64,000 nt of DNA from Candidatus Hermodarchaeota archaeon (lineage in GTDB: Archaea > Asgardarchaeota > Thorarchaeia > Thorarchaeales > Thorarchaeaceae). Below the pieces are notes generated by a model. It made no database searches. It saw only the letters and a program-made list of their open reading frames with translations, and was not told the DNA's origin. Below, one piece after another: positions 1 through 64,000 of this stretch. The DNA lies in assembly GCA_048885865.1 (NCBI GenBank), contig JBHLLF010000003.1:64001-128000 (forward strand), read 5' to 3'. Position numbers and translations under genes: made by a program. How positions within the stretch are numbered: the stretch's first letter is position 1; the number at the start of each line of letters is the position of its first letter.

Positions 1-10
1 AGATGGTCCA

Positions 11-1519
11 TCACGTTAGTAACTTCAAAACCTCTCTAGTTAGGTCTAATGCCGTCCTACTCTTGATGGGATTTGAATTAATCGCTTTGGTGAACGTGGC
101 ATTAATCCTCTGAGTCCCAAACTCAAGGCTATCAAGAGAATCTTCGCCCTTTGTGCCGAGAACGGTACAGCTTGTTATAGTACCAGGGCCTCTTTTGACC
201 CAGAGATGCAATTCTGTTTTACCGCCACGGACACCAAGAGAAATAACATACGAGTCGAAGTAAATGCCATTATGACCACCTGAACTGACAGTTTGCACTT
301 TGGGCCAAGTGTGCTTTGGTGGTATCATGTAATCCACGGAAGTGATATCCCAGCCCTCGCCAGCAATCAGCTTCATCAAGGTATCTTCAAGGGTGACTAT
401 TGCATCGCTTTCGCAACCAATGCAAACGACTGCTTGTGGAGGACGCTCAATAGCTCTATCTGTCCCAAATGGACGATTAACCAAGGATAACGCATTTCCA
501 CCAAGAATCCTCTGGGCATCTTCTAATCCTCCTGGAAAATCGCGAGACAGAAGATGAAGTATGAGTTCAACAGCTTGTACCGAGAGAAAGGTGTAGTCAG
601 TCCCAAAAAGAAGATTATCCGACCAACTCCCCGTAGACATGTTTAACCGATCCTTCGACATTCTGAAGAGAACAGGTACATCCTTGTCATGGAGTGTAGA
701 AGTTTCTCCATAGATAGCAGGATCCCGCAATATTTCATAGAGCTTAGTACTTCCGGGACTCATGGCACAATGTGCGAGGATGATACTCAGTCCCCGCATA
801 GCATTCGTATATCTATCATCTTCCCTCATTGAGACCACTAGGTTTCTTATTCTCTCGGCTGTCCGGATGTTCCTTGTGTCCAGAATCACAGGGATGCGTA
901 GCTCTCCTGCTCTAGCAACTACAGCCTTCATATATTCGGACTCGATATCTTCCAAGAATAGCTGAGCTAGAGGATGGAGTTTCAAGCCCCTAAGTCCGAG
1001 CTCGCCGATAGCTCTGTCAAGCTCTCGAATTGGTAAATCAGGTGTCCCACTCAGGGCGTCCTTTGGATCTACCCGAGCGAAACCAATAAGCCTAGATGAA
1101 TGAGGAGCACGTGATGTCCAAGCTGCAATCCTGTCGTTTGATACATAAAACGATGGCTCATCTGGGGATCGACTCTTGGAGTAGTCATCCGTGTAAGGAA
1201 ATGCAATTGTTCGGTCGACCAGCCAGCCATGATTCATCCGTGCCCACTTCTCTTTGGCTGCAAAAATCCTCTCCGGCAACTCAGGTATTTCAATCCGTAC
1301 AGGCTCATACAATAATGCGTCATTATTCATCATTTTCTCAGCCATTCGCTGCATCTCGATCCATAGTAGCGCATAGAACTCATATGCCCCTCCGGGAGTA
1401 TTCCGATGGCTCTTCTCTTTGCCCATATGGTGATGAGCATCCACAATGTATAGTTTGAACTCATCTCCCTTTCTGATGCCTTTCTCTGGAATGTCTTGAA
1501 GTGCTCGAACAACCAACAT
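11..1519 (-). CDS. Amidohydrolase_2-type metal-dependent hydrolase (TIM barrel) with C-terminal extra domain
   Basis: Motifs VDAHHHMG, RLIGFARVDP, GLRGLKLHP, IILAHC, LLFGTDY, QRILGGNA. Confidence 0.85.
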   Translation of the reverse strand: MLVVRALQDIPEKGIRKGDEFKLYIVDAHHHMGKEKSHRNTPGGAYEFYALLWIEMQRMAEKMMNNDALLYEPVRIEIPELPERIFAAKEKWARMNHGWLVDRTIAFPYTDDYSKSRSPDEPSFYVSNDRIAAWTSRAPHSSRLIGFARVDPKDALSGTPDLPIRELDRAIGELGLRGLKLHPLAQLFLEDIESEYMKAVVARAGELRIPVILDTRNIRTAERIRNLVVSMREDDRYTNAMRGLSIILAHCAMSPGSTKLYEILRDPAIYGETSTLHDKDVPVLFRMSKDRLNMSTGSWSDNLLFGTDYTFLSVQAVELILHLLSRDFPGGLEDAQRILGGNALSLVNRPFGTDRAIERPPQAVVCIGCESDAIVTLEDTLMKLIAGEGWDITSVDYMIPPKHTWPKVQTVSSGGHNGIYFDSYVISLGVRGGKTELHLWVKRGPGTITSCTVLGTKGEDSLDSLEFGTQRINATFTKAINSNPIKSRTALDLTREVLKLLT

Positions 1520-1660
1520 CTAAATGCGGCCTCGGTTGGTGGAGGCTACTGACTTGTGAGAGATAAAGTATTCCTTCATAGACAGAAGCACGAAGTGCAT
1601 CTGCGTCAGGCATATATCCAAACGTGAGAAACTGGAGAATAGAGTCCGCGGGAGCATGAA

Positions 1661-4324
1661 TTGATGCTTGTTGTTGAAGACACTGCAGAGGGCGAGGTCA
1701 AGCGCTTCCTAGTGGTTGATGCGCTGATACAACTAGGAGAGATTCAGGCCGGTTCTCAAAGCAGAATCTTTGACCCCAATAGGGTGCTCTCATTCTATGA
1801 TATGGTTGAGAATCAGCTACTCGATTACTCAAGCAAATATCCTGAGGCCTTCAAATATGTCCCCCGAAGAGCATATGCCTACCTCAAGAGACCTCCTATT
1901 CTTAGTGAGCTATATCACGATGTTTCTTCTTCAGAACTAGGATGGTTTGCCGATCTTTTCGCAGTGAGACCACTGCTAGGAGTGGGAGATACCAAGCTGC
2001 CCCTCGAACAGCGCAGGAAAAACATCACACGCACTGAGAACTGGAGTGTCACTCCACCCTTTAGCTCAAGATTATATCGACTTCAAGACATGAGATTTGG
2101 CAGCCGAGGTCGAAATGGCTGGGGTGCGGTAATGACCGCTCTGGACCTAAAAGAGTCGCTGAGAAATGACAATCGCACAGACCTCCTGAGCTATTTCAAA
2201 TCCCAGTTGCCGTTGCTAATTGAGATGGAAAAGAAGGAGGACCTTGATTTGCTAATGGAATGGCTGGTCTTCCTAAAGGATGCTGGGCTTGAGGCGCCGC
2301 CCACGCTTTTCCTACTTCGAGATCATAAGGCGTGGAACTCTGAGATCATGCGGCTGCTTCAGATTCCAAATTCCAGATTACTGCTTGCTGGTGCAACAAT
2401 AACCTCATTATCGACAATAATCAAAGACCTTCGCAACTCAACAGGCGATTCTGATTGGTCCAAGAAGTTTGTATTTGCGAGTGCATATCCTGAAACTCAG
2501 AAAGGTGATAGCATTACAGAGATCATCAGCTTTCTTCTGAGTAATAACTTGGGAGCTACTCCTGAAGAGCTGCAGCGGATTCTTGCAGGGAACCTTCTCA
2601 GTATGCTACCGCCAAGGCCTCCATATTACGAGTATGTGGACAACACATCCAGTGTGATTGCAGAAGGATTGATCGGAAAGGCATCACTCAGTGAAATGTC
2701 AAGAATCTTTAGAATCCTCGCGGCCAGAAAGATCCAGATTATCGAGTCTTTTGATTACATGATTGCAAACGAAGGCGGCGAGATCCATCTCAACGATTCG
2801 ATTTTAACTGTAAGAAATCCTATATCAAAGACGGCCAACACTGTTGTATTGCTTAACGAGCCTGATGACTCCCTCACGGTTTCTGGTTGGAGAAATTCTT
2901 TCACAAGAAAATCTCCAGATAGAATGATAGACCCTCTCAAGTCTCTAGTTCAATCAACAGCCAGAACAGATGGCCCCATTCTACAGTCGCCATCAGATAT
3001 AAACCGGTTCAATCGTGCCCTCCTAGACTGCCTGAAAGTGAAGAACATGCAGGAGATTCTTTCCGCGCTGCATTTCAAGCTAAATATGTCAGGTACCAAG
3101 AATGGAACACTGTTGATGTCAGAAGACGATATGCGTGCCATGGGTGTAGCAAATGGAGATTTGGTGTTGGGCATGGATGCCATGGAAGGTCAGTGGTGGG
3201 CAGGCTGTGTCGAACTAGATGCAGGATGTCCTCAACGAACCATTTGTGTTTCAAAAGACGACGCACTTATTCTTGGACTTTCGGAAGATTCGGTTGTGGA
3301 CATAGTCAAGAGCGAAGGCAAGATTAAGAACCTAGAGAAAGCTGTCTTTGCGTTGGACTCGACTAAGGGATTCTCAAGAGCGGAACTGCTGTCATATGCA
3401 TACCTGCATGCAGAGAGACTGCAAAAGACATTGAACGGTCAAATTCTGGGCAAGGGAACTTCAATCTGGATCAATGGTCGTGATGCTGGGGCTTGCATGA
3501 CACTCACGCACTCTGTTCCACCTCTGGATCCTGGAGAATTAGCTAGACTAGCTGGCGACTCATTGGAATTTAGACCTTCACAGATGTTCAGACCATTCAA
3601 CATGATTCTAGCCATATCGACAGATAGTGGAATGGGTGTTCAAGACATTGAACTCAAGACAGTGCAGTCTTTGAAGCGAAGACTGAGCACATTGTCCTCG
3701 ATAGTGCCGGAGATTGAAGACCTCCTATCGAATCTCGGAACCTCAATAACTAGAATGGATATGGCGACACTTGCAGCTTTGCTGCTAATTCAAAGTCTGT
3801 CCGGCAATAGAACTGATGGGTCGTTGGGTATCGTCACAGTTGGAGAAACCCCTACGAAATTCTCAATTCAAAAGGGAGAGATCATTCAGACGAGAATACA
3901 GTTCTCCAATGACTTTGCATCTGAGGATGTTCTGGTGTCAATACTCTATTCGTTATTGGACAGTTCCCGTGATTTCGGAGGTTCGGCCAGATTATCAGGC
4001 GCATTCAGAGCTATAGCCGAGTTCCTAGAAGACTTCGGTTCTGAAATGCCAACACTAATTGTATTGATGGCCAATCTAGGCGGTGAAACCTTCGAAGATG
4101 TGAAACCATTCCTACAAGCAATAGCATCAAGAAACAGATACCAAATAGAGATTCTTAGCCTGGGAGAAGATGCTCAGAGCCTTAGTCCTGATTTCAGAGA
4201 TATCAATGTAAGAGTGCATCACATGACCAGTTTTGCGGCTGATGTTTTTGAGGGCTACTTGGCCAATGTTATTGAGAAACTAGTGATGGGAAATCTTGAC
4301 CATTCTACTTCCGATGCCTTTTGA
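1661..4324 (+). CDS. Multidomain protein: degenerate amidohydrolase paralog + CDC48/VAT N-terminal-like domain + degenerate vWA domain
   Basis: N-half aligns by eye with the 11..1519 protein (VDALIQLG vs VDAHHHMG, FVFASAYP vs LLFGTDY, QRILAGN vs QRILGGN, ESFDYMI vs TSVDYMI). MSEDDMRAMGVANGDLV...ICVSKDDALILGLSEDSVVDIV resembles a double-psi barrel. FNMILAISTDSGM...PTLIVLM...IEILSLG is vWA-like. Confidence 0.65.
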   Translation: MMLVVEDTAEGEVKRFLVVDALIQLGEIQAGSQSRIFDPNRVLSFYDMVENQLLDYSSKYPEAFKYVPRRAYAYLKRPPILSELYHDVSSSELGWFADLFAVRPLLGVGDTKLPLEQRRKNITRTENWSVTPPFSSRLYRLQDMRFGSRGRNGWGAVMTALDLKESLRNDNRTDLLSYFKSQLPLLIEMEKKEDLDLLMEWLVFLKDAGLEAPPTLFLLRDHKAWNSEIMRLLQIPNSRLLLAGATITSLSTIIKDLRNSTGDSDWSKKFVFASAYPETQKGDSITEIISFLLSNNLGATPEELQRILAGNLLSMLPPRPPYYEYVDNTSSVIAEGLIGKASLSEMSRIFRILAARKIQIIESFDYMIANEGGEIHLNDSILTVRNPISKTANTVVLLNEPDDSLTVSGWRNSFTRKSPDRMIDPLKSLVQSTARTDGPILQSPSDINRFNRALLDCLKVKNMQEILSALHFKLNMSGTKNGTLLMSEDDMRAMGVANGDLVLGMDAMEGQWWAGCVELDAGCPQRTICVSKDDALILGLSEDSVVDIVKSEGKIKNLEKAVFALDSTKGFSRAELLSYAYLHAERLQKTLNGQILGKGTSIWINGRDAGACMTLTHSVPPLDPGELARLAGDSLEFRPSQMFRPFNMILAISTDSGMGVQDIELKTVQSLKRRLSTLSSIVPEIEDLLSNLGTSITRMDMATLAALLLIQSLSGNRTDGSLGIVTVGETPTKFSIQKGEIIQTRIQFSNDFASEDVLVSILYSLLDSSRDFGGSARLSGAFRAIAEFLEDFGSEMPTLIVLMANLGGETFEDVKPFLQAIASRNRYQIEILSLGEDAQSLSPDFRDINVRVHHMTSFAADVFEGYLANVIEKLVMGNLDHSTSDAF

Positions 4325-4595
4325 GAGACTCAATTGTAGCTATTCGGGTTTCCAGCAAATCAACCTCAACTTCAATGTCATCTATCGTATTGCCAATTTC
4401 CTCGATTGCATTGAAATGGTCACGAATACTCAATCCTTCCAGCCGAGTAGATTCTGCATCTATAAAGGATAGAATCTCTTTGACACCATTTAAACGCGCA
4501 TGAATTTCCTCAATTATGGCCAGTGTTTCTTCTATCCGGCCTATCGCAGGAGGGATTCTCGGACTCTCTGGCACAAGATTCACATCCGACTTCAT
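4305..4595 (-). CDS. Small coiled-coil protein
   Basis: 96 aa with heptad pattern; start overlaps the upstream stop (translational coupling). Confidence 0.6.
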   Translation of the reverse strand: MKSDVNLVPESPRIPPAIGRIEETLAIIEEIHARLNGVKEILSFIDAESTRLEGLSIRDHFNAIEEIGNTIDDIEVEVDLLETRIATIESLKRHRK

Positions 4596-5833
4596 TCGAT
4601 GAGCTGAGAGGCACGTTCCTCTATTATTCCCAGTCTGGCAGTTAGCTCTTCAAGCCTATCCAGCAGATGTCCAAGCTTGGTGCGCAGCATCCCTACAGCT
4701 GCACCTTCATCTCCTCCAAAATCACCTGTCATCATGGATGAGTTCAGCTGGTCGGCAAGTAATTGGGATTGGTTCTCAATTATCTCCAGCCTCTCAATGA
4801 TTTCCTCAACTGGGAATTTTTCCATGCGCGTTCTTAGGTCATCAACCAATGTCGTAAGAGATTGAGCTGCTCGTTTCTCTTCATCACTAATCATTGGTTT
4901 GACTGGTTCTGCCAAGATGAAGGACTTCTTCACCCCCTCTAGTAAGCCTTCAGGTTTGCTTACCACCACCTCTCTAGTTCTTGTTGGAGGGTGAACTCTG
5001 TCACCCCTCTCGAACCAAGCAGGCACCAGAAATTTGCGTGCAATATCTTCAAGATCTGTATCCAGTAGTATCGCGAAGGTAGCTAATTCTCGTGGATTAT
5101 CCCAGATAGCTAGCTCCACACTGTCCTCCTTTCTAAGAATCGCCGCGGCCACTCCCAGATTCAGATCCTCAAAGATCGGCAAATCAATAAGCCAACGGCT
5201 GAAGAGAAGCGCAAAGGCTGGAATCTGTCTCAACTTCCCGCATCGCAAGGCAATTGAGTATTCCTCCTCCGGTAGTTCAATTGCTTGCTTTATCCAAATT
5301 GATGTGTTGAATTTTCTTCCGGGGATGGTCAGACTAAGAACTTCAGCAGCCTCCCATTCTATGGCGTCTATTCTCAATTGTTCAATATAGTCCAAATGTG
5401 GTTCCTCAAATTCCGGAGAGAGTTTCTCTCCCAGAATATACTTCAAGACAAGGCGAATGATTTCGTGTGGGGAATAGTCACGAAGCCAGATAGTTGTGGC
5501 CAGCTTGACTCGCCCTCGTGCGTGTTCATCATCGGATAACACAACGACCAGCTTCGATGAATCAAGCCCTGGCTCTCCAAGAATGAAGATGCCGGTTCTT
5601 CCAGGAGCATCCATTGCGCGATCAGCCATCAAATGTACAGCATCATGAGTCGGTTCAATGTAATTCTCTTGATTGAATTTCGTAGTTGAAGACTCTTGGA
5701 GTCCTTTTGCTAGCAGCCCTTCCTCAACCCATCCCGATTTGAGTCCCTTTTCTGGAAGTTGCGATATTAGATATCCAAGAACTTCGCTGCTACTATACAT
5801 TGCTTGAAGTCTGGTTATTGCTTCGTCGTTCAC
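4592..5833 (-). CDS. Hypothetical protein with C-terminal coiled coil
   Basis: 413-aa ORF with 4-bp overlaps to both neighbours; no family recognised. Confidence 0.7.
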   Translation of the reverse strand: MNDEAITRLQAMYSSSEVLGYLISQLPEKGLKSGWVEEGLLAKGLQESSTTKFNQENYIEPTHDAVHLMADRAMDAPGRTGIFILGEPGLDSSKLVVVLSDDEHARGRVKLATTIWLRDYSPHEIIRLVLKYILGEKLSPEFEEPHLDYIEQLRIDAIEWEAAEVLSLTIPGRKFNTSIWIKQAIELPEEEYSIALRCGKLRQIPAFALLFSRWLIDLPIFEDLNLGVAAAILRKEDSVELAIWDNPRELATFAILLDTDLEDIARKFLVPAWFERGDRVHPPTRTREVVVSKPEGLLEGVKKSFILAEPVKPMISDEEKRAAQSLTTLVDDLRTRMEKFPVEEIIERLEIIENQSQLLADQLNSSMMTGDFGGDEGAAVGMLRTKLGHLLDRLEELTARLGIIEERASQLIE

Positions 5834-6957
5834 CTGCCAACAACCTCGTTATCAATCCTATCGAATATTCTCTCAATCCTTGGTTTAACTTCTTTGAACT
5901 TGTCTATATGAATCAGACTCCCTTTACCCGCAACCGCAATAGCTTGCATTAAATCCATGTCTGATTCGGTTCCCAGTGCCACGCATGTAACAAAGATGCC
6001 TTGGCTCGCCCCCATTTTTCTTGCTGTAATAACCGGATTGCGACCTGAAGTGAATGCACCACCAGATATGAGTATCACAAGGGTGGGGAGCCCATTCCGC
6101 GATTTCAGTTGGTGTGCTATTTCAATAGACAAATCCATGGCGCTCCCAGGATTTGATGGTTCATCATTGCGGTCATTATTCTGTTCTGAAAGCCAATCAT
6201 GGATTGACTGATATGATTCTGAACTCAACTGAAGCATGCTACCTTCGGTAGTTGCCAATTCTTCGGACGACTCGCCAAACGCAACAGCTGAAACCAAAGC
6301 ATCATCGCACTCCTTGGCAGAGGATAGTATGGTCTCAATTGCACACAGACTAGCTTTGAATCGTGTGATTCCTGCAGTGCCATCTTCCATCTCTATATCT
6401 TCAATACCAGATGATGCTCCCACGTCTACCAAGCAACATAAATTGAAACAAGAAGGAAATTCAGCTTGAGCGGTAAGATTGACCTTCATTAGCTGATTCC
6501 ATATAATCCTAGATGCCTGCAGTTGCTCTGTAACGGGCTTTGAGTTATCCACGATTAATCCTATGCCAAGATCAGCAATATCAATCCGCTGTCCCATTCG
6601 TACAATACGACCATCAAGATGGTCCTTGAGATCATCGATTCGTCTGGATAGAGCATCCACAGCTTTTGTATTCTCTACTCCTTCCAGAGAATCAACAAGC
6701 AGAGATAGCTCATTGGAGTCAGGAATTGCTTCAGGAACAGCTGTCAAGGTAACTTCGCTGTGCTCTTCACATCCCAATTCATTGAATATTCGGGAATCGA
6801 TCACAATGGAGCCAGAAGCTATTCTCTCTGAAGTGCGAATGTCAGTGAAAACAATCACTCCTTCATAGCTCAATTGCGCCGTTGAAATCGTGGTTACAGA
6901 GGGATGCACAAATGAGATTCCTCTCTGGCTTCGCCCTTTGATAGCATCAAGCTCCAA
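5830..6957 (-). CDS. CDC48-N-like domain + vWA domain protein
   Basis: GSIVIDSRIFNELGCEEHSEVTL (psi-barrel-like); FNLCCLVDVGASS, VSAVAFG, LVILISGG, CVALG, MQAIAVAGKG (vWA). Probable TTG start at 6957 after AGGTGTGG; ORF track start 7062 overlaps the upstream gene. Confidence 0.7.
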   Translation of the reverse strand: MELDAIKGRSQRGISFVHPSVTTISTAQLSYEGVIVFTDIRTSERIASGSIVIDSRIFNELGCEEHSEVTLTAVPEAIPDSNELSLLVDSLEGVENTKAVDALSRRIDDLKDHLDGRIVRMGQRIDIADLGIGLIVDNSKPVTEQLQASRIIWNQLMKVNLTAQAEFPSCFNLCCLVDVGASSGIEDIEMEDGTAGITRFKASLCAIETILSSAKECDDALVSAVAFGESSEELATTEGSMLQLSSESYQSIHDWLSEQNNDRNDEPSNPGSAMDLSIEIAHQLKSRNGLPTLVILISGGAFTSGRNPVITARKMGASQGIFVTCVALGTESDMDLMQAIAVAGKGSLIHIDKFKEVKPRIERIFDRIDNEVVGR

Positions 6958-6973
6958 GACCGGCCACCCACAC

Positions 6974-8116
6974 CTAATACAGACGGGTATTGTATATCGC
7001 AGTTGCAAGCGATTTGGAACCATACATGACCTCAACACGAATACTTGCCTTACCTTTTTCATCCGTCATTGGCGTGAGCTGCGATTCAATATGTCGTTCA
7101 GAGTTGGGGCCAATTTCATGCTTTTCATTTGTGACCTCAGACACTCCTTCAGGCGTGATTAATGTGACTATAAGACGGATTCCTATTACAGCTCGACTTG
7201 GATTCTTCACTCTCAAATCATACATGAATGGTCTTCCGGCGATCAGAGCGTCAGGGACTTCACCAAGCTCAACACTCATTCCCATCTTTGATGCTGCAAG
7301 CGGACGACCCTTAGGCCATCTTGAAATTTTGCTGAGCTCAAGCAACCGTGAGAGTGATGTCTTTACATCTCTAATCTCCAGTCCAAGCTGAACTGCAGAC
7401 TCCCCGATGTCAAATGTCCCGTCATTTGCCTCATAGTAGGCAAGAACTCTTCGATCAGATTCAATGAGGTCACTTACTCCTTCAAGGATTTGAAGGATAG
7501 CTTCCGGTAATTCGTGTGCCTCCTGAAGAGAATAGTATCGCCCTCCATCTACCGAATCTGCTATGCTTTTGAATGACTCTCTTACAAGAGGATTGCAGCC
7601 ACAAACGAAAATGAATACAGTTTCCCCGTATCGGCTCTTGAGGGATTGCACTTCCCTCTGAGAGTCATGGCCTTTGGGGCACCCGTCTGGAAAGTAATCA
7701 TCGCTGAGGTTGTTGTACTTTCTGCCATGGGGTGGTGCATCACCGACAAGTAGCAACGCCTTGTAGGCATGTTCATCCCATGAGAGCTTTGTCCTAGCAT
7801 CAAACAATCCGTCAGCAACAGCTTCAGGTGTATCTCCACCCTGAGAAGGATTAAGATTCGATATCTCCCTATGTACGTTCTTGATACGATCCGAAAAATC
7901 GAAAATCCGTGTCACGTAGGAGTGATCCTGAGGCGGATGATCACGGTATGAAACTATTGCGAATCGTATACTCAAATCCCTGGTTCGTGTAGTAATTTTG
8001 TCGACAATGTCAAACAAGCTGTCCTTCACTGCACGAATGTCATCTTTCATTGAACCGGTCGTATCGACCACAAAGGCAACGTCAAGTTTGGCTCGCTGCA
8101 GCCCAATCCACTCCAT
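6974..8116 (-). CDS. vWA domain protein (intact MIDAS) with wHTH-like and Ig-like C-terminal domains
   Basis: DVAFVVDTTGSM, VSYRDH, GGDTPEAVADGL, LVGDAPPHG; C-terminal beta-rich region. Confidence 0.85.
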   Translation of the reverse strand: MEWIGLQRAKLDVAFVVDTTGSMKDDIRAVKDSLFDIVDKITTRTRDLSIRFAIVSYRDHPPQDHSYVTRIFDFSDRIKNVHREISNLNPSQGGDTPEAVADGLFDARTKLSWDEHAYKALLLVGDAPPHGRKYNNLSDDYFPDGCPKGHDSQREVQSLKSRYGETVFIFVCGCNPLVRESFKSIADSVDGGRYYSLQEAHELPEAILQILEGVSDLIESDRRVLAYYEANDGTFDIGESAVQLGLEIRDVKTSLSRLLELSKISRWPKGRPLAASKMGMSVELGEVPDALIAGRPFMYDLRVKNPSRAVIGIRLIVTLITPEGVSEVTNEKHEIGPNSERHIESQLTPMTDEKGKASIRVEVMYGSKSLATAIYNTRLY

Positions 8117-8212
8117 TTGAACCTAGAATATGCCACAATTAAGCCTTTGCTGAGGGAGCAGACGTAGGAGATTTTAGTAGCTTGATTCAATTTAGTGACA
8201 ATGGTGTTTCAG

Positions 8213-8590
8213 ATGAGTGAGAGCGACCTGCCATTGGATGTGGAGTTTGAAGGAGAATTTGTTCTGAGTGCAGTTTTACAAAGAGTAATGGCGCCCCTCA
8301 TTATCGAGGACATCAAATCAAAATTGCCGCTCGAAGGCAGAGCTGCGCTGATGCGTGATGAGATGCAAATAACGCTCGGCATAGGAAGAGGCAACATAAA
8401 ACCAACTAAGGAAGTAAAACGGGGAGACATAGCATACATGCCCTTGGGCGATAATCTCTGTATCTATATTTCTGAGAAAACCACATTCAGCCCGGTCACA
8501 GTCATCGGGCATGTAGAATCAGATGGGGAAAAGTTGAATCAGCTTAAGAGCATAAGACGTGGAAGCATGGCCTTGCTCAGAGCAAAGTGA
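8213..8590 (+). CDS. Cyclophilin-like fold protein (DUF369/TM1367 type)
   Basis: APLIIEDIKSKLPLEG...VKRGDIAYMPLGDNLCIY...PVTVIG. Confidence 0.75.
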   Translation: MSESDLPLDVEFEGEFVLSAVLQRVMAPLIIEDIKSKLPLEGRAALMRDEMQITLGIGRGNIKPTKEVKRGDIAYMPLGDNLCIYISEKTTFSPVTVIGHVESDGEKLNQLKSIRRGSMALLRAK

Positions 8591-8597
8591 TGTAGCT

Positions 8598-9152
8598 CTA
8601 TAGACTCTGCTGAAGGTTCCGTAAAAGCAGCTCATTCTCATCAGGTTCTACTACGGTGGGATCTACAACTATGCCAGATTCATGGGCTTCAATAACCACA
8701 TCAATTCCAGATTGACTAACCTTTTTTATCCCTGAATGGGAGAGAGCTCTCACTCTCAATTGGGTCGTGTCGAACTCGGTCCTATCTGCGGATTCGACCG
8801 CCTTGACGTCTCTGCGCAGTTTTGTCTTTGCTATTCGAAGCTGCTCCTTCAACTGGACCAGTTGGAGCTGAAGGTCAATTCGCTCACGATCTGCCGCCTC
8901 GAATTTTGCTAGAACCTCATCATGCTGAGCCTTTGAAACCAGATTTCGGGTTTGATCAATCCAAGTGATGGTAGTGCCATCAAACCGACGTTTCGTTGAT
9001 ACTTGTCCTAGAGCTTTTAGAACAGCTATTACATCATAGATTCGCCGTTTGGGAGTATTGAGTTGCTCAGCTAATACATCGCTCCTAATCCCTTCCTCCC
9101 CATGTTCCTTTAGTATTCTAAGAGCAGTTTTTGCCAAATCTACTAGCTTCAA
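8598..9152 (-). CDS. E2F/DP-like winged-helix transcription factor with coiled coil
   Basis: LAEQLNTPKRRIYDVIAVLKALGQV matches the E2F/DP RRxYD recognition helix, followed by ITWID, a leucine-rich coiled coil and a beta-rich C-terminus; GGGGTG SD + TTG start. Confidence 0.75.
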   Translation of the reverse strand: MKLVDLAKTALRILKEHGEEGIRSDVLAEQLNTPKRRIYDVIAVLKALGQVSTKRRFDGTTITWIDQTRNLVSKAQHDEVLAKFEAADRERIDLQLQLVQLKEQLRIAKTKLRRDVKAVESADRTEFDTTQLRVRALSHSGIKKVSQSGIDVVIEAHESGIVVDPTVVEPDENELLLRNLQQSL

Positions 9153-9222
9153 AGTCGCACCCCACTGACAAGCCGGCTAGAGTTTCCACATAGCACTCTT
9201 CCACTATAGGAATCATTGACTC

Positions 9223-9230
9223 TATTTAAA
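9223..9230 (-). promoter_or_regulatory. Putative TATA box (TTTAAATA) for the E2F-like gene
   Basis: Archaeal TATA consensus on the minus strand about 70 bp upstream of the start codon. Confidence 0.45.
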
Positions 9231-9243
9231 GGTAGGTGTTATG

Positions 9244-9315
9244 TCTCGATTTTCCGAAATTATTCACTGATAACCATAATTATCATTATTGGAATGATTT
9301 CTCGAAAAATCGAGA
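9244..9315. repeat. Long imperfect inverted repeat in a divergent promoter region
   Basis: TCTCGATTTTCCGAAATTATTC..TGATAA / TTATCA..GAATGATTTCTCGAAAAATCGAGA. Confidence 0.75.
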
Positions 9316-9406
9316 GTGTTTTGATGAGGGTATCCACCGTTAATTACTTAACACGCACCTCTGGCTAATTCAAACGTTTCTGACAAGTTTCAACGGAGAG
9401 ATTCCA

Positions 9407-10735
9407 ATGACCAGAAAGAAAGTAATAATCATGGGCGCAGCTGGCCGTGATTTCCATAACTTCAACGTATTCTTTCGTGACAATGAGGACTATGAGGTTG
9501 TTGCATTCACAGCTGAGCAGATACCGGGCATTGAGGATAGACTGTATCCTCCAGAATTATCCGGGGACCTTTATCCTGATGGTATCAAGATTTACCCCGA
9601 AGAAATGCTGCCCGAATTGGTTGAGAAGTTTGAGGCGGAACAATGTATTCTGGCATATTCTGACCTATCCTATGACACAGTGGGACACAAGATTGCATGG
9701 GTGAACAGTATCGGTGCAGACATCAGACTCATGGGTACCAACTCAACGATGCTGAAGAGCAAGAAACCAGTCGTTGCGGTCTGCGCTGTTAGAACTGGAT
9801 GTGGAAAAAGCCAGACCTCTCGGCGAGTGAATCAAATTCTGGTTGATATGGGCCTCAAGCCTGTTAACATTCGTCATCCGATGCCATATGATCCTGATCT
9901 CACAACTCAGATAGCACAGCGCTATGAGGTTCTAGAGGATTTGGATAAATACAACTGCACAATTGAAGAACGTGAAGAATATGAACCCATGATCAACATG
10001 GGAGTGATACTCTATGCTGGCATTGACTATGGCAAGATATTGAGGCAGGCTGAGGAAGAAGCTGATGTGATTACGTGGGATGGAGGCAACAATGACTTTG
10101 CGTTCTATCGTCCTGATTTATACATCGTAATCACCGACCCACACAGACCGGGACATGAGGTGTCCTATTACCCAGGTGAAACCAACCTTAGGATGGCTGA
10201 TGTTGTGATCATTAACAAGGTCGACACCGCCGACTATGACTTTGTTGAAGAGGTCAGAGATAACATCATGCGCGTCAATCCGAATGCAATCATCATTGAG
10301 GCCGCCTCGCCTGTCGCTATAGAGGACATGAGCATCATTCGCGGAAAACGAGTACTTGTTGTTGAGGATGGGCCAACTGTCACTCATGGTGGCATGCCTT
10401 ATGGTGCCGGATACATTGCAGCGAGGAAAGCAGGAGCAGAGATTGTGGACCCAAGGCCTTTTGCCGTTGGCTCAATTGAGGACACATTTGAAAAGTACTA
10501 TCATCTTGAAGACGTCCTACCAGCAATGGGATATGGCAAAGCCCAGATGAAAGAGCTCGAAGATACAATCAATAAAGCAGACGTCGATGCGGTTGTGATT
10601 GGCACTCCAATTGACCTCGGGCGACTTATCAAAATTAACAAACCGAGTGTCAGGATCAGATATGACCTACAGGAGATTGGCCGGCCAAATCTCGAAGACA
10701 TTCTCTCGGAGTTTGCTGAGAAGAAAGGCTTGTAG
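9407..10735 (+). CDS. COG2403 P-loop protein (cyclic 2,3-diphosphoglycerate synthetase family; probably arginine synthetase ArcE-like)
   Basis: MGAAGRDFHNFN, AVRTGCGKSQTSR, RHPMPY, TIEEREEYEP, WDGGNND, VEDGPT-THGGM. Confidence 0.8.
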   Translation: MTRKKVIIMGAAGRDFHNFNVFFRDNEDYEVVAFTAEQIPGIEDRLYPPELSGDLYPDGIKIYPEEMLPELVEKFEAEQCILAYSDLSYDTVGHKIAWVNSIGADIRLMGTNSTMLKSKKPVVAVCAVRTGCGKSQTSRRVNQILVDMGLKPVNIRHPMPYDPDLTTQIAQRYEVLEDLDKYNCTIEEREEYEPMINMGVILYAGIDYGKILRQAEEEADVITWDGGNNDFAFYRPDLYIVITDPHRPGHEVSYYPGETNLRMADVVIINKVDTADYDFVEEVRDNIMRVNPNAIIIEAASPVAIEDMSIIRGKRVLVVEDGPTVTHGGMPYGAGYIAARKAGAEIVDPRPFAVGSIEDTFEKYYHLEDVLPAMGYGKAQMKELEDTINKADVDAVVIGTPIDLGRLIKINKPSVRIRYDLQEIGRPNLEDILSEFAEKKGL

Positions 10736-10749
10736 AAATAGGAAAGGGC

Positions 10750-10769
10750 ACCCGGGATTGCTCCCGGGT
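10750..10769. terminator. Hairpin between convergent genes
   Basis: ACCCGGGA-TTGC-TCCCGGGT, perfect 8-bp stem. Confidence 0.55.
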
Positions 10770-10779
10770 ATAAGTCTCT

Positions 10780-11709
10780 CTACCAGTATTCCTGCTTAGT
10801 CTGAACAGTTCTTGCCGCCAAGTCTTTGTAAAGAACACCTTGGTATATGTAAGTAAGAGGCGTTATAAGCAGCATACTTGCAAAAGGAGCAATAAGCGAC
10901 GTGAGGAGGGATCCCAGCAACAGAACAAGACCTAGCTCGATTACTATCGTAATAACAATCATGATGATATGAAATAGAATGATACCTCCTAGAGTATGTA
11001 GGAAGTTGCTCCTCGTGATACTGAAGGTCCTGCTAATTGAGCTTCCTGCACCCAAGTCTTCTGCCATGACTACAGCTGTGTTGGGATAGAAGAATGTCAC
11101 CACTACTATATAGACAATAGCCAATACCAGAAGCGTGCTTGATGCCTGTGTCATCGCATCGAGGTCCATGACCATCATCGCATCAAGAATCGACACTAGC
11201 GATTCTTGAATCGGTACCATGATTACTGCATATATTGAACCAATGATCAACGCGACGACTAGTAGAGTAGGGAATCTCTCAAGGGCAGAACCGAACGCAG
11301 AACCCATCGAAGAGTCCTGTCCAGTGTAGGTTCGAAGTGCTATGCTAATTGCTGCACCAAGTGCGAGCAAATTTAGAACGAAGCCAATCAGCATCAAGAC
11401 ACCACCCACCCCCACATACGGGACATAAGCGCCAGCAGGAATTGACTCGCTCTGGAGTAGGTATGCGCCATAAATGAAAGAAACGGGTTCAGAGCCTAGA
11501 TATCCAATGTATAGGAGCATCTCTTCTCCGAAGACCAGGTATATTATTGCGCTGTAAATGAAACTGTAGATAACAGGAACCATCATGATGCCTATGTAGG
11601 CAGAGATTCTTTTCCCGAACAGGCTTAGTACAGTGGAAATCTGAGTACTCAATCCAATTGCATACTGGTCGTCAACGTAAGTCGGTTTCTCTTCTTCCTC
11701 GAATGCCAA
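10780..11709 (-). CDS. Multi-pass membrane protein (GDPD membrane-domain-like)
   Basis: About 6 hydrophobic segments; AVVMAEDLGAGSSISRTFSITRSNF motif; C-terminal LYKDL. Confidence 0.7.
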   Translation of the reverse strand: MAFEEEEKPTYVDDQYAIGLSTQISTVLSLFGKRISAYIGIMMVPVIYSFIYSAIIYLVFGEEMLLYIGYLGSEPVSFIYGAYLLQSESIPAGAYVPYVGVGGVLMLIGFVLNLLALGAAISIALRTYTGQDSSMGSAFGSALERFPTLLVVALIIGSIYAVIMVPIQESLVSILDAMMVMDLDAMTQASSTLLVLAIVYIVVVTFFYPNTAVVMAEDLGAGSSISRTFSITRSNFLHTLGGIILFHIIMIVITIVIELGLVLLLGSLLTSLIAPFASMLLITPLTYIYQGVLYKDLAARTVQTKQEYW

Positions 11710-11767
11710 TTAGCCCACCTGTGTGGCGATGCGCTTTCTGCGCCTTATAATATCTCCGGACTTGACT

Positions 11768-13363
11768 CTAGGCTGGTTTCGGACGAGCATCAAGTATCTC
11801 CATGAATTTCATTCCACCAGCCCGTTCTAGCAATTCCTCAAAGGATACGATGAATATGTCGGGGGTTACTTCTGTGCTGATTTTCGTTAGCCTCTGAATC
11901 TCGAGGATGAGAGATTCATTGTTGCCTCCCGGTCCATCTTTTGGGGCCACATAGAGGTTGAGCACATCCATACTATATGGATCACTCATATCTTCTTTGG
12001 CTACCTCGATCTGTATCTCCTCAATTTCTGAAATCTTCAACAAATCGGCCCTCAAAGCAGTGAGATTAACTGTTGCGCCTTTGATCTTCTTCTCGGCAAG
12101 ACCCATCACCTCAATCTGAGCCTGTGCATCGTTGGTACGACCTATGTCCCAGAAGAAGGGGCCATCGATTCCGCAACATGGACATTTTCCTCGCTCATGC
12201 TTGGACGCCACGTCTCCCAATAGGAAGCCTTCAAAGACTGTTCCAGTGCTGTCTAGATGAAAGAGCAATGTATGACCCGGTTCACCCTCTCCAACAAACT
12301 CATAGCTTCCATCATCATTCAGCCTAACGAATTCCCATGACATCATAAGCGGAGACAAGTTATGATAAGGCCCATCGTATTCGCATTGAACTGCAAAGGA
12401 GACCTTGCTCTCTGATGATGCATAGCCCCCAATGATTCTGACTTCCTTTGCTCCCTTCTCAGTCAAAATCTGTGTGATATCATCAGCAACTCGGGGGTAG
12501 ATTTTCTCTCCTGCAAGCAATACAACTACTTTCTCAGGAGCCTCATAGTCGGCATCTTCCTTCATAGCCCGGAAGAACCTGTTTCTGAGAAAGCTAGGCA
12601 TCCCAGTAAAAGCGTTTGATTTGAAGGACTTTGCAAGCTCCACAAGCTTTTCACTTGGTATCGCTCCACCTGCGCTTGTGGCATTATAGAATTTACTAAT
12701 CTGCTTGAGACCCTCATTGACAGCATGCCAGCCCAGATGTGGAGCATACGGAAACAGATTCATGCTAGAAGCCTCCCACCCGCTTTCAACAAAGGTATCA
12801 ATAGCAAGTTGACCACACTTCGCACTATTGCTGGATAGCAGTTCATTGTCATAGCGGGTCAGAAACACTGGCGATGGCAACCCTGATGCCCTTCCGGAAC
12901 TCAACCAGTATTGAAGTGGAGAATAGGTATACGTCAATCTCTCCTTAATTCGATCCATCGCCGCTGAAGCTCCAATCTTCAGCTTCACGCGTGCCCCATT
13001 GTTGCGCAAGAACCTGTACTGATGCTTGTTCCCTGTATCCTTAGAAAAATCCATCAAATTTCGAACAATCTCCGCAGGATCTCGATCTTTGCCATCGACC
13101 TCAGACGGATTCAGCACGAATTGTGTAAGGTTATCTTTGTAATCGACCTTCCTCACAAGCGGAATCTGATATTTCGCCCAATCTTCGATGCAGGTGATAT
13201 TGTAAGGATCAATATTGTTCTCTTTGAACAGTCGCCTGTAATAGGGATGGTTGGGCCATATCTGATATCGAATGAACGCCCGAAATTTCCGGTCCTGCAT
13301 TTGCTTAATTTCACGGTGGTTAGTTCTCTTTAGCTCCTCAAATGTTAGAGTAGTCTTTGTCAT
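11768..13363 (-). CDS. Phenylacetate-CoA ligase/F390 synthetase-like adenylate-forming enzyme
   Basis: HPYYRRLF, SSGRASGLP (variant P-loop), TGMPSFL, LAGEK, GYASSE, LLGD, IKGATV. Confidence 0.75.
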   Translation of the reverse strand: MTKTTLTFEELKRTNHREIKQMQDRKFRAFIRYQIWPNHPYYRRLFKENNIDPYNITCIEDWAKYQIPLVRKVDYKDNLTQFVLNPSEVDGKDRDPAEIVRNLMDFSKDTGNKHQYRFLRNNGARVKLKIGASAAMDRIKERLTYTYSPLQYWLSSGRASGLPSPVFLTRYDNELLSSNSAKCGQLAIDTFVESGWEASSMNLFPYAPHLGWHAVNEGLKQISKFYNATSAGGAIPSEKLVELAKSFKSNAFTGMPSFLRNRFFRAMKEDADYEAPEKVVVLLAGEKIYPRVADDITQILTEKGAKEVRIIGGYASSESKVSFAVQCEYDGPYHNLSPLMMSWEFVRLNDDGSYEFVGEGEPGHTLLFHLDSTGTVFEGFLLGDVASKHERGKCPCCGIDGPFFWDIGRTNDAQAQIEVMGLAEKKIKGATVNLTALRADLLKISEIEEIQIEVAKEDMSDPYSMDVLNLYVAPKDGPGGNNESLILEIQRLTKISTEVTPDIFIVSFEELLERAGGMKFMEILDARPKPA

Positions 13364-13545
13364 GAAACAACCTCTGGTTTAGAGCTTACGGGAGGCGGGT
13401 CTTCTTGTCCATTAGATAAAAGTTCCGAGTTGTCGTTTAATAGAGTAATACACCCACTGAATAAGGGAACAAAGGAGAAACCCATAATAGTGCGGGCTTC
13501 TTCATTCAATCAGCCCAAACCCTAAGGTCAAGGAGTGTTCAAGCA

Positions 13546-13977
13546 TTGTCTGAATCCGATGAGAAACTTCAGAGAGGAATTATAGAACTGGAGAAGGGGA
13601 ACCATAAGAAAGCATTCGGCGTATTCAAAGATGTCTTCGAAGACAGGAAAGAAAGATTCTTGCAAAGAGTCCAGGACAACCCTAAGTCACCAACTCTAAT
13701 GCTTGAAGCCCTGCATATGATTCATGCTCTTGTTTGGCTTAGAGTTGCAGAAGCTGGAATGGATAAGCATAACGCAATGGAACTCTACGGGAAAGCCGTT
13801 GGTACAGTTGAAGCGGCTAGAACCGCACTTGGACCACTTGTAGGCGGCCTCGCTCAATGGGCAAAGGAGCAAAACATCAAAGTCGTATACAATAAAGCAC
13901 GGGGCCTCTTGGCAGCGACTACGGATCTTGAAGAGATGGCAAAGAAAGAACTTGAAGCATTTCGAAGGATGAAATAG
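13546..13977 (+). CDS. Hypothetical helical protein
   Basis: 143-aa ORF with GGAGTG SD. Confidence 0.65.
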   Translation: MSESDEKLQRGIIELEKGNHKKAFGVFKDVFEDRKERFLQRVQDNPKSPTLMLEALHMIHALVWLRVAEAGMDKHNAMELYGKAVGTVEAARTALGPLVGGLAQWAKEQNIKVVYNKARGLLAATTDLEEMAKKELEAFRRMK

Positions 13978-14074
13978 ACTGCTTCAATGATCCTCTATGA
14001 GGGCTGTTTGATAGAAATGTTGAGTTTGGGAATACAGGAAGTCCTATCATTGGAGAAAGAGGAGGGAGTGTGTA

Positions 14075-14323
14075 CTGATTACTGCTTTTGTTAGTATGTC
14101 AGTTTCACCAGGTGAAGATGAGAGAATCGTCAGGGAACTAGTGAAGGACAGGATTATCGAAGAGGCATGGCTAACAACAGGAGAATACGATGTGCTCCTA
14201 GTAATCAGGGGGGAAGACACAGAGGAGATTAATCATTACGTCAATGAAAGAATTCGTGGAACTGAAGGGGTCATACGGACAGTAGTCACTTTTGGCATTC
14301 AGTCTATCACTCATGGCGATTAG
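14075..14323 (+). CDS. Stand-alone Lrp/AsnC ligand-binding (RAM) domain protein
   Basis: (L)ITAFVSMSVSPG...TTGEYDVLLVI...IRGTEGVIRTV; probable CTG start at 14075 (ATG at 14096 would cut strand beta-1). Confidence 0.8.
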   Translation: MITAFVSMSVSPGEDERIVRELVKDRIIEEAWLTTGEYDVLLVIRGEDTEEINHYVNERIRGTEGVIRTVVTFGIQSITHGD

Positions 14324-14662
14324 CTAAAGATCTCTCATATGCTCCGACCATTTATCAGCAGGAAAGCGGTCTTTCATGATCTCAAGCTCAGAAAGGATGC
14401 TCTTCTCAAGGTCCACATCAAAAAAGTTGGCAAGCTGTATGAAGAGGGCCAAAACTTGAGCGAATTCGCGGGATAGCTCATCTCGAGATGGTGCATCGTG
14501 ACCTAGTCCAATAACCTTGTACCCCTCCTCAACGGTGATATGGCGTGATATTTCTCCGAGTTCTTCGATGAGATGGGCAAAGACAAGAGATGGATTGAAT
14601 TTGTCCCATCCTCTCTCCTTCTCAAATTCCGATGTTATCCTTTGAATCTCGCTAAGGTCCAT
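14324..14662 (-). CDS. MazG-like NTP pyrophosphohydrolase
   Basis: ERGWDKF, HLIEELGEI, EFAQVL, LANFFDVDLE. Confidence 0.85.
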   Translation of the reverse strand: MDLSEIQRITSEFEKERGWDKFNPSLVFAHLIEELGEISRHITVEEGYKVIGLGHDAPSRDELSREFAQVLALFIQLANFFDVDLEKSILSELEIMKDRFPADKWSEHMRDL

Positions 14663-15331
14663 CTATGTCATCCTCCTGGTTATTTGCATTACCTGAGCTC
14701 GTGCTTGATCCATTGCTTGAATTGAGGGATTGTCGAGGGGCCCAAGCACTGCATTATCAGATAGTGGCTCTTCACCTAGAAACATCGCCTCACTCACCAC
14801 GCCAATCATATCAGCCGGGGGAAGAATAGCACATGCCAACTTCATCCCAGGTTTAACCTTAGCTATATTCGTTACAATAGTCCAAATGCGGCTGCCATCT
14901 GTACATCGACACTCTGTGAGATTGGAGGAGCCCTCCACCGCTCTTGTCTGGCTGATTTCTACAGCTAGAATGTCAATTGCACGAGCAGGGTCATCATCAG
15001 CCCTCAGTAGTCGCTGTTCGAACCCCTCCACAATGGAAAGAGAGTATCGTGTTTCTGTGAAAGCTATCTTTTCTTTCACGGACTGTGGCTTGTATGCTTG
15101 TGATTTTGCTGCATTTCTGAACAAATCTGCAAATTCAGCAATTGCACTGACAAGGTTCCTTGTCGCATCAAGTTCAGCCAAGGTCTTCGCATCAACATAG
15201 GAGTACTTCACTTCATACAGCAAAGTTCCCGCAGTTTTCAATGTGTTCGCCAGTTTTGAGTACTCAATGTGCATTCTTAGTTTCCGGTTGCCGACAATTT
15301 CGTTCAGACGCCTCAATGCATCCTCAAGCAC
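14663..15331 (-). CDS. tRNA-binding domain protein (COG2517-like, EMAP/Trbp OB fold)
   Basis: VKYSY, IVTNI, AILPP, GVVSEAMFLG. Confidence 0.8.
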   Translation of the reverse strand: MLEDALRRLNEIVGNRKLRMHIEYSKLANTLKTAGTLLYEVKYSYVDAKTLAELDATRNLVSAIAEFADLFRNAAKSQAYKPQSVKEKIAFTETRYSLSIVEGFEQRLLRADDDPARAIDILAVEISQTRAVEGSSNLTECRCTDGSRIWTIVTNIAKVKPGMKLACAILPPADMIGVVSEAMFLGEEPLSDNAVLGPLDNPSIQAMDQARAQVMQITRRMT

Positions 15332-15499
15332 CAGAACTCTCGCATCCTTTGCAGTGTCCAGAGCGGTTCACCAAGAAGAGACGTGTATGTGGCCTTGATA
15401 AAGGCCGCGCCTCATTGGTTTAGGAGACCACGAATAGTGATATAAGACTAGATTGGTTACGCGTTCATACTAAAGACATACGCCATATGAGGTGCTTGA

Positions 15500-16117
15500 A
15501 TGATCCAAGCGTTGTTTATAATCGCTGAGAGCGGGCTTTGCCTGATCAGTAAGACATACGGCGCAGCTGAAGATGGAGGAATAGATGACAACTTAGTGGG
15601 AGGTTTCCTTCAGGCTGTTGGATCATTTGGAGAAGAGCTCCGTGGTGGGGGAGTCCTTGAAGATATGAGTTTCAAGGGGTTCAAGATTGTCCTGTCAAGG
15701 CATCCGGGATTTATGGTGGCAGGAATGATTGACCAGATTGATGATAGGATATCAGCAAAAGCGGTCCTGTCAGATGTTGGAAATGAGTTTCTTGAAGGCT
15801 ATAAGGATATAATAGCTGAATTTGATGGAAGCTTGGACCATTTTGAGGGATTTTATCCGAGAATCGATGAGTTAACAAAGCTAGGGAAAGCTGCCGAAAA
15901 GCGCGTCATCGTGCCAGTTCTTAAGGGTAAAGTTTCTCCGATGCTTGTTAGACTTGGTCAGATGACCCAGATTGTATTTGATGTTGCCAAGAAATGTCAA
16001 GGCAAATTAACCACCAATGACATTGCATATGAGCTCAAGTTGTCGCTCAAAGAGGTTGTGAAGTCATTGCATACTCTAGAAGATATGGATATGCTGGAGT
16101 GGAAGGAAATAGGCTAG
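15500..16117 (+). CDS. Longin-like domain protein with C-terminal wHTH
   Basis: MIQALFIIAESGLCL...DDNLVGGFLQAVGSFGEEL...EFLEGY; C-terminal TTNDIAYELKLSLKEVVKSLHTLEDMDMLEW. Confidence 0.7.
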   Translation: MIQALFIIAESGLCLISKTYGAAEDGGIDDNLVGGFLQAVGSFGEELRGGGVLEDMSFKGFKIVLSRHPGFMVAGMIDQIDDRISAKAVLSDVGNEFLEGYKDIIAEFDGSLDHFEGFYPRIDELTKLGKAAEKRVIVPVLKGKVSPMLVRLGQMTQIVFDVAKKCQGKLTTNDIAYELKLSLKEVVKSLHTLEDMDMLEWKEIG

Positions 16118-16162
16118 CACCTCTGAATTGATTCTGATGCGTCTAATTATATGGCTGTAGAT

Positions 16163-16882
16163 TTATTGCGTTTGACCCCATTCATTTCCTATTGCTATCA
16201 ATATCAGCCCAATTATGATTAGGCCTGGAGCTAGGACACCAGGAATCGTATATGACCCTGCAAAGACTATTTCTGCAAGGACATGGCGAGCTGCATGAAT
16301 GACTCTACCTGCAAATAAGACAAAGAAACCAAGCCCCAACACGAGATTGGAGCGTCTTAGAATTCCACCAGATTGCCAGGCCAAGTACCAGAACAGCAAC
16401 GGAATGAAGAGCGCATATACAGCACCAGCTCCGCCTGACAGGATTTGACGATCAAGCTCAGCTAATGGAACTAGGGCTAGCACAATTCCGATTAGAACGG
16501 CAGGAATTGCGAAGAGAACCTCAGCCCATCGCTTTCCGAAAATCATGAATGCTGCAGTCGCAGAAAGGATTGCGAGGGCCATCCATTGGAAGAAAGCTCC
16601 TGCGCTAAGCCAGGGAGCAGGATCTGACAGGAAGACTGAGAACTGTGATTCCAAACCCCCGTAGAGCGACGATATGTCAGCATAAAAGTCCCCAACAAAG
16701 TAGAAACATCTACCAATAGCGAGCAGCAAGAAGAATAGAGCCATTGCAAGCTGGAAAGGATTCCTTGTTTTCTTGTATCTAAAGAATAGGAAGAAAATGA
16801 AGATAAAGAAATAATATCCAACTACAAGGAACCAAAGTCCTATGTGGACTTCTCTAATTGCCATGTCGATGGTTTGTAACAT
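16163..16882 (-). CDS. Seven-transmembrane membrane protein
   Basis: About 7 hydrophobic helices with short loops. Confidence 0.7.
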   Translation of the reverse strand: MLQTIDMAIREVHIGLWFLVVGYYFFIFIFFLFFRYKKTRNPFQLAMALFFLLLAIGRCFYFVGDFYADISSLYGGLESQFSVFLSDPAPWLSAGAFFQWMALAILSATAAFMIFGKRWAEVLFAIPAVLIGIVLALVPLAELDRQILSGGAGAVYALFIPLLFWYLAWQSGGILRRSNLVLGLGFFVLFAGRVIHAARHVLAEIVFAGSYTIPGVLAPGLIIIGLILIAIGNEWGQTQ

Positions 16883-17068
16883 CGTGCTCTCTCCATTGGC
16901 TTCTAGACAACACTAGTACGGTTCTGTTCGCTTCCCAACAAATAAGTGTATTCTGCTCCATAATGAGCTAATGAGGGCAATACGTATGCAATACGCCAAA
17001 AACACGCTCCACGCATACACAAAGGCAATCTCTATATTTGGCGCGTGTGAAACCCTGTTGGTGGTTCT

Positions 17069-17482
17069 TTGAGTCCTGGGCGAACGTGGAAGTTGAAAAC
17101 GGAAGACGGCACGCTCACAGAGTTCAAAGACATCCGTCGAATTGTAGGTAACCAGATTATACGCGCTTATCTGCTTCAAAAAGCAATGTCTACGAACCGT
17201 CTTGAATGTGTCAAGGCAACTCTTAGGGGACCAAAAAACGAGTTCAAGGATTTTGACGACTTCTTTGTGTTGAGAGCATCAATAGACGGAGACCTTAGGA
17301 TTCTCGTTCAGGCGAATGTCTATGAGAATTTGAGAATCGTAGGGACTGATAGTGATAAAATGACGAGCATGAATGCGAAGCAAATCATTGAAATGTTCAC
17401 CAAAATGCTTGATGACCCAGAGGGTCATTCTACTATATTGATTCTAAGTGAGAATTCCAAGGTGAGTGCTAAACAAGGATGA
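17069..17482 (+). CDS. Hypothetical protein
   Basis: 137-aa ORF, GGTGG SD, ATGA overlap with the next gene. Confidence 0.6.
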   Translation: MSPGRTWKLKTEDGTLTEFKDIRRIVGNQIIRAYLLQKAMSTNRLECVKATLRGPKNEFKDFDDFFVLRASIDGDLRILVQANVYENLRIVGTDSDKMTSMNAKQIIEMFTKMLDDPEGHSTILILSENSKVSAKQG

Positions 17483-17676
17483 GTGAATTCAAGCGATATG
17501 CAAAGTGTCCTGTATGTAGTGAGAGAACTGTACTCTCTGTGCCTCAAGACATCTTGAAGAAGGCAAAGAGATTCCCCTTCACACTAAAGGTTGTGCACGA
17601 GGATCATCACTTCTACATCAATATTGACTCTCAAGCATCTATCACGGATATTCTGAAACCTGAATTGGTAGAGTGA
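17479..17676 (+). CDS. Small putative Zn-binding protein (CxxC...HxxH)
   Basis: KCPVC...VVHEDHHFYINID. Confidence 0.65.
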   Translation: MSEFKRYAKCPVCSERTVLSVPQDILKKAKRFPFTLKVVHEDHHFYINIDSQASITDILKPELVE

Positions 17677-18477
17677 TTATCCAATATAGCGGTCACTAGG
17701 CAGGTCTCCTTCCTCTTCAGCTGTGCCACGTTGGGAGATCTCATTCTTGGCCCATTCGATGAAATCAATCACCTTGGTGACATCGTCTTCCAGAATATCA
17801 AAGGAGGCCTTGATATCAAGGAATGAGCTAATCTTCTCAAGTACAGTTCTTGCCGCACGATAGTCCATTTTGATCATGCCAAGGGTTTCACCGAGAAGGC
17901 AAGCTCCTTTCATATCATACATCGAAGCCGCCCATGCAGGAATAAATCCATTCGCTCCATTCACGACACCCTCTTCAGTTGCCACCGTACCTCCGACAGT
18001 GGATATCTCGCCAAGCAATTCAGATGAGCTTGCAGAAATGAATACACGAGGTGGCATTGGATATGACTCGAAGAATTCCTGGTAGCTGGTTTCGTAGGCA
18101 GCCAGGGCGTAGACTTCCTTTACTCCAAGCCCAGTAAACTCCTGAACCACAAAGTCAGCGTACTCAAATACGCCACGTCCTGAGGCTGGCTGGAAGTCAG
18201 CTGATAGTAAAATGAGGTCATGGGGCTCATCAGGGGCTGCGCGATAGAGCATTATTGAACTCTTGGGAAAATTGGCGATACCATCTTTCACAAAGACACG
18301 GGGCGGAAAGTCATCAGAAAAGAAATCCATGACAGGCTGCGCATCAAGAACAGCTGCGAGTGTGTCAACTGCAATACGTCCCACGTTTGCAATGCCTGGA
18401 AGGCCCAATATTGCTACGGGACTCTTGAGCGATTTTGCGTCAAGGTCAATGAATCGCCTCGTGTACATTTTCATCAT
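17677..18477 (-). CDS. PAC2 family proteasome assembly chaperone
   Basis: ILGLPGIANVGRIA, FPP, DFQP, GANG, CLLGET, DYRAA. Confidence 0.9.
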   Translation of the reverse strand: MMKMYTRRFIDLDAKSLKSPVAILGLPGIANVGRIAVDTLAAVLDAQPVMDFFSDDFPPRVFVKDGIANFPKSSIMLYRAAPDEPHDLILLSADFQPASGRGVFEYADFVVQEFTGLGVKEVYALAAYETSYQEFFESYPMPPRVFISASSSELLGEISTVGGTVATEEGVVNGANGFIPAWAASMYDMKGACLLGETLGMIKMDYRAARTVLEKISSFLDIKASFDILEDDVTKVIDFIEWAKNEISQRGTAEEEGDLPSDRYIG

Positions 18478-18529
18478 TCCTATGGTTATAGATGCCTGCC
18501 AAACGCATTAAGTCCTATCGGTAATGGAA

Positions 18530-19282
18530 TTATAATCTATAGAAGGCCAAAGCGTTACTGGTCGTTGCGTCAGCAACATCTTCAGAGGGTAATTCAAGCA
18601 ATTTGGCCAATGACTCACAACCAAATGTCAAATTCGCGGGTTCGTTTCTGTTCCCTGTGGGTGATAGGTAGGGACCATCCGTTTCTAGGAGAATCTGCTC
18701 CAAAGGCACAATCTTAGCGGCCTCGGATCTACTCCTATACTTTGTGAAGTTCGCAGGGAGTGTTATGCTCCAGCCGTTGTCGGCTATTTTTCTTGTGGTT
18801 TCTTTGGGACCGTCGTAGCAGTGCATCAGTACCTCATTCACTTCATTCTTCTCCAGAATCTCAGTCGCCCGTGCCTCAGCCTTCCGTGAATGAATAACCA
18901 GAGGTAATTTGAGTTCGTTGGCCAAATCGATAAACAGCTGAAATAGAGGCTCCTGAGCCTTTCTTTTATTTGGGTCTTTCACCCAGTAATAGTCAAGACC
19001 TACTTCTCCCACTGCCACAATATCCTCTGCATATTTTCGGATTAGTGAAATTGTCTTCACTGCTTCTTCTTCTGCTAGCCTTGAAGCTTGACATCCTGCG
19101 GAATGGTGGATATACCCTTGATACTTCTTTACAATTCCAAGTGTTCTTCTAAACGATCCAGGTCCCATTGAGGAGGTAACCATACCAATTAGCCCAGCGT
19201 TCTTCGCCCTTTCAATGACATGTTCTCGATCATGTTGGTAATGTTTCATGTCGATGTGTGTATGTGCGTCGAAGAAGCGCAT
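18530..19282 (-). CDS. tatD: TatD family deoxyribonuclease
   Basis: DAHTH, VGEVGLDY, IHSR, HCY, LLETDGPY. Confidence 0.92.
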   Translation of the reverse strand: MRFFDAHTHIDMKHYQHDREHVIERAKNAGLIGMVTSSMGPGSFRRTLGIVKKYQGYIHHSAGCQASRLAEEEAVKTISLIRKYAEDIVAVGEVGLDYYWVKDPNKRKAQEPLFQLFIDLANELKLPLVIHSRKAEARATEILEKNEVNEVLMHCYDGPKETTRKIADNGWSITLPANFTKYRSRSEAAKIVPLEQILLETDGPYLSPTGNRNEPANLTFGCESLAKLLELPSEDVADATTSNALAFYRL

Positions 19283-19366
19283 TATCCAGAATTCACTCCT
19301 GATTGTTAGACCCGTACTAGATGCTTTTTAATCGTGAGCCATAAACTCTGGTATTGGGGACAAGCG

Positions 19367-20269
19367 ATGTCAGATGATGTCCATGAGCGTCTAAAGGAAA
19401 AGACTCTGCAGATAGCACAACTCCAACATCAGTTGCAGGTTTTGCAGGCTCAACTTGAAGGAACACAGCGTCGAGCTGGAGAAACAAGCACCAAAATCGT
19501 CGCTCTAGAGAATCTCATCACTGAGAAGGACTCAGAAAATCATATGCTGCGAACTGAACTGGGGCGCACTAAAGGGGCCTTGGATACGATGGGTAAGGAG
19601 ATCCAGGGGATACGGGCTGAACAGACTCAACAGATGGCAAAGGCTAGGCCAAGTAATGATGACTACTCCCTCAGGCAACAGCTTTCTGATGCATTAAGAA
19701 GAAATGAATTATTGAAAGAAGACATCAAATCTCTGTCAGAAGCGGCATCAGCGGTTCTCAAAGATGAACCAGGTGCTAGAGAGCATCTTCGAGATGCGAT
19801 TATGCTTGTTGGAGATCCGAGATTCAAGATACTCAATATCGTGCTGGAGAAGAGATCTGTGAGAGTAGAAGAACTTGCTGCAAGTCTTCAGTTGGATATG
19901 ACAGAGGCATTAGCACTTGTGGATGAACTCCAAGCTGCAGGTGAGATTGAAGTTAGAGATGGCAGTACCGTTTTCCCAAGAGAAAAGCATCGCGAAGTCA
20001 AGATACCTGTTGAAGAGTGGAAGACATGGGACCCTGCTGATATTTTCGATTCTCTTGAAGATATAGTTAGACGAACAGAGGGGCATGAGTCTATTTCGAA
20101 GGCAATTGTTACAGCAGTAGACATACTAGAACAAAAAATCGCCCGGGGTGGTGCGTTGGTATTTCAAATGAGAAAGACTGCAGACCTATGGAAAAAGGGC
20201 AAGGGCAACATTGAGGAGCTTCAATATACAATAAGGGAATGGAAGGGTCGTGCTTTGTCGCTCGGCTAG
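19367..20269 (+). CDS. Coiled-coil + winged-helix protein
   Basis: Long N-terminal heptad region; RFKILNIVLEKRSVRVEELAASLQLDMTEALALVDELQAAGEIEV is wHTH-like. Confidence 0.7.
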   Translation: MSDDVHERLKEKTLQIAQLQHQLQVLQAQLEGTQRRAGETSTKIVALENLITEKDSENHMLRTELGRTKGALDTMGKEIQGIRAEQTQQMAKARPSNDDYSLRQQLSDALRRNELLKEDIKSLSEAASAVLKDEPGAREHLRDAIMLVGDPRFKILNIVLEKRSVRVEELAASLQLDMTEALALVDELQAAGEIEVRDGSTVFPREKHREVKIPVEEWKTWDPADIFDSLEDIVRRTEGHESISKAIVTAVDILEQKIARGGALVFQMRKTADLWKKGKGNIEELQYTIREWKGRALSLG

Positions 20270-20616
20270 TCTTCAGACCCCTTCTTTATGGCCTCCTTTA
20301 CATAGGCGCCAAAATCTGAGGTTTCACCATCACGTTGTATACGAATCTTCGGCTCTTCTCCCCTGACCTGACGTTCGATGTATCTCACATCCAACTGACT
20401 CATCTGCTGTCGATATCCTCTGTAAACAATCAGATACAGAATGACCTCTTCTACTTGTTTAGCCACTGCATCATTCTGCGTCTTCAGATTATTGAGATAC
20501 GAATATGCCTCCGTTGTGAGAAATCTGCCAAGCAGCTTTGCTCTTTCTACTCCTACCTTTTCTTCCTGTTCACGCGCAGCTTGTATCTGCTTCTCTCGCT
20601 TCATCATCCGAGCCAT
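20266..20616 (-). CDS. PDCD5/TFAR19-like dsDNA-binding protein
   Basis: FLTTEAYSYLNNLK...VAKQVEEVILYL...KIRIQR. Confidence 0.75.
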   Translation of the reverse strand: MARMMKREKQIQAAREQEEKVGVERAKLLGRFLTTEAYSYLNNLKTQNDAVAKQVEEVILYLIVYRGYRQQMSQLDVRYIERQVRGEEPKIRIQRDGETSDFGAYVKEAIKKGSED

Positions 20617-20791
20617 TTTTTTCCTTCGGATGATTGCTAGGTCAGGATCATCATCTGTCAGTATTGAAACCTCTGTTCCAGAGCCGTATTGAAGAGCAGT
20701 TAAGCCTAACGATACAACTAGAAGTGCTTTTTAAGATTGAATATGAGTAGACGGTAGGCCAGAAGCAAGTAAGATGCGAGGTTTGGGATAA

Positions 20792-21739
20792 TTGACAGGA
20801 CTAGAAGTATGCAAATGGCTTGCTGACTCGAAGACTGGTAACACGTGTAGATTAAGAAATGTTTCACTTCCTAGAGGAGAGGTGGCGGCAAAATGCACTA
20901 AGTCAGACTTGGCTGTGATTTGTGTGGACGCCTATACCGCGCTGTCTAAAGGACTTGAGTCTCTGAAAGCCGGCAGTACTGACTCATTCCTATGGCTGAT
21001 TGAATCAGCAAACCAATTTGAGAACCTCGGAGAAACTGACAACGCAATAACAGCAATGGTCAAAGCCATTGACTATGCGACGAAGATGAATCTAATAGAC
21101 CGGGGCTACGAAACCTTCCGGTACGCAAGAGGCATGATGGAAAACGGTCGGAGCCGGAAAGATCCATCTCTATCAAGCCCGATGCTCAAGCAGACTCTTG
21201 TGAAGAGTGGGGAGAAGCTAATTGAAGCAGCAAGAAAAATCGCAGCTGGTTCTCCAGTCGCTGACATGCAAGCTGAACTAAAGGCAAGTATACTAGGCGG
21301 TGTCAGCTTGAAGAAAACCGAGGAGGCTTTGAAAGCTGAGGAGAAGGACAAGCTTGTGATCAGCCATGGTAGGTCCCTCTATGAGAAGAAAGCATCGGAA
21401 TACAAAGAGGGAGCTGACACGTATATGGCTTCAGGAATGACTCAGAACGCCATCACATTCTCCTGTTTAGGCGCTCTTGCGGATCTCATGCTGGGGAAGC
21501 CCAAGGACGGTCTGCTGTACCTGACAAAGTTCACTGACCAGTCAGGAATAAAGGAAGAATTCAACAACCACCCCTGTTTTCAATGGACAAGGCTTGTGTT
21601 TAAGGGGCTGATCAGTAGGGATCAAGATGCCCTATTGGAAGCCAACAAGATATTCCTCAATATTCCTTGGAGCTTCAAGGATGACCACGAGTTTGCCCGA
21701 AGAGCTATGGATTCAGTAGAGAGAAGAATCACGCAGTAA
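20792..21739 (+). CDS. Hypothetical TPR/alpha-solenoid protein with Cys-rich N-terminus
   Basis: Four Cys in the first 45 aa; helical-repeat pattern (SANQFENLGETDNA; GADTYMASGMTQNA). Confidence 0.6.
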   Translation: MTGLEVCKWLADSKTGNTCRLRNVSLPRGEVAAKCTKSDLAVICVDAYTALSKGLESLKAGSTDSFLWLIESANQFENLGETDNAITAMVKAIDYATKMNLIDRGYETFRYARGMMENGRSRKDPSLSSPMLKQTLVKSGEKLIEAARKIAAGSPVADMQAELKASILGGVSLKKTEEALKAEEKDKLVISHGRSLYEKKASEYKEGADTYMASGMTQNAITFSCLGALADLMLGKPKDGLLYLTKFTDQSGIKEEFNNHPCFQWTRLVFKGLISRDQDALLEANKIFLNIPWSFKDDHEFARRAMDSVERRITQ

Positions 21740-23066
21740 TTCTCATTCTGGCGATGAAGAATCCATTCGAATTATCTCTGTGAGGGAATAGCCTAATCAC
21801 TTTCTCAGTACATTCGAATCCAGAATAGCCAGAAGACCCCTTGAATGGGATCTGCATTAGCTCGATTGGGTGACGTGCCATCGCAGAGTCAATTTGAGAC
21901 TCACCCTCATGAGGGAGAAGAGAGCATGTAGCAAAGACGACTTCAGTTCCAGGCTTGTCTGAATAAGCATTGAGGATTCCATCAAGGATTTTGTTCTGAA
22001 TGGACATGATACTCATAAGCATGTCCTTATTGAGTCGCCATTTATACGATGGATGGCTCCGTAGAATTCCGGTGGAAGTACAAGGCGCATCAATGATGAT
22101 TTTTTCCGCATCAGTAACTGGTGCAATCGAGGCATCAGCCTCCATAAACTCAACACCCGCACATCCAATTGTCAAGCAACGACGCTTGGCCACCTCTAAT
22201 CGCTCAGAGTTTATGTCTGTGGCAATGAGTTGACCCTGACCATTCATTGATTCCCAAATAAGATGCGTCTTCATTCCTGGAGCCGCACAGGCATCCCAGA
22301 CTTTCATTCCAGATTTGGCGTCGAGTGTCTGTCCGACAATCACACTGCCTTTATCTTGCACTAATATCCGACCAGATTTGAAGGCGTCTGAGCTGAAAAG
22401 TGAATTGACACCTTCTGCGACTCGAAATAGGCCTGAAACTCCTGGTTCCGGGTCCAACGTCACGCCTTGATTCTCAAGCAGTGAAACTACATCATCATAA
22501 TCAGTGAGGAGTGTATTCACACGGACAAAGTAATCTCGGGAGCGGTTATTGTGCTCCATTAGGTCAATGGTTTCATCTCTCCCCAAATGTTCCAGAAATG
22601 TGTCTACAAGAAACGAAGGATGAGAGAACATAATGCCAAGTGAATTTGAAGGACTCATGTTCTTAGTCTTCTTACGCAGGTCAATCTTTGAAGCCTTTTC
22701 TATAACCTCCAATAGTTTGAGAGACCGCAAGAGCACTGCCAATGTCTTGCTCATAGGAGTATGCAGCCAACGATCCTCGTAAATCGCTAGACGAAGCAGA
22801 CTTTGATCTTGGGCTTTCAAATCAGACAGGTTTCTTCTCCCTAGGGCACGAATGGCTATGAAGTCGATTGTGTTGAGGAATCTGATAACACCCAAAGACC
22901 TGGATTCAACATAGCCCCTGGTAGGAATGTCATCTTCAAGGTCAGGCTCAATTCCTCTCAGCAGCTCTCGCATTGATACAGAACCTTTCGTATATTCGGA
23001 AAGAAGACCTAGAGTCAGTTCAATGGCTGATTTGGTTTCCTTTATTCCGCTGATTTCCAAACACAT
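21729..23066 (-). CDS. RsmB/NOP2 family RNA m5C methyltransferase with NusB-like N-terminus
   Basis: VQD, WDACAAPGMKT, IDAPCTSTG, FATCSLLPHEGE, GFFIA. Confidence 0.9.
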   Translation of the reverse strand: MCLEISGIKETKSAIELTLGLLSEYTKGSVSMRELLRGIEPDLEDDIPTRGYVESRSLGVIRFLNTIDFIAIRALGRRNLSDLKAQDQSLLRLAIYEDRWLHTPMSKTLAVLLRSLKLLEVIEKASKIDLRKKTKNMSPSNSLGIMFSHPSFLVDTFLEHLGRDETIDLMEHNNRSRDYFVRVNTLLTDYDDVVSLLENQGVTLDPEPGVSGLFRVAEGVNSLFSSDAFKSGRILVQDKGSVIVGQTLDAKSGMKVWDACAAPGMKTHLIWESMNGQGQLIATDINSERLEVAKRRCLTIGCAGVEFMEADASIAPVTDAEKIIIDAPCTSTGILRSHPSYKWRLNKDMLMSIMSIQNKILDGILNAYSDKPGTEVVFATCSLLPHEGESQIDSAMARHPIELMQIPFKGSSGYSGFECTEKVIRLFPHRDNSNGFFIARMRITA

Positions 23067-23190
23067 CTCCTAGCATGTGTGACCTGCAGACGGCGCGCAC
23101 ACGAGTGTAGAAGTTCTTAAATTTGCCTAGTCGTCGCCAGAGAAGTAACAAGAACAGGAACAAAGCTCTCAACTTCCGGATGGTATAAAC

Positions 23191-24849
23191 ATGAGAATGT
23201 TCGGTCATCTTATCAAAGGCGAGATTATTGATTCAAATGATGGAAAGACCTCTATCTTTCCGAATATGAACCAGGCAATCGAAGATCCCAGAATCCTTTA
23301 TGCAATGGCCCTGAAGGAGCAAGGGTCTCTAGGACGCTTTGCAGCACGTTACTTCAGCAATCTCTTGCCAGAGAAATCACCAGAGATAAGATTACTAAAG
23401 GACTACATTAGGGCTCATGGTGAACCCTCCGCAACTAAGGAAGAGATAGAGAACATCTACTATGCGAAATACTCCATTGGAGGAGAACGCGAAGCTGCAA
23501 TTGCATGTGAAGAGGCCTACAGAATAAGGCGAAAAATGCACAGAGAACTGAATGAAAAGGGGTCTGGCATATCTTTGCAGGAACGTGCAGAAAGCCTCGT
23601 GCTTGTGGGGCAGCAGTTATGGAAGAACTATGAATCCTTCAAGGAAATAGGAATTGCAGAAGGTACTCCAGTGCAGCTTTTCGACTGGCAAACTAAGGGT
23701 GTATTCAATACTCTCTACAAAGAACACATCGATTTTGCAACCTCCAGAATCTCTCCTGAGGAGATTCCTTGTGCTGTTGAGGGGGAGAGAACGATACTCA
23801 CTCGTTTTCCGTATGGTGCTGTGGGAGTCTTTCCGCCATACAATGCCGCAATTGGGCTGGGTGGTATGGCCATCATATCGAGCTATTGGGCCGGAAATGC
23901 CACCGTACTGAGAACCCCATCAAAGATGCCCCTCACCAACATGCAGCTGGCATATGTTCTGATTGAAGCAATGAGGGAACTGGATTTTCCAACAAGTGCA
24001 TTTCAGTCAGTGATAGGCCCTGCGAGAGAGATTGCAGACTATATGATCAACCGCTCACCGTTGAACGCTATGATCTACTATGGAGATTCAGATGTGGGTC
24101 TAGAACTCATGGCGCAGGCTGTCAGACGAGGCATGCACTTTGTACCTGAACTTGCTGGAAGTGGAGCGAGCCTCGTCTGGAAAGATGTCGATATCGATAA
24201 AGTAGCTGCCTATGTTTCTGACGCACGCTTCTTCGGTTCAGGACAGACATGTTTTGCTGCGAAGCGATTGTTCCTACATGAAGCAATTTTCGACGACTTC
24301 ATAGCTGCTCTTGTTGAGAAAAGCGAGAAGCTGCGGGTTGGACTTCCTGAAGACCCGAAAACAGATTTACCCATTGTTGGAACCACGGCGCTATACCAGA
24401 ACACCGATATGATTGCTGAAGCATTGAAGAGAGGGGCAAAGCTGGAGGCGGGAGGATACAGGTTAAATGCGCAGGGTGAGAGAGACCCTGCTGGCCTATT
24501 CATAAAGCCCACAATACTCAGCAATGTTTCGCTTGAATGCAAAATGTGGTATCATGAAACCTTCGGTCCAGTCCTACCAATAATGAAAGTGAGTTCATTT
24601 GATCAAGCTATTGCTCAAGCAAACAACTCGAGATATGGACTCCGAACCTCAGTCTATAGCGATAGCACAGAAATCTGGCAACGTTTCTTTGATGAAATCG
24701 ATGCTCCCGGTGTAGCAATCAACTCAAGCCATATACACTTTGATAACTTCTACCCGCATCTCGGTGGACTAAAAGCAAGTGGAATCTATGGAGGCAAGTA
24801 CTTCTACGAGATTCTTACATATTTGAAGTACCGCCATTTCCCTGCATAG
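23191..24849 (+). CDS. Aldehyde dehydrogenase family protein
   Basis: PYGAVGVFPPYN, PELAG, GQTCFA, ETFGPV, ANNSRYGL. Confidence 0.9.
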   Translation: MRMFGHLIKGEIIDSNDGKTSIFPNMNQAIEDPRILYAMALKEQGSLGRFAARYFSNLLPEKSPEIRLLKDYIRAHGEPSATKEEIENIYYAKYSIGGEREAAIACEEAYRIRRKMHRELNEKGSGISLQERAESLVLVGQQLWKNYESFKEIGIAEGTPVQLFDWQTKGVFNTLYKEHIDFATSRISPEEIPCAVEGERTILTRFPYGAVGVFPPYNAAIGLGGMAIISSYWAGNATVLRTPSKMPLTNMQLAYVLIEAMRELDFPTSAFQSVIGPAREIADYMINRSPLNAMIYYGDSDVGLELMAQAVRRGMHFVPELAGSGASLVWKDVDIDKVAAYVSDARFFGSGQTCFAAKRLFLHEAIFDDFIAALVEKSEKLRVGLPEDPKTDLPIVGTTALYQNTDMIAEALKRGAKLEAGGYRLNAQGERDPAGLFIKPTILSNVSLECKMWYHETFGPVLPIMKVSSFDQAIAQANNSRYGLRTSVYSDSTEIWQRFFDEIDAPGVAINSSHIHFDNFYPHLGGLKASGIYGGKYFYEILTYLKYRHFPA

Positions 24850-24861
24850 CAGATGTTTGAA

Positions 24862-25347
24862 TCATAGCGGTTTCTCGTACATTTGAACAAGCATGCCCTC
24901 TATTTGCTCATATGGCTCGCCCCAAGGACGAAAGCCGAATCTCTTCATTAGCCGCTCACTTGCTTCCTGACCAACTAGGATATTACAATAGTTCCTTATA
25001 CACCCATTAGCTCTGCCATACTCCGCAAATTGAATATACATAGCTGAAGCAAGCCCACTGGCTCTGCATGCAGGAACAACCGTCTGATGCTCTCCAAAGA
25101 GACCTTCGTCTGTCAACTTTGCTTTGTAAAGACCAACAATCTTACCATGAAGGCGGCTACCAAAGTAATGATAGCCATTGTTCATATCATCCAGAACCTG
25201 CTCCGGAGAATACATTCGCTTCTTGCGCCAGGCTTCAGGATATTCCTCAGCCTGAGGCCAAACATGTTTGAAAAGAGCTGATATCTCTTCGGCATCATCC
25301 TTGGTGAGTTCTACAATGCGAATCTCTTCTTCAGGTATCTCTTTCAT
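24862..25347 (-). CDS. GNAT family N-acetyltransferase
   Basis: VVPACRASGLAS motif A; LMKRFGF. Confidence 0.75.
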   Translation of the reverse strand: MKEIPEEEIRIVELTKDDAEEISALFKHVWPQAEEYPEAWRKKRMYSPEQVLDDMNNGYHYFGSRLHGKIVGLYKAKLTDEGLFGEHQTVVPACRASGLASAMYIQFAEYGRANGCIRNYCNILVGQEASERLMKRFGFRPWGEPYEQIEGMLVQMYEKPL

Positions 25348-25406
25348 GGAAAGCCACTATCTGATAGGTTTGGTCCGACATAAACTTCTGTGTTTGTAGA
25401 TGAGAA

Positions 25407-26537
25407 TTAGCCTTTGCTAGCTGCCCAATCATATGCCTCTTGAATAGGTGAACATCCGCCACATCGATGACATCCAGCCATCGTTTCACTCGGATTTATG
25501 TCCCCTTGGAAAAGGGCGGTTCCTACATCTTGAAAGAGCTTGACTGACTCTTCAAAATTGCCAACATATGTTGGTGTAAAATCAGCTAAATGACTGCCGG
25601 GTGCTGGGCGAAATGGAGCCACTATTGGGACCACTCCGGATTGTGCGAGCTCTTGTGCGAGTTGGACTGTCTTGCTCAAATCCTCTCCAAGACCATACAA
25701 GATGAAGGTACTAACATTACCCCTATCGAAGTACTCCAATGCATGCCGCCAACTCTCGCGGTAGTGATCCAACGAAGCATACTCGTGCTTTCCAGGACAC
25801 ATTTCCTTTCTGACCGCATCATCAGCACTTTCGATATGCATTCCAATTGCATTGGCCCCTGCCTGGAAAATCCCTTTGATGACCTCCTTGTTCATAGGGG
25901 GCTCAATCTGAACCCCTATTGGCAAGTCACTGACCTCACGAATCCCCTTAATTATCGCTATCAGTCGATCTCCTCCCATATCAGGAACATCCGGAGTCCC
26001 TGTAGTGAGAAGGATATTTGTGATAATTCCATCCTGCTCCGCAGCTTGGACTACCTCAGCCATTTGCCCTGGCTCTTTATCCAGCACAGTGTCGCCCCTG
26101 AGGTGGGAGGTGGGTATTGTGCAGAATTTGCATTGGTTTCCGTATTCCCAATATTTGCATGCTTGATAGACGGTGGTTGCAAGAGTACTGTCACAATGGA
26201 GTAGGGCTATCTGGTGATAGGGAATTCCATCAGAGGTGGTCCCACTAAGGAATTTGGGGCGAGGGACAACCTTGACTTCAATACTTCCATCATAGATCCA
26301 TTTCTCTGGGTCATTAGTTGGCTCGAGCAATCTGGAACCAAATCGTTTAGCCATCTCGCCTCGGCGAATGGGGATACCGCACGGTCTGCCATTGGGCAAA
26401 ATGAAGTACCTTCCACCAACAGGACCGGCTCCACCTTTTCTTCCAGAAGATTCCCCCTCTGGTAGAGTGGCTCCTTCCGTGAGAAGGCGAATCTTGAGGC
26501 GGAGGACATCGTCTGAATTCATTTTGCTCTTCTCCAC
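25407..26537 (-). CDS. Radical SAM protein (MSMEG_0568/biotin-synthase-like)
   Basis: RKGGAGP, CKYWEYGNQCKFC, LTTG, C-terminal AGCHRCGGCS. Confidence 0.85.
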   Translation of the reverse strand: MEKSKMNSDDVLRLKIRLLTEGATLPEGESSGRKGGAGPVGGRYFILPNGRPCGIPIRRGEMAKRFGSRLLEPTNDPEKWIYDGSIEVKVVPRPKFLSGTTSDGIPYHQIALLHCDSTLATTVYQACKYWEYGNQCKFCTIPTSHLRGDTVLDKEPGQMAEVVQAAEQDGIITNILLTTGTPDVPDMGGDRLIAIIKGIREVSDLPIGVQIEPPMNKEVIKGIFQAGANAIGMHIESADDAVRKEMCPGKHEYASLDHYRESWRHALEYFDRGNVSTFILYGLGEDLSKTVQLAQELAQSGVVPIVAPFRPAPGSHLADFTPTYVGNFEESVKLFQDVGTALFQGDINPSETMAGCHRCGGCSPIQEAYDWAASKG

Positions 26538-26561
26538 GGTGGTTCCTGCCTTAATTTGTCT

Positions 26562-27680
26562 TCACTTGTGTACTTTCTTGCTCCTTATTGAATTCAGGAC
26601 CAGCTCTGGTAGGTCCATGACCTTGACCTGACCCTCACTTTGAGAATTTAGTAGATTCTTGCAGAATGGGCATGCAGTGACTATTGCTGTAGCATCAACG
26701 TCCCTTGCTTGCTGTATACGATCTGATCCAATCACTCTAGCCTTCTCTGGCCAGAGAAGTCGCATTCCAGCCCCATTACCACAGCACATGGCATTATCGC
26801 CATGACGCTCCATCTCGATAACCTTGTTACCTGTAACTCGCTGTATCACATTGCGGGGCGAATCATAGACTCCCATGTGTCTGCCCAAATGGCAGGGATC
26901 ATGGTACGTGAATCTGGCATCAGTTTCGTCAATTATCTGGTCCGAAATATGCTCTTCAAGAAACTCACTGATATGCCTGACAGGTACTCGCAAATCCAAT
27001 CCATGTTTTGCGTAGTCGCTCTTCAACACCCTGAAACAGCCAGGACATGTGGCGATAATCTCGTCGACGTCAAGCGAATTCAGGGCCTCTACATTGTGAC
27101 TCGCCTGCTCTAGACCTTTATCAACAAATCCAGTTCTTAGCAGAGGCGACCCACAACACCACTCATCTGGGAGCACAACCTCGAATCCCAGAGTGTCTAA
27201 GAGTTCGACTGTACTCTTGGCAATCTCTTTCTCACGATATGCAGAAGTGCATCCAGTGAAGTAGGCAATCCTCTTGCCTTTGTTCGGTTTAACCCTTATC
27301 CAGTCCGTTCTCTCGGAGTGCGGCTCACCAAAGGGGTTGTGGTGTTCTACTACATTCGCCACCATGGAGTCCAGACCAACAGGATATTGGCCATCTCTCA
27401 CAAGCATAGTTCGGCGGTGCTCCACAATCTCAGCAATATCAATCTCAGGAAGACACCATGTCAAGCAGTGTGAGCACTCAAGACACTGGTATAGGATTTC
27501 AATTCCCCGCTCGTCCAACTGCCTTGTGTCCTTTATCTCCTGATGTATAAGGAGGGCTCTCCCATGAGGAGTGGGAGAATCTGATCGCCATGCGAAGAAG
27601 GTCGGACAGACATGTCTGCACATCTTTGGGCAGGCACTGCACATCCGAACCTGACTGGGAATCATCTCCGGATCGATCAT
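26562..27680 (-). CDS. Fe-S oxidoreductase with CCG domains (GlpC/HdrD/GlcF-like)
   Basis: CSACPKMCRHVCP, CLECSHCLTWC, WCCG, YHDPCHLGR, MCCG, TACPFC. Confidence 0.88.
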   Translation of the reverse strand: MIDPEMIPSQVRMCSACPKMCRHVCPTFFAWRSDSPTPHGRALLIHQEIKDTRQLDERGIEILYQCLECSHCLTWCLPEIDIAEIVEHRRTMLVRDGQYPVGLDSMVANVVEHHNPFGEPHSERTDWIRVKPNKGKRIAYFTGCTSAYREKEIAKSTVELLDTLGFEVVLPDEWCCGSPLLRTGFVDKGLEQASHNVEALNSLDVDEIIATCPGCFRVLKSDYAKHGLDLRVPVRHISEFLEEHISDQIIDETDARFTYHDPCHLGRHMGVYDSPRNVIQRVTGNKVIEMERHGDNAMCCGNGAGMRLLWPEKARVIGSDRIQQARDVDATAIVTACPFCKNLLNSQSEGQVKVMDLPELVLNSIRSKKVHK

Positions 27681-29101
27681 TCCCGTACCCCCAGTCCAAG
27701 TTTCCCAGGATTCATGATTCCTTTTGGATCGAGTGTCTTCTTGATCTGCTTTAGGACTTCAAAGGCAGATCCCATCTCTCCCTCGGTATAGGTTGTCCGT
27801 GAAAGGCCAACTCCGTGTTGATGGCTCATGGTACCTCCTTCTCTGAGGCAAGCCGCCACTCCAACATCCCATATCTTCCTATATGTAGACCAAGCAGTTT
27901 CTGCGTCCAGTTGACTGGTGAAAAAGATCATGTAGATGCTGCCGCCGTTTGGATACATATGAGAGAAATGGGAAAGGACTATGGGAGCGTGAGCCTCCAT
28001 GGCCTCCTTCATCGCATGATAGACGTTCTCCAGCTTGTCATATGTAGCCACTATATCGATGGTGTCAGCAATAGCATACCCAGAAGTGGTGAGCGGTCCG
28101 GGGTAGTACATGTCGTACCGGTGGTCCCACCATCTCTTCGCAGGGCCTTCCCCATAGTCATTCCCTCCATTTGACAGGCAAATCTCTACTGAAACACTCT
28201 CATCTATGTCATTCTTTGCTATGGACCCGTCAAAGCCCAGCATCAGCATGCAGTCACCGTCCTTGACATCGAAGTGACTGGTAACGTTCAGTGCGGTGTC
28301 TTCTGGGTCGTAGAGGCGGATCAAGGAAGGTACTACTCCACTCCTGAATATCTCGCGGATTGACTTCAGGCCACTCCTAACGTCGGGAAATGACATGCTC
28401 CTGAAGCGGCGCTCCTCTGGGATGGGGAACATGCGCAGAGTAGCTTCTGTGATGACTCCGAGTGTACCTTCTGAACCAATGAAAAGCTGCTTCAAATCTG
28501 GTCCCACTGAGTGTCTGGGTACAGCCTTAGTCCGGATAACACTGCCATCCGCAAGAACGACCTCAAGTCCTAGGGTAAGGTCTTCGATTTTCCCATACAG
28601 AGATGAAAGAGACCCTCCTGATCGTGTCGCAATGAATCCTCCAACATTCGACGCTCTGAGAGATGTTGGAGTATGTCCCATTGTATAGCCATGCCTGTTT
28701 ACTGCCTCTTCGAGCTCTATCCCAACAATGCCAGCTTGGACTGTGATTAACAATGACTCGTGGTCTATATCGAGGATCTTGTCCATCCGCTTCAGATCGA
28801 GTTGCATACCTCCGTAGATTGGGAGAGTTCCACCGCAGGTACCCGCTCCACCTCCGACGGGTGTGACTGGAATCTCCATCTCATTTGCGACCTTAAGGAC
28901 CTCAGAAACCTCCTCTGTAGATGCAGGGAAGACAATCAGGTCTGCAAGGGGCAGAGATTCACCTGCTCGAATCTTGGCTTCACTCAGGGGCCATGCATCA
29001 TGTGCGTTGAGTACAGCATCGGTCTCTTGAACTGTAACATTCTCAGGTCCGACGAGGGATTCCATCCTTTTCACAAGCTTTGTCTTTGTCTTAGAATCCA
29101 A
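27677..29101 (-). CDS. FAD-linked oxidase (VAO/PCMH family), alkyl-dihydroxyacetone-phosphate synthase-like
   Basis: VGGG, GHTPTS, GGFIATRSGG..S..YGKIEDL, GPDLKQLFIGSEGTLGVIT, RLYD, SHQHGVG, DPKGIMNPGKL. Confidence 0.8.
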   Translation of the reverse strand: MDSKTKTKLVKRMESLVGPENVTVQETDAVLNAHDAWPLSEAKIRAGESLPLADLIVFPASTEEVSEVLKVANEMEIPVTPVGGGAGTCGGTLPIYGGMQLDLKRMDKILDIDHESLLITVQAGIVGIELEEAVNRHGYTMGHTPTSLRASNVGGFIATRSGGSLSSLYGKIEDLTLGLEVVLADGSVIRTKAVPRHSVGPDLKQLFIGSEGTLGVITEATLRMFPIPEERRFRSMSFPDVRSGLKSIREIFRSGVVPSLIRLYDPEDTALNVTSHFDVKDGDCMLMLGFDGSIAKNDIDESVSVEICLSNGGNDYGEGPAKRWWDHRYDMYYPGPLTTSGYAIADTIDIVATYDKLENVYHAMKEAMEAHAPIVLSHFSHMYPNGGSIYMIFFTSQLDAETAWSTYRKIWDVGVAACLREGGTMSHQHGVGLSRTTYTEGEMGSAFEVLKQIKKTLDPKGIMNPGKLGLGVRE

Positions 29102-29111
29102 CTCTCACACC

Positions 29112-30347
29112 TCACCCTTTGGGTAGTCTCTGCGCAATGAAGACTGTAAGGTCGTCCACTTCCACTGAGCTACCGCTCTTGAACAAGTTTGACTCGATTT
29201 GTGCAGTGCATAGAGGACATGGTGTCACTAGTCGCTCAGCTCCAGTCTTATCAATCGCAGATAGGTTCTCTTGGACAACTGATTCTGCAACATCCTTTGA
29301 ATGATATGCAACCATGCCTCCTCCTCCACAACACGAGTCTTCAGCCTCTGAAATGACAACTCTGACTCCCCCTATTGTTCGCAAGATTTCGATTGCATCC
29401 AGCATTGTTCGACGAGAGGTATGTCTTATGAGATGACAAGGATCATGCACAGTAACTGTTACCTCACTGAATTCCTTGGAGGAACCAAGGGCTTCTTTCA
29501 GTCTGTCCAGACCAACCTCTTCAGATAGATACTCAACCATGTGATAGATAGGGATATTCCACTTGTCGCGCAAGCTGACATCTGATAGATTGGATATACA
29601 ACCAGCACATGTTGTGACAACCTTCTTGACTCCAAGCTCATCGATTTTCTTTTTCAGCAAAACCGCCAACTGTCTGGAAGTTTCAGCATCACCCATGAGG
29701 GCAGATGGTAATCCACAACAGCTCATATCATCAAGTAGAGTATAGTCTACACCAAAATAGCTGAGGACTGCTTTTGCAGCCTCACGGATTTCTTGGGCCC
29801 GTTCTTCCGCTTGACAACCAGGATAGAACAAGACTTCAGCATCCTTCTTGGTTACATCTTCAATATATGGGATGCCTAGGCGTTCAAGCCGTACATCGCG
29901 ACTTTCAGCTTTCTCTTCAGGATCCTCCCAGGGCTCAAATGCTAGGTTATGCTCCATAATGATTTCCCGAACTATATGAAGACCCTTTGGAACAAGGTCA
30001 GGACGATGCTCAAAGATGCGCGCTCGAACAAGATTAACTACTTCAGGAATATCGACATTTTTCGGACAGACTTCTCTGCATGTCCCACAGCCAGTACAGA
30101 GGTAGACCTTGTCTCCAGTTGACCAGAACTCAGGAGGAGAACGGCTGAGTTCAACAGCAATGCTCCTGGGTCCTGAAAAACGGTCTACTCCAACTGCTGC
30201 TACAACGGGACAATGATTGATGCAGAGACCACAGTTGATGCATTCCTCAACAGAATGAATGGTTTCAATCTCGTTCTTCTGATATGGGGTGATTCGTTCC
30301 TCCTTCAGGGTATTCTTAGCAAATTCAAAGGCCTCTTCTTCAGTCAT
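29112..30347 (-). CDS. glpC: Anaerobic glycerol-3-phosphate dehydrogenase Fe-S subunit C-like
   Basis: Two 4Fe-4S motifs (CINCGLCINHCP, CTGCGTCREVCP) + CCG domains; follows glpAB. Confidence 0.8.
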   Translation of the reverse strand: MTEEEAFEFAKNTLKEERITPYQKNEIETIHSVEECINCGLCINHCPVVAAVGVDRFSGPRSIAVELSRSPPEFWSTGDKVYLCTGCGTCREVCPKNVDIPEVVNLVRARIFEHRPDLVPKGLHIVREIIMEHNLAFEPWEDPEEKAESRDVRLERLGIPYIEDVTKKDAEVLFYPGCQAEERAQEIREAAKAVLSYFGVDYTLLDDMSCCGLPSALMGDAETSRQLAVLLKKKIDELGVKKVVTTCAGCISNLSDVSLRDKWNIPIYHMVEYLSEEVGLDRLKEALGSSKEFSEVTVTVHDPCHLIRHTSRRTMLDAIEILRTIGGVRVVISEAEDSCCGGGGMVAYHSKDVAESVVQENLSAIDKTGAERLVTPCPLCTAQIESNLFKSGSSVEVDDLTVFIAQRLPKG

Positions 30348-31745
30348 TTAGCCCACCTCCTTTGCCAATTCAGCCGCGACCTGACCTGCAGCAAAGCCAG
30401 TACTGAGAGCAACCCCCAATCCACTCTTCTCCAATGAGTAGTTATACTTGGCCAAAATTGATCCGGCGCAGAATAGATTCTTTGCTCTTTCAACACCATT
30501 AGCATCGATAGGTCGAAAGTCCGTATCTACAGCAAGACCAGAACCAAATACTGCATGTCCATCTGGACTAAGCGAAAAAATGTTAGTATGGTAGGCGGGA
30601 CGCACATCCTCAGCAGGATGCAGACTGGCAGTCACAGGCAGGAGATCGAAAACGGTTTCTCTGATTCCATTCTCATCAGCTTCTAATCCGCCCCCAATAA
30701 ACTTCCCAGTTGCTAGGACAACTGCCTTCGGGGAGATGGTGATTTCCCGACGTGGACTTCTGGCAACAACGCTCTCCACCAATTCATTCTTGACGGTTGC
30801 AGAAACCGCTTGATGCCCAATTAGAAGAGAACCCCCAGCATTTCTGAATGCTCTATCCATTGCTCTTTGTAACCGAAGACCTGGAACAGAGGGAGGTAGA
30901 GCTAGTAGTTCAAATACCTCCACATCGAGTTCATTTTGTAGACGAGACTGATTCCGTGATGCGTTTTCAATTCCCAAGATAGGGGGAAGTGCAATATGGG
31001 TGGCTCCCAGTTGGTCCACATGCGGCTTTAGGGCAGAGGCTAGACTCATTATGGACTCCTCGTGGTCGAAATGTCTAGCGAGTTCAATGGATGAGATATT
31101 GTATGGCTTTCCAAATGGAGTGATTTCCGAAATGCAGTGCCCGACTTTGTGGGGCGGCTCACCGGTCCGCAGCTGGTTCTCGAGATATGCTCTGGTGGCT
31201 GAGAGTGCATTGAAATCCGCGTGCCCACGAAAGCCAGCGAAGATAAGCACGTTATCAGCGTTTGAATTCAGAGTTTCAGACCACATTGTTTCTTGAATCA
31301 GACATGTTGGCTTGGTAGTTCCAAGCACAGATATTGGAAATATATTCCGTTCGAAATCTCCAATAAGAGCGGCGCAAGAACCAGCCAGTCGCTCCTTTAG
31401 CCATGAAATGGCCCCCTTCAAATGACCAATGACAGTTTCCAGGTTTTTACCCTCGTCATCCTGAAATCCAATGATACCATAGGGATGAAAGGGAAACAGG
31501 CTCAATATTGCATCAAGCCCTTGAGAGGGATTCTTGAATGGAACCTCCTTATCTGGAAGATACTCCTTGAGGGCAAGTCCTTCGGGGGGGTATCCAATGA
31601 TGTCTATGGCACCAGATGAATATGCAGTGGCACTCTGACCAGTTCTTAAGACCAAGGTCTCTAGACCATTCTCTGACGCAACTGTGCCTGCTACAAGGCC
31701 AGCCATTCCACCACCGATGACTAAGACATCCGGATTGGTGTTCAA
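30348..31745 (-). CDS. glpB: Anaerobic glycerol-3-phosphate dehydrogenase subunit B
   Basis: GGGMAG, SSGAID, PPSVPGLRL, LATGKFIGGGL, NLFCAGSIL, SGLGVA. Confidence 0.9.
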   Translation of the reverse strand: MNTNPDVLVIGGGMAGLVAGTVASENGLETLVLRTGQSATAYSSGAIDIIGYPPEGLALKEYLPDKEVPFKNPSQGLDAILSLFPFHPYGIIGFQDDEGKNLETVIGHLKGAISWLKERLAGSCAALIGDFERNIFPISVLGTTKPTCLIQETMWSETLNSNADNVLIFAGFRGHADFNALSATRAYLENQLRTGEPPHKVGHCISEITPFGKPYNISSIELARHFDHEESIMSLASALKPHVDQLGATHIALPPILGIENASRNQSRLQNELDVEVFELLALPPSVPGLRLQRAMDRAFRNAGGSLLIGHQAVSATVKNELVESVVARSPRREITISPKAVVLATGKFIGGGLEADENGIRETVFDLLPVTASLHPAEDVRPAYHTNIFSLSPDGHAVFGSGLAVDTDFRPIDANGVERAKNLFCAGSILAKYNYSLEKSGLGVALSTGFAAGQVAAELAKEVG

Positions 31746-33416
31746 CTAGCCAACCTCCTCCCAGGGTTTGGGGTCGTATTCAACATCAATTTGGTCAAGA
31801 TTGCCGACGCAAGCATAGAGACCTTGCGCCACTTCTTCTTGGGCTAATTGGGTGCCTCTCATTGGAGGTCTAATCCCTTTCCAACGCTCAGCACGGAAGT
31901 CCATAATATCAACAAGATAATCTGCACCGACCAAATCGAGTTCGTCGGCAAGGATTGCTGCAGCTTTGTATGTGCAGAAGGTACCCTGACACGGGCCAGT
32001 TCCTAGACGCACACGTCGCCTCAAATCGTTCAATGTCTGAGGGAATTCATTCCTCATTGAGTATCGAATCTCAGCCTCAATAACAGGTTCGCAAGTGCAA
32101 ATTGTGGTTCTCCATTCAGGACGCTCCTTTACGAGCTCGAGGATCTCAAGCATCTGTGTTCCTCGGCGAGCCCTCATGCGCTCCAGTGCGTGTTGAGAGA
32201 TGTCATAGTCATTTGCGAGGGAGAGAACATCCACATCAGACTCCATTCCCGGAAGTGGTAGCTTATGAGTAGTGCATTTTGCTTTGAAACCAATTTTCTG
32301 ACAGACGATATCTGTGGCTGCTTCGGCCATATGCCGACACATAACAAGTTTCCCACCTGTGAAACTTACCAGGCCTGAAACGCCCTCAGATTCATGATCA
32401 ATTACTTCATAGCCTCTTGTCACTTTGCCTTCTGGGACTTTCCATGTGGGCACTAGAGGCCTGACACCCTCCATTGTACGGATTATTCGAGCTTCTCTAA
32501 TTGAGGGAATGACCCATTCCATGCTCTTCAGAAGGTATTCGATTTCGTCATGAGTTGCGACGAGTGTGTCAGGGTCATCCCAAGTATCTAGGGCAGTTGT
32601 CCCGAGTAGAGTAGTATTCTCATGTGGGAACAAATAGATCATACGACCATCTACTGCTTTGGCGATTATCCCAACGTTAACGACACGCCTATCCAAGATT
32701 ACGTGAGCGCCCTTGTTCAGACGTAGGTCAAGCTTCGCTCCTGCTAGTGCTGCAATCTTGTGAGCCCAAGGACCACCAGCGTTAATTATCGTCTGAGTGC
32801 TTGCACTTTCGATCTCTCCAGTGATACGATTGTAGAATGTCACACTCTCGACTGAGCCATCACGCGTTGTGATATCTACAACTTCACAGTAAGTCCTTAT
32901 TGTGGCACCCTTCTCTCGTGCATCTAGTGCTTGAAGAAGACACAATCTGAATGGGTCAATGAAATACTCCTCGAAGTACATGCTTGCAATTAAATTCGTA
33001 TTTAGAAGTGGCTCAATCTCAAGGGCATCTTCTGGCTCAAGAAAGAGGACCGGAGGCACATCTCTGGACTCAGCTCGCTTAGAGTATTCAGCTGCAAAGT
33101 TACCTCCTGTCGACAAGTCGCTCATCTCGAGAATAGGAGTCAGAATTGGGTTCTTCATGATGATATGATGAGCAATGCGATTGAGATGGACGACCTCCTC
33201 AGAGCACATGTCAACTATTTCAGGCTCATCCATGTACTTGAGACCCGAGGATATCATTCCTGCACAAGTTCCCACTGTAGCTGAAGCAATGTCATCACGT
33301 TCAAGGAGCAGGGTCTTGAGGCCTCTTAGAGCACAATCTCTAGCTACTGCTGTACCGGTGCTGCCTCCACCAATCACAACCACATCAAAGTCTGAATCAT
33401 TCATAGCGCTCATCAC
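31746..33416 (-). CDS. glpA: Anaerobic glycerol-3-phosphate dehydrogenase subunit A
   Basis: IGGGSTG..ARDCALRG, GVRPL, GGKL, C-terminal BFD-like CTCE...RVRLGTGPCQGTFC. Confidence 0.9.
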   Translation of the reverse strand: MMSAMNDSDFDVVVIGGGSTGTAVARDCALRGLKTLLLERDDIASATVGTCAGMISSGLKYMDEPEIVDMCSEEVVHLNRIAHHIIMKNPILTPILEMSDLSTGGNFAAEYSKRAESRDVPPVLFLEPEDALEIEPLLNTNLIASMYFEEYFIDPFRLCLLQALDAREKGATIRTYCEVVDITTRDGSVESVTFYNRITGEIESASTQTIINAGGPWAHKIAALAGAKLDLRLNKGAHVILDRRVVNVGIIAKAVDGRMIYLFPHENTTLLGTTALDTWDDPDTLVATHDEIEYLLKSMEWVIPSIREARIIRTMEGVRPLVPTWKVPEGKVTRGYEVIDHESEGVSGLVSFTGGKLVMCRHMAEAATDIVCQKIGFKAKCTTHKLPLPGMESDVDVLSLANDYDISQHALERMRARRGTQMLEILELVKERPEWRTTICTCEPVIEAEIRYSMRNEFPQTLNDLRRRVRLGTGPCQGTFCTYKAAAILADELDLVGADYLVDIMDFRAERWKGIRPPMRGTQLAQEEVAQGLYACVGNLDQIDVEYDPKPWEEVG

Positions 33417-33458
33417 CAGTGTGGGATTTTGGTTGCATGTCCATTAAGATCTCAGCCT

Positions 33459-34895
33459 TCAATAGTGTGCGAGTAGGGTAGAAATCTCTGCTAGAATAAG
33501 CTTGTTGAATACCTCAAATCGCTTTTCATAGACTTCAATATTCTCAGGAACAGGCTCTCTTTTCTCTTCAACATGAAACATGTTGTCAAAGGCCTCATCG
33601 AATGAGCCGTACACTCCAGAACCTACGGCTGCGATCATTGCGGCGCCAATAACTGTGGAGTCTCGGGCACGTGGCAAAACCACCGTCTTACCAGTACAGT
33701 CAGCTATAATCTGCCGCCAAAGAGGAGAGTTCGCTCCGCCACCATCGATTCTGAGCTCGCTATAATTCTGGTCGAGCATGACCTCCATCGTCTGGGCATA
33801 GAACTGGATACCATATCCATTGCCCTCCATTATAGCTCGAGCGAAATGAGCCTTGGTGTGGTTAAAGCCCAAATTGTAGACGATGCCCTTAGTGAATGCC
33901 ATGAAGGGGAAGAATACAAGCCCATCACTACCCGGTGACACATTCTTTGCTGAGGATTCCATCAATTCGAAGAGGTCATTGTTGCTCTTCGAATCATAGA
34001 ATTGGTCACGATACCATTTGAACGCCCATCCGGTCCCAGGAAGGACTCCTTCTAATATCCAAGTCCCTTCAATTGCGCCAGGATTGCTATACATCACGTA
34101 GGGATCTTCAACATATTCGTCTGTGTGAACCGTGACAAAGGTGCCAGTTCCAGTGGTTGCTTTCATAAGTCCTGATTTTGTGATGCCTGTGCCTAGGGCA
34201 GAACACTGCTGGTCACCTGATCCCATGATGACAGGAGTTCCTTTGCGTAGGCCAGTTGCCTTGGCAGAGTTTCCAGTTATCTCTCCAATCGGAACACCGG
34301 GTTTCACGATTTCAGCGTACTTGTCAGCGGAAATGCCTGTTTCTTCGCAAATCTCATCCGAGAGAGTCATGGTTGAGTGGTCAATCGGACCGTATCGTGC
34401 GTTTGATGGATCTGCAACCATTGCACCACATAATCTATTGTTTAGAAACGCATCCAAGGTAACGAATTTGTGAGCAGAATGAAACAACTTCTTCTTGTTC
34501 TCAGATAGCCACAGAATCTTCCTGAGACCTCGCCTAGGCCCTATCAGCTCTGCGAGTTCATCCCTTTTCTTACTTAGGCGATTGTCCGTCCAAAGGATAG
34601 TAGGTCCAAGTGGATCTCCATCCTTATCCACAGGTGTGAAGCAATCACGAGTTGTCGTCACGACGACACCCTCTACGGATTCAGCTCCAGGCTCATAGCC
34701 AGATATGGCCCGCTGCATAGTTGTGCAAGCCGCTCTCCAAAAGGTGTCAGCCAGCTGCTCATGCGTTGCTAGCTCCTTTGGGGTCGGTGGATATTCCTCA
34801 TAGGCTTTGCTCAGTTCGCGGCCTTCCTCATCCACAAGAACTGACCGCGTACCAGTTGTGCCGACATCGAATACTGCAAAGACTCGCTGACTCAT
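33459..34895 (-). CDS. FGGY family carbohydrate kinase (glycerol kinase-like by context)
   Basis: DVGTTGTR, WTDNR, GSGDQQC, TTGTG, RAIMEG, DGGGANS. Confidence 0.85.
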   Translation of the reverse strand: MSQRVFAVFDVGTTGTRSVLVDEEGRELSKAYEEYPPTPKELATHEQLADTFWRAACTTMQRAISGYEPGAESVEGVVVTTTRDCFTPVDKDGDPLGPTILWTDNRLSKKRDELAELIGPRRGLRKILWLSENKKKLFHSAHKFVTLDAFLNNRLCGAMVADPSNARYGPIDHSTMTLSDEICEETGISADKYAEIVKPGVPIGEITGNSAKATGLRKGTPVIMGSGDQQCSALGTGITKSGLMKATTGTGTFVTVHTDEYVEDPYVMYSNPGAIEGTWILEGVLPGTGWAFKWYRDQFYDSKSNNDLFELMESSAKNVSPGSDGLVFFPFMAFTKGIVYNLGFNHTKAHFARAIMEGNGYGIQFYAQTMEVMLDQNYSELRIDGGGANSPLWRQIIADCTGKTVVLPRARDSTVIGAAMIAAVGSGVYGSFDEAFDNMFHVEEKREPVPENIEVYEKRFEVFNKLILAEISTLLAHY

Positions 34896-34979
34896 TTTTT
34901 TCACCGGTGATTTATAGGGAAGTAGTTTAGGCGGCAATGCTCAATATGAATCGTCCGACAGTGAGAGTTATCAGACTGA

Positions 34980-35933
34980 ATGCCGCTTGAGGCGTTAATG
35001 TCAGAAAATGTGCCCTCTATAGAAGTCGAGCCACGTGTTCATCTTGTACGAGGTCTGAATAAGGCACGCTTTCCTGAGGCAAACTCACTCCTGATTGATG
35101 ACGAGATATTGACACTAGTTGACGCTGGTTCTGACTTGGGCGAGGTCAGCGAGGCTCTGAAGAACCTTGGACATAGATTGGAAGATGTTGAAAGGCTAAT
35201 TCTCACTCATTTTCATCTAGACCACAAGCACCATGCCGAGGAGATTCACAAGATAGCAGGCTGTGAGGTAATCTGTCATCCATTATCCGACAAAGGAGTT
35301 GAAACATTCCTGGGGATGGCTGAATACTATGGGATTCTACATCATCATTTATTCGAAACCTGGAAAGTCATGATAAAGGGATGGATTCCCCCTATATATG
35401 GAAACTACACCGTCACTGGACACTACGATGATATGAAGACCATATCATGTGGCGAGGTTGACCTCATCCCAATTCATCTTCCAGGACATACATTAGACCA
35501 TACCTGCTTCGGTATCAATGGCTTTGAAACCATCTTCCTAGTGGATATCGACCTCACTGGCTTTGGTCCTTGGTATGGCAACAAAGTAAGTGACATCCGA
35601 GACTTTCAGGACTCCATTGAAAGGGTGATACAACTCGAGCCCAAGGTGGGTATAAGCAGCCATCTTCAGGATGTAGTGACTGATGATCTCTCTAGCCGTC
35701 TTGAACAATTTGCGGATTCATTTGAGAGGCGAGAAGAAAAGATTCTGAAGAACATCCATGATGGATACGATACCCTAGAAAAACTCGTGCAATTGCCTAC
35801 TATATACCCCCGAATACCGGAAGTAATTTTCGAAATCTTTGAGGAGTTCATGGTTCAAAAACATCTTGAGATCCTTGTTGAAGATGCAAAGATTGTCCAA
35901 GATGGTAGCCGGTACAGGATAGAAAGAAGATAG
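34980..35933 (+). CDS. MBL-fold metallo-hydrolase
   Basis: VDAG, THFHLDH, PGHT, SH. Confidence 0.88.
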   Translation: MPLEALMSENVPSIEVEPRVHLVRGLNKARFPEANSLLIDDEILTLVDAGSDLGEVSEALKNLGHRLEDVERLILTHFHLDHKHHAEEIHKIAGCEVICHPLSDKGVETFLGMAEYYGILHHHLFETWKVMIKGWIPPIYGNYTVTGHYDDMKTISCGEVDLIPIHLPGHTLDHTCFGINGFETIFLVDIDLTGFGPWYGNKVSDIRDFQDSIERVIQLEPKVGISSHLQDVVTDDLSSRLEQFADSFERREEKILKNIHDGYDTLEKLVQLPTIYPRIPEVIFEIFEEFMVQKHLEILVEDAKIVQDGSRYRIERR

Positions 35934-35951
35934 CGGGAATGACTCCCGCTA
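35931..35951. terminator. Hairpin between convergent genes
   Basis: TAGCGGGA-ATGAC-TCCCGCTA. Confidence 0.55.
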
Positions 35952-35953
35952 AA

Positions 35954-36736
35954 CTACTTGTGTTTGAAAACAGGTTCTCGTTTATTGAGAAAGGCATCAA
36001 CTCCTTCCTCTTTGTCTTTAGTATCGAATGTCTGACAAAAAACATCAATTTCGTAGGATAGGTTATCCTTCAAGCTCATTTCCCAAGCATTGTTCAAAGA
36101 CTGCTTGGCAAGCTTGATGGCGACTCCTGGTTTCTTGGCAAGAGTCTTGGCAAGCTCCATCGCACCATTTCGGAGCTCTTCTACGGTTTCGAACACCTTG
36201 TTCACCAGTCCAATTCGTAGCGCTTCATCTGCCTTTATTGGATTTCCACTAAGAACAAGTTCCTTGGCGATACCCAATCCCACCAAGCGTGGTAGACGAA
36301 CAGTACCACCATACCCTGGAATGATTCCAAGATTGATTTCAGGTTGGCCAAATCTAGCATTTGCTGAAGCATAGCGTATGTCACATGCCATGGCAAACTC
36401 GCAGCCTCCACCAAGTGCATAACCATTGACTGCAGCGATGGTTGGAATGCTCAAAGCCTCTATGTAGTTGGCAACAGCCTGACCCTTCTCAACGAAAGGC
36501 CTCACTGTCTTTGAGTCACGCCCGGGGAAAGCAGTAATGTCTGCTCCCGCAGCAAATGCCTTTTCACCCATGCCAGTGAGAATTACTGCCCTCACCTCGG
36601 GATCTTCCTCAGCTTTCTGGAAGAAGCTGTGCATCGCGTTAGCAACATCAACGTTTAGTGCATTGTATTTTTCAGGGCGATTGATTGTGATTATAGCCAC
36701 ACCATCTTCAACTTCGTACAGAACTTCATCAGCCAT
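35954..36736 (-). CDS. Enoyl-CoA hydratase/crotonase
   Basis: AFAAGADI, ALGGGCE, GQPEINLGIIPGYGGT. Confidence 0.92.
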   Translation of the reverse strand: MADEVLYEVEDGVAIITINRPEKYNALNVDVANAMHSFFQKAEEDPEVRAVILTGMGEKAFAAGADITAFPGRDSKTVRPFVEKGQAVANYIEALSIPTIAAVNGYALGGGCEFAMACDIRYASANARFGQPEINLGIIPGYGGTVRLPRLVGLGIAKELVLSGNPIKADEALRIGLVNKVFETVEELRNGAMELAKTLAKKPGVAIKLAKQSLNNAWEMSLKDNLSYEIDVFCQTFDTKDKEEGVDAFLNKREPVFKHK

Positions 36737-36854
36737 TTCTAACTCCTCCTTGAGAATGATTTGAGAAGCCCACTAGGCAAGTAATAAGCGTTGGCAAATG
36801 GGGGACATCTGACTGAACACATTTATTGAATAGTCATACTCCTTTCATTTGTCT

Positions 36855-38225
36855 ATGTCCGATTTTCAAGTTAAACCAATCCTTCTCTATGGGATTTATG
36901 AGAAGAAGGTACAGACTAGTTGGAGACCGTGGGGTTGGATTCAATCCGAAGCTGATGCAGATAGTGAGATTGAGAGAATCAAGAAAGAATTACAGGCCTT
37001 ACAGAATGAGGCTGAGTTCTCAATGCGTATTCAACCTGTAGCAAAGACCAAAGCTGCCGAAGATATGGAGAAGTTAGACATCAATGCAGACGCAATTCTG
37101 CTATACGCAGCCGGAGTGCAAGAAATTGACTCAATTGAGCCATTGGAACAGTTATTGTCGTATGATATTCCAATAATCTTCTTCCTTAGGAAAGACTATC
37201 TCTGGTATGAGATAATTCATCCACGTTTCCTAAGAAGAAGTGTATCTGATGAGATACTTCAACCTGTAATTGTAGAGGATATTGTAGTTGAAGATTACAC
37301 TGAACTTCTACAAAAATTGAGGTCTCTAGCAGGCCTGAAATCTGCAGTTGGTGCAAAAGTCATCTCGATAGGGAAACCTGGAGGGTGGGGCATTGGTGAG
37401 GAGGCAGTGCAGCAGGCAAGAAAGACATGGAAATTTCGAATAGAAGCAATCACCTATCAGGAGTTAACGGATAGAATCGAGGCATTGAATGTAGACACTA
37501 AGGCGGTTGAAAGGGCCCGAAAAGATGCGGAGGATTATTTGTCACAAAAGGAAGTAGCGCTTAAAACAGATAGGAGATTCGTGGTCAATGCATTTCTACT
37601 TGAACGCGTTTTCAAAGAGATAATGAAGGAAGAAGACGCACACATTCTTACAGTTGCAGAATGCATGTCAATCATTATGCCAATATCTGAAACAACTGCT
37701 TGCTTGCCCATCTGTTTGCTCAATGATTCTGGATACTTGGCATTCTGCGAGTCAGACTTTGTCGCTATTCCGGCAGGAATTCTATTGCACTTCATTTCAG
37801 GCAAGCCTGTTTTCTTCGCTGATCCAACCCTACCTCATAAAGGCCAAGTCACTGTTGCACACTGCACCGCACCTCGTAGAATGGATGGCTCAAACCTTGA
37901 AAGAGTTGAAATCCTCACTCACTTCGAATCTGACTATGGGGCAGCACCGCAAGTGAAAATGAAGCAAGGGCAAGTGGTCACTATAATCAATCCTTCGTTT
38001 AGCGGAAACGAGTGGATTGGATTCAGAGGAAGAATAAGAGACAATCCCACTCTTCAAATCTGCCGCACGCAGCTAGACATAGAGATTGAGGGTGATTGGG
38101 AGAAATTGCTGCACGAAATGAAAGGATTTCATTGGCTAGTCGTCTATGGTGATTATTTGAACGAAATTGAGTATGCTTTGAAGAAAGTGAATGTCAATTG
38201 GACCAATCTCTCCAAGAGTCACTAA
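36855..38225 (+). CDS. L-fucose/L-arabinose isomerase-like protein
   Basis: TTACL, AFCESD, VAHCTAP, THFESDYGAA, CRTQ, GFHWLVVYGDY. Confidence 0.75.
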   Translation: MSDFQVKPILLYGIYEKKVQTSWRPWGWIQSEADADSEIERIKKELQALQNEAEFSMRIQPVAKTKAAEDMEKLDINADAILLYAAGVQEIDSIEPLEQLLSYDIPIIFFLRKDYLWYEIIHPRFLRRSVSDEILQPVIVEDIVVEDYTELLQKLRSLAGLKSAVGAKVISIGKPGGWGIGEEAVQQARKTWKFRIEAITYQELTDRIEALNVDTKAVERARKDAEDYLSQKEVALKTDRRFVVNAFLLERVFKEIMKEEDAHILTVAECMSIIMPISETTACLPICLLNDSGYLAFCESDFVAIPAGILLHFISGKPVFFADPTLPHKGQVTVAHCTAPRRMDGSNLERVEILTHFESDYGAAPQVKMKQGQVVTIINPSFSGNEWIGFRGRIRDNPTLQICRTQLDIEIEGDWEKLLHEMKGFHWLVVYGDYLNEIEYALKKVNVNWTNLSKSH

Positions 38226-38369
38226 TCCCTAGGAACGTCGATTTGCCAATTCAAACTGCATAACTCAAAAGGAGGCAGAAACTGCCGTAGATGTCCGAGC
38301 TAGGCAAATGCTGAATCATCCGGTTCTCTTTTTACGCCGAGATTCATAGAGCCATTGAGGCTGTATTGA

Positions 38370-39560
38370 ATGGATAGAAAATGGCGAATAGCATCTGAAG
38401 CAGAGATCCTCAGTGGCAAGACCACCGATATCTACTTTGAGAGAGCAGTTCAAATCCTCAAAGCGGAGGGTCTGAATCCAACCGTCCACGCAGAAGTTAC
38501 GGTGTCTGGAATGCCTAAGGAGTTCGGTTGGGGGATAGTTGCCGGCGTGAATGACTCGCTTGAGTTATTCGAAGGAAAAGAGGTTGACATCTTCGGATTG
38601 GAAGAGGGGACTTTCTTTAGGCCAAGAGATCCAAGCGGCGTGAAAACGCCGGTATTCGCAATAGAAGGCCCATACCAAGAGTTCGCCACTCTTGAAACCC
38701 CACTCCTTGGCTTTCTGTGTCATACCTCCGGAATGGCGACACAGACTGCTCATGTTCGAATCGCTGCTGGGGAGAAGAGCCTTCTTTCATTTGGAGCGAG
38801 GAGAACTCATCCAGCAATCACTCCTCAGGTCGAATATGCGGCATTCATTGGCGGATGTGATGGCATTTCATGCATTCTGGGAGCAGAATTGTTGGGAGTT
38901 GAACCTCAGGGAACAATGCCGCATGCACTCATAATTGCTGCAGGTGACCACATCAGAGCGTGGCAGGCTTACGATAGACATCTCTCAAAAGACATTCCAA
39001 GAATTGCTCTAACTGACACATATCTTGATGAAGTTGTAGAATCTGTGATGGCTGCAGATGCGATTGAAGACCTGGTAGGAGTCAGACTAGACACAACTAG
39101 CAGTAGAAGAGGAAACTTTGCACGAATCATTCAAGAGGTGCGGTGGGAGCTTGATATCCGAGGGCATGAAGATGTCAAGATATACATCAGTGGTGGACTT
39201 GATGTGGACTCAATTAAAGCGCTGCATGAAGCACCAGTTGATGGTTTTGGAGTTGGTGGCGCAATTTCGAATTCGCCTGCAATTGATTTCGCAATGGACA
39301 TCGTCATGAAGCAAGAGAATGGAGAATGGATTCCTAGTGCGAAACGTGGCAAGTTCTCAGGAAGAAAGTCTGTCTGGAGATGCACCTCATGCTTCAAGGA
39401 TCGAGTAACTCTCTCAGAGGCCACCTCACCGACCTGTGCCTGCGGCAATAAAATGGAGAGGCTGACCACCCAATTGATGGAAAAAGGAGAGATTCTGCAC
39501 CGAGCATTGAGTCCAAAAGCAATCAGAGATAATGTATTGAAACAGATAAAGAGGCTATAG
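38370..39560 (+). CDS. pncB: Nicotinate phosphoribosyltransferase (archaeal type)
   Basis: TTDIYF, SFGARR, GTMPH, VRLDT, SGG, GFGVG. Confidence 0.92.
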   Translation: MDRKWRIASEAEILSGKTTDIYFERAVQILKAEGLNPTVHAEVTVSGMPKEFGWGIVAGVNDSLELFEGKEVDIFGLEEGTFFRPRDPSGVKTPVFAIEGPYQEFATLETPLLGFLCHTSGMATQTAHVRIAAGEKSLLSFGARRTHPAITPQVEYAAFIGGCDGISCILGAELLGVEPQGTMPHALIIAAGDHIRAWQAYDRHLSKDIPRIALTDTYLDEVVESVMAADAIEDLVGVRLDTTSSRRGNFARIIQEVRWELDIRGHEDVKIYISGGLDVDSIKALHEAPVDGFGVGGAISNSPAIDFAMDIVMKQENGEWIPSAKRGKFSGRKSVWRCTSCFKDRVTLSEATSPTCACGNKMERLTTQLMEKGEILHRALSPKAIRDNVLKQIKRL

Positions 39561-39562
39561 AG

Positions 39563-40132
39563 TTGACACTTCCCAAGCTAGACCCAGAAAATACCGCACT
39601 CATAATAATAGACATGCTCAATGATTTTGTTGAGGAGAATGGCGCACTTATAGTGCCAGCAGCCAAGGCGTTGGTACCAACGCAGTTGCAGATTCTCAAC
39701 AAAGCACGACAGAAGTCTTTGACCGTTGTTTACTTGGCTGACAACCATATGCCTGATGATGATGAGTTTAAAGTATGGCCCAAGCATTCTGTTGCAGGAA
39801 CACGAGGGGCTCAAGTGGTGGATGAACTAGCTCCGATTAAAGGCGAAAAAGTCATTCCCAAGCGCAGGTACTCGGGCTTTTTTGGTACAGACCTTGATTT
39901 GACTCTCAGGGAAAGGGGAATTACCAATATCATTCTGATGGGAGTCTTGACTGATATTTGCATAATGTATACATCAGCAGATGCATCAGCCAGGGGCTAC
40001 AATGTCTATGTTGTAGCGGATGGAACTGGCAGCACTGTGAGAGAGAATCATCAATTTGCCTTGCAGCATATGAAGGAAATCCACACTACTGCTGTCGTCA
40101 CTGCGAATCAGGTCTTAACCCAACTACTCTAG
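39563..40132 (+). CDS. pncA: Nicotinamidase/isochorismatase family cysteine hydrolase
   Basis: IIDMLNDF, WPKH, KRRYSGF, GVLTDICI; adjacent to pncB. Confidence 0.8.
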   Translation: MTLPKLDPENTALIIIDMLNDFVEENGALIVPAAKALVPTQLQILNKARQKSLTVVYLADNHMPDDDEFKVWPKHSVAGTRGAQVVDELAPIKGEKVIPKRRYSGFFGTDLDLTLRERGITNIILMGVLTDICIMYTSADASARGYNVYVVADGTGSTVRENHQFALQHMKEIHTTAVVTANQVLTQLL

Positions 40133-40255
40133 GCTAGGAGTGCTTCAAATTTCTCGAACATTGGCGCTTTTCCTACTCCACAGTATTATGGTATTCCTCA
40201 GGTTTATTTAGCTCCAAATGCGGATTCAATTAGTGTACTGCCGAGAGGGAAGCAG

Positions 40256-40603
40256 ATGAGTTCAATGAGCAGACGTGAGGTATGGAAGGATTCTCTGATT
40301 GCCATGAAAACATCACTGGCAAGTTCCTATGATATGAGCACAGCCGTCGACGAGCAAAGACGATTCCTCAATGCCTGGGATCGGGGTGATCTTGAATACA
40401 TGGTCTTCTCGGATTACAGACGGAATGAGGGCAAAAGGAGACTCAGAGATGTCATGGAAGTCATTGACTCTGCAATTGCGAAGTTGGATGATTGTGATAC
40501 TGAAACAGCATCCAGGGTATATCTTGATACTCTCAAGACTGTAGCACTTTTCTCAAAATGGGCTAAGGTTCTGGAAACATCCACCATGTGGTTCAGTTCC
40601 TAA
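40256..40603 (+). CDS. Hypothetical protein
   Basis: 115-aa ORF with GAGGGG SD. Confidence 0.6.
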   Translation: MSSMSRREVWKDSLIAMKTSLASSYDMSTAVDEQRRFLNAWDRGDLEYMVFSDYRRNEGKRRLRDVMEVIDSAIAKLDDCDTETASRVYLDTLKTVALFSKWAKVLETSTMWFSS

Positions 40604-40717
40604 AGGACAAGGAAAAATGGGCTAGAAGCCCGTGAGTACCAATACACAAGCCAATAGTAATGGAGATTTCTGTCGTCGATATATTAGACCCAAGCTTCTC
40701 ATCCAAGAGCGACGGAA

Positions 40718-41272
40718 TCATGCATACATACGCGATGAAACACGGGTGATCTTGAATGTACAGCTTTTATCACCCATTGACATGCAGGTTTCCTCTTCTA
40801 CGGCCAGCTTCTCATACTTGGCATTGTCGAGTTCTGTAGCGTACTCAAGAACAGCCTCGATGAATCCTCTCAGGAAATAACAGCAGAATGGCTCCTCACT
40901 TTCATGCATGCCTGTATACGGGTTCTCCTTAACCTCCAATATCGCCTCTTCGTCTTGCCACATTATTTGCAGCTTGGCAATCTTGATGTCGCCAAATGGA
41001 ATGATGAGCCGTTCAAGAGCCATCTTTATGAACTCGATGAGGCCCTTGAGATGACCAAAAGGCTTTCGTCTTCCAATCTGGAAGTACTCCTTTTGCGCTT
41101 CCACTCCTGCCATTCGACCAGCAGAGTAGTAAATGTCACGAACATGTTCTGGAAACATCTCGGCAATTCTATTTGTGAGCTTGCTCAATACCTTAGAGAA
41201 GAAAGCAGAAACCAGCTGCTTCTTATCGAGCTGTCCTCGCCACCAAGGTACGACATCTTCTCGTTTCGACAT
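40718..41272 (-). CDS. V4R (4-vinyl reductase/TRAPP-Bet3 fold) domain protein
   Basis: YSAGRMAG, PFCCYFLRGFIEA, EETCMSMGDKSCTFKI. Confidence 0.85.
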   Translation of the reverse strand: MSKREDVVPWWRGQLDKKQLVSAFFSKVLSKLTNRIAEMFPEHVRDIYYSAGRMAGVEAQKEYFQIGRRKPFGHLKGLIEFIKMALERLIIPFGDIKIAKLQIMWQDEEAILEVKENPYTGMHESEEPFCCYFLRGFIEAVLEYATELDNAKYEKLAVEEETCMSMGDKSCTFKITRVSSRMYA

Positions 41273-41403
41273 TGGAATTCTCCTAAGGCAGTGGAATTAG
41301 TGAATACAGATGTTAAGTGCTTTGCTTAGAATTCATTGAGGAGCACACAAGTGATTTATCTGGAAGCAAAAGAGCGAATGAGGGCACGAAGCCCTCATTG
41401 TGC

Positions 41404-41820
41404 TTAAACGAGCCACTTGTACGAGAGCTTCTTGTCATCGATATGCTCGAAACCAAGTTTCAGAGGCATTCCGACTTCAGGCAGGCTCATCAAATTTGTG
41501 ATGTGGGCCGTGAGCCTACGTCCCGATGGGAACTCACCGATAGCAACAACATATGGTGCTTTTGATGAAAGGCTCTCTGGTGCAAATTCAACTACCACAA
41601 AAGATACGAGCTTGGCCTCGCGCTCAGTGAACTCCTCTAATTTGCACTCACTTAGGCATTTCTGGCAGTGCTGTCTCGGTGGTAGGTATTCAGTACCACA
41701 ACTTGAACACACGCTTTTCATCAGCTTCTCTTGATCGAGTGCTTCCAGGAATTCTTGGTAGAAAGGGGTGATAGCTTTGTCTGAGCTATACCCCAGGTAA
41801 AGCTCCTTCTTCTCAGCCAC
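41404..41820 (-). CDS. DUF35 Zn-ribbon/OB-fold thiolase partner
   Basis: CSSCG..YLPPRQHCQKC, PYVVAIGE; coupled to thiolase. Confidence 0.9.
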   Translation of the reverse strand: MAEKKELYLGYSSDKAITPFYQEFLEALDQEKLMKSVCSSCGTEYLPPRQHCQKCLSECKLEEFTEREAKLVSFVVVEFAPESLSSKAPYVVAIGEFPSGRRLTAHITNLMSLPEVGMPLKLGFEHIDDKKLSYKWLV

Positions 41821-42986
41821 TAGAATCCCCTCTCAAAGATAAAGACATTAACGAACTGGCCGCTTTGCCCAACATTGTGCGCCAAACCATATTGAACGTC
41901 CTTTATCTGGCGTGATGGGTTCTCAGCCTCGCCACGCATTTGTTTCAGTATCTCATATGTCATTGACACTCCCGTCGCGCCAAGCGGATGGCCCTTACTC
42001 TTCAGTCCGCCATCAACATTTACAGGCAGTCTACCATCGTGATACATCTCTTTGTTTTCGACAAACTCGGGGCCTTTTCCTGGTTCAACGAATCCTAGGT
42101 CTTCATATGCAATGAGCTCAGCAATCGTGAAACAGTCATGGACCTGGGCCATGTTGATGTCCTCTGGACCAACTCCCGCCATCTCGTAGGCAGCCTTTCC
42201 GGCTCTTTTCGCTCCTGGAATTGAGGTCAAGCTTGGACGATCCTGAATCATCATCTCAGACGCTCCAGCTCCAATGCCTTTAATCCACATTGGCCGGTCC
42301 GTGAACTCCTTCACACGGTCTTCAGCGGCAATCACGACAGCAGCAGCACCATCTGTGATGAGACTGCAGTCATATAGATTCAAAGGTCTGCAGATTGGAA
42401 CAGCATTGTTCGCCTCCTCAAATGACACCTCTTTTGGTAGATGTGCTTTCGGGTTTTGAGCACCATAATGGTGAGATTTCACTGCTATTTTCGCCAATAT
42501 GTCGTGCGGCATATTGTACTCAGCCATATACTTCGAAGCCATTAAGGCATAGAATGCAGGGAAACTGATTCCAAAGGGATATTCCCAGCGCATATCGCCT
42601 GCCTGACTCATATACTCAGTAGCAGTGGCAGATGACACCCTATTCATCTGTTCTACTCCAAGCACCAACATTACATCATAAAGCCCAGCGGCTACCATGC
42701 CCCATGCAGCTCTCAGTGAGGCTGTGCCAGTGGTACATGCTGATTCAACCCTGAGATGTGGCTTGTCGTGAAGCCCGATATAGTCTGCAATTAGAGCTGA
42801 ACCGGCACCCTGCCCAGTGAACTGAGATGCAGCATAGGAGAGAACTGAGGCGTCAATCTTGTCTTGAGTTAAACCTTCATCATAGATTGGCTTGTATGCT
42901 TCCGCACACAGTTCTCTCATGGTGGCATCGTACCGTTTTCCGAATTTGCTGTGGCCGCCAGCAACGACAGCAACTTTTCTTGCCAT
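41820..42986 (-). CDS. Thiolase (archaeal/SCP2-type acetyl-CoA acyltransferase)
   Basis: VESACTTG, DCSLITDGAAA, VHDCFT, GGLKSKGHPLGATG. Confidence 0.93.
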   Translation of the reverse strand: MARKVAVVAGGHSKFGKRYDATMRELCAEAYKPIYDEGLTQDKIDASVLSYAASQFTGQGAGSALIADYIGLHDKPHLRVESACTTGTASLRAAWGMVAAGLYDVMLVLGVEQMNRVSSATATEYMSQAGDMRWEYPFGISFPAFYALMASKYMAEYNMPHDILAKIAVKSHHYGAQNPKAHLPKEVSFEEANNAVPICRPLNLYDCSLITDGAAAVVIAAEDRVKEFTDRPMWIKGIGAGASEMMIQDRPSLTSIPGAKRAGKAAYEMAGVGPEDINMAQVHDCFTIAELIAYEDLGFVEPGKGPEFVENKEMYHDGRLPVNVDGGLKSKGHPLGATGVSMTYEILKQMRGEAENPSRQIKDVQYGLAHNVGQSGQFVNVFIFERGF

Positions 42987-43195
42987 TTCTTTTCCTCCGG
43001 TGTCAGAACCTGCTTATGGAACATAAAACAGGTTTTTTCAATCCGTAACTACTCGCGATTTCTCATTCAACGAGGACTTAAGGTTGACGATTAGAAGAAG
43101 TTTCGTTTTGAAGGGCATTATCTTAGTGTTTGTGGCAATTCCATGCAATTGCGCTGAACCAAATCACTTAGAACCCTCAGTCATGGTTTGAAATT

Positions 43196-44140
43196 ATGAT
43201 AGAGCCCCTTGAACTTGACAGACGCGACGATGTTAGGTCAGTTTTGGAAGAGTATCTAGCATCTCTAGATGAGAATCGGAAACCCCCGCCAACCTTTATT
43301 GATCAAGTCATCGAGAATTGGAATAGCCGGGAAATCGAGATTATTGCGAAGTTGGATGCTGAAAATCAGATTCTTGGCATTGTGGTACTCGGATTGGTAT
43401 CTAACAGCATAAGCATCATCTTCATGACTGAAGCTGCCCAGGCTCTAGACAAGTATCTAGTTCAGGATATTCAGAAGGAGCTCTTGGAAGCTGGACTTAA
43501 CCGTCTCAAGACGACTGGAGATTGGATTCAAACAAGTGGTACACTTGAGGGCAGTTTGCGTGAACATGCAAAGGGTTTAGGATTCAGAGGCTTCGAGCGC
43601 ACTTCGATGGAGATTTCCAGGGATGTACTGGAGAGGATAAATGATTCCCCATTAAGCGATGATTTTTCGCTTCTTCCTTTTGAGGAGGAAATGAAGGAAA
43701 CCCTTGGTAACCTAATTCTCAGAGGCCACGCGGGATCAATAGATTTGGATGTCTTTCCTATGTTCTTTAGCACGGAAGAACTTGCCATTAAGCTAATTGA
43801 GGACACAATTGAGAATCGATATGGAGAATTCAGAAGACCCGATGATTCAAGAGTCTTGTTGCAAGCTGATACTCTCATTGGTGTATGCTTGATAACAATT
43901 CGAGGCAACTATGGCTATATACCCGACATTTGCATTGATCCGGACCTACGACGAATGGGTCTGGGAAGGACTTTGCTAATACACACACTAAAGCGGCTGA
44001 TGGCATCCTATACTGACCTTGATGGGGTTCGCCTAGATGTGACCCTTGAGAATCCAGCAAAGCATCTTTACGACTCTATTGGATTCAAGGAGCTAAGAAG
44101 ATACGAAGTTCTAAACTGGTTGAAGAAATGGTATAGCTAA
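43196..44140 (+). CDS. GNAT family acetyltransferase (tandem GNAT)
   Basis: IDPDLRRMGLGRTL, NPAKHLYDSIGF. Confidence 0.82.
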   Translation: MIEPLELDRRDDVRSVLEEYLASLDENRKPPPTFIDQVIENWNSREIEIIAKLDAENQILGIVVLGLVSNSISIIFMTEAAQALDKYLVQDIQKELLEAGLNRLKTTGDWIQTSGTLEGSLREHAKGLGFRGFERTSMEISRDVLERINDSPLSDDFSLLPFEEEMKETLGNLILRGHAGSIDLDVFPMFFSTEELAIKLIEDTIENRYGEFRRPDDSRVLLQADTLIGVCLITIRGNYGYIPDICIDPDLRRMGLGRTLLIHTLKRLMASYTDLDGVRLDVTLENPAKHLYDSIGFKELRRYEVLNWLKKWYS

Positions 44141-44184
44141 GTGTCAATTGGTCTAGTGACTAGACACCTCGCAAAGAAAGAGGG

Positions 44185-44206
44185 GGTCCTCCCTAGTGAG
44201 AGGACC
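44185..44206. terminator. Hairpin between convergent genes
   Basis: GGTCCTC-CCTAGTGA-GAGGACC. Confidence 0.45.
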
Positions 44207-44213
44207 GATAATT

Positions 44214-45035
44214 TTACTCGCCTGTGAATTTGCCTCGACGCTTTTCTAGGAGAGCTGAGATTCCCTCAGCTAGGTCCTTGGTCTTAAAGCACTCAGTACA
44301 AGCTTCTACTTCATATTTGAAGTTCTGTTCAGTTCCCTCTTCCAGAGCCAAATGAGTAGCCTTCTTAGCAAGCTTCACCGCTATGGGAGCATTTCCTCCT
44401 ACCTTTGCACCATACCACATTGCTTGGCTGAGAAGCTCATCCTTGGACACGACTTTGCTCACAAGTCCCATGGCCATGGCTTCATCGGCGGTCACCTGTC
44501 CACCAGTCAGAATCAGTTCCATGGCTTTTCCAAGACCAACAATTCTGGGTAGCCGCATGCATCCACCCCAAGCAGGAAATAGTCCCAAGCTCACCTCAGG
44601 CGTTCCCAGTTTGGCTTCCTTCTCGGCAATCCTAATGTCGCATGCTAGAGCAATCTCAAGTCCACCACCGAGAGCCAGTCCATTGATTGCAGCAATAGTC
44701 ACTTTGTCCATTGTGGCAAGTCGATCAACGATTTGCTGACCTTGAGCTATGAGGTCGCCTACATTACTTGGGTCACTCAGCAACGTCTGAGCCATCTTTA
44801 CGTCAGCACCAGTGCAATAGACCTTATCATGATTTGATGCAATCACGATAGAGCGAATATCTGGATCCTTCTCGGCCTCATCTAGAGCATCGCTGAAGTC
44901 TTGAAGGAATTGATCATTTATCGCATTGAGTGCATCAAGTCGGTTCATCTTGATGACTGCTGTGTTCTTCACAGGGGAGAGGAAAGATCCCTCTTTGCTA
45001 TACAGCATTGTTTCGAATTCTGGCATTTCAATCAC
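44214..45035 (-). CDS. Enoyl-CoA hydratase/isomerase
   Basis: YCTGADV, ALGGGLE, PEVSLGLFPAWGG. Confidence 0.9.
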   Translation of the reverse strand: MIEMPEFETMLYSKEGSFLSPVKNTAVIKMNRLDALNAINDQFLQDFSDALDEAEKDPDIRSIVIASNHDKVYCTGADVKMAQTLLSDPSNVGDLIAQGQQIVDRLATMDKVTIAAINGLALGGGLEIALACDIRIAEKEAKLGTPEVSLGLFPAWGGCMRLPRIVGLGKAMELILTGGQVTADEAMAMGLVSKVVSKDELLSQAMWYGAKVGGNAPIAVKLAKKATHLALEEGTEQNFKYEVEACTECFKTKDLAEGISALLEKRRGKFTGE

Positions 45036-45134
45036 CTGTTGAAAATCTGAGCTGTTTGGGATATGCCCTACTTAAAAATGCGCTCCTAAAATGCCACTTC
45101 TGTGACGGGGGAGGATATACTAAAAAATAGGGTG

Positions 45135-45153
45135 GCAGGGCGCTTTGCCCTGC
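45135..45153 (-). terminator. Hairpin plus T-run downstream of the 3-hydroxyacyl-CoA dehydrogenase gene
   Basis: GCAGGGC-GCTTT-GCCCTGC, followed on the minus strand by a TTTTTT run. Confidence 0.5.
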
Positions 45154-45162
45154 ATTTCAAAT

Positions 45163-46287
45163 CTACTTTAGGTACTTCGGCATGCTATAGCATTCACCAA
45201 GCTCAGACTCGAGCTTTCCGATGAATTCCCTACACCTGTCTAGGCCATATTGGTCAGCCATCTCAAATGGACCCATGGGCCAGCTAGCACCGAGCTTCAT
45301 TGCCATGTCAATGTCTTCCTTGTTGGCGATTTCGTCGTCAACAAGTATCATAGCTTCTCTAATCGCTGGCATGTTCAGCCGTTCCACAATCCAAGCAGGG
45401 TCAGCTCCCTTTGCCGCTTCAGGTTGGGCGTCGTCGGCAGCATAGTCATAGAATCCCTTCTTGGACTTCATACCTATAGCGCCAGATTCAACTAGCTTTG
45501 CTAGGGTTTCAGGAGGCTTGAAGCAGTCTCCAATCTCTCGGTAGAGTGTAGACATAGCATTAAAGGCAATGTCCAAACCAACAAAGTCACCCAGCGAGAA
45601 GGGACCAGCAGGAGCCTTTCCTATGCTGACCATTGCTGTGTCAATCTCTTCCTTCGTAGCCTCACCGCGTTCCAGCATCAGGATTGCCTCACGCATCACG
45701 GGCATTAGGAGACGATTGACAATGAAGCCAGGGCTATTTTTGGCAAAAACGGTCTGTTTGCCTTGCTTTTGGCCAACGGTCTTCGCGACGTTGATTGTTT
45801 CTTCGCTTGTCTTTTCACCGAGCACTATTTCTAGCAACTTCATTGCAGGGACTGGAGAGAAATAGTGCATTCCTATGAATTTGTCAGGACGACCAGTAGC
45901 AGTTGCCAGCTCGTCAATGCTGAGGGATGATGTATTTGTCGCAAGGATGCAATGGGCCGGTGCAACTGCATCTATTTTGGCGAAGACCTCCTTCTTGACT
46001 TCCATGTTCTCAAAAATTGCCTCGATAACAAGGTCAGCATCTTTCACCGCAGCTTCAGTGTCAGTTGTCCCGCTAAGTCTCGACATTAAGCCCTCAGCTT
46101 CAGTGATACTCATCTTGCCCTTGTCAATGCCGGTCATGACATCGGTTCGAAGCCGTTCCATGCCTTTGTCCACAAGATCCTGGTTGATATCGACCATGGC
46201 GACCTCGTACCCATTCCACGCGGACACATATGCAATTCCAGCACCCATTAGACCCGAGCCAATGACTGCAATTTTCTTGACTTCCAT
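45163..46287 (-). CDS. 3-hydroxyacyl-CoA dehydrogenase with duplicated C-terminal domain
   Basis: GSGLMGAGIA, EAIFE, NTSSL, GMHYFSP, PGFIVNRL; two IDxAM...GPF repeats. Confidence 0.93.
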   Translation of the reverse strand: MEVKKIAVIGSGLMGAGIAYVSAWNGYEVAMVDINQDLVDKGMERLRTDVMTGIDKGKMSITEAEGLMSRLSGTTDTEAAVKDADLVIEAIFENMEVKKEVFAKIDAVAPAHCILATNTSSLSIDELATATGRPDKFIGMHYFSPVPAMKLLEIVLGEKTSEETINVAKTVGQKQGKQTVFAKNSPGFIVNRLLMPVMREAILMLERGEATKEEIDTAMVSIGKAPAGPFSLGDFVGLDIAFNAMSTLYREIGDCFKPPETLAKLVESGAIGMKSKKGFYDYAADDAQPEAAKGADPAWIVERLNMPAIREAMILVDDEIANKEDIDMAMKLGASWPMGPFEMADQYGLDRCREFIGKLESELGECYSMPKYLK

Positions 46288-46298
46288 AACAGACCCTC

Positions 46299-46661
46299 CT
46301 ACATCGCACCCATCATGGCTGCAAGGATTAGATTGGCCAAGAAGTCACTCTCATGTGCATTGCCTATGACCTCGAGGCTGCCATCTCTCATTGTGTCCTT
46401 GAAGGGCACTTCACCGGTGAAGATGCCAAGGAGAGTTGCAGAATTGGCTTTGTATATCACATCCGGACTTGGATAGATACCCTCATGAAGTGTCATTCCT
46501 TCTTTGGTGACCACCATGTATTGGTCACCTTCTTCAGTATGTACCTGCAGGATTTTTCCGTCATAGGGGCCAATCCATTCTTCTACCATTTTCTTGAGGT
46601 CTTCCTTCTCATTGGTCTTGGAAGAGAGGAATTTGAAAAACTCCTGTAACTGTGACATCAT
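46299..46661 (-). CDS. SCP2 sterol/lipid-binding domain protein
   Basis: PDVIYKANSATLLGIFTGE...MRDGSLEVIGN. Confidence 0.7.
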   Translation of the reverse strand: MMSQLQEFFKFLSSKTNEKEDLKKMVEEWIGPYDGKILQVHTEEGDQYMVVTKEGMTLHEGIYPSPDVIYKANSATLLGIFTGEVPFKDTMRDGSLEVIGNAHESDFLANLILAAMMGAM

Positions 46662-46662
46662 C

Positions 46663-47190
46663 TCATTCCTCCTTTGCCATCCAGTCAGTGATTGCCTCCT
46701 GCATCGCAGCATCAACACTGACTGTCCAGATATTCCCTTTCTTTTGCTTCACTGTGCGGAGAAACTCATCATAGCGGTCACCCTCCATGGTGACGACGAC
46801 TCGTCCTTTTCTATCCTCCAAGAACGCCTGATGGTACATCTTCTTTGACGTCCAATACTCGTGCTCAATGTCGCCTTCCTTGAGGCGTGGATAGAACGGC
46901 CACTCACCGGTAGGATGAGGTCGAAACTTCTTTCCACCGGATTTCCATTTCTTGACCAGGTCTCCTGTGGCCTCCTTGAACCCGGGTCTGAATGGCCATT
47001 GAGGCACATAGCGGAATCCCTTTTCGCCATCCACCTCGCCTTTGGACCATCTACCAGTGTAGACTCGGCCACCCTTATTGTCACAGAATTGCTCCATGAC
47101 AACCTCAATGAAACCTTCAGGAGTCAATCCAGCTTCCTCAGCTAATTCCTTCATATTCTCCAGAGTCTTTCCTTCGAAATTGACTTCCAT
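46663..47190 (-). CDS. Hypothetical protein with two putative ribbon-helix-helix segments
   Basis: N-terminal EVNFEGKTLENMKELAEEAGLTPEGFIEVVMEQF and C-terminal VVVTMEGDRYDEF...AMQEAITDWM. Confidence 0.55.
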   Translation of the reverse strand: MEVNFEGKTLENMKELAEEAGLTPEGFIEVVMEQFCDNKGGRVYTGRWSKGEVDGEKGFRYVPQWPFRPGFKEATGDLVKKWKSGGKKFRPHPTGEWPFYPRLKEGDIEHEYWTSKKMYHQAFLEDRKGRVVVTMEGDRYDEFLRTVKQKKGNIWTVSVDAAMQEAITDWMAKEE

Positions 47191-47194
47191 GATA

Positions 47195-47959
47195 TCACCC
47201 CTTCTTCCTGAACGCCAGCCGCGTCCATGGCAATCCCCAACGCTCCTGGTACATTAGACCCTCGAGAGGTGGTCTGCTTGGTCCAAGTGCACGCGGTGAT
47301 ACTCGCGTCCCAATGCAGAACGCTGTCAAGGGCGTCCATGTTGGTGGAATTCCAAGTCTGTCACGAATAAGCATCGCATGGCGAGGGTCGGAGCAGACCA
47401 GTGCCTCATACCCACAGCCATACCCTAGTTCAGTTGCTGTCAACCACATGTTCTGAATTGCCATACCTGCAACTACAGACCCGAATAGCTCGTTGGGATA
47501 CTGATATCCTGCATCATGCCACATTTCGCTGGCACACACAATTATTACAGCGTCACTCTTCTCAGGATATCTGAAAAGCTCCCCATCTCTTAGCCTAGCA
47601 TAGACAGCCGCCCGATAAGGATCGTTGATGAACCAGTTCCTGCCGCTTGTCAGCTCAAAGGGGGCTCCACCAAAGGCTGTTTGAGCCATCTCTTGTGCTA
47701 TGTCGGCAAGGAACACTTTCATGTCTTCATCATCTCGTATTACAACGAAACGAATCATGAGCATGTTCTCGGGACTTGGTGCATGTCTGGCAGCTTCAAG
47801 AATCATCTCTAAATGCTCGTCGGGTAGTTTCTCGCCAGTGAATTCACGTATGGAACGTCTATCACGGATGAGCTTCAAGGATTGCAGTTCCTGAGCAACC
47901 TTAGCATCATCCTTTGCTTCACCGGCGGCATCCGACTTGCCTTCAGTATCTGTTGCCAT
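47195..47959 (-). CDS. Nitroreductase family protein
   Basis: RRSIREF, ILEAARHAPS, AIQNMWLTATELGYG. Confidence 0.88.
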   Translation of the reverse strand: MATDTEGKSDAAGEAKDDAKVAQELQSLKLIRDRRSIREFTGEKLPDEHLEMILEAARHAPSPENMLMIRFVVIRDDEDMKVFLADIAQEMAQTAFGGAPFELTSGRNWFINDPYRAAVYARLRDGELFRYPEKSDAVIIVCASEMWHDAGYQYPNELFGSVVAGMAIQNMWLTATELGYGCGYEALVCSDPRHAMLIRDRLGIPPTWTPLTAFCIGTRVSPRALGPSRPPLEGLMYQERWGLPWTRLAFRKKG

Positions 47960-48252
47960 TGATTCACCTCATGTTATATGATAAATGCGGACCTCGGTGA
48001 CAATGGGCTGCATAAATGTATTAGCTTTCTCCAAAGAAATCTGACACGCGTTCAAGATTGAGTTTATTGACGAACGATACATCGTGACATGTCGACACTA
48101 TGTGTAGATATGCAGCCATATCTTGTCAGGAACATATCCTGAATATTAACCCAGTATTGGCATGGATATACAAGATGACTTATTCCAGTTTCTTTCCTAG
48201 TAAACTGGAGTGCACTCAACTCTCCCGGACCAAAGTGTGCTCTATTACTTCT

Positions 48253-48280
48253 TGAGCAGGAGCGGACGCGCTCCTTCTCA
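48253..48280 (-). terminator. Hairpin directly downstream of the DRTGG gene
   Basis: TGAGCAGGAGCG-GACG-CGCTCCTTCTCA, 11 of 12 stem pairs. Confidence 0.55.
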
Positions 48281-48286
48281 TAATCA

Positions 48287-49357
48287 TCAACGATCATTGG
48301 CGAATCCTTTGAGGTCTAATGCATCTCCAACAATTTGCTGTACTACCGCGACTTTTTCTTTGTTCTCTGGCAAAACCGTTCCGACTAATCGGTCCACTAG
48401 CTGACCTGTGGTGTAGGTGTCGTGAGCAGTCATCATTATTGGAATGCCTAATTCCTTAGCCCGAGATAGCGTACGAATATCAGGCCCCATACCTCCCGTG
48501 AGAATCAGTAGATTCGTATCCGTTTCAAGTGCGGCTAGGCAGATGTCAGATCGGTCACCGCTCGTGATGACAGCTTTGTCTTTCGCCCTTCTGAACCATT
48601 TGAGAGCATTCTCAGGAGCCATGCTGCCAACCAAGAAACGATCGATTAGGAGATCCATCTTATCTTCTCCAGACATCATCTGACCTTCGAGAGCGCGAAG
48701 AATATCTCTTACAGTAGGACTGAACAGCTCCCGCCGTTGGTAAATAACTCCAAGAAAGTTTACACCGCTCTCTTCCAAAAAGGGCTTAATTTTATTCTCA
48801 ACTGTCTTCTTGAGCATTGGAGCAACCATATTGAGAACTACACCTATTTCCTTGATGCCTACTTGAGTGAACAAATCTCTCTGGAGGAAAACGTCGTCTA
48901 TTGCTATTATGTCTGGAAAATTGACTAGAATAATGACAGACGCTTCAAACTCCTTAGCAATTTGTGGAGCTGAAAGACCAACATGTAGGAGATGCCACGG
49001 CGCTTTGGCACTCTCAATCACCATGTAATCCTTTCCAACAGAGCCTTTGCTATAGCAGTCCTTGATTCTCTTGAGAAGCTCGTCATGGCCAATTTGAAGT
49101 AGTTCATCATAGCTCGACTTCGTTCGAATTATTGGACTGATACAGGATACATCGACATCGAGTCCAAGTACCTCCTTCATAACTGCAGCGTCTTCATCCA
49201 CATCCACTTCATCGCTGCTAAGCTCAAAGCTCTTGTCACCAACCGGCTTGAAGTAGCCAACCTTATGTCCTTGCTTCTGAAGCTTGGCTGCTAATGCCAG
49301 AGCAACCATGGTCTTTCCAGTCAGTGTTTCGCCACTGATTACAATATTCTTCGCCAT
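48287..49357 (-). CDS. Pta N-terminal-like (BioD/AAA_26 + DRTGG) protein
   Basis: GKTMVAL, GYFKPVG, DEDA, ITSGDRSD, LILTGG. Confidence 0.88.
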   Translation of the reverse strand: MAKNIVISGETLTGKTMVALALAAKLQKQGHKVGYFKPVGDKSFELSSDEVDVDEDAAVMKEVLGLDVDVSCISPIIRTKSSYDELLQIGHDELLKRIKDCYSKGSVGKDYMVIESAKAPWHLLHVGLSAPQIAKEFEASVIILVNFPDIIAIDDVFLQRDLFTQVGIKEIGVVLNMVAPMLKKTVENKIKPFLEESGVNFLGVIYQRRELFSPTVRDILRALEGQMMSGEDKMDLLIDRFLVGSMAPENALKWFRRAKDKAVITSGDRSDICLAALETDTNLLILTGGMGPDIRTLSRAKELGIPIMMTAHDTYTTGQLVDRLVGTVLPENKEKVAVVQQIVGDALDLKGFANDR

Positions 49358-49358
49358 C

Positions 49359-51488
49359 TCATTCTCCTCCAATAGTAATCTTCACATCCACTGCAATGGC
49401 ACCCTTGCCCTTCTCGTAAGCGAATGCAGGATTGATATCCATTTCCACAATATCCTCGAAATCGGATACAAGCTGTGATATCCGCAAGATTGTGTCAACT
49501 ACTGCATCAATATCACTTGGTTCCTCGCCCCTTACTCCGCTAAGCAATGTGCCCATTTTTGTTTCAGAAATCAAATCAGCTGCATCACTACGCGTCATGG
49601 GTGCAAGTCTGAATGCTACATCCTTCAGATAGTTGACAAAGATCCCTCCGGCTCCGAACATGATCATCGGACCAAACTGAATATCGCGCGAGCATCCGAT
49701 GATCAGCTCCTTTCCCTTCTCTGCAAGTTCCTGAACATCTACACCATAGACGACAGCCCTAGGCACACGGGTCTTGACATTATCAAGAATCTTAAGAAAG
49801 GCATTTTCGACCTCTTCTTTGGAGTTCATGCCAATCATTAGACCGCCAATGTCGCTCTTGTGAACGATATCTGGACTAGCAATTTTCATGACAACAGGGA
49901 AACCAATATCTACAGCAATTGCCTTGGCTTCCTCTGCACCTGTAGCCAGTTTCGTTCTCGCAACCCGAATACCATATGCTTCAGCTACCTCGTGCGCTTC
50001 GCTGCCCAGCATCACTCTTCTTCGGTCATTTCGAACGCTTTTGATTATCTCCTTGACACGCTTCTTATCCACCTTGAACTTAGCAGGTGCTTCATCCTTT
50101 AGGCTATCCCGCAGGAGAGTGTATCGATAGAGTTCAGCGATAGCATTTACAGCACGCTCAGGAAAGGCGAAGACCGGAACACCTCCCTCATTCAATACAA
50201 TTCGTGGGTAAATCATCGAGTTCCCGCCCATGAACACAGCTAGGAGAGGCTTGTTTGGATATTTCTTGTGAGATTCAACAATTACTTGAGCGGTCTCTGT
50301 TTCTTTTGTCATCGCTTGCGGCGTAAGCAGAACCAGAACAGAATCAACATTTTCATCCTGAAGTGTAGCCTCAACACAAAGGGCATAATCCTCTGGTTGG
50401 GCAGTCCCAAGTGCATCCACTGGGTTGTATACTGATGCTGCGGAAGGCAATCCATTCTTCATCTTCTCGATAGTGGATGGTGAGAATTGGGCCGTCTGTA
50501 AACCATTCATCTCGACGGCATCAGTTGTAAGGATTCCAGGACCGCCAGCATTCGTTACAATTGCTACACGATTCCCCTTTGGCAAGTAGCAGTCATCAAA
50601 CACATTTGCCACATCAAATAGCTCTGACATACTATCTGCTCGAATCACACCGCATTGCTTGAAGGCAACAGAATAGGCTGTATCGCTCCCCGCTAATGAG
50701 CCGGTATGGGATGAGGCAGCTCTAGCGCCTGCTGTGCTAACCCCGGATTTGACGACATAGATAGGCTTGTGTGGTGCAATCTTCCTGCAAGCTTCCATGA
50801 ACTTCTTGCCGTCTACCACCGATTCTATGTAAAGAAGTAAGAAATTCGTGTCGGGATCTCTTCCGAAGGCTTCTATGAAATCTGCTTCATCCAGTTGAGC
50901 TTTGTTTCCCAGACTCACGAATTTTGAAAAACCAATCTTCTCCATTAGACTCCAATCAAGAATCCCTGTCATCAGGGCACCAGATTGAGAGGCAAAAGCT
51001 ACACTGCCTTTCACTGGAGTGCCTGCGGCAAATGATGCATTGTAGGGTGCGAAGGTGTTCACAATTCCCAAGCAATTCGGCCCTTGCACAATCATACCAT
51101 ATTTCTCTGCCATCTCAACTATCTTCTTCTCGGCTTCTTGGCCTTCGTGTCCGATTTCCTTGAAACCCGCGGTGATTATGACTAGAGCAGTGACGCCCTT
51201 CTCGCCGCACTCCTCAATGACTGGAAGGACAAATCTAGCAGGAATGACTATAACTGCTACATCAACGTCCCCTGCAACCTCAGAAACAGAACGATACACC
51301 TTGAGATCCAGAATCTCTCCACCCCTAGGATTAATCGGGTATACTCTTCCCTCAAAACCGCTTTCAATCAGGTTTCGTACTACATCATTGCCCAGTTTTC
51401 CCTTGGTTGCTGATGCGCCTATCACTGCTATCGATTTTGGATTGAATAATACATCAATGCCCTTCTGTCTGTCCACCTTCAAGCACAA
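49359..51488 (-). CDS. acdAB: ADP-forming acetate/acyl-CoA ligase, fused alpha-beta subunits
   Basis: PKSIAVIGAS, GPNCLG, SQSGA, SHTGSLAG, TNAGGPG, NPVD, HKSDIGG, DINP. Confidence 0.92.
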   Translation of the reverse strand: MCLKVDRQKGIDVLFNPKSIAVIGASATKGKLGNDVVRNLIESGFEGRVYPINPRGGEILDLKVYRSVSEVAGDVDVAVIVIPARFVLPVIEECGEKGVTALVIITAGFKEIGHEGQEAEKKIVEMAEKYGMIVQGPNCLGIVNTFAPYNASFAAGTPVKGSVAFASQSGALMTGILDWSLMEKIGFSKFVSLGNKAQLDEADFIEAFGRDPDTNFLLLYIESVVDGKKFMEACRKIAPHKPIYVVKSGVSTAGARAASSHTGSLAGSDTAYSVAFKQCGVIRADSMSELFDVANVFDDCYLPKGNRVAIVTNAGGPGILTTDAVEMNGLQTAQFSPSTIEKMKNGLPSAASVYNPVDALGTAQPEDYALCVEATLQDENVDSVLVLLTPQAMTKETETAQVIVESHKKYPNKPLLAVFMGGNSMIYPRIVLNEGGVPVFAFPERAVNAIAELYRYTLLRDSLKDEAPAKFKVDKKRVKEIIKSVRNDRRRVMLGSEAHEVAEAYGIRVARTKLATGAEEAKAIAVDIGFPVVMKIASPDIVHKSDIGGLMIGMNSKEEVENAFLKILDNVKTRVPRAVVYGVDVQELAEKGKELIIGCSRDIQFGPMIMFGAGGIFVNYLKDVAFRLAPMTRSDAADLISETKMGTLLSGVRGEEPSDIDAVVDTILRISQLVSDFEDIVEMDINPAFAYEKGKGAIAVDVKITIGGE

Positions 51489-51663
51489 CCAGGACTAAAT
51501 CAATGCCGGAATCTTCGTACCAAGGATGGATGATATACCTTCTGCCAATGAGGCAAATTAGACCTCCAAGAAAGGAACGGCGCATCCAGTTTCATATATG
51601 AGACCCAGTATTACTCGCAATCATATTCATGTGTTACGTGGGTTTCACACAGGTGATACCCAG

Positions 51664-51804
51664 ATGAAGCTCGTAACTTTGCACATTCCTGAAACATACG
51701 TTGAAGGACTAGAGAAATTGGTGGACAGTAATCTCTATCCAAATCGCTCTGAGGCAATCAGGATTGCCATTCGCGATCTCCTGAAGAGAGAGCTGTGGAG
51801 CTAA
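51664..51804 (+). CDS. Ribbon-helix-helix regulator, CdrS-like (copy 1)
   Basis: MKLVTLHIPETYVEGLEKLVDSNLYPNRSEAIRIAIRDLLKRELWS; AGGTGA SD before ATG 51664. Confidence 0.88.
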   Translation: MKLVTLHIPETYVEGLEKLVDSNLYPNRSEAIRIAIRDLLKRELWS

Positions 51805-51821
51805 AAGGAGTAGATGAGAAA

Positions 51822-51962
51822 ATGAAGCTAATTACGCTTCATGTCCCTGAGCAGTACATAGAAGGTCTTGAGAAGTTGGTCGACAACAAGCTCTATCCAA
51901 ACAGGTCTGAGGCCATTCGTATTGCTATACGAGACCTCTTGAAGAGAGAGCTCTGGGGCTAG
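51822..51962 (+). CDS. Ribbon-helix-helix regulator, CdrS-like (copy 2, absent from the ORF track)
   Basis: Translated by hand: MKLITLHVPEQYIEGLEKLVDNKLYPNRSEAIRIAIRDLLKRELWG*; AGGAG upstream. Confidence 0.88.
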   Translation: MKLITLHVPEQYIEGLEKLVDNKLYPNRSEAIRIAIRDLLKRELWG

Positions 51963-52013
51963 AAGCACATTTGGATTTGGCGCCAGCGAAAAAAAGATAC
52001 GAGCCCAATTTAG

Positions 52014-52071
52014 GCATCCGAGATTGATTGAAAAGCGCTTTTTCTTCGGATGCAATGTCGACTTCAAGTCG
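52014..52071. promoter_or_regulatory. Nested palindromes between the RHH pair and the Cys-rich gene pair
   Basis: GCATCCGA..TCGGATGC enclosing AAAAGCGCTTTT, then CGACTTCAAGTCG. Confidence 0.4.
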
Positions 52072-52197
52072 TGCTTTATTTACAGACAGATACAAAATTT
52101 AATATGGCCTCATATAATATAATCAATGGCAGGCGGGAACCTGCTAGACCTCGCGACTCGGAGTTTGGCTGCAACATCGACCAGGAGCATCATGTGA

Positions 52198-53169
52198 ATG
52201 GGACTAGACTCAACCGCCATGGCGGGACCTTTGAGTGGCAATAATCGCTTTGTGAAGGGATGCCCCTGTCTCAAAGAGTTCGGCAGTGAGAAGGTCTGCC
52301 TGAACAATGATGATGTTGTCCCAATTGTCACTATCGCAGTCGATCCAATGTTCCTGGGAGAAGCCACAACACCCGCGGAACTTGCTAATCTCAAGAGCGA
52401 CAATGAGAGTATGTGCTACCTTCTGATTTTTCTTGATGCTGATGCTGATCATACCCATTGTATTAGCCAGGGCCAGAAAATTCGGATTAATTCACAAGAT
52501 GTCAAGGCCTCTGAGATTCTTGCCGCTCTCCAATTTGTAACTACTGCGGAACAGGCAAGTGATGGCATTGCGTGCTCTTCTTGCCTCTACAAGTATCTTG
52601 TCACACTTGGAGAGACGTTTGACGATGTGCTTTCGGAAGCCGAACGTTCAGAGTTAATTTCTGCCTATGTGAAGAATATCACGTCTCAGATGGCTACAGA
52701 GCTGATTGGGAGCGATAAAACAACAGACCCAGAAATGATCGATGAACTTGTAAGCAGTCGAATCAGCAAGCTCCTCACCTTGAGAATAACTTGGGCATCA
52801 ATTCTGCATGACCTCAATAAAGACAATGGTGACAGAAAACTCATTGACCTAATTCGACGCTATAGACAGCTAGCGAGATTTGAAACAATATTCCTCTTTC
52901 AAGTTTCGACCCTGAGGGAGTCAGAAGACAAAGAGGTATCCCTCGGTCTCTTGAGATTCATGGTGGATGTTGCAGAGCGTATTGTCAGACTGATTTCATT
53001 AATCAGAGATTCGACACACTCTGTGGCAGAGTCCAATAATGTGCCAGAACACATACGTGATCTCTTGGACGAGCAAATCGAAGATCGCAATCGAACAGAA
53101 GAGTGGTTCACAAATCTTGTGAAATTGCTTAATACGATTGAGATACGCACGGCACAAAAATCCTCATAA
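52198..53169 (+). CDS. Cys-rich hypothetical protein (paralog A)
   Basis: VKGCPCLKEFGSEKVCLN, CY, CISQG, CSSCLYKYL; helical C-terminal half. Confidence 0.75.
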   Translation: MGLDSTAMAGPLSGNNRFVKGCPCLKEFGSEKVCLNNDDVVPIVTIAVDPMFLGEATTPAELANLKSDNESMCYLLIFLDADADHTHCISQGQKIRINSQDVKASEILAALQFVTTAEQASDGIACSSCLYKYLVTLGETFDDVLSEAERSELISAYVKNITSQMATELIGSDKTTDPEMIDELVSSRISKLLTLRITWASILHDLNKDNGDRKLIDLIRRYRQLARFETIFLFQVSTLRESEDKEVSLGLLRFMVDVAERIVRLISLIRDSTHSVAESNNVPEHIRDLLDEQIEDRNRTEEWFTNLVKLLNTIEIRTAQKSS

Positions 53170-53227
53170 ACGTGAGCGTCACTGAGAAGTGAGGTTAAGT
53201 AAAAGACCTGCTAGATAGAAATCGTAA

Positions 53228-54211
53228 ATGGAGCCCGATGGAGTGACTGTAGGACTGAATGATGGGCAGAGCCAGAGTCAAATAAAGCTGGTCAGAGGCT
53301 GTCCATGCTACAAGGTCTTCGGTGATGAGAAGCTTTGTGTCAATGATGACAAGGTCCTCGAAGTTGAGGCCATCGAGATAGATCCCATGCTCTTTTCGTA
53401 TCATAAGACCAGAGAGAGCATGAAGGCCGAAGAGGCCATGGATGACAATGTATGCTATACAGCAATCTTCGTCAACCATCCGGACAATAGGGTTTTTTGT
53501 ATCTCTCAAGGGTGGGTTCTTAGAATCCATGGAAGGAATGTTCCGGGCGACGACTTGGAAGATGCATTGCAGTTCCTTTCGACGAAGGACCTCTCAGCGA
53601 GTGCCGAGATATGTTCCGAATGCCTCTACAAATTCCTACTCACCCTTTCGGACAAATTTGCAGACACGATGTCAAAGAAGGAGAAGACTGACGAAGTAAA
53701 GCGCTATGTTGACAAGTTTTCGCTCATGATAGCTGTAAAAGCGAGCCAAACTGACAAGATGATGGAGCCGATAGGAACTGAGGATGATATTGAGGAAGGT
53801 GTCGATCACTTCGAATTCCTTAGGAAGTACCTTGTGCAGCTCCTTGAACAGCAGCAGTCCTGGACCGAGCTTTTGAGCGAGTTCTCTGATGAAACAGATA
53901 TTTGGCTACGAAACATTGTAGAGATGAGAGTCCGCCTAGCTAGACTGGAGTATCAATTCTACAGTCAGACACTACAGATAAGAGACATAAACGACTTCAA
54001 TATGCTAATCAAAATGCTCCAGTTCATACTCAAGACATCCAGCGACATTCTGAATCTGAATGATGAAATTCATTCGGAGATACGATCCAAGAAATTCTGC
54101 AAGGAAGCCGAGTCAGACTCCAGATTAGATATTCTGGCATCCTATGGGGACAAGAGTAGAACAGTTGAGCACAACTTCGGGAATATTCTTCAAATCCTCA
54201 GCAAGCTGTGA
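53228..54211 (+). CDS. Cys-rich hypothetical protein (paralog B)
   Basis: VRGCPCYKVFGDEKLCVN, CY, CISQG, CSECLYKFL; helical C-terminal half. Confidence 0.78.
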   Translation: MEPDGVTVGLNDGQSQSQIKLVRGCPCYKVFGDEKLCVNDDKVLEVEAIEIDPMLFSYHKTRESMKAEEAMDDNVCYTAIFVNHPDNRVFCISQGWVLRIHGRNVPGDDLEDALQFLSTKDLSASAEICSECLYKFLLTLSDKFADTMSKKEKTDEVKRYVDKFSLMIAVKASQTDKMMEPIGTEDDIEEGVDHFEFLRKYLVQLLEQQQSWTELLSEFSDETDIWLRNIVEMRVRLARLEYQFYSQTLQIRDINDFNMLIKMLQFILKTSSDILNLNDEIHSEIRSKKFCKEAESDSRLDILASYGDKSRTVEHNFGNILQILSKL

Positions 54212-54231
54212 TTCTGCATTTCCATGCAATA

Positions 54232-55182
54232 CTACTTGAGTGCGCCGAAGGTTTCCACAAGCCAGTTTAGGTATAGCTTCACTCCTTGCTTCAGAGAGAC
54301 CTCTTGTTTCCAGCCAGCTTTTCGTAGCAATCCAACATCTAGGTCAGTAAGCAGCACATCTCCGGACCAACCACGTTCAGATCCGGTGTAGTGGATTTCA
54401 ACCTCGGTTTCAGTGAGCTCTTCAGCAACCAGCTCAGCAATTTCTCTAACCTTTAGTCGTTCTCCTGAACCCACGTTGACTGGTGTGTACCCCGAACTCA
54501 AATTCTCAGCTAATGTGACAGTCGCATTGATAGCATCTGTCACATACATGTAGGATTTCTCTTGAAGGCCAGTTCCTAGGACTTCGAGTCGATTCGGATT
54601 CTCCTTTAGTTTCTCATAGAAATCAAAAATCACGCCATGAGTCAGTCGGGGTCCAATTATGTTTGCCAGTCTTAGACTTACGGAATCAAATCCATACAAT
54701 TCCGAATACGATGAGAGATACATTTCAACGGCACACTTTGCTGCCCCATAATTGCTGATGGGCTTGAGCGGGGTTGATTCAGGTGTAGGCAGAATTTCTG
54801 AATCACCGTATACAGTCCCTCCAGAGGATGCAAACACAATTTCGGTAACATCATTCATTCTCATAGCCTCCATTATCTGGAGACTTCCTTGCACATTTAT
54901 CCCGAAATCCAATAGCGGTTGAGCTATGCTGAGCCTTACGTCTGGCTGTGCGGCAAAATGATAGACAATGTCAACACCATTCATTACTTGGGATATATCA
55001 TCCTCAGAGGTGATTGAGCCATTCACAAACAGGAACTTGACGTTGTCTTCGTGTTGCCGAAGGTTATTCATGAGCCCACTTGAAAGGTCATCTAGCACAA
55101 CCACCTCGTTTTCTATCAATAGACGATCAACGAGATGGCTTCCAAGAAAGCCAGCTCCACCAGTCACCAGTATTCTTGCCAT
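54232..55182 (-). CDS. NAD-dependent epimerase/dehydratase (UDP-glucose 4-epimerase-like)
   Basis: TGGAGFLGSH, FASS, YGAAK, LGTGLQEKSYMYV. Confidence 0.9.
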   Translation of the reverse strand: MARILVTGGAGFLGSHLVDRLLIENEVVVLDDLSSGLMNNLRQHEDNVKFLFVNGSITSEDDISQVMNGVDIVYHFAAQPDVRLSIAQPLLDFGINVQGSLQIMEAMRMNDVTEIVFASSGGTVYGDSEILPTPESTPLKPISNYGAAKCAVEMYLSSYSELYGFDSVSLRLANIIGPRLTHGVIFDFYEKLKENPNRLEVLGTGLQEKSYMYVTDAINATVTLAENLSSGYTPVNVGSGERLKVREIAELVAEELTETEVEIHYTGSERGWSGDVLLTDLDVGLLRKAGWKQEVSLKQGVKLYLNWLVETFGALK

Positions 55183-55224
55183 TGCATTCAGTCCGCAAGT
55201 TCTTAACTTTGGCATTAAGTTTTG

Positions 55225-55800
55225 CTAGGTCGTGAAACGTGTATCGGAAAGGATGGTTTCAATCAGCAACAAAGCACTGGGAGTTTCTTGATTTTCATTC
55301 CATTCTGATACGAATTCGCGGTATAACGATAATTCTCTCAAGATGTCGAATGATATATCCTCAAGTTCGTCAATTCCAATTTCAGTTCCCGCACCCAAGC
55401 CCGGACAAATCTCTTTCACTGCGCTCAAGCCCCACGTAGTTTCGCCCTCTTTCTCTTGAAACACAAAAGGAAATGACCTGCAGACTCCAGGTCTAAACTG
55501 ATGAATCATGCATAGATCGTCTGACAAGAATATACATTCATTATTTTCCATTTTGCGGAGAGCCATATACGCCGCTCCATGTTCAGTGTTCACAGAAGGT
55601 ATATCCCTCATACCTACGGGCGGGTTACCACCATTTTCTGGTAGCAAATAGAAGTCCAATGCACGAAGTGTCTCGGATGCAGACATACCCAAGAAGAGTG
55701 ATAGTCGGACTATGTCATTGCCGGTGACAGTCACTAGAAGCTCCTCCTCCCTACAACAGGCTCCGCATTTTGTACACTCGAAATGGACCTTAGTTCCCAG
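55225..55800 (-). CDS. YkgJ/CxxCxxCC family Fe-S/Zn cluster protein
   Basis: In-frame extension upstream of ORF-track start 55734 encodes FECTKCGACC; also CIFL, CMIH..RP..CRSFPF, CPG; probable CTG start at 55800 after AGGTGG. Confidence 0.82.
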   Translation of the reverse strand: MGTKVHFECTKCGACCREEELLVTVTGNDIVRLSLFLGMSASETLRALDFYLLPENGGNPPVGMRDIPSVNTEHGAAYMALRKMENNECIFLSDDLCMIHQFRPGVCRSFPFVFQEKEGETTWGLSAVKEICPGLGAGTEIGIDELEDISFDILRELSLYREFVSEWNENQETPSALLLIETILSDTRFTT

Positions 55801-55859
55801 ATTTAGCCACCTCTCTCTGCACTAACAATCTCGCCTCTTAAAGGAAGGCAAAGCACAAA

Positions 55860-57026
55860 TCAGCTTAATGAAGGTAGAAATGCCTCTAGCGAATCCAACC
55901 CCTGCTCTATTGTTTCTTGAGACGCGGCATAACAGAACCGCAGATAACCGTCAAACGCTCTTCCAAATACCGAACCAGAAGCAGTGGAAACGCCTGCTTT
56001 CATAAGAAGCAACTCGGCGATTGTATTGCTGCTTAGACCATAGGCACTGAAGTCTGGAAATGCGTAGAAAGCACCTTCTGGCATTTCGCACTCGACATCT
56101 TCTATATCGCGAAGCCGCTCGACCATATAGTTCCGACGAGCTTCGTAAGCTTCCCGCATTTTAGTGATATGACTCTGGTCACTCTCTAATGCCACAGCGC
56201 CCGCATATTGCACAAATGATGTAGGACATGAAGTAGTGTTCTGTTGTATCCGCACCATATTCCCGATTGTTTCAGGATTCCCGATTGCATATCCGAGGCG
56301 CCAACCAGTCATACTGTAGGCCTTGGAGAATCCACTAATTACAAGTGTATGCTCCATGGCTGGATCCACCTCAAGCATGGATGATTGCTTAAAGCCATCA
56401 TAAACAAGCGACTCGTAAATCTCATCACTGAACACGACAAAATCGTAGTCTGTGGCAAGTTCATAGATGAGCTTCAGGTGGTCCTTGGAAAGAACTCCCC
56501 CAGATGGATTATTGGGGGTATTGATGATGATGGCTGTTACGCTCTTGTTGACACTGCACTTCAGTGCTTCTTCATCCAGTTTATACCCAGGCAAAGTTGA
56601 AACATCCCTTGGTTTCCCACCTGCCATTCGGACTAGCACGCGATACGTGGGCCAAGCAGGAGATAGAAGGAGCACATCATCACCTGCATCAAGCGTGCTC
56701 AGAAAGCCCTTGAATAGAGCCATCTTTGCTCCAGGAGTCACTATCACATCTTTTCGCCCATCGATTTCAATGCCTCGAGTTGCATAATGATTCTGGATAG
56801 CATCAAGTAGTTGCGGTATCCCCCGAGATGAGGTATATTTTGTGAGGCCTTTGCTTAGAGCAGTATTTGCCGCTTCCACGATATGGGGAGGGGTGGGGAA
56901 ATCTGGCTGTCCCACTTCGAAATGGTATACGGTCTTCCCCTTGGCTTCCAATCGGGAAGCCAGCTCAAACATCTTCAGGGTTCCAGAAGGCGGTATTCGT
57001 TCCATATGATGGCTTGTCCAGTCCAT
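55860..57026 (-). CDS. Class I/II PLP-dependent aminotransferase (aspartate aminotransferase-like)
   Basis: GQPDF, NTPNNPSG, SDEIY, GFSKAYSMTGWRLG, PEGAFY. Confidence 0.93.
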   Translation of the reverse strand: MDWTSHHMERIPPSGTLKMFELASRLEAKGKTVYHFEVGQPDFPTPPHIVEAANTALSKGLTKYTSSRGIPQLLDAIQNHYATRGIEIDGRKDVIVTPGAKMALFKGFLSTLDAGDDVLLLSPAWPTYRVLVRMAGGKPRDVSTLPGYKLDEEALKCSVNKSVTAIIINTPNNPSGGVLSKDHLKLIYELATDYDFVVFSDEIYESLVYDGFKQSSMLEVDPAMEHTLVISGFSKAYSMTGWRLGYAIGNPETIGNMVRIQQNTTSCPTSFVQYAGAVALESDQSHITKMREAYEARRNYMVERLRDIEDVECEMPEGAFYAFPDFSAYGLSSNTIAELLLMKAGVSTASGSVFGRAFDGYLRFCYAASQETIEQGLDSLEAFLPSLS

Positions 57027-57122
57027 ACGTCATGCCTCACCTTTATCTTCACGACACTCAGTCGAGAGCGTCCAGAGAAATGCGCGCTGGCTTCTAGAAC
57101 TAATATTACTTCCGGCGTGATA

Positions 57123-57950
57123 CTATAGAATCATTCGCTCCGACAGAATGTGCTTCTGATGTTCTGTGCCTCTGACTTCGATCCGATCAAGAAGCGCCTC
57201 GCCAAGGCCTAGGTCATAAGCATGTTTGAGATAAGGCACCTTCATCGAGTCTAAACCAAATAGACCAGCACAGTAAGAGTCCACCGCAACTGGATCTACA
57301 CCGACGACTACGCCACCAACTTTCATGCTTCGTCCAGTACGCCTCTTCCCTATTACAACCTCAGACAGGTCTATGACTGTCAAATTCGGACGAAATGCGC
57401 TCAGAAGATCAAGCAAGACAGATTCTAGGTGAGAATGTAGTTCCTGCTTTTCCACCTCTGGCAACAGACCAAAGAGATTCTTTATCCCGCCCCAAATCAA
57501 GCCTTCATCCGGGCGAAATTTGAGGGTCGCGACATTAACGAGAAAAAGGGGATCTTTGAGTGCTTGAGGCATTTTGTGAGGTGTGGAGAAGTGATGACCT
57601 GGCATAGCAATTGGTTCGAGTGTATCAAGTGAAAGATTGAACAGCTTAACACTCTCGGTAGCAAGATCCCTGTATCCGAGTTTCGAGTAGGCATCCTCAA
57701 CAGTCCTGTATGGATTATTACTCTCTACGAGTAGCACCTCAGTATTGTTCTCAAAAAGGCCAACGACTGCTCTTATCACTTCAAGGGAAGTATTTCCTGG
57801 AAATTCCGGATCAAGAATTGAGGGCTTTATAACAACGCGTGTTTCAGTCCCTGTAATGGGTAGGGGTTGCGTTAGCTTTGACAGAGCAGTTGCAAGAGCT
57901 TGGCGCGGATTCTTCTTTACAGCTATTGCGACTTCTGCTGAAGTGCCCAT
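57123..57950 (-). CDS. DUF362 domain protein
   Basis: VVIKP, GIKNLFG, DPVAVD, VPYLKHA. Confidence 0.8.
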   Translation of the reverse strand: MGTSAEVAIAVKKNPRQALATALSKLTQPLPITGTETRVVIKPSILDPEFPGNTSLEVIRAVVGLFENNTEVLLVESNNPYRTVEDAYSKLGYRDLATESVKLFNLSLDTLEPIAMPGHHFSTPHKMPQALKDPLFLVNVATLKFRPDEGLIWGGIKNLFGLLPEVEKQELHSHLESVLLDLLSAFRPNLTVIDLSEVVIGKRRTGRSMKVGGVVVGVDPVAVDSYCAGLFGLDSMKVPYLKHAYDLGLGEALLDRIEVRGTEHQKHILSERMIL

Positions 57951-58000
57951 AGGTTTGACGTGGAGTCCAAGGCTTTAAGTGAGTCTATCCGTAGGACTGA

Positions 58001-58768
58001 TTGAAAATGAGCCTCAGACCAGACCAGCTTGAAAGGTACTCTAGAAACCTCAAGTTACATGATTTCAGCGAGAAGGACCAGCTAGCGCTGGGAAACACCG
58101 TAGTATCTATGGCTGGTGCCGGGGGAATTGGCAGCCCAGTGCTAAGACTCTTGGCTTCAATGGGATTTGGTGTGGTACGCATAATTGATGCAGACGCAGT
58201 CGAGCTATCCAATATCCAGCGACAGAATCTCTACAACACTGATGACATTGGGAACAAGAAGGCTGAGTGTGCTGCAGCGAATCTTGCTCTCCTTAATCCC
58301 GAAGCGGAATTCATTCCCATAGTGGAGCAAATTGATCATAGAAATGCCGAGGATATCCTACAAGGATCAAATCTCATTTTGGATGGATTGGACTCCTTTG
58401 AAGCGCGTCGTGCTGTTAACGAAGTCAGTGTGAAAAGGGGAATACCATATGTTTTTGCAGGAGCGGTTGAGTATTTTGCCAATCTATCCACCTTTATACC
58501 AGGTATTACCGGTTGCCTAAACTGCGTAATGGGGGAAGCGAAAGACCATCCAGATAGAACCGCAGCTGCAATTGGTGTATCGCCTGAGCTGCTCTCAGTG
58601 GTGGCCGGAATAGAAGTGAGAGAAGCAGTGCTTCTGGCTCTCCAACGTGAACCAAATCTGGCAAGAAAGCTCATGACAATAGACATTAGCTCCTTGAGCT
58701 TTGATATCTTCGAGATCACTAGATCTGAAACATGCAGTGTCTGTGGTCAATCAAGTGCCAAAGAATAG
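58001..58768 (+). CDS. ThiF/MoeB/HesA (E1-like) adenylyltransferase
   Basis: ERYSRN, GAGGIG, DADAVELSNIQRQ, CLNC, CSVC. Confidence 0.9.
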   Translation: MKMSLRPDQLERYSRNLKLHDFSEKDQLALGNTVVSMAGAGGIGSPVLRLLASMGFGVVRIIDADAVELSNIQRQNLYNTDDIGNKKAECAAANLALLNPEAEFIPIVEQIDHRNAEDILQGSNLILDGLDSFEARRAVNEVSVKRGIPYVFAGAVEYFANLSTFIPGITGCLNCVMGEAKDHPDRTAAAIGVSPELLSVVAGIEVREAVLLALQREPNLARKLMTIDISSLSFDIFEITRSETCSVCGQSSAKE

Positions 58769-59689
58769 ACGCCTGGCTCTCCTTCTGCGCTCTTCCTCAG
58801 TTTCATCGGTTTCTGGAGGCGGGGGCGGCGGCGGAGGCTTCACCGTCGGAGGATCTTCCGACTCTTCAGGGGCCTCTTCATCTTCAGCATCTGTCGAGGC
58901 AGATTCATCATCTTCATACTCGTCTTGAAGTGGCGGCTCGTCATATGGACTCCATAATTCACGCCTAGGTGCGGCCACTGACTGGGATTCTTCAGCGCTT
59001 GGAGGCGACTCTAAAATCTCTAAGACATCATCATAGGTTTCGACTTCTAGGTCTTCATCCTCCGGAGGCATTAGCTCGTCATCGTCTGCTTCAGCCAACA
59101 CCGCCCTCATGACGTCTTCCGGCGTGGAGGGCACTGCCTTTTTGCCATCTTCCTTGTCGATTATAGGAGCTGGTTCATCCAACGGAAAGTCAGCAAGGAA
59201 GTCTCGTTTTACTCCCTCAAATGCGAGCTCATCTTCTGACATGGATTCCTCTGCACCTACAAATGTTTCAACCTCATCTATGGAAACTGGTTCGGAGGGT
59301 GGCATCTCAGGTTCATCTCTGATCACTTCTAAAGTATCAGGTTCACCTGTTGGCTCCATGGTAACCAGTTCCTCATCGATTTCTGATATATCTTCAACCT
59401 CTGGCTCGACGTCTGGGATTGGTTCCTCGAAATGCGCTGGTTCTTCGATTTCTCGTGGCTCATCTACCTCAGGATCATCTGAACCATACTTCATTCCCAG
59501 CTCCTTGCCTAGGCAGGACTCACATCGTTTTGCCGCAGCTACCAATCCCTCAGCTAAGAAATCATCAATAGTCTTGGCTTCCTTTGGATGCTTTCGCGCC
59601 CACCGCAGAAATGAATCTACCATTCGAAGTGCATCACGGACGCCCATCCAGTAATTGTCATCTCTTTCCTCTGAGGACACATGTGCCAC
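58751..59689 (-). CDS. Acidic low-complexity protein with folded N-terminus and C-terminal polyproline tract
   Basis: YWMGVRDAL...CESC N-terminus; E/D/P-rich body; KPPPPPPPPE; C-terminal EEERRRRARRLFFGT. Confidence 0.7.
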   Translation of the reverse strand: MAHVSSEERDDNYWMGVRDALRMVDSFLRWARKHPKEAKTIDDFLAEGLVAAAKRCESCLGKELGMKYGSDDPEVDEPREIEEPAHFEEPIPDVEPEVEDISEIDEELVTMEPTGEPDTLEVIRDEPEMPPSEPVSIDEVETFVGAEESMSEDELAFEGVKRDFLADFPLDEPAPIIDKEDGKKAVPSTPEDVMRAVLAEADDDELMPPEDEDLEVETYDDVLEILESPPSAEESQSVAAPRRELWSPYDEPPLQDEYEDDESASTDAEDEEAPEESEDPPTVKPPPPPPPPETDETEEERRRRARRLFFGT

Positions 59690-59754
59690 CTACTTGCTTC
59701 AGTTATTAAAACGGAATAAAGGCTTTGTATCATACAGCAGTTACATTTCACACC

Positions 59755-60213
59755 TTATTCTTGTGTTGAGAGGGCAAGAATCTCTTCCATCAGTTCATCA
59801 AGTAGGTTTTGGATCTCTGTTCTTTTGAATTCATCAATATCTGAGCCTACACAGATGACTCTTGTGGGAATGCCTTCACCTAGATTCTCACGAATTTCGT
59901 TCCTATACATCGTTTCGATTTCAGGATCAGCATCTTTCAAGACGATGATAACACCAGTTGCCCCTTTGTAAGTAAGCGATAACAGGATATCAAGTGCAGA
60001 ATGCTTTGGAGACATGAAGAGTGTGGATACATCCGAATCCTCCCACTCCATCTTTACAGCTCCTATGCGAATGCCATCGACAGACATCACTTGTTCGTTG
60101 AACACGCCCAAGACCTGCTCCAACAGTCCATCCTCAGGACCAACTACTGTTACTTTGAAGAGATAGCGCGACTTCTCTTTCTTTTTCTTCGTTGATTTCT
60201 TCTTAGGTGACAT
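59755..60213 (-). CDS. Degenerate Ras/Rab-like small GTPase (pseudo-GTPase)
   Basis: YLFKVTVVG and TYKGATGVIIVL match Rab-like strands, but the GKS/T, DxxG and NKxD motifs are missing. Confidence 0.6.
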   Translation of the reverse strand: MSPKKKSTKKKKEKSRYLFKVTVVGPEDGLLEQVLGVFNEQVMSVDGIRIGAVKMEWEDSDVSTLFMSPKHSALDILLSLTYKGATGVIIVLKDADPEIETMYRNEIRENLGEGIPTRVICVGSDIDEFKRTEIQNLLDELMEEILALSTQE

Positions 60214-60371
60214 TCCGGCACCCCTCGTTATTGTTGAGTATATGGCGTGACTCAACAAACACTGATTTCTGACAGCCCCTTGATTGATATGTGTTGTGTG
60301 AACTTAGAATCTCTAAGAGGCGTATAGATTCTTAAGCCCCGTATAGGGGATTGCATATTGAGGCGATATCG

Positions 60372-60719
60372 ATGGCATCAGTTGCAGAGGTCTTCGAGGC
60401 CTTGAAACCTGTTCAGGACCCAGAACATCCCATTAGTATAACAGATCCCAGAATGGCCATTGTCAAAGAGGAATACATATCCATAACAGAAGAGGGAATT
60501 CAAGTCAAATTCAAGCCAACTGTTCCCCATTGTCCGATGGGAGGGCTAATTGGAATCTTGATACGCCATCACCTTGAAGAAATATATCCGGAAAGTGCTG
60601 TTTCTGTTAAGGTGCTACCAGGTTCGCACTCAAGAGAGCAGGAAGTCAATTCGATGATATCGGATGACGCAAAGTATACTGCAATCGTCCAGCAATTGAA
60701 GGAACGCGGAATGCTCTAG
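60372..60719 (+). CDS. DUF59/MIP18 (CIA2/FAM96-like) Fe-S assembly protein
   Basis: DPEHP, PTVPHCPMGGLIG, PGSH...VN..ISD. Confidence 0.8.
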   Translation: MASVAEVFEALKPVQDPEHPISITDPRMAIVKEEYISITEEGIQVKFKPTVPHCPMGGLIGILIRHHLEEIYPESAVSVKVLPGSHSREQEVNSMISDDAKYTAIVQQLKERGML

Positions 60720-60740
60720 AATATCGAGCATCCTTTTAGT

Positions 60741-61115
60741 GTGGGATGGATTTTGCGAGTGTCAGAAAGACTCATCATTCTTGGATTGGTCCTAGCGCTC
60801 ATAGGATTTCTTGTCATTGCGATCACAAGTTCATCCACCGAAGTTGGTTTTGTCTTTGTTTTCCCATTCTTCTTCATTGGTGATGTGTCTGAACCATTCA
60901 TGGCCCCAATTTTAGTATCTATGCTCCTGATGTTCATGATATTGTTCTTCTGGCTTCTAAGAGCTAGCAGTTACAAAGAGATTGAGAAATATGTGAAGAT
61001 AGCGTCTCTATGCGAATACTGTAGCAATCCCATTCCCAGTGGCTCCGCCTTCTGTCCCTCATGCGGACGGCCTCTTAGAGAAGAGACAGCAGATAGCGAT
61101 GAGCGGATGTATTAA
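60741..61115 (+). CDS. Small membrane protein with C-terminal Zn ribbon
   Basis: TM segments, GFVFVFPFFF (DUF131-like), CEYC...FCPSCG. Confidence 0.7.
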   Translation: MGWILRVSERLIILGLVLALIGFLVIAITSSSTEVGFVFVFPFFFIGDVSEPFMAPILVSMLLMFMILFFWLLRASSYKEIEKYVKIASLCEYCSNPIPSGSAFCPSCGRPLREETADSDERMY

Positions 61116-61130
61116 TGGAGGCCTTCTAGG

Positions 61131-61601
61131 ATGAGTCGAAATCTGATTAGAGTTGTCACCAGAGATGATGTGCCAGATATCATCGCAATAGAAAGAACAA
61201 GCTTCCCGAAACCTTGGGATGATGATATCTTCCGCATCTTGGGAGCTTGGCGAGGCCGAGTTCGGACCCAAAAAGGAAAGACTGTCTTCATGTATGTGAT
61301 TGAGGAAGATGGTGAATTGGCCGGATACATCGTCTGGGAAGAGGACGTCCAGTTAGAAGAAAGCCACCTTCTCAATATAGCAATTCGCCGAGAAAGCAGA
61401 CGTAGGGGACTAGGAAGAGAACTCCTAGACTACGCCTTTAGCATGATGCGTGAACGCAAAATGGCATCATGTCGATTGGAAGTGAGAGCGAGCAACACAC
61501 CTGCTCAAGCTCTGTACGCCAACGCAGGCATGTCTGTGCTATGCCGTGATGACCAATACTACGATGATGAAGACGCGCTTATCTATACAATTGGATTCTA
61601 G
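61131..61601 (+). CDS. rimI: RimI-like N-terminal acetyltransferase
   Basis: IERTSFPKPW, HLLNIAI, RRRGLG, LEVRASN, YY..EDA. Confidence 0.85.
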   Translation: MSRNLIRVVTRDDVPDIIAIERTSFPKPWDDDIFRILGAWRGRVRTQKGKTVFMYVIEEDGELAGYIVWEEDVQLEESHLLNIAIRRESRRRGLGRELLDYAFSMMRERKMASCRLEVRASNTPAQALYANAGMSVLCRDDQYYDDEDALIYTIGF

Positions 61602-61602
61602 C

Positions 61603-64000
61603 TTAGCTCTTTCTCGCCTTTGTGATTACCGGACCAAGATAGTCGTGATATAAACGAAGATATGATTCATCACGGGATACCAGAGCTAGAGGTGTGCCAG
61701 CCGTTTCGGATCCGCCAACCAAAACTTCCGATTTGTCAATAAGAGCCAAGGTTGTCGGTGCCTCTGTATGCCAAATCCTCCAGCCTTCGAGGGAGCTCAA
61801 TGCTGAATCCATCTCTTCGGTGTCAGGGACAACAAGAATCTTTCGACGAGGTCCTTTCGCTTTGGCTAGCTTCTTCAGGTCCAAACATTCAAGGTCCATT
61901 ACGGAAAGCACAACTGACTTTTCAGCTCGGGAAACCATGTCAAGCATGTGTGCGCAAATCTCATCGTTACCAGTAACATACCATGTGTTCTCGGTTGTGA
62001 GGGAAAGCAACTCCTCCCGCGCAATCTTGACAGCTTCAATTGTTTCGATAGATTGATTGGTCAGGTCAGATATGGCACCTATAGTTTCATCAAGGCCTCC
62101 CTTGAGCGAGGTGATGTCTTTCTTCTGCTCGGCGCTCCATTGCCTCAGAATCTTGTCTACGTGCTCACTCAGGCCATTGAATGCATCATTTCGAGTTTGG
62201 CGAAGATCTGAAAGGCCTTCATTTGCCTCATTCATTGCCTTTGCAGAGGAACCTGCAATCTCCGCATTCTTCACTGTTGTCTCATTTTGGGTACGCTCTG
62301 TGAGCCGTGCAGATTCACTGCCCACGTATGTCTTTAATTCAATACCCATGGATTCCAGCTTGCGAGATGCATATTGATTGGAAAACACTGAACTCTGCTT
62401 CGCTTCCTCGAGGGCTTTGTCCAGGCCTTTGGCTGCTTGCGTCACCATTCCATCAATAAGTGTCTTGGAGGTACTTGTGATAGACTTGGATGATTCAGAG
62501 AAGTCTGTGAGCGCCGTGTCAATGGTGGCTTTGGTTTCGTTCCCTATCTTGGCTGTCTGCTCAATGGCGTTTGATGAGGATGAAGCGATAACATCATTCA
62601 ATGTATTGGGCAGGTCAGATAGCGCCTCAGCCGCCTTTGTAAGAACATCCAAGCCATCATCACCAAACTGCACAGCGCTACCTTTGATGTCAGATTCTGT
62701 CTTCTTGAATAGGGCACGGCTCTTGGTTTCGACTTCCTTCAGATTCTTCTCCCCACGTTCTAGGACCTTTGCAGCAGTTGCATCTGCGGCTTTCTCCAAC
62801 TTGCCTCCAAGTGTGGAAATCTCACCTTCAAGCTTGTTGGCAAGCTGCTCAAGGGAGGATGTTAGATTGGATGAGGAGGTTTCGATTGTTTCTGAGGCTC
62901 CAGTGAAGGCGAGAGCGACCTCATTTCTTCGATCCTCAATTGCTGCCAATGCTTCTTCCCTAATTGCCCTAGCTGATTCCAGCCGAGAGGTTTCTTTCTC
63001 AGCGAGAGAGTTTTGGAATGCTTCAACATTGGAATTCGAAGCTTTTACAAGCTGAGATGCGAGATTATCCATCTTCTTACTGGTGTCTGCCAACAGAAGG
63101 TCTCCCGACTCTCTTTGTCTTGTTGTGTAGGCGTCTACTAGTTCAAGGAGTTTCCCTGTACTCTTTGCTATGCCGTCCTGAGTTGTTTCCTTGATGTTTG
63201 AAATACGCTCAGTGATGTTGTCTCGAGCACCAGTGACAGTTGCGCTGAACTCCCTCGAAACCTGATGTAGATTCTCCCCAAATTGATAGATTGTGCCAGT
63301 TTCTATTTCATTAAGCGCATCCTCTGTGCTCCTGACTGCATCCTCAATTCGGTTAAGCGTATCCGCCATAGACTCCGAGATTTCGGTTCGTTTGTTTGTA
63401 GATAACTCATCGAGGGCTTTCTTGATCGAGTCAGCGGCTCCTGCGAGCTCATCAATCCTCCCGCCCAACTGTGATGAGAAATCTTCTTGGAGTAGCATTG
63501 AGTCTTCTTGTAACGATGCCATTTCAGTTTTCAAAGCACCCTTGAACTCAGTATGTGCAGAAGAAATGAGGTCCCTCGCCTCAGATGTCTGGCTGGAGAG
63601 GAATCCATTGAATGTTGCCTCCAATCCTTTGATGAGGTTGGTGAATTGCTGTGCCAAATCTTCCAGGTGAACATGAAGCTCTTCCCGTATTCCCAATGCG
63701 TGCTGGTCAATACGCTCCACCTGGCCTGCCAGGGCTTTATCTATCTCTCTCTGCACTTTGTTGGCCTGACTTGTAAGAGTGCCTACACTTTGACCAAGCC
63801 GTTCATCAAGTTTCTCATTTAGATTCTCGTAGAGTGCTTTGGCATCTCGTATGTGAGAACGTGTGGTCGATACATATCCCGCACCAAGCTCAGAAAGATG
63901 TGTTCCAATTTCGGCTTCAAAGTCATGAGTTGCCTTCTTTACTGAGGTTAGAGCGGATGCATTCTTTGTTGATGATGTAGATATCACAGTGCTGAATGCG
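61603..64000 (-). CDS. Large coiled-coil/apolipoprotein-like helical protein with C-terminal TrmB/PLD-like domain (5' end outside the window)
   Basis: More than 650 aa of amphipathic helices, then TWYVTGNDEICAHMLDMVSRAEKSVVL...IDKSEVLVG. Confidence 0.7.
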   Translation of the reverse strand, partial: AFSTVISTSSTKNASALTSVKKATHDFEAEIGTHLSELGAGYVSTTRSHIRDAKALYENLNEKLDERLGQSVGTLTSQANKVQREIDKALAGQVERIDQHALGIREELHVHLEDLAQQFTNLIKGLEATFNGFLSSQTSEARDLISSAHTEFKGALKTEMASLQEDSMLLQEDFSSQLGGRIDELAGAADSIKKALDELSTNKRTEISESMADTLNRIEDAVRSTEDALNEIETGTIYQFGENLHQVSREFSATVTGARDNITERISNIKETTQDGIAKSTGKLLELVDAYTTRQRESGDLLLADTSKKMDNLASQLVKASNSNVEAFQNSLAEKETSRLESARAIREEALAAIEDRRNEVALAFTGASETIETSSSNLTSSLEQLANKLEGEISTLGGKLEKAADATAAKVLERGEKNLKEVETKSRALFKKTESDIKGSAVQFGDDGLDVLTKAAEALSDLPNTLNDVIASSSSNAIEQTAKIGNETKATIDTALTDFSESSKSITSTSKTLIDGMVTQAAKGLDKALEEAKQSSVFSNQYASRKLESMGIELKTYVGSESARLTERTQNETTVKNAEIAGSSAKAMNEANEGLSDLRQTRNDAFNGLSEHVDKILRQWSAEQKKDITSLKGGLDETIGAISDLTNQSIETIEAVKIAREELLSLTTENTWYVTGNDEICAHMLDMVSRAEKSVVLSVMDLECLDLKKLAKAKGPRRKILVVPDTEEMDSALSSLEGWRIWHTEAPTTLALIDKSEVLVGGSETAGTPLALVSRDESYLRLYHDYLGPVITKARKS

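What the first reader, a model, noticed from the sequence alone, without database searches (positions are those of the whole stretch)
8598..9152. Archaeal E2F/DP-like transcription factor with apparent full DBD + coiled-coil + marked-box layout
Seen: KRRIYDVIAVLKALGQV followed by ITWID. Established: eukaryotic E2F (KRRIYDITNVLEGIGLI) and DP (RRVYDALNVL) use the RRxYD helix to read DNA, have a conserved Trp at the wing, and continue into a coiled coil and a beta-sheet marked-box dimerisation domain. The same order appears here: helix RIDLQLQLVQLKEQLRIAK, then beta-rich QLRVRA...VVIEAHESGIVVD. Inference: a prokaryotic, possibly homodimeric, precursor of the E2F/DP cell-cycle regulators. Asgard homologues may already be catalogued, but its regulon is not known to me.
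Basis: partly seen in the sequence, partly recalled or inferred. Interest (0 to 1): 0.85.

Follow-up and report, generated by a model that had tools for sequence, protein, structure and literature searches.

The report
Asgard E2F homodimer with candidate targets
This Thorarchaeota gene encodes a small relative of the eukaryotic cell-cycle factor E2F, a family already published for Asgard archaea; beyond the literature, it probably pairs with itself, and the textbook E2F DNA site is conserved in front of these archaea's genes for making DNA building blocks.

Summary
Confirmed: a 184-aa ORF (8598-9152, minus) whose winged helix passes Pfam E2F_TDP (36.2 bits, cut-off 25.7; TrmB 14.5), then a long helix and a five-strand beta domain. 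It is the single-copy Thorarchaeota member of the Asgard E2F/DP family published by Eme et al. 2023, who say these proteins lack a dimerisation domain. Here the tail is predicted to self-pair (0.47, best control 0.00; possibly from likeness to solved E2F/DP), and its beta domain is kept in most Asgard lineages. That it is a marked box is unproven: no profile signal, but E2F versus DP marked boxes gave none either. The E2F-type site TT[GC]GCGC sits in the divergent thymidylate synthase / thioredoxin-like-NrdD promoter in 21 of 26 Thorarchaeota (background 4%) and before an unnamed 252-aa gene in 30 of 30, mostly with the GGCGCC core of E2F homodimers. Similar sites precede the E2F gene itself in Baldr- and some Heimdallarchaeia. 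Binding is inferred, not shown. The scan had noted the dimer and the thyA site before on other DNA; I retested both. The reported MCM site is coding and ambiguous.

The parts
8598..9152 (-). E2F-family gene, 184 aa, TTG start
   Evidence: homologues 55-93% identical named Thorarchaeota; one PF02319 locus in G000
8958..9137 (-). Winged-helix DNA-binding domain (residues 6-65), PF02319 over cut-off
   Evidence: PDB sequence hits E2F8 (4yo2, E 1.9e-6) and E2F4 (1cf7, E 0.017) with the profile
9033..9047 (-). RRIYD recognition motif (residues 36-40)
   Evidence: sequence; R36, R37, D40 invariant in 86 homologues
8808..8933 (-). Long helix (residues 74-115), predicted parallel two-stranded coiled coil
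   Evidence: helix 74-123; self-contacts 77-77, 80-80, 84-84, 87-87, 94-94 in the dimer model. Absent in the short Heimdallarchaeia-type homologues
8658..8777 (-). Five-strand beta domain (residues 126-165), predicted to pair strands between subunits; candidate marked-box homologue
   Evidence: conserved in 74 Asgard rows, with or without the coiled coil; pLDDT 89.5 alone; inter-subunit pairs 126-127 with 161-163 and 130-134 with 152-156
8604..8639 (-). C-terminal helix (residues 172-183); no pocket-protein-binding or transactivation tail
   Evidence: the protein ends at residue 184
9223..9230 (-). TATA-like box TTTAAATA, about 70 bp upstream of the start codon
   Evidence: sequence; equivalent box in other Thorarchaeota E2F promoters; inference
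9244..9315 (.). Inverted repeat, arms 9244-9257 and 9302-9315; the TATA-proximal arm (about CGAAAAATCG on the minus strand) is conserved in Thorarchaeota but has no GCGC core, so it is not a canonical E2F site
8195..8590 (+). Convergent cyclophilin-like gene (PF04126); neighbour of the E2F gene in Thor-, Jord-, Baldr-, Hel-, Sifarchaeia and others: a synteny marker of vertical descent
9407..10735 (+). Divergent P-loop GTPase-like gene (weak CobW hit), conserved neighbour in most Thorarchaeota

Best explanation
It is the Thorarchaeota copy of the Asgard E2F/DP family, working as a homodimeric sequence-specific transcription factor. Shown: E2F-type winged helix with intact RRxYD; one copy per genome; a conserved C-terminal beta domain. 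Predicted: two chains zip through a parallel coiled coil and lock by pairing beta strands across subunits, which would hold two DNA-binding domains together as E2F-DP does. Inferred: the two RRxYD helices read a near-symmetric site, TT(T)GGCGCCAA(A), the GGCGCC core reported for E2F homodimers. Through it the factor controls dNTP supply, at the divergent promoter of thymidylate synthase and the thioredoxin-like/anaerobic ribonucleotide reductase (NrdD) genes, and an unnamed 252-aa basic protein. No DP partner, pocket protein or transactivation tail was found, so the input is not Rb/CDK. The sign is not determined; I lean activator (about 55%) because the site lies over 100 bp upstream of the TATA box of the 252-aa gene rather than on it. 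Step odds: E2F-family DBD 0.97; homodimer 0.8; binds these sites 0.75; beta domain homologous to the marked box 0.6.
For: Family; among 1.84 billion proteins the profile's 56 hits are Asgard proteins and eukaryote-type E2F proteins, with no TrmB-type protein among the 44 I read. Single copy; 75 of 85 family genomes carry it, each listed one once. Dimer model for residues 68-184: score 0.47, best of 3 controls 0.00; the mark was reached by 20 of 30 proteins solved as pairs of one chain and 1 of 23 solved as single chains; runs agree in at least 92% of contacts, pLDDT at least 72; a like complex (E2F/DP) is solved, so the pass may be from likeness. Sites: TT[GC]GCGC within 250 bp of thyA in 21 of 26 Thorarchaeota (12 of 15 genera) against 4% of G000 genes; GCGCCAA is the top de novo 7-mer, and by eye the flanks do not align across genera. 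The region is the divergent thyA / thioredoxin-like-nrdD promoter. 30 of 30 orthologues of the 252-aa gene, picked by protein similarity, have the site at -176 to -229. A target-blind 12-mer search found 108 sites against 23 for the reversed control in 86 genomes, and at least 28 of 71 inspected lay before that gene. Sites also precede the E2F gene itself in 4 of 4 Baldrarchaeia loci and 6 of 14 Heimdallarchaeia-type loci (expected 0.26 and 0.4). GGCGCC is the site bound by E2F homodimers and TTGGCGGGAA by E2F/DP (Morgunova 2015, PMC4686757).
Against: No binding data; motif-protein link is by consensus likeness and co-occurrence. Kin genomes are not independent. The site is absent before the 252-aa gene's homologues in E2F-bearing Jordarchaeia and family f2 (0 of 7) and before the thymidylate-synthase-like genes seen outside Thorarchaeota (start calls there partly unreliable), so the regulon is lineage-specific. 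No such site before the Thorarchaeota E2F gene. Three genomes of 91-92% completeness (G371, G324, G365) keep the site but show no E2F gene, explainable by incompleteness but not proven. The own-promoter pattern was relaxed after seeing the sites. PF16421 and PF08781 do not match. [quoted passage not shown]
Confidence: 0.68

Rival explanations
1. Same homodimeric E2F-family factor with the same sites, but the C-terminal beta domain is an Asgard-specific dimerisation module unrelated to the eukaryotic marked box; eukaryotes gained CC-MB by later fusion, as Eme et al. propose.
For: No match to PF16421 or PF08781; hhalign against 117 E2F marked boxes P 0.15 and against DP P 0.12; Hermodarchaeia, family f29 and one f28 paralogue carry a different tail, so tails can be swapped; Eme 2023.
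Against: The E2F and DP marked boxes, counterparts in one pseudo-symmetric dimer (own knowledge), give no signal against each other in the same tests (P 0.23, Z -1.0), so the tests lack power. Same position and order as CC-MB, five short strands, inter-subunit strand pairing. The weak hhalign register places the third-fourth strand region on the DP SISND..EYL segment. Residues 70-184 in context drew an E2F_CC-MB cluster as first Atlas hit (0.75, a lead only).
Confidence: 0.35
2. The protein is a real E2F-family factor, but the conserved GGCGCC sites are read by another Thorarchaeota regulator (for example the Lrp/AsnC gene directly downstream of thyA), and the E2F regulon lies elsewhere.
For: An AsnC-type regulator follows thyA in most loci; the promoter of the 252-aa gene holds several other conserved palindromes; the site does not follow E2F presence outside Thorarchaeota at that gene.
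Against: The motif equals the published E2F consensus; the base-contact residues are invariant; related sites sit before the E2F gene in two other classes; thymidylate synthase and ribonucleotide reductase are classical E2F targets in animals (own knowledge); Lrp sites are AT-rich (own knowledge).
Confidence: 0.2
3. A generic archaeal winged-helix regulator (TrmB-like) whose RRxYD resemblance is convergent.
Against: PF02319 over cut-off in 58 of 58 members while TrmB is under cut-off in the query; beyond Asgard the profile reaches eukaryote-type E2Fs; none of 14 control genomes rings; family published as E2F/DP.
Confidence: 0.03

Closest known systems
Asgard archaeal E2F/DP homologues (Eme et al. 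2023, Nature 618:992, PMC10307638, Suppl. 4.1.5; arCOG02749; reviewed in PMC7617429)
   Same: Same family: PF02319 domain with conserved base-contact residues; their list holds sequences identical or near-identical to homologues fetched here.
   Different: The paper says they lack the dimerisation domain and the passage read names no targets; here a conserved self-pairing tail is predicted and candidate sites and targets are found.
Typical eukaryotic E2F1-6 and DP (PF02319 + PF16421 or PF08781; PDB 1CF7, 2AZE, 5TUU)
   Same: RRxYD winged helix, wing Trp, then coiled coil and a beta region; dimeric reading of a T-tract/GCGC site; thymidylate synthase and ribonucleotide reductase as targets (inferred here).
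   Different: One gene, homodimer rather than E2F-DP heterodimer; 184 aa with no pocket-binding or transactivation tail; no PF16421/PF08781 match; A instead of N in DxxNVL; no Rb or DP found in G000 (87% complete).
Atypical E2F7/E2F8 (PDB 4YO2)
   Same: Best PDB sequence hit (E 1.9e-6 with the profile); independent of DP and pocket proteins.
   Different: E2F7/8 carry two DNA-binding domains in one chain; this protein has one, followed by a coiled coil and beta domain.

Membership tests
E2F/DP family (PF02319) | Winged-helix domain over the Pfam cut-off | tested here: met
   36.2 bits vs 25.7; 58 of 58 members
E2F/DP family (PF02319) | RRxYD recognition motif and wing Trp | tested here: met
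   R36, R37, D40, W64 invariant, Y39 over 90% in 86 rows
E2F/DP family (PF02319) | Nearest non-Asgard relatives are eukaryotic E2F, not TrmB | tested here: met
E2F/DP family (PF02319) | Binds TT[GC][GC]CGC-type DNA | not testable with these tools
   Only indirect: conserved matching sites
Asgard E2F/DP homologues (Eme 2023) | Asgard genome, single short PF02319 protein, conserved neighbourhood | tested here: met
   Thorarchaeota homologues; 139 of 400 phylum genomes; cyclophilin-like neighbour across classes
Typical E2F1-6 / DP | Coiled coil after the DNA-binding domain | tested here: met
   helix 74-123; parallel self-contacts in the model; prediction only
Typical E2F1-6 / DP | Sequence match to E2F_CC-MB (PF16421) or DP (PF08781) | tested here: not met
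Typical E2F1-6 / DP | Marked-box fold (intertwined inter-subunit beta sandwich) | tested here: inconclusive
   Inter-subunit strand pairing predicted; profile tests lack power, as the E2F-DP control also fails; a 51-residue monomer is a poor query for fold search
Typical E2F1-6 / DP | Heterodimer with a separate DP/E2F partner | tested here: not met
   One PF02319 locus in G000 and in every listed family genome with a match; G000 is 87% complete
Typical E2F1-6 / DP | Pocket-protein-binding/transactivation tail and an Rb partner | tested here: not met
   Protein ends 19 residues after the beta domain; no RB_A match in G000 (genome incomplete)
Atypical E2F7/8 | Two DNA-binding domains in one chain | tested here: not met
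   One PF02319 stretch
TrmB-type regulators | PF01978 over cut-off | tested here: not met
   14.5 bits vs 25.6

The most novel reading that the evidence does not exclude
The Asgard protein keeps the whole ancestral E2F/DP unit: its tail is the true homologue of the coiled coil-marked box, working as a symmetric homodimer, and it already controls dNTP-supply genes (thymidylate synthase, ribonucleotide reductase) through the eukaryotic E2F site. The E2F-DP heterodimer would then come from duplication of one homodimeric gene, not from later domain fusion, and the core of the G1/S programme would predate eukaryotes.
Probability: 0.4. Interest if true: 0.82.

Novelty: new member of a known kind. 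Interest (0 to 1): 0.6.

Why it matters
The gene family is known, but in the papers I could search neither its mechanism nor its targets are described, and Eme et al. say it lacks a dimerisation domain. If a one-gene homodimer reads the same DNA word as human E2F and sits on thymidylate synthase and ribonucleotide reductase, the link between E2F and DNA-precursor supply is older than eukaryotes, and the E2F/DP pair has a simple origin. A 184-aa protein and a 12-bp site make this testable in vitro without culturing the organism.

Tried and rejected
Fold searches: the full model returned only winged-helix families; the 51-residue beta-domain model found no PDB match by Foldseek or VIA, and in the Atlas only its own family (TM 0.85); none of this excludes the marked box. 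Atlas features: the E2F_CC-MB hit for residues 70-184 (0.75) was not repeated when residues 105-183 were given alone, so it may come from context. Profile comparisons with E2F and DP marked boxes: no signal; the DP set was nearly all identical animal sequences, and the E2F-DP positive control failed too. MCM as target: 11 of 23 have the motif, but it lies in the 3' end of the upstream GINS-like gene, spelling Trp-Arg-Glu/Gln; CGC is used there more than its roughly 10% genome share, so dual use is possible, but I do not count it. Hermodarchaeia excess of the palindrome (13 of 19 genomes): rejected, mostly coding (a conserved LWRQI peptide). Twelve Thorarchaeota palindromes lie inside one conserved coding gene. 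Class II ribonucleotide reductase: patchy, no intergenic site. Autoregulation in Thorarchaeota: no canonical site. A wider regulon in Heimdall-/Baldrarchaeia: only the E2F gene itself recurred. The 252-aa gene: no Pfam, NCBIfam or PDB match; the RdgC idea of earlier notes could not be tested by fold. Tree of 70-residue domains: too few columns to order Asgard, E2F and DP. No RNA holder listed. The structure papers for the E2F1-DP1 and E2F4-DP1 dimerisation domains are not held, so strand topology is from memory only.

Full report
Observation. Residues 6-65 match Pfam E2F_TDP (PF02319) at 36.2 bits against a cut-off of 25.7; TrmB (14.5) and HTH_11 (18.7) stay under theirs. Close homologues are Thorarchaeota proteins of 55-93% identity, and all 58 aligned match PF02319. 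The AlphaFold2 model (mean pLDDT 82) shows a winged helix, one helix from 74 to 123, five strands in 126-165 and a last short helix. The layout is real; 'marked box' is the part to be tested.

Family and range. A profile search of 1.84 billion representatives gave 56 hits: Asgard proteins first, then eukaryote-type E2F proteins, several with PF16421. In the PDB the profile finds E2F8 (E 1.9e-6) and E2F4 (E 0.017) through the recognition helix. G000 (87% complete) has one PF02319 locus, no DP or CC-MB match and no Rb match. PF02319 is found in 139 of 400 phylum genomes: 75 of 85 in the own family, most Hermod-, Jord-, Hel-, Sif- and Baldrarchaeia and one Heimdallarchaeia family (lineage names), and almost none in the largest family (3 of 135, weak). 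The convergent cyclophilin-like gene neighbours it in several classes, which points to vertical descent. A tree of the 70-residue domain sets Asgard rows apart from E2F and DP with weak support and cannot say more.

What is already known. Eme et al. [quoted passage not shown] A 2024 review repeats that Asgard E2F homologues exist. NCBI names some members 'E2F family transcription factor'. So the gene is a member of a published family.

The tail. The beta domain is conserved in 74 diverse Asgard rows, including 113-133-aa forms that have no coiled coil; Hermodarchaeia, family f29 and one f28 paralogue carry another tail. Alone it folds with pLDDT 89.5. Two copies of residues 68-184 gave a score of 0.47 against a best control of 0.00; the mark was reached by 20 of 30 proteins solved as pairs of one chain and 1 of 23 solved as single chains; runs agree in at least 92% of contacts, pLDDT at least 72. 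The interface is a parallel coiled coil (77, 80, 84, 87, 91, 94) plus strand pairing across subunits (126-127 with 161-163; 130-134 with 152-156). This supports binding but does not show it, and since E2F/DP dimers are solved the pass may reflect likeness. That arrangement is what I recall for the E2F1-DP1 coiled coil and intermolecular beta sandwich (own knowledge; papers not held). Sequence tests for marked-box homology gave nothing significant, but the E2F and DP marked boxes also fail to recognise each other in the same tests, so the result is inconclusive. I put homology at about 0.6 on position, strand number and predicted pairing.

Candidate DNA sites. Earlier scan notes suggested E2F-type sites before thymidylate synthase; I tested this on my own loci. 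TT[GC]GCGC (either strand) lies within 250 bp of thyA in 21 of 26 Thorarchaeota, 12 of 15 genera, against 4% of G000 genes; three of the five misses have near matches; GCGCCAA is the top de novo 7-mer. In G000 the site is at C77:3030-3043. The region is a divergent promoter: thyA on one side, a small thioredoxin-like gene and the anaerobic ribonucleotide reductase NrdD (E 2e-136) on the other. A search for the 12-mer TTT[GC]GCGC[GC]AAA that assumed no target found 108 sites in 86 family genomes against 23 for the reversed pattern; of 71 inspected, at least 28 lay before one unnamed 252-aa gene (G000 C25:31922), mostly at about -200, although its protein diverges to 28% and its upstream neighbour changes. 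Taking the 30 best orthologues by protein similarity, 30 of 30 have the site at -176 to -229. One-sided G/C changes and half sites argue for a double-stranded protein site, not a hairpin (inference). The pooled sites are mostly GGCGCC-core, the form that Morgunova et al. 2015 report for E2F homodimers, as against TTGGCGGGAA for E2F/DP.

Limits of the site evidence. Kin are not independent. Homologues of the 252-aa gene outside Thorarchaeota have no site, whether the lineage has E2F or not (0 of 19), so the regulon is lineage-specific. The Thorarchaeota E2F promoter has no canonical site; its inverted repeat (9244-9315) has a conserved arm without a GCGC core. Two apparent signals proved to be coding: the MCM site lies in the end of a GINS-like gene, and the Hermodarchaeia palindromes mostly spell a conserved peptide. 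One further line ties motif to protein: TTGGCGCC precedes the E2F gene in 4 of 4 Baldrarchaeia loci (3 genomes) and TTTGGCGG in 6 of 14 loci of the Heimdallarchaeia family f10, expected 0.26 and 0.4; in a genome-wide pattern search of these lineages the E2F gene was the only recurrent downstream gene (3 hits). That pattern was chosen after seeing the sites, though both variants are the published eukaryotic ones.

Mechanism. Most likely (0.68): a homodimer, joined by coiled coil and paired beta domain, places two RRxYD helices on a near-symmetric TT(T)GGCGCCAA(A) site and regulates dNTP-supply genes and the 252-aa gene; there is no Rb/CDK input, and the sign is open (slight lean to activation from the distal position). 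Rivals: the tail is an unrelated Asgard module (0.35, compatible with the rest); the sites belong to another factor such as the AsnC regulator after thyA (0.2); a generic winged-helix protein (0.03).

Verdict. Observation confirmed; interpretation partly supported. New member of a known kind. Interest 0.6: the family is catalogued, but the predicted self-pairing tail goes against the published statement and the conserved sites make the origin of the E2F programme directly testable.

Noticed in passing
G000 C25:31700-31922 (L280) and L281-L329: The promoter of the unnamed 252-aa gene holds more conserved elements: a CATAC..GTATG inverted pair, a TATA box near -90, and TTCCAnnRGAA followed by AGGTCAGT-like bases; the TTCCA..GAA element is kept in 16 of 20 non-Thorarchaeota homologues (background under 1%), in two copies in several f13 genomes. 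Probably the site of another regulator, perhaps the gene's own product.
   Followed up: partly
G000 C25:31922-32680 (L191:1423-2178): Unnamed 252-aa protein with a lysine-rich N-terminus, found in Thor- and Jordarchaeia, f2, f13 and one f8 genome; no Pfam, NCBIfam or PDB match. Strongest candidate E2F target.
   Followed up: partly
L055-L061, L073, L075, L077, L079-L082: Hermodarchaeia, family f29 and one f28 paralogue have the E2F domain fused to a different C-terminal domain, with a two-residue insertion before KRR; f28 genomes carry both types.
   Followed up: no
L035-L038, L043-L050: Some Baldrarchaeia and Heimdallarchaeia genomes have two E2F paralogues; heterodimers like E2F-DP are possible there.
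   Followed up: no
window 9244-9315: Inverted repeat upstream of the E2F TATA box; the proximal arm (about CGAAAAATCG, then ATAACAC) is conserved in most of 15 Thorarchaeota promoters: a candidate site for an upstream regulator.
   Followed up: partly
window 55225-55734 (minus): CxxCxxCC (PF03692) gene; its orthologue lies next to the E2F gene in Jord-, Baldr- and Helarchaeia and f28, but 46 kb away here.
   Followed up: partly
G000 C1:136520 (L199) and L173, L176, L200, L208, L222: E2F-type site between a 90-aa unnamed gene and an EMC3/TMCO1-like gene in several genera; a possible third target.
   Followed up: no
G000 C4:153399 and C9:83089: High-scoring intergenic sites: one near a contig end beside a 122-aa unnamed gene, one 225 bp before a gene that looks by eye like CDC48/VCP; conservation not tested.
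   Followed up: no
window 1661-8116: Cluster of VWA-domain genes (5830-7062, 6974-8116) with an 887-aa gene and two unnamed genes next to the E2F locus; the 6974-8116 gene is a conserved Thorarchaeota neighbour.
   Followed up: no
L357, L358, L360, L363: Class II ribonucleotide reductase ORFs of 1005-1408 aa against 678 in G000, and MCM ORFs of about 1220 aa in L352-L355: probable inteins.
   Followed up: no
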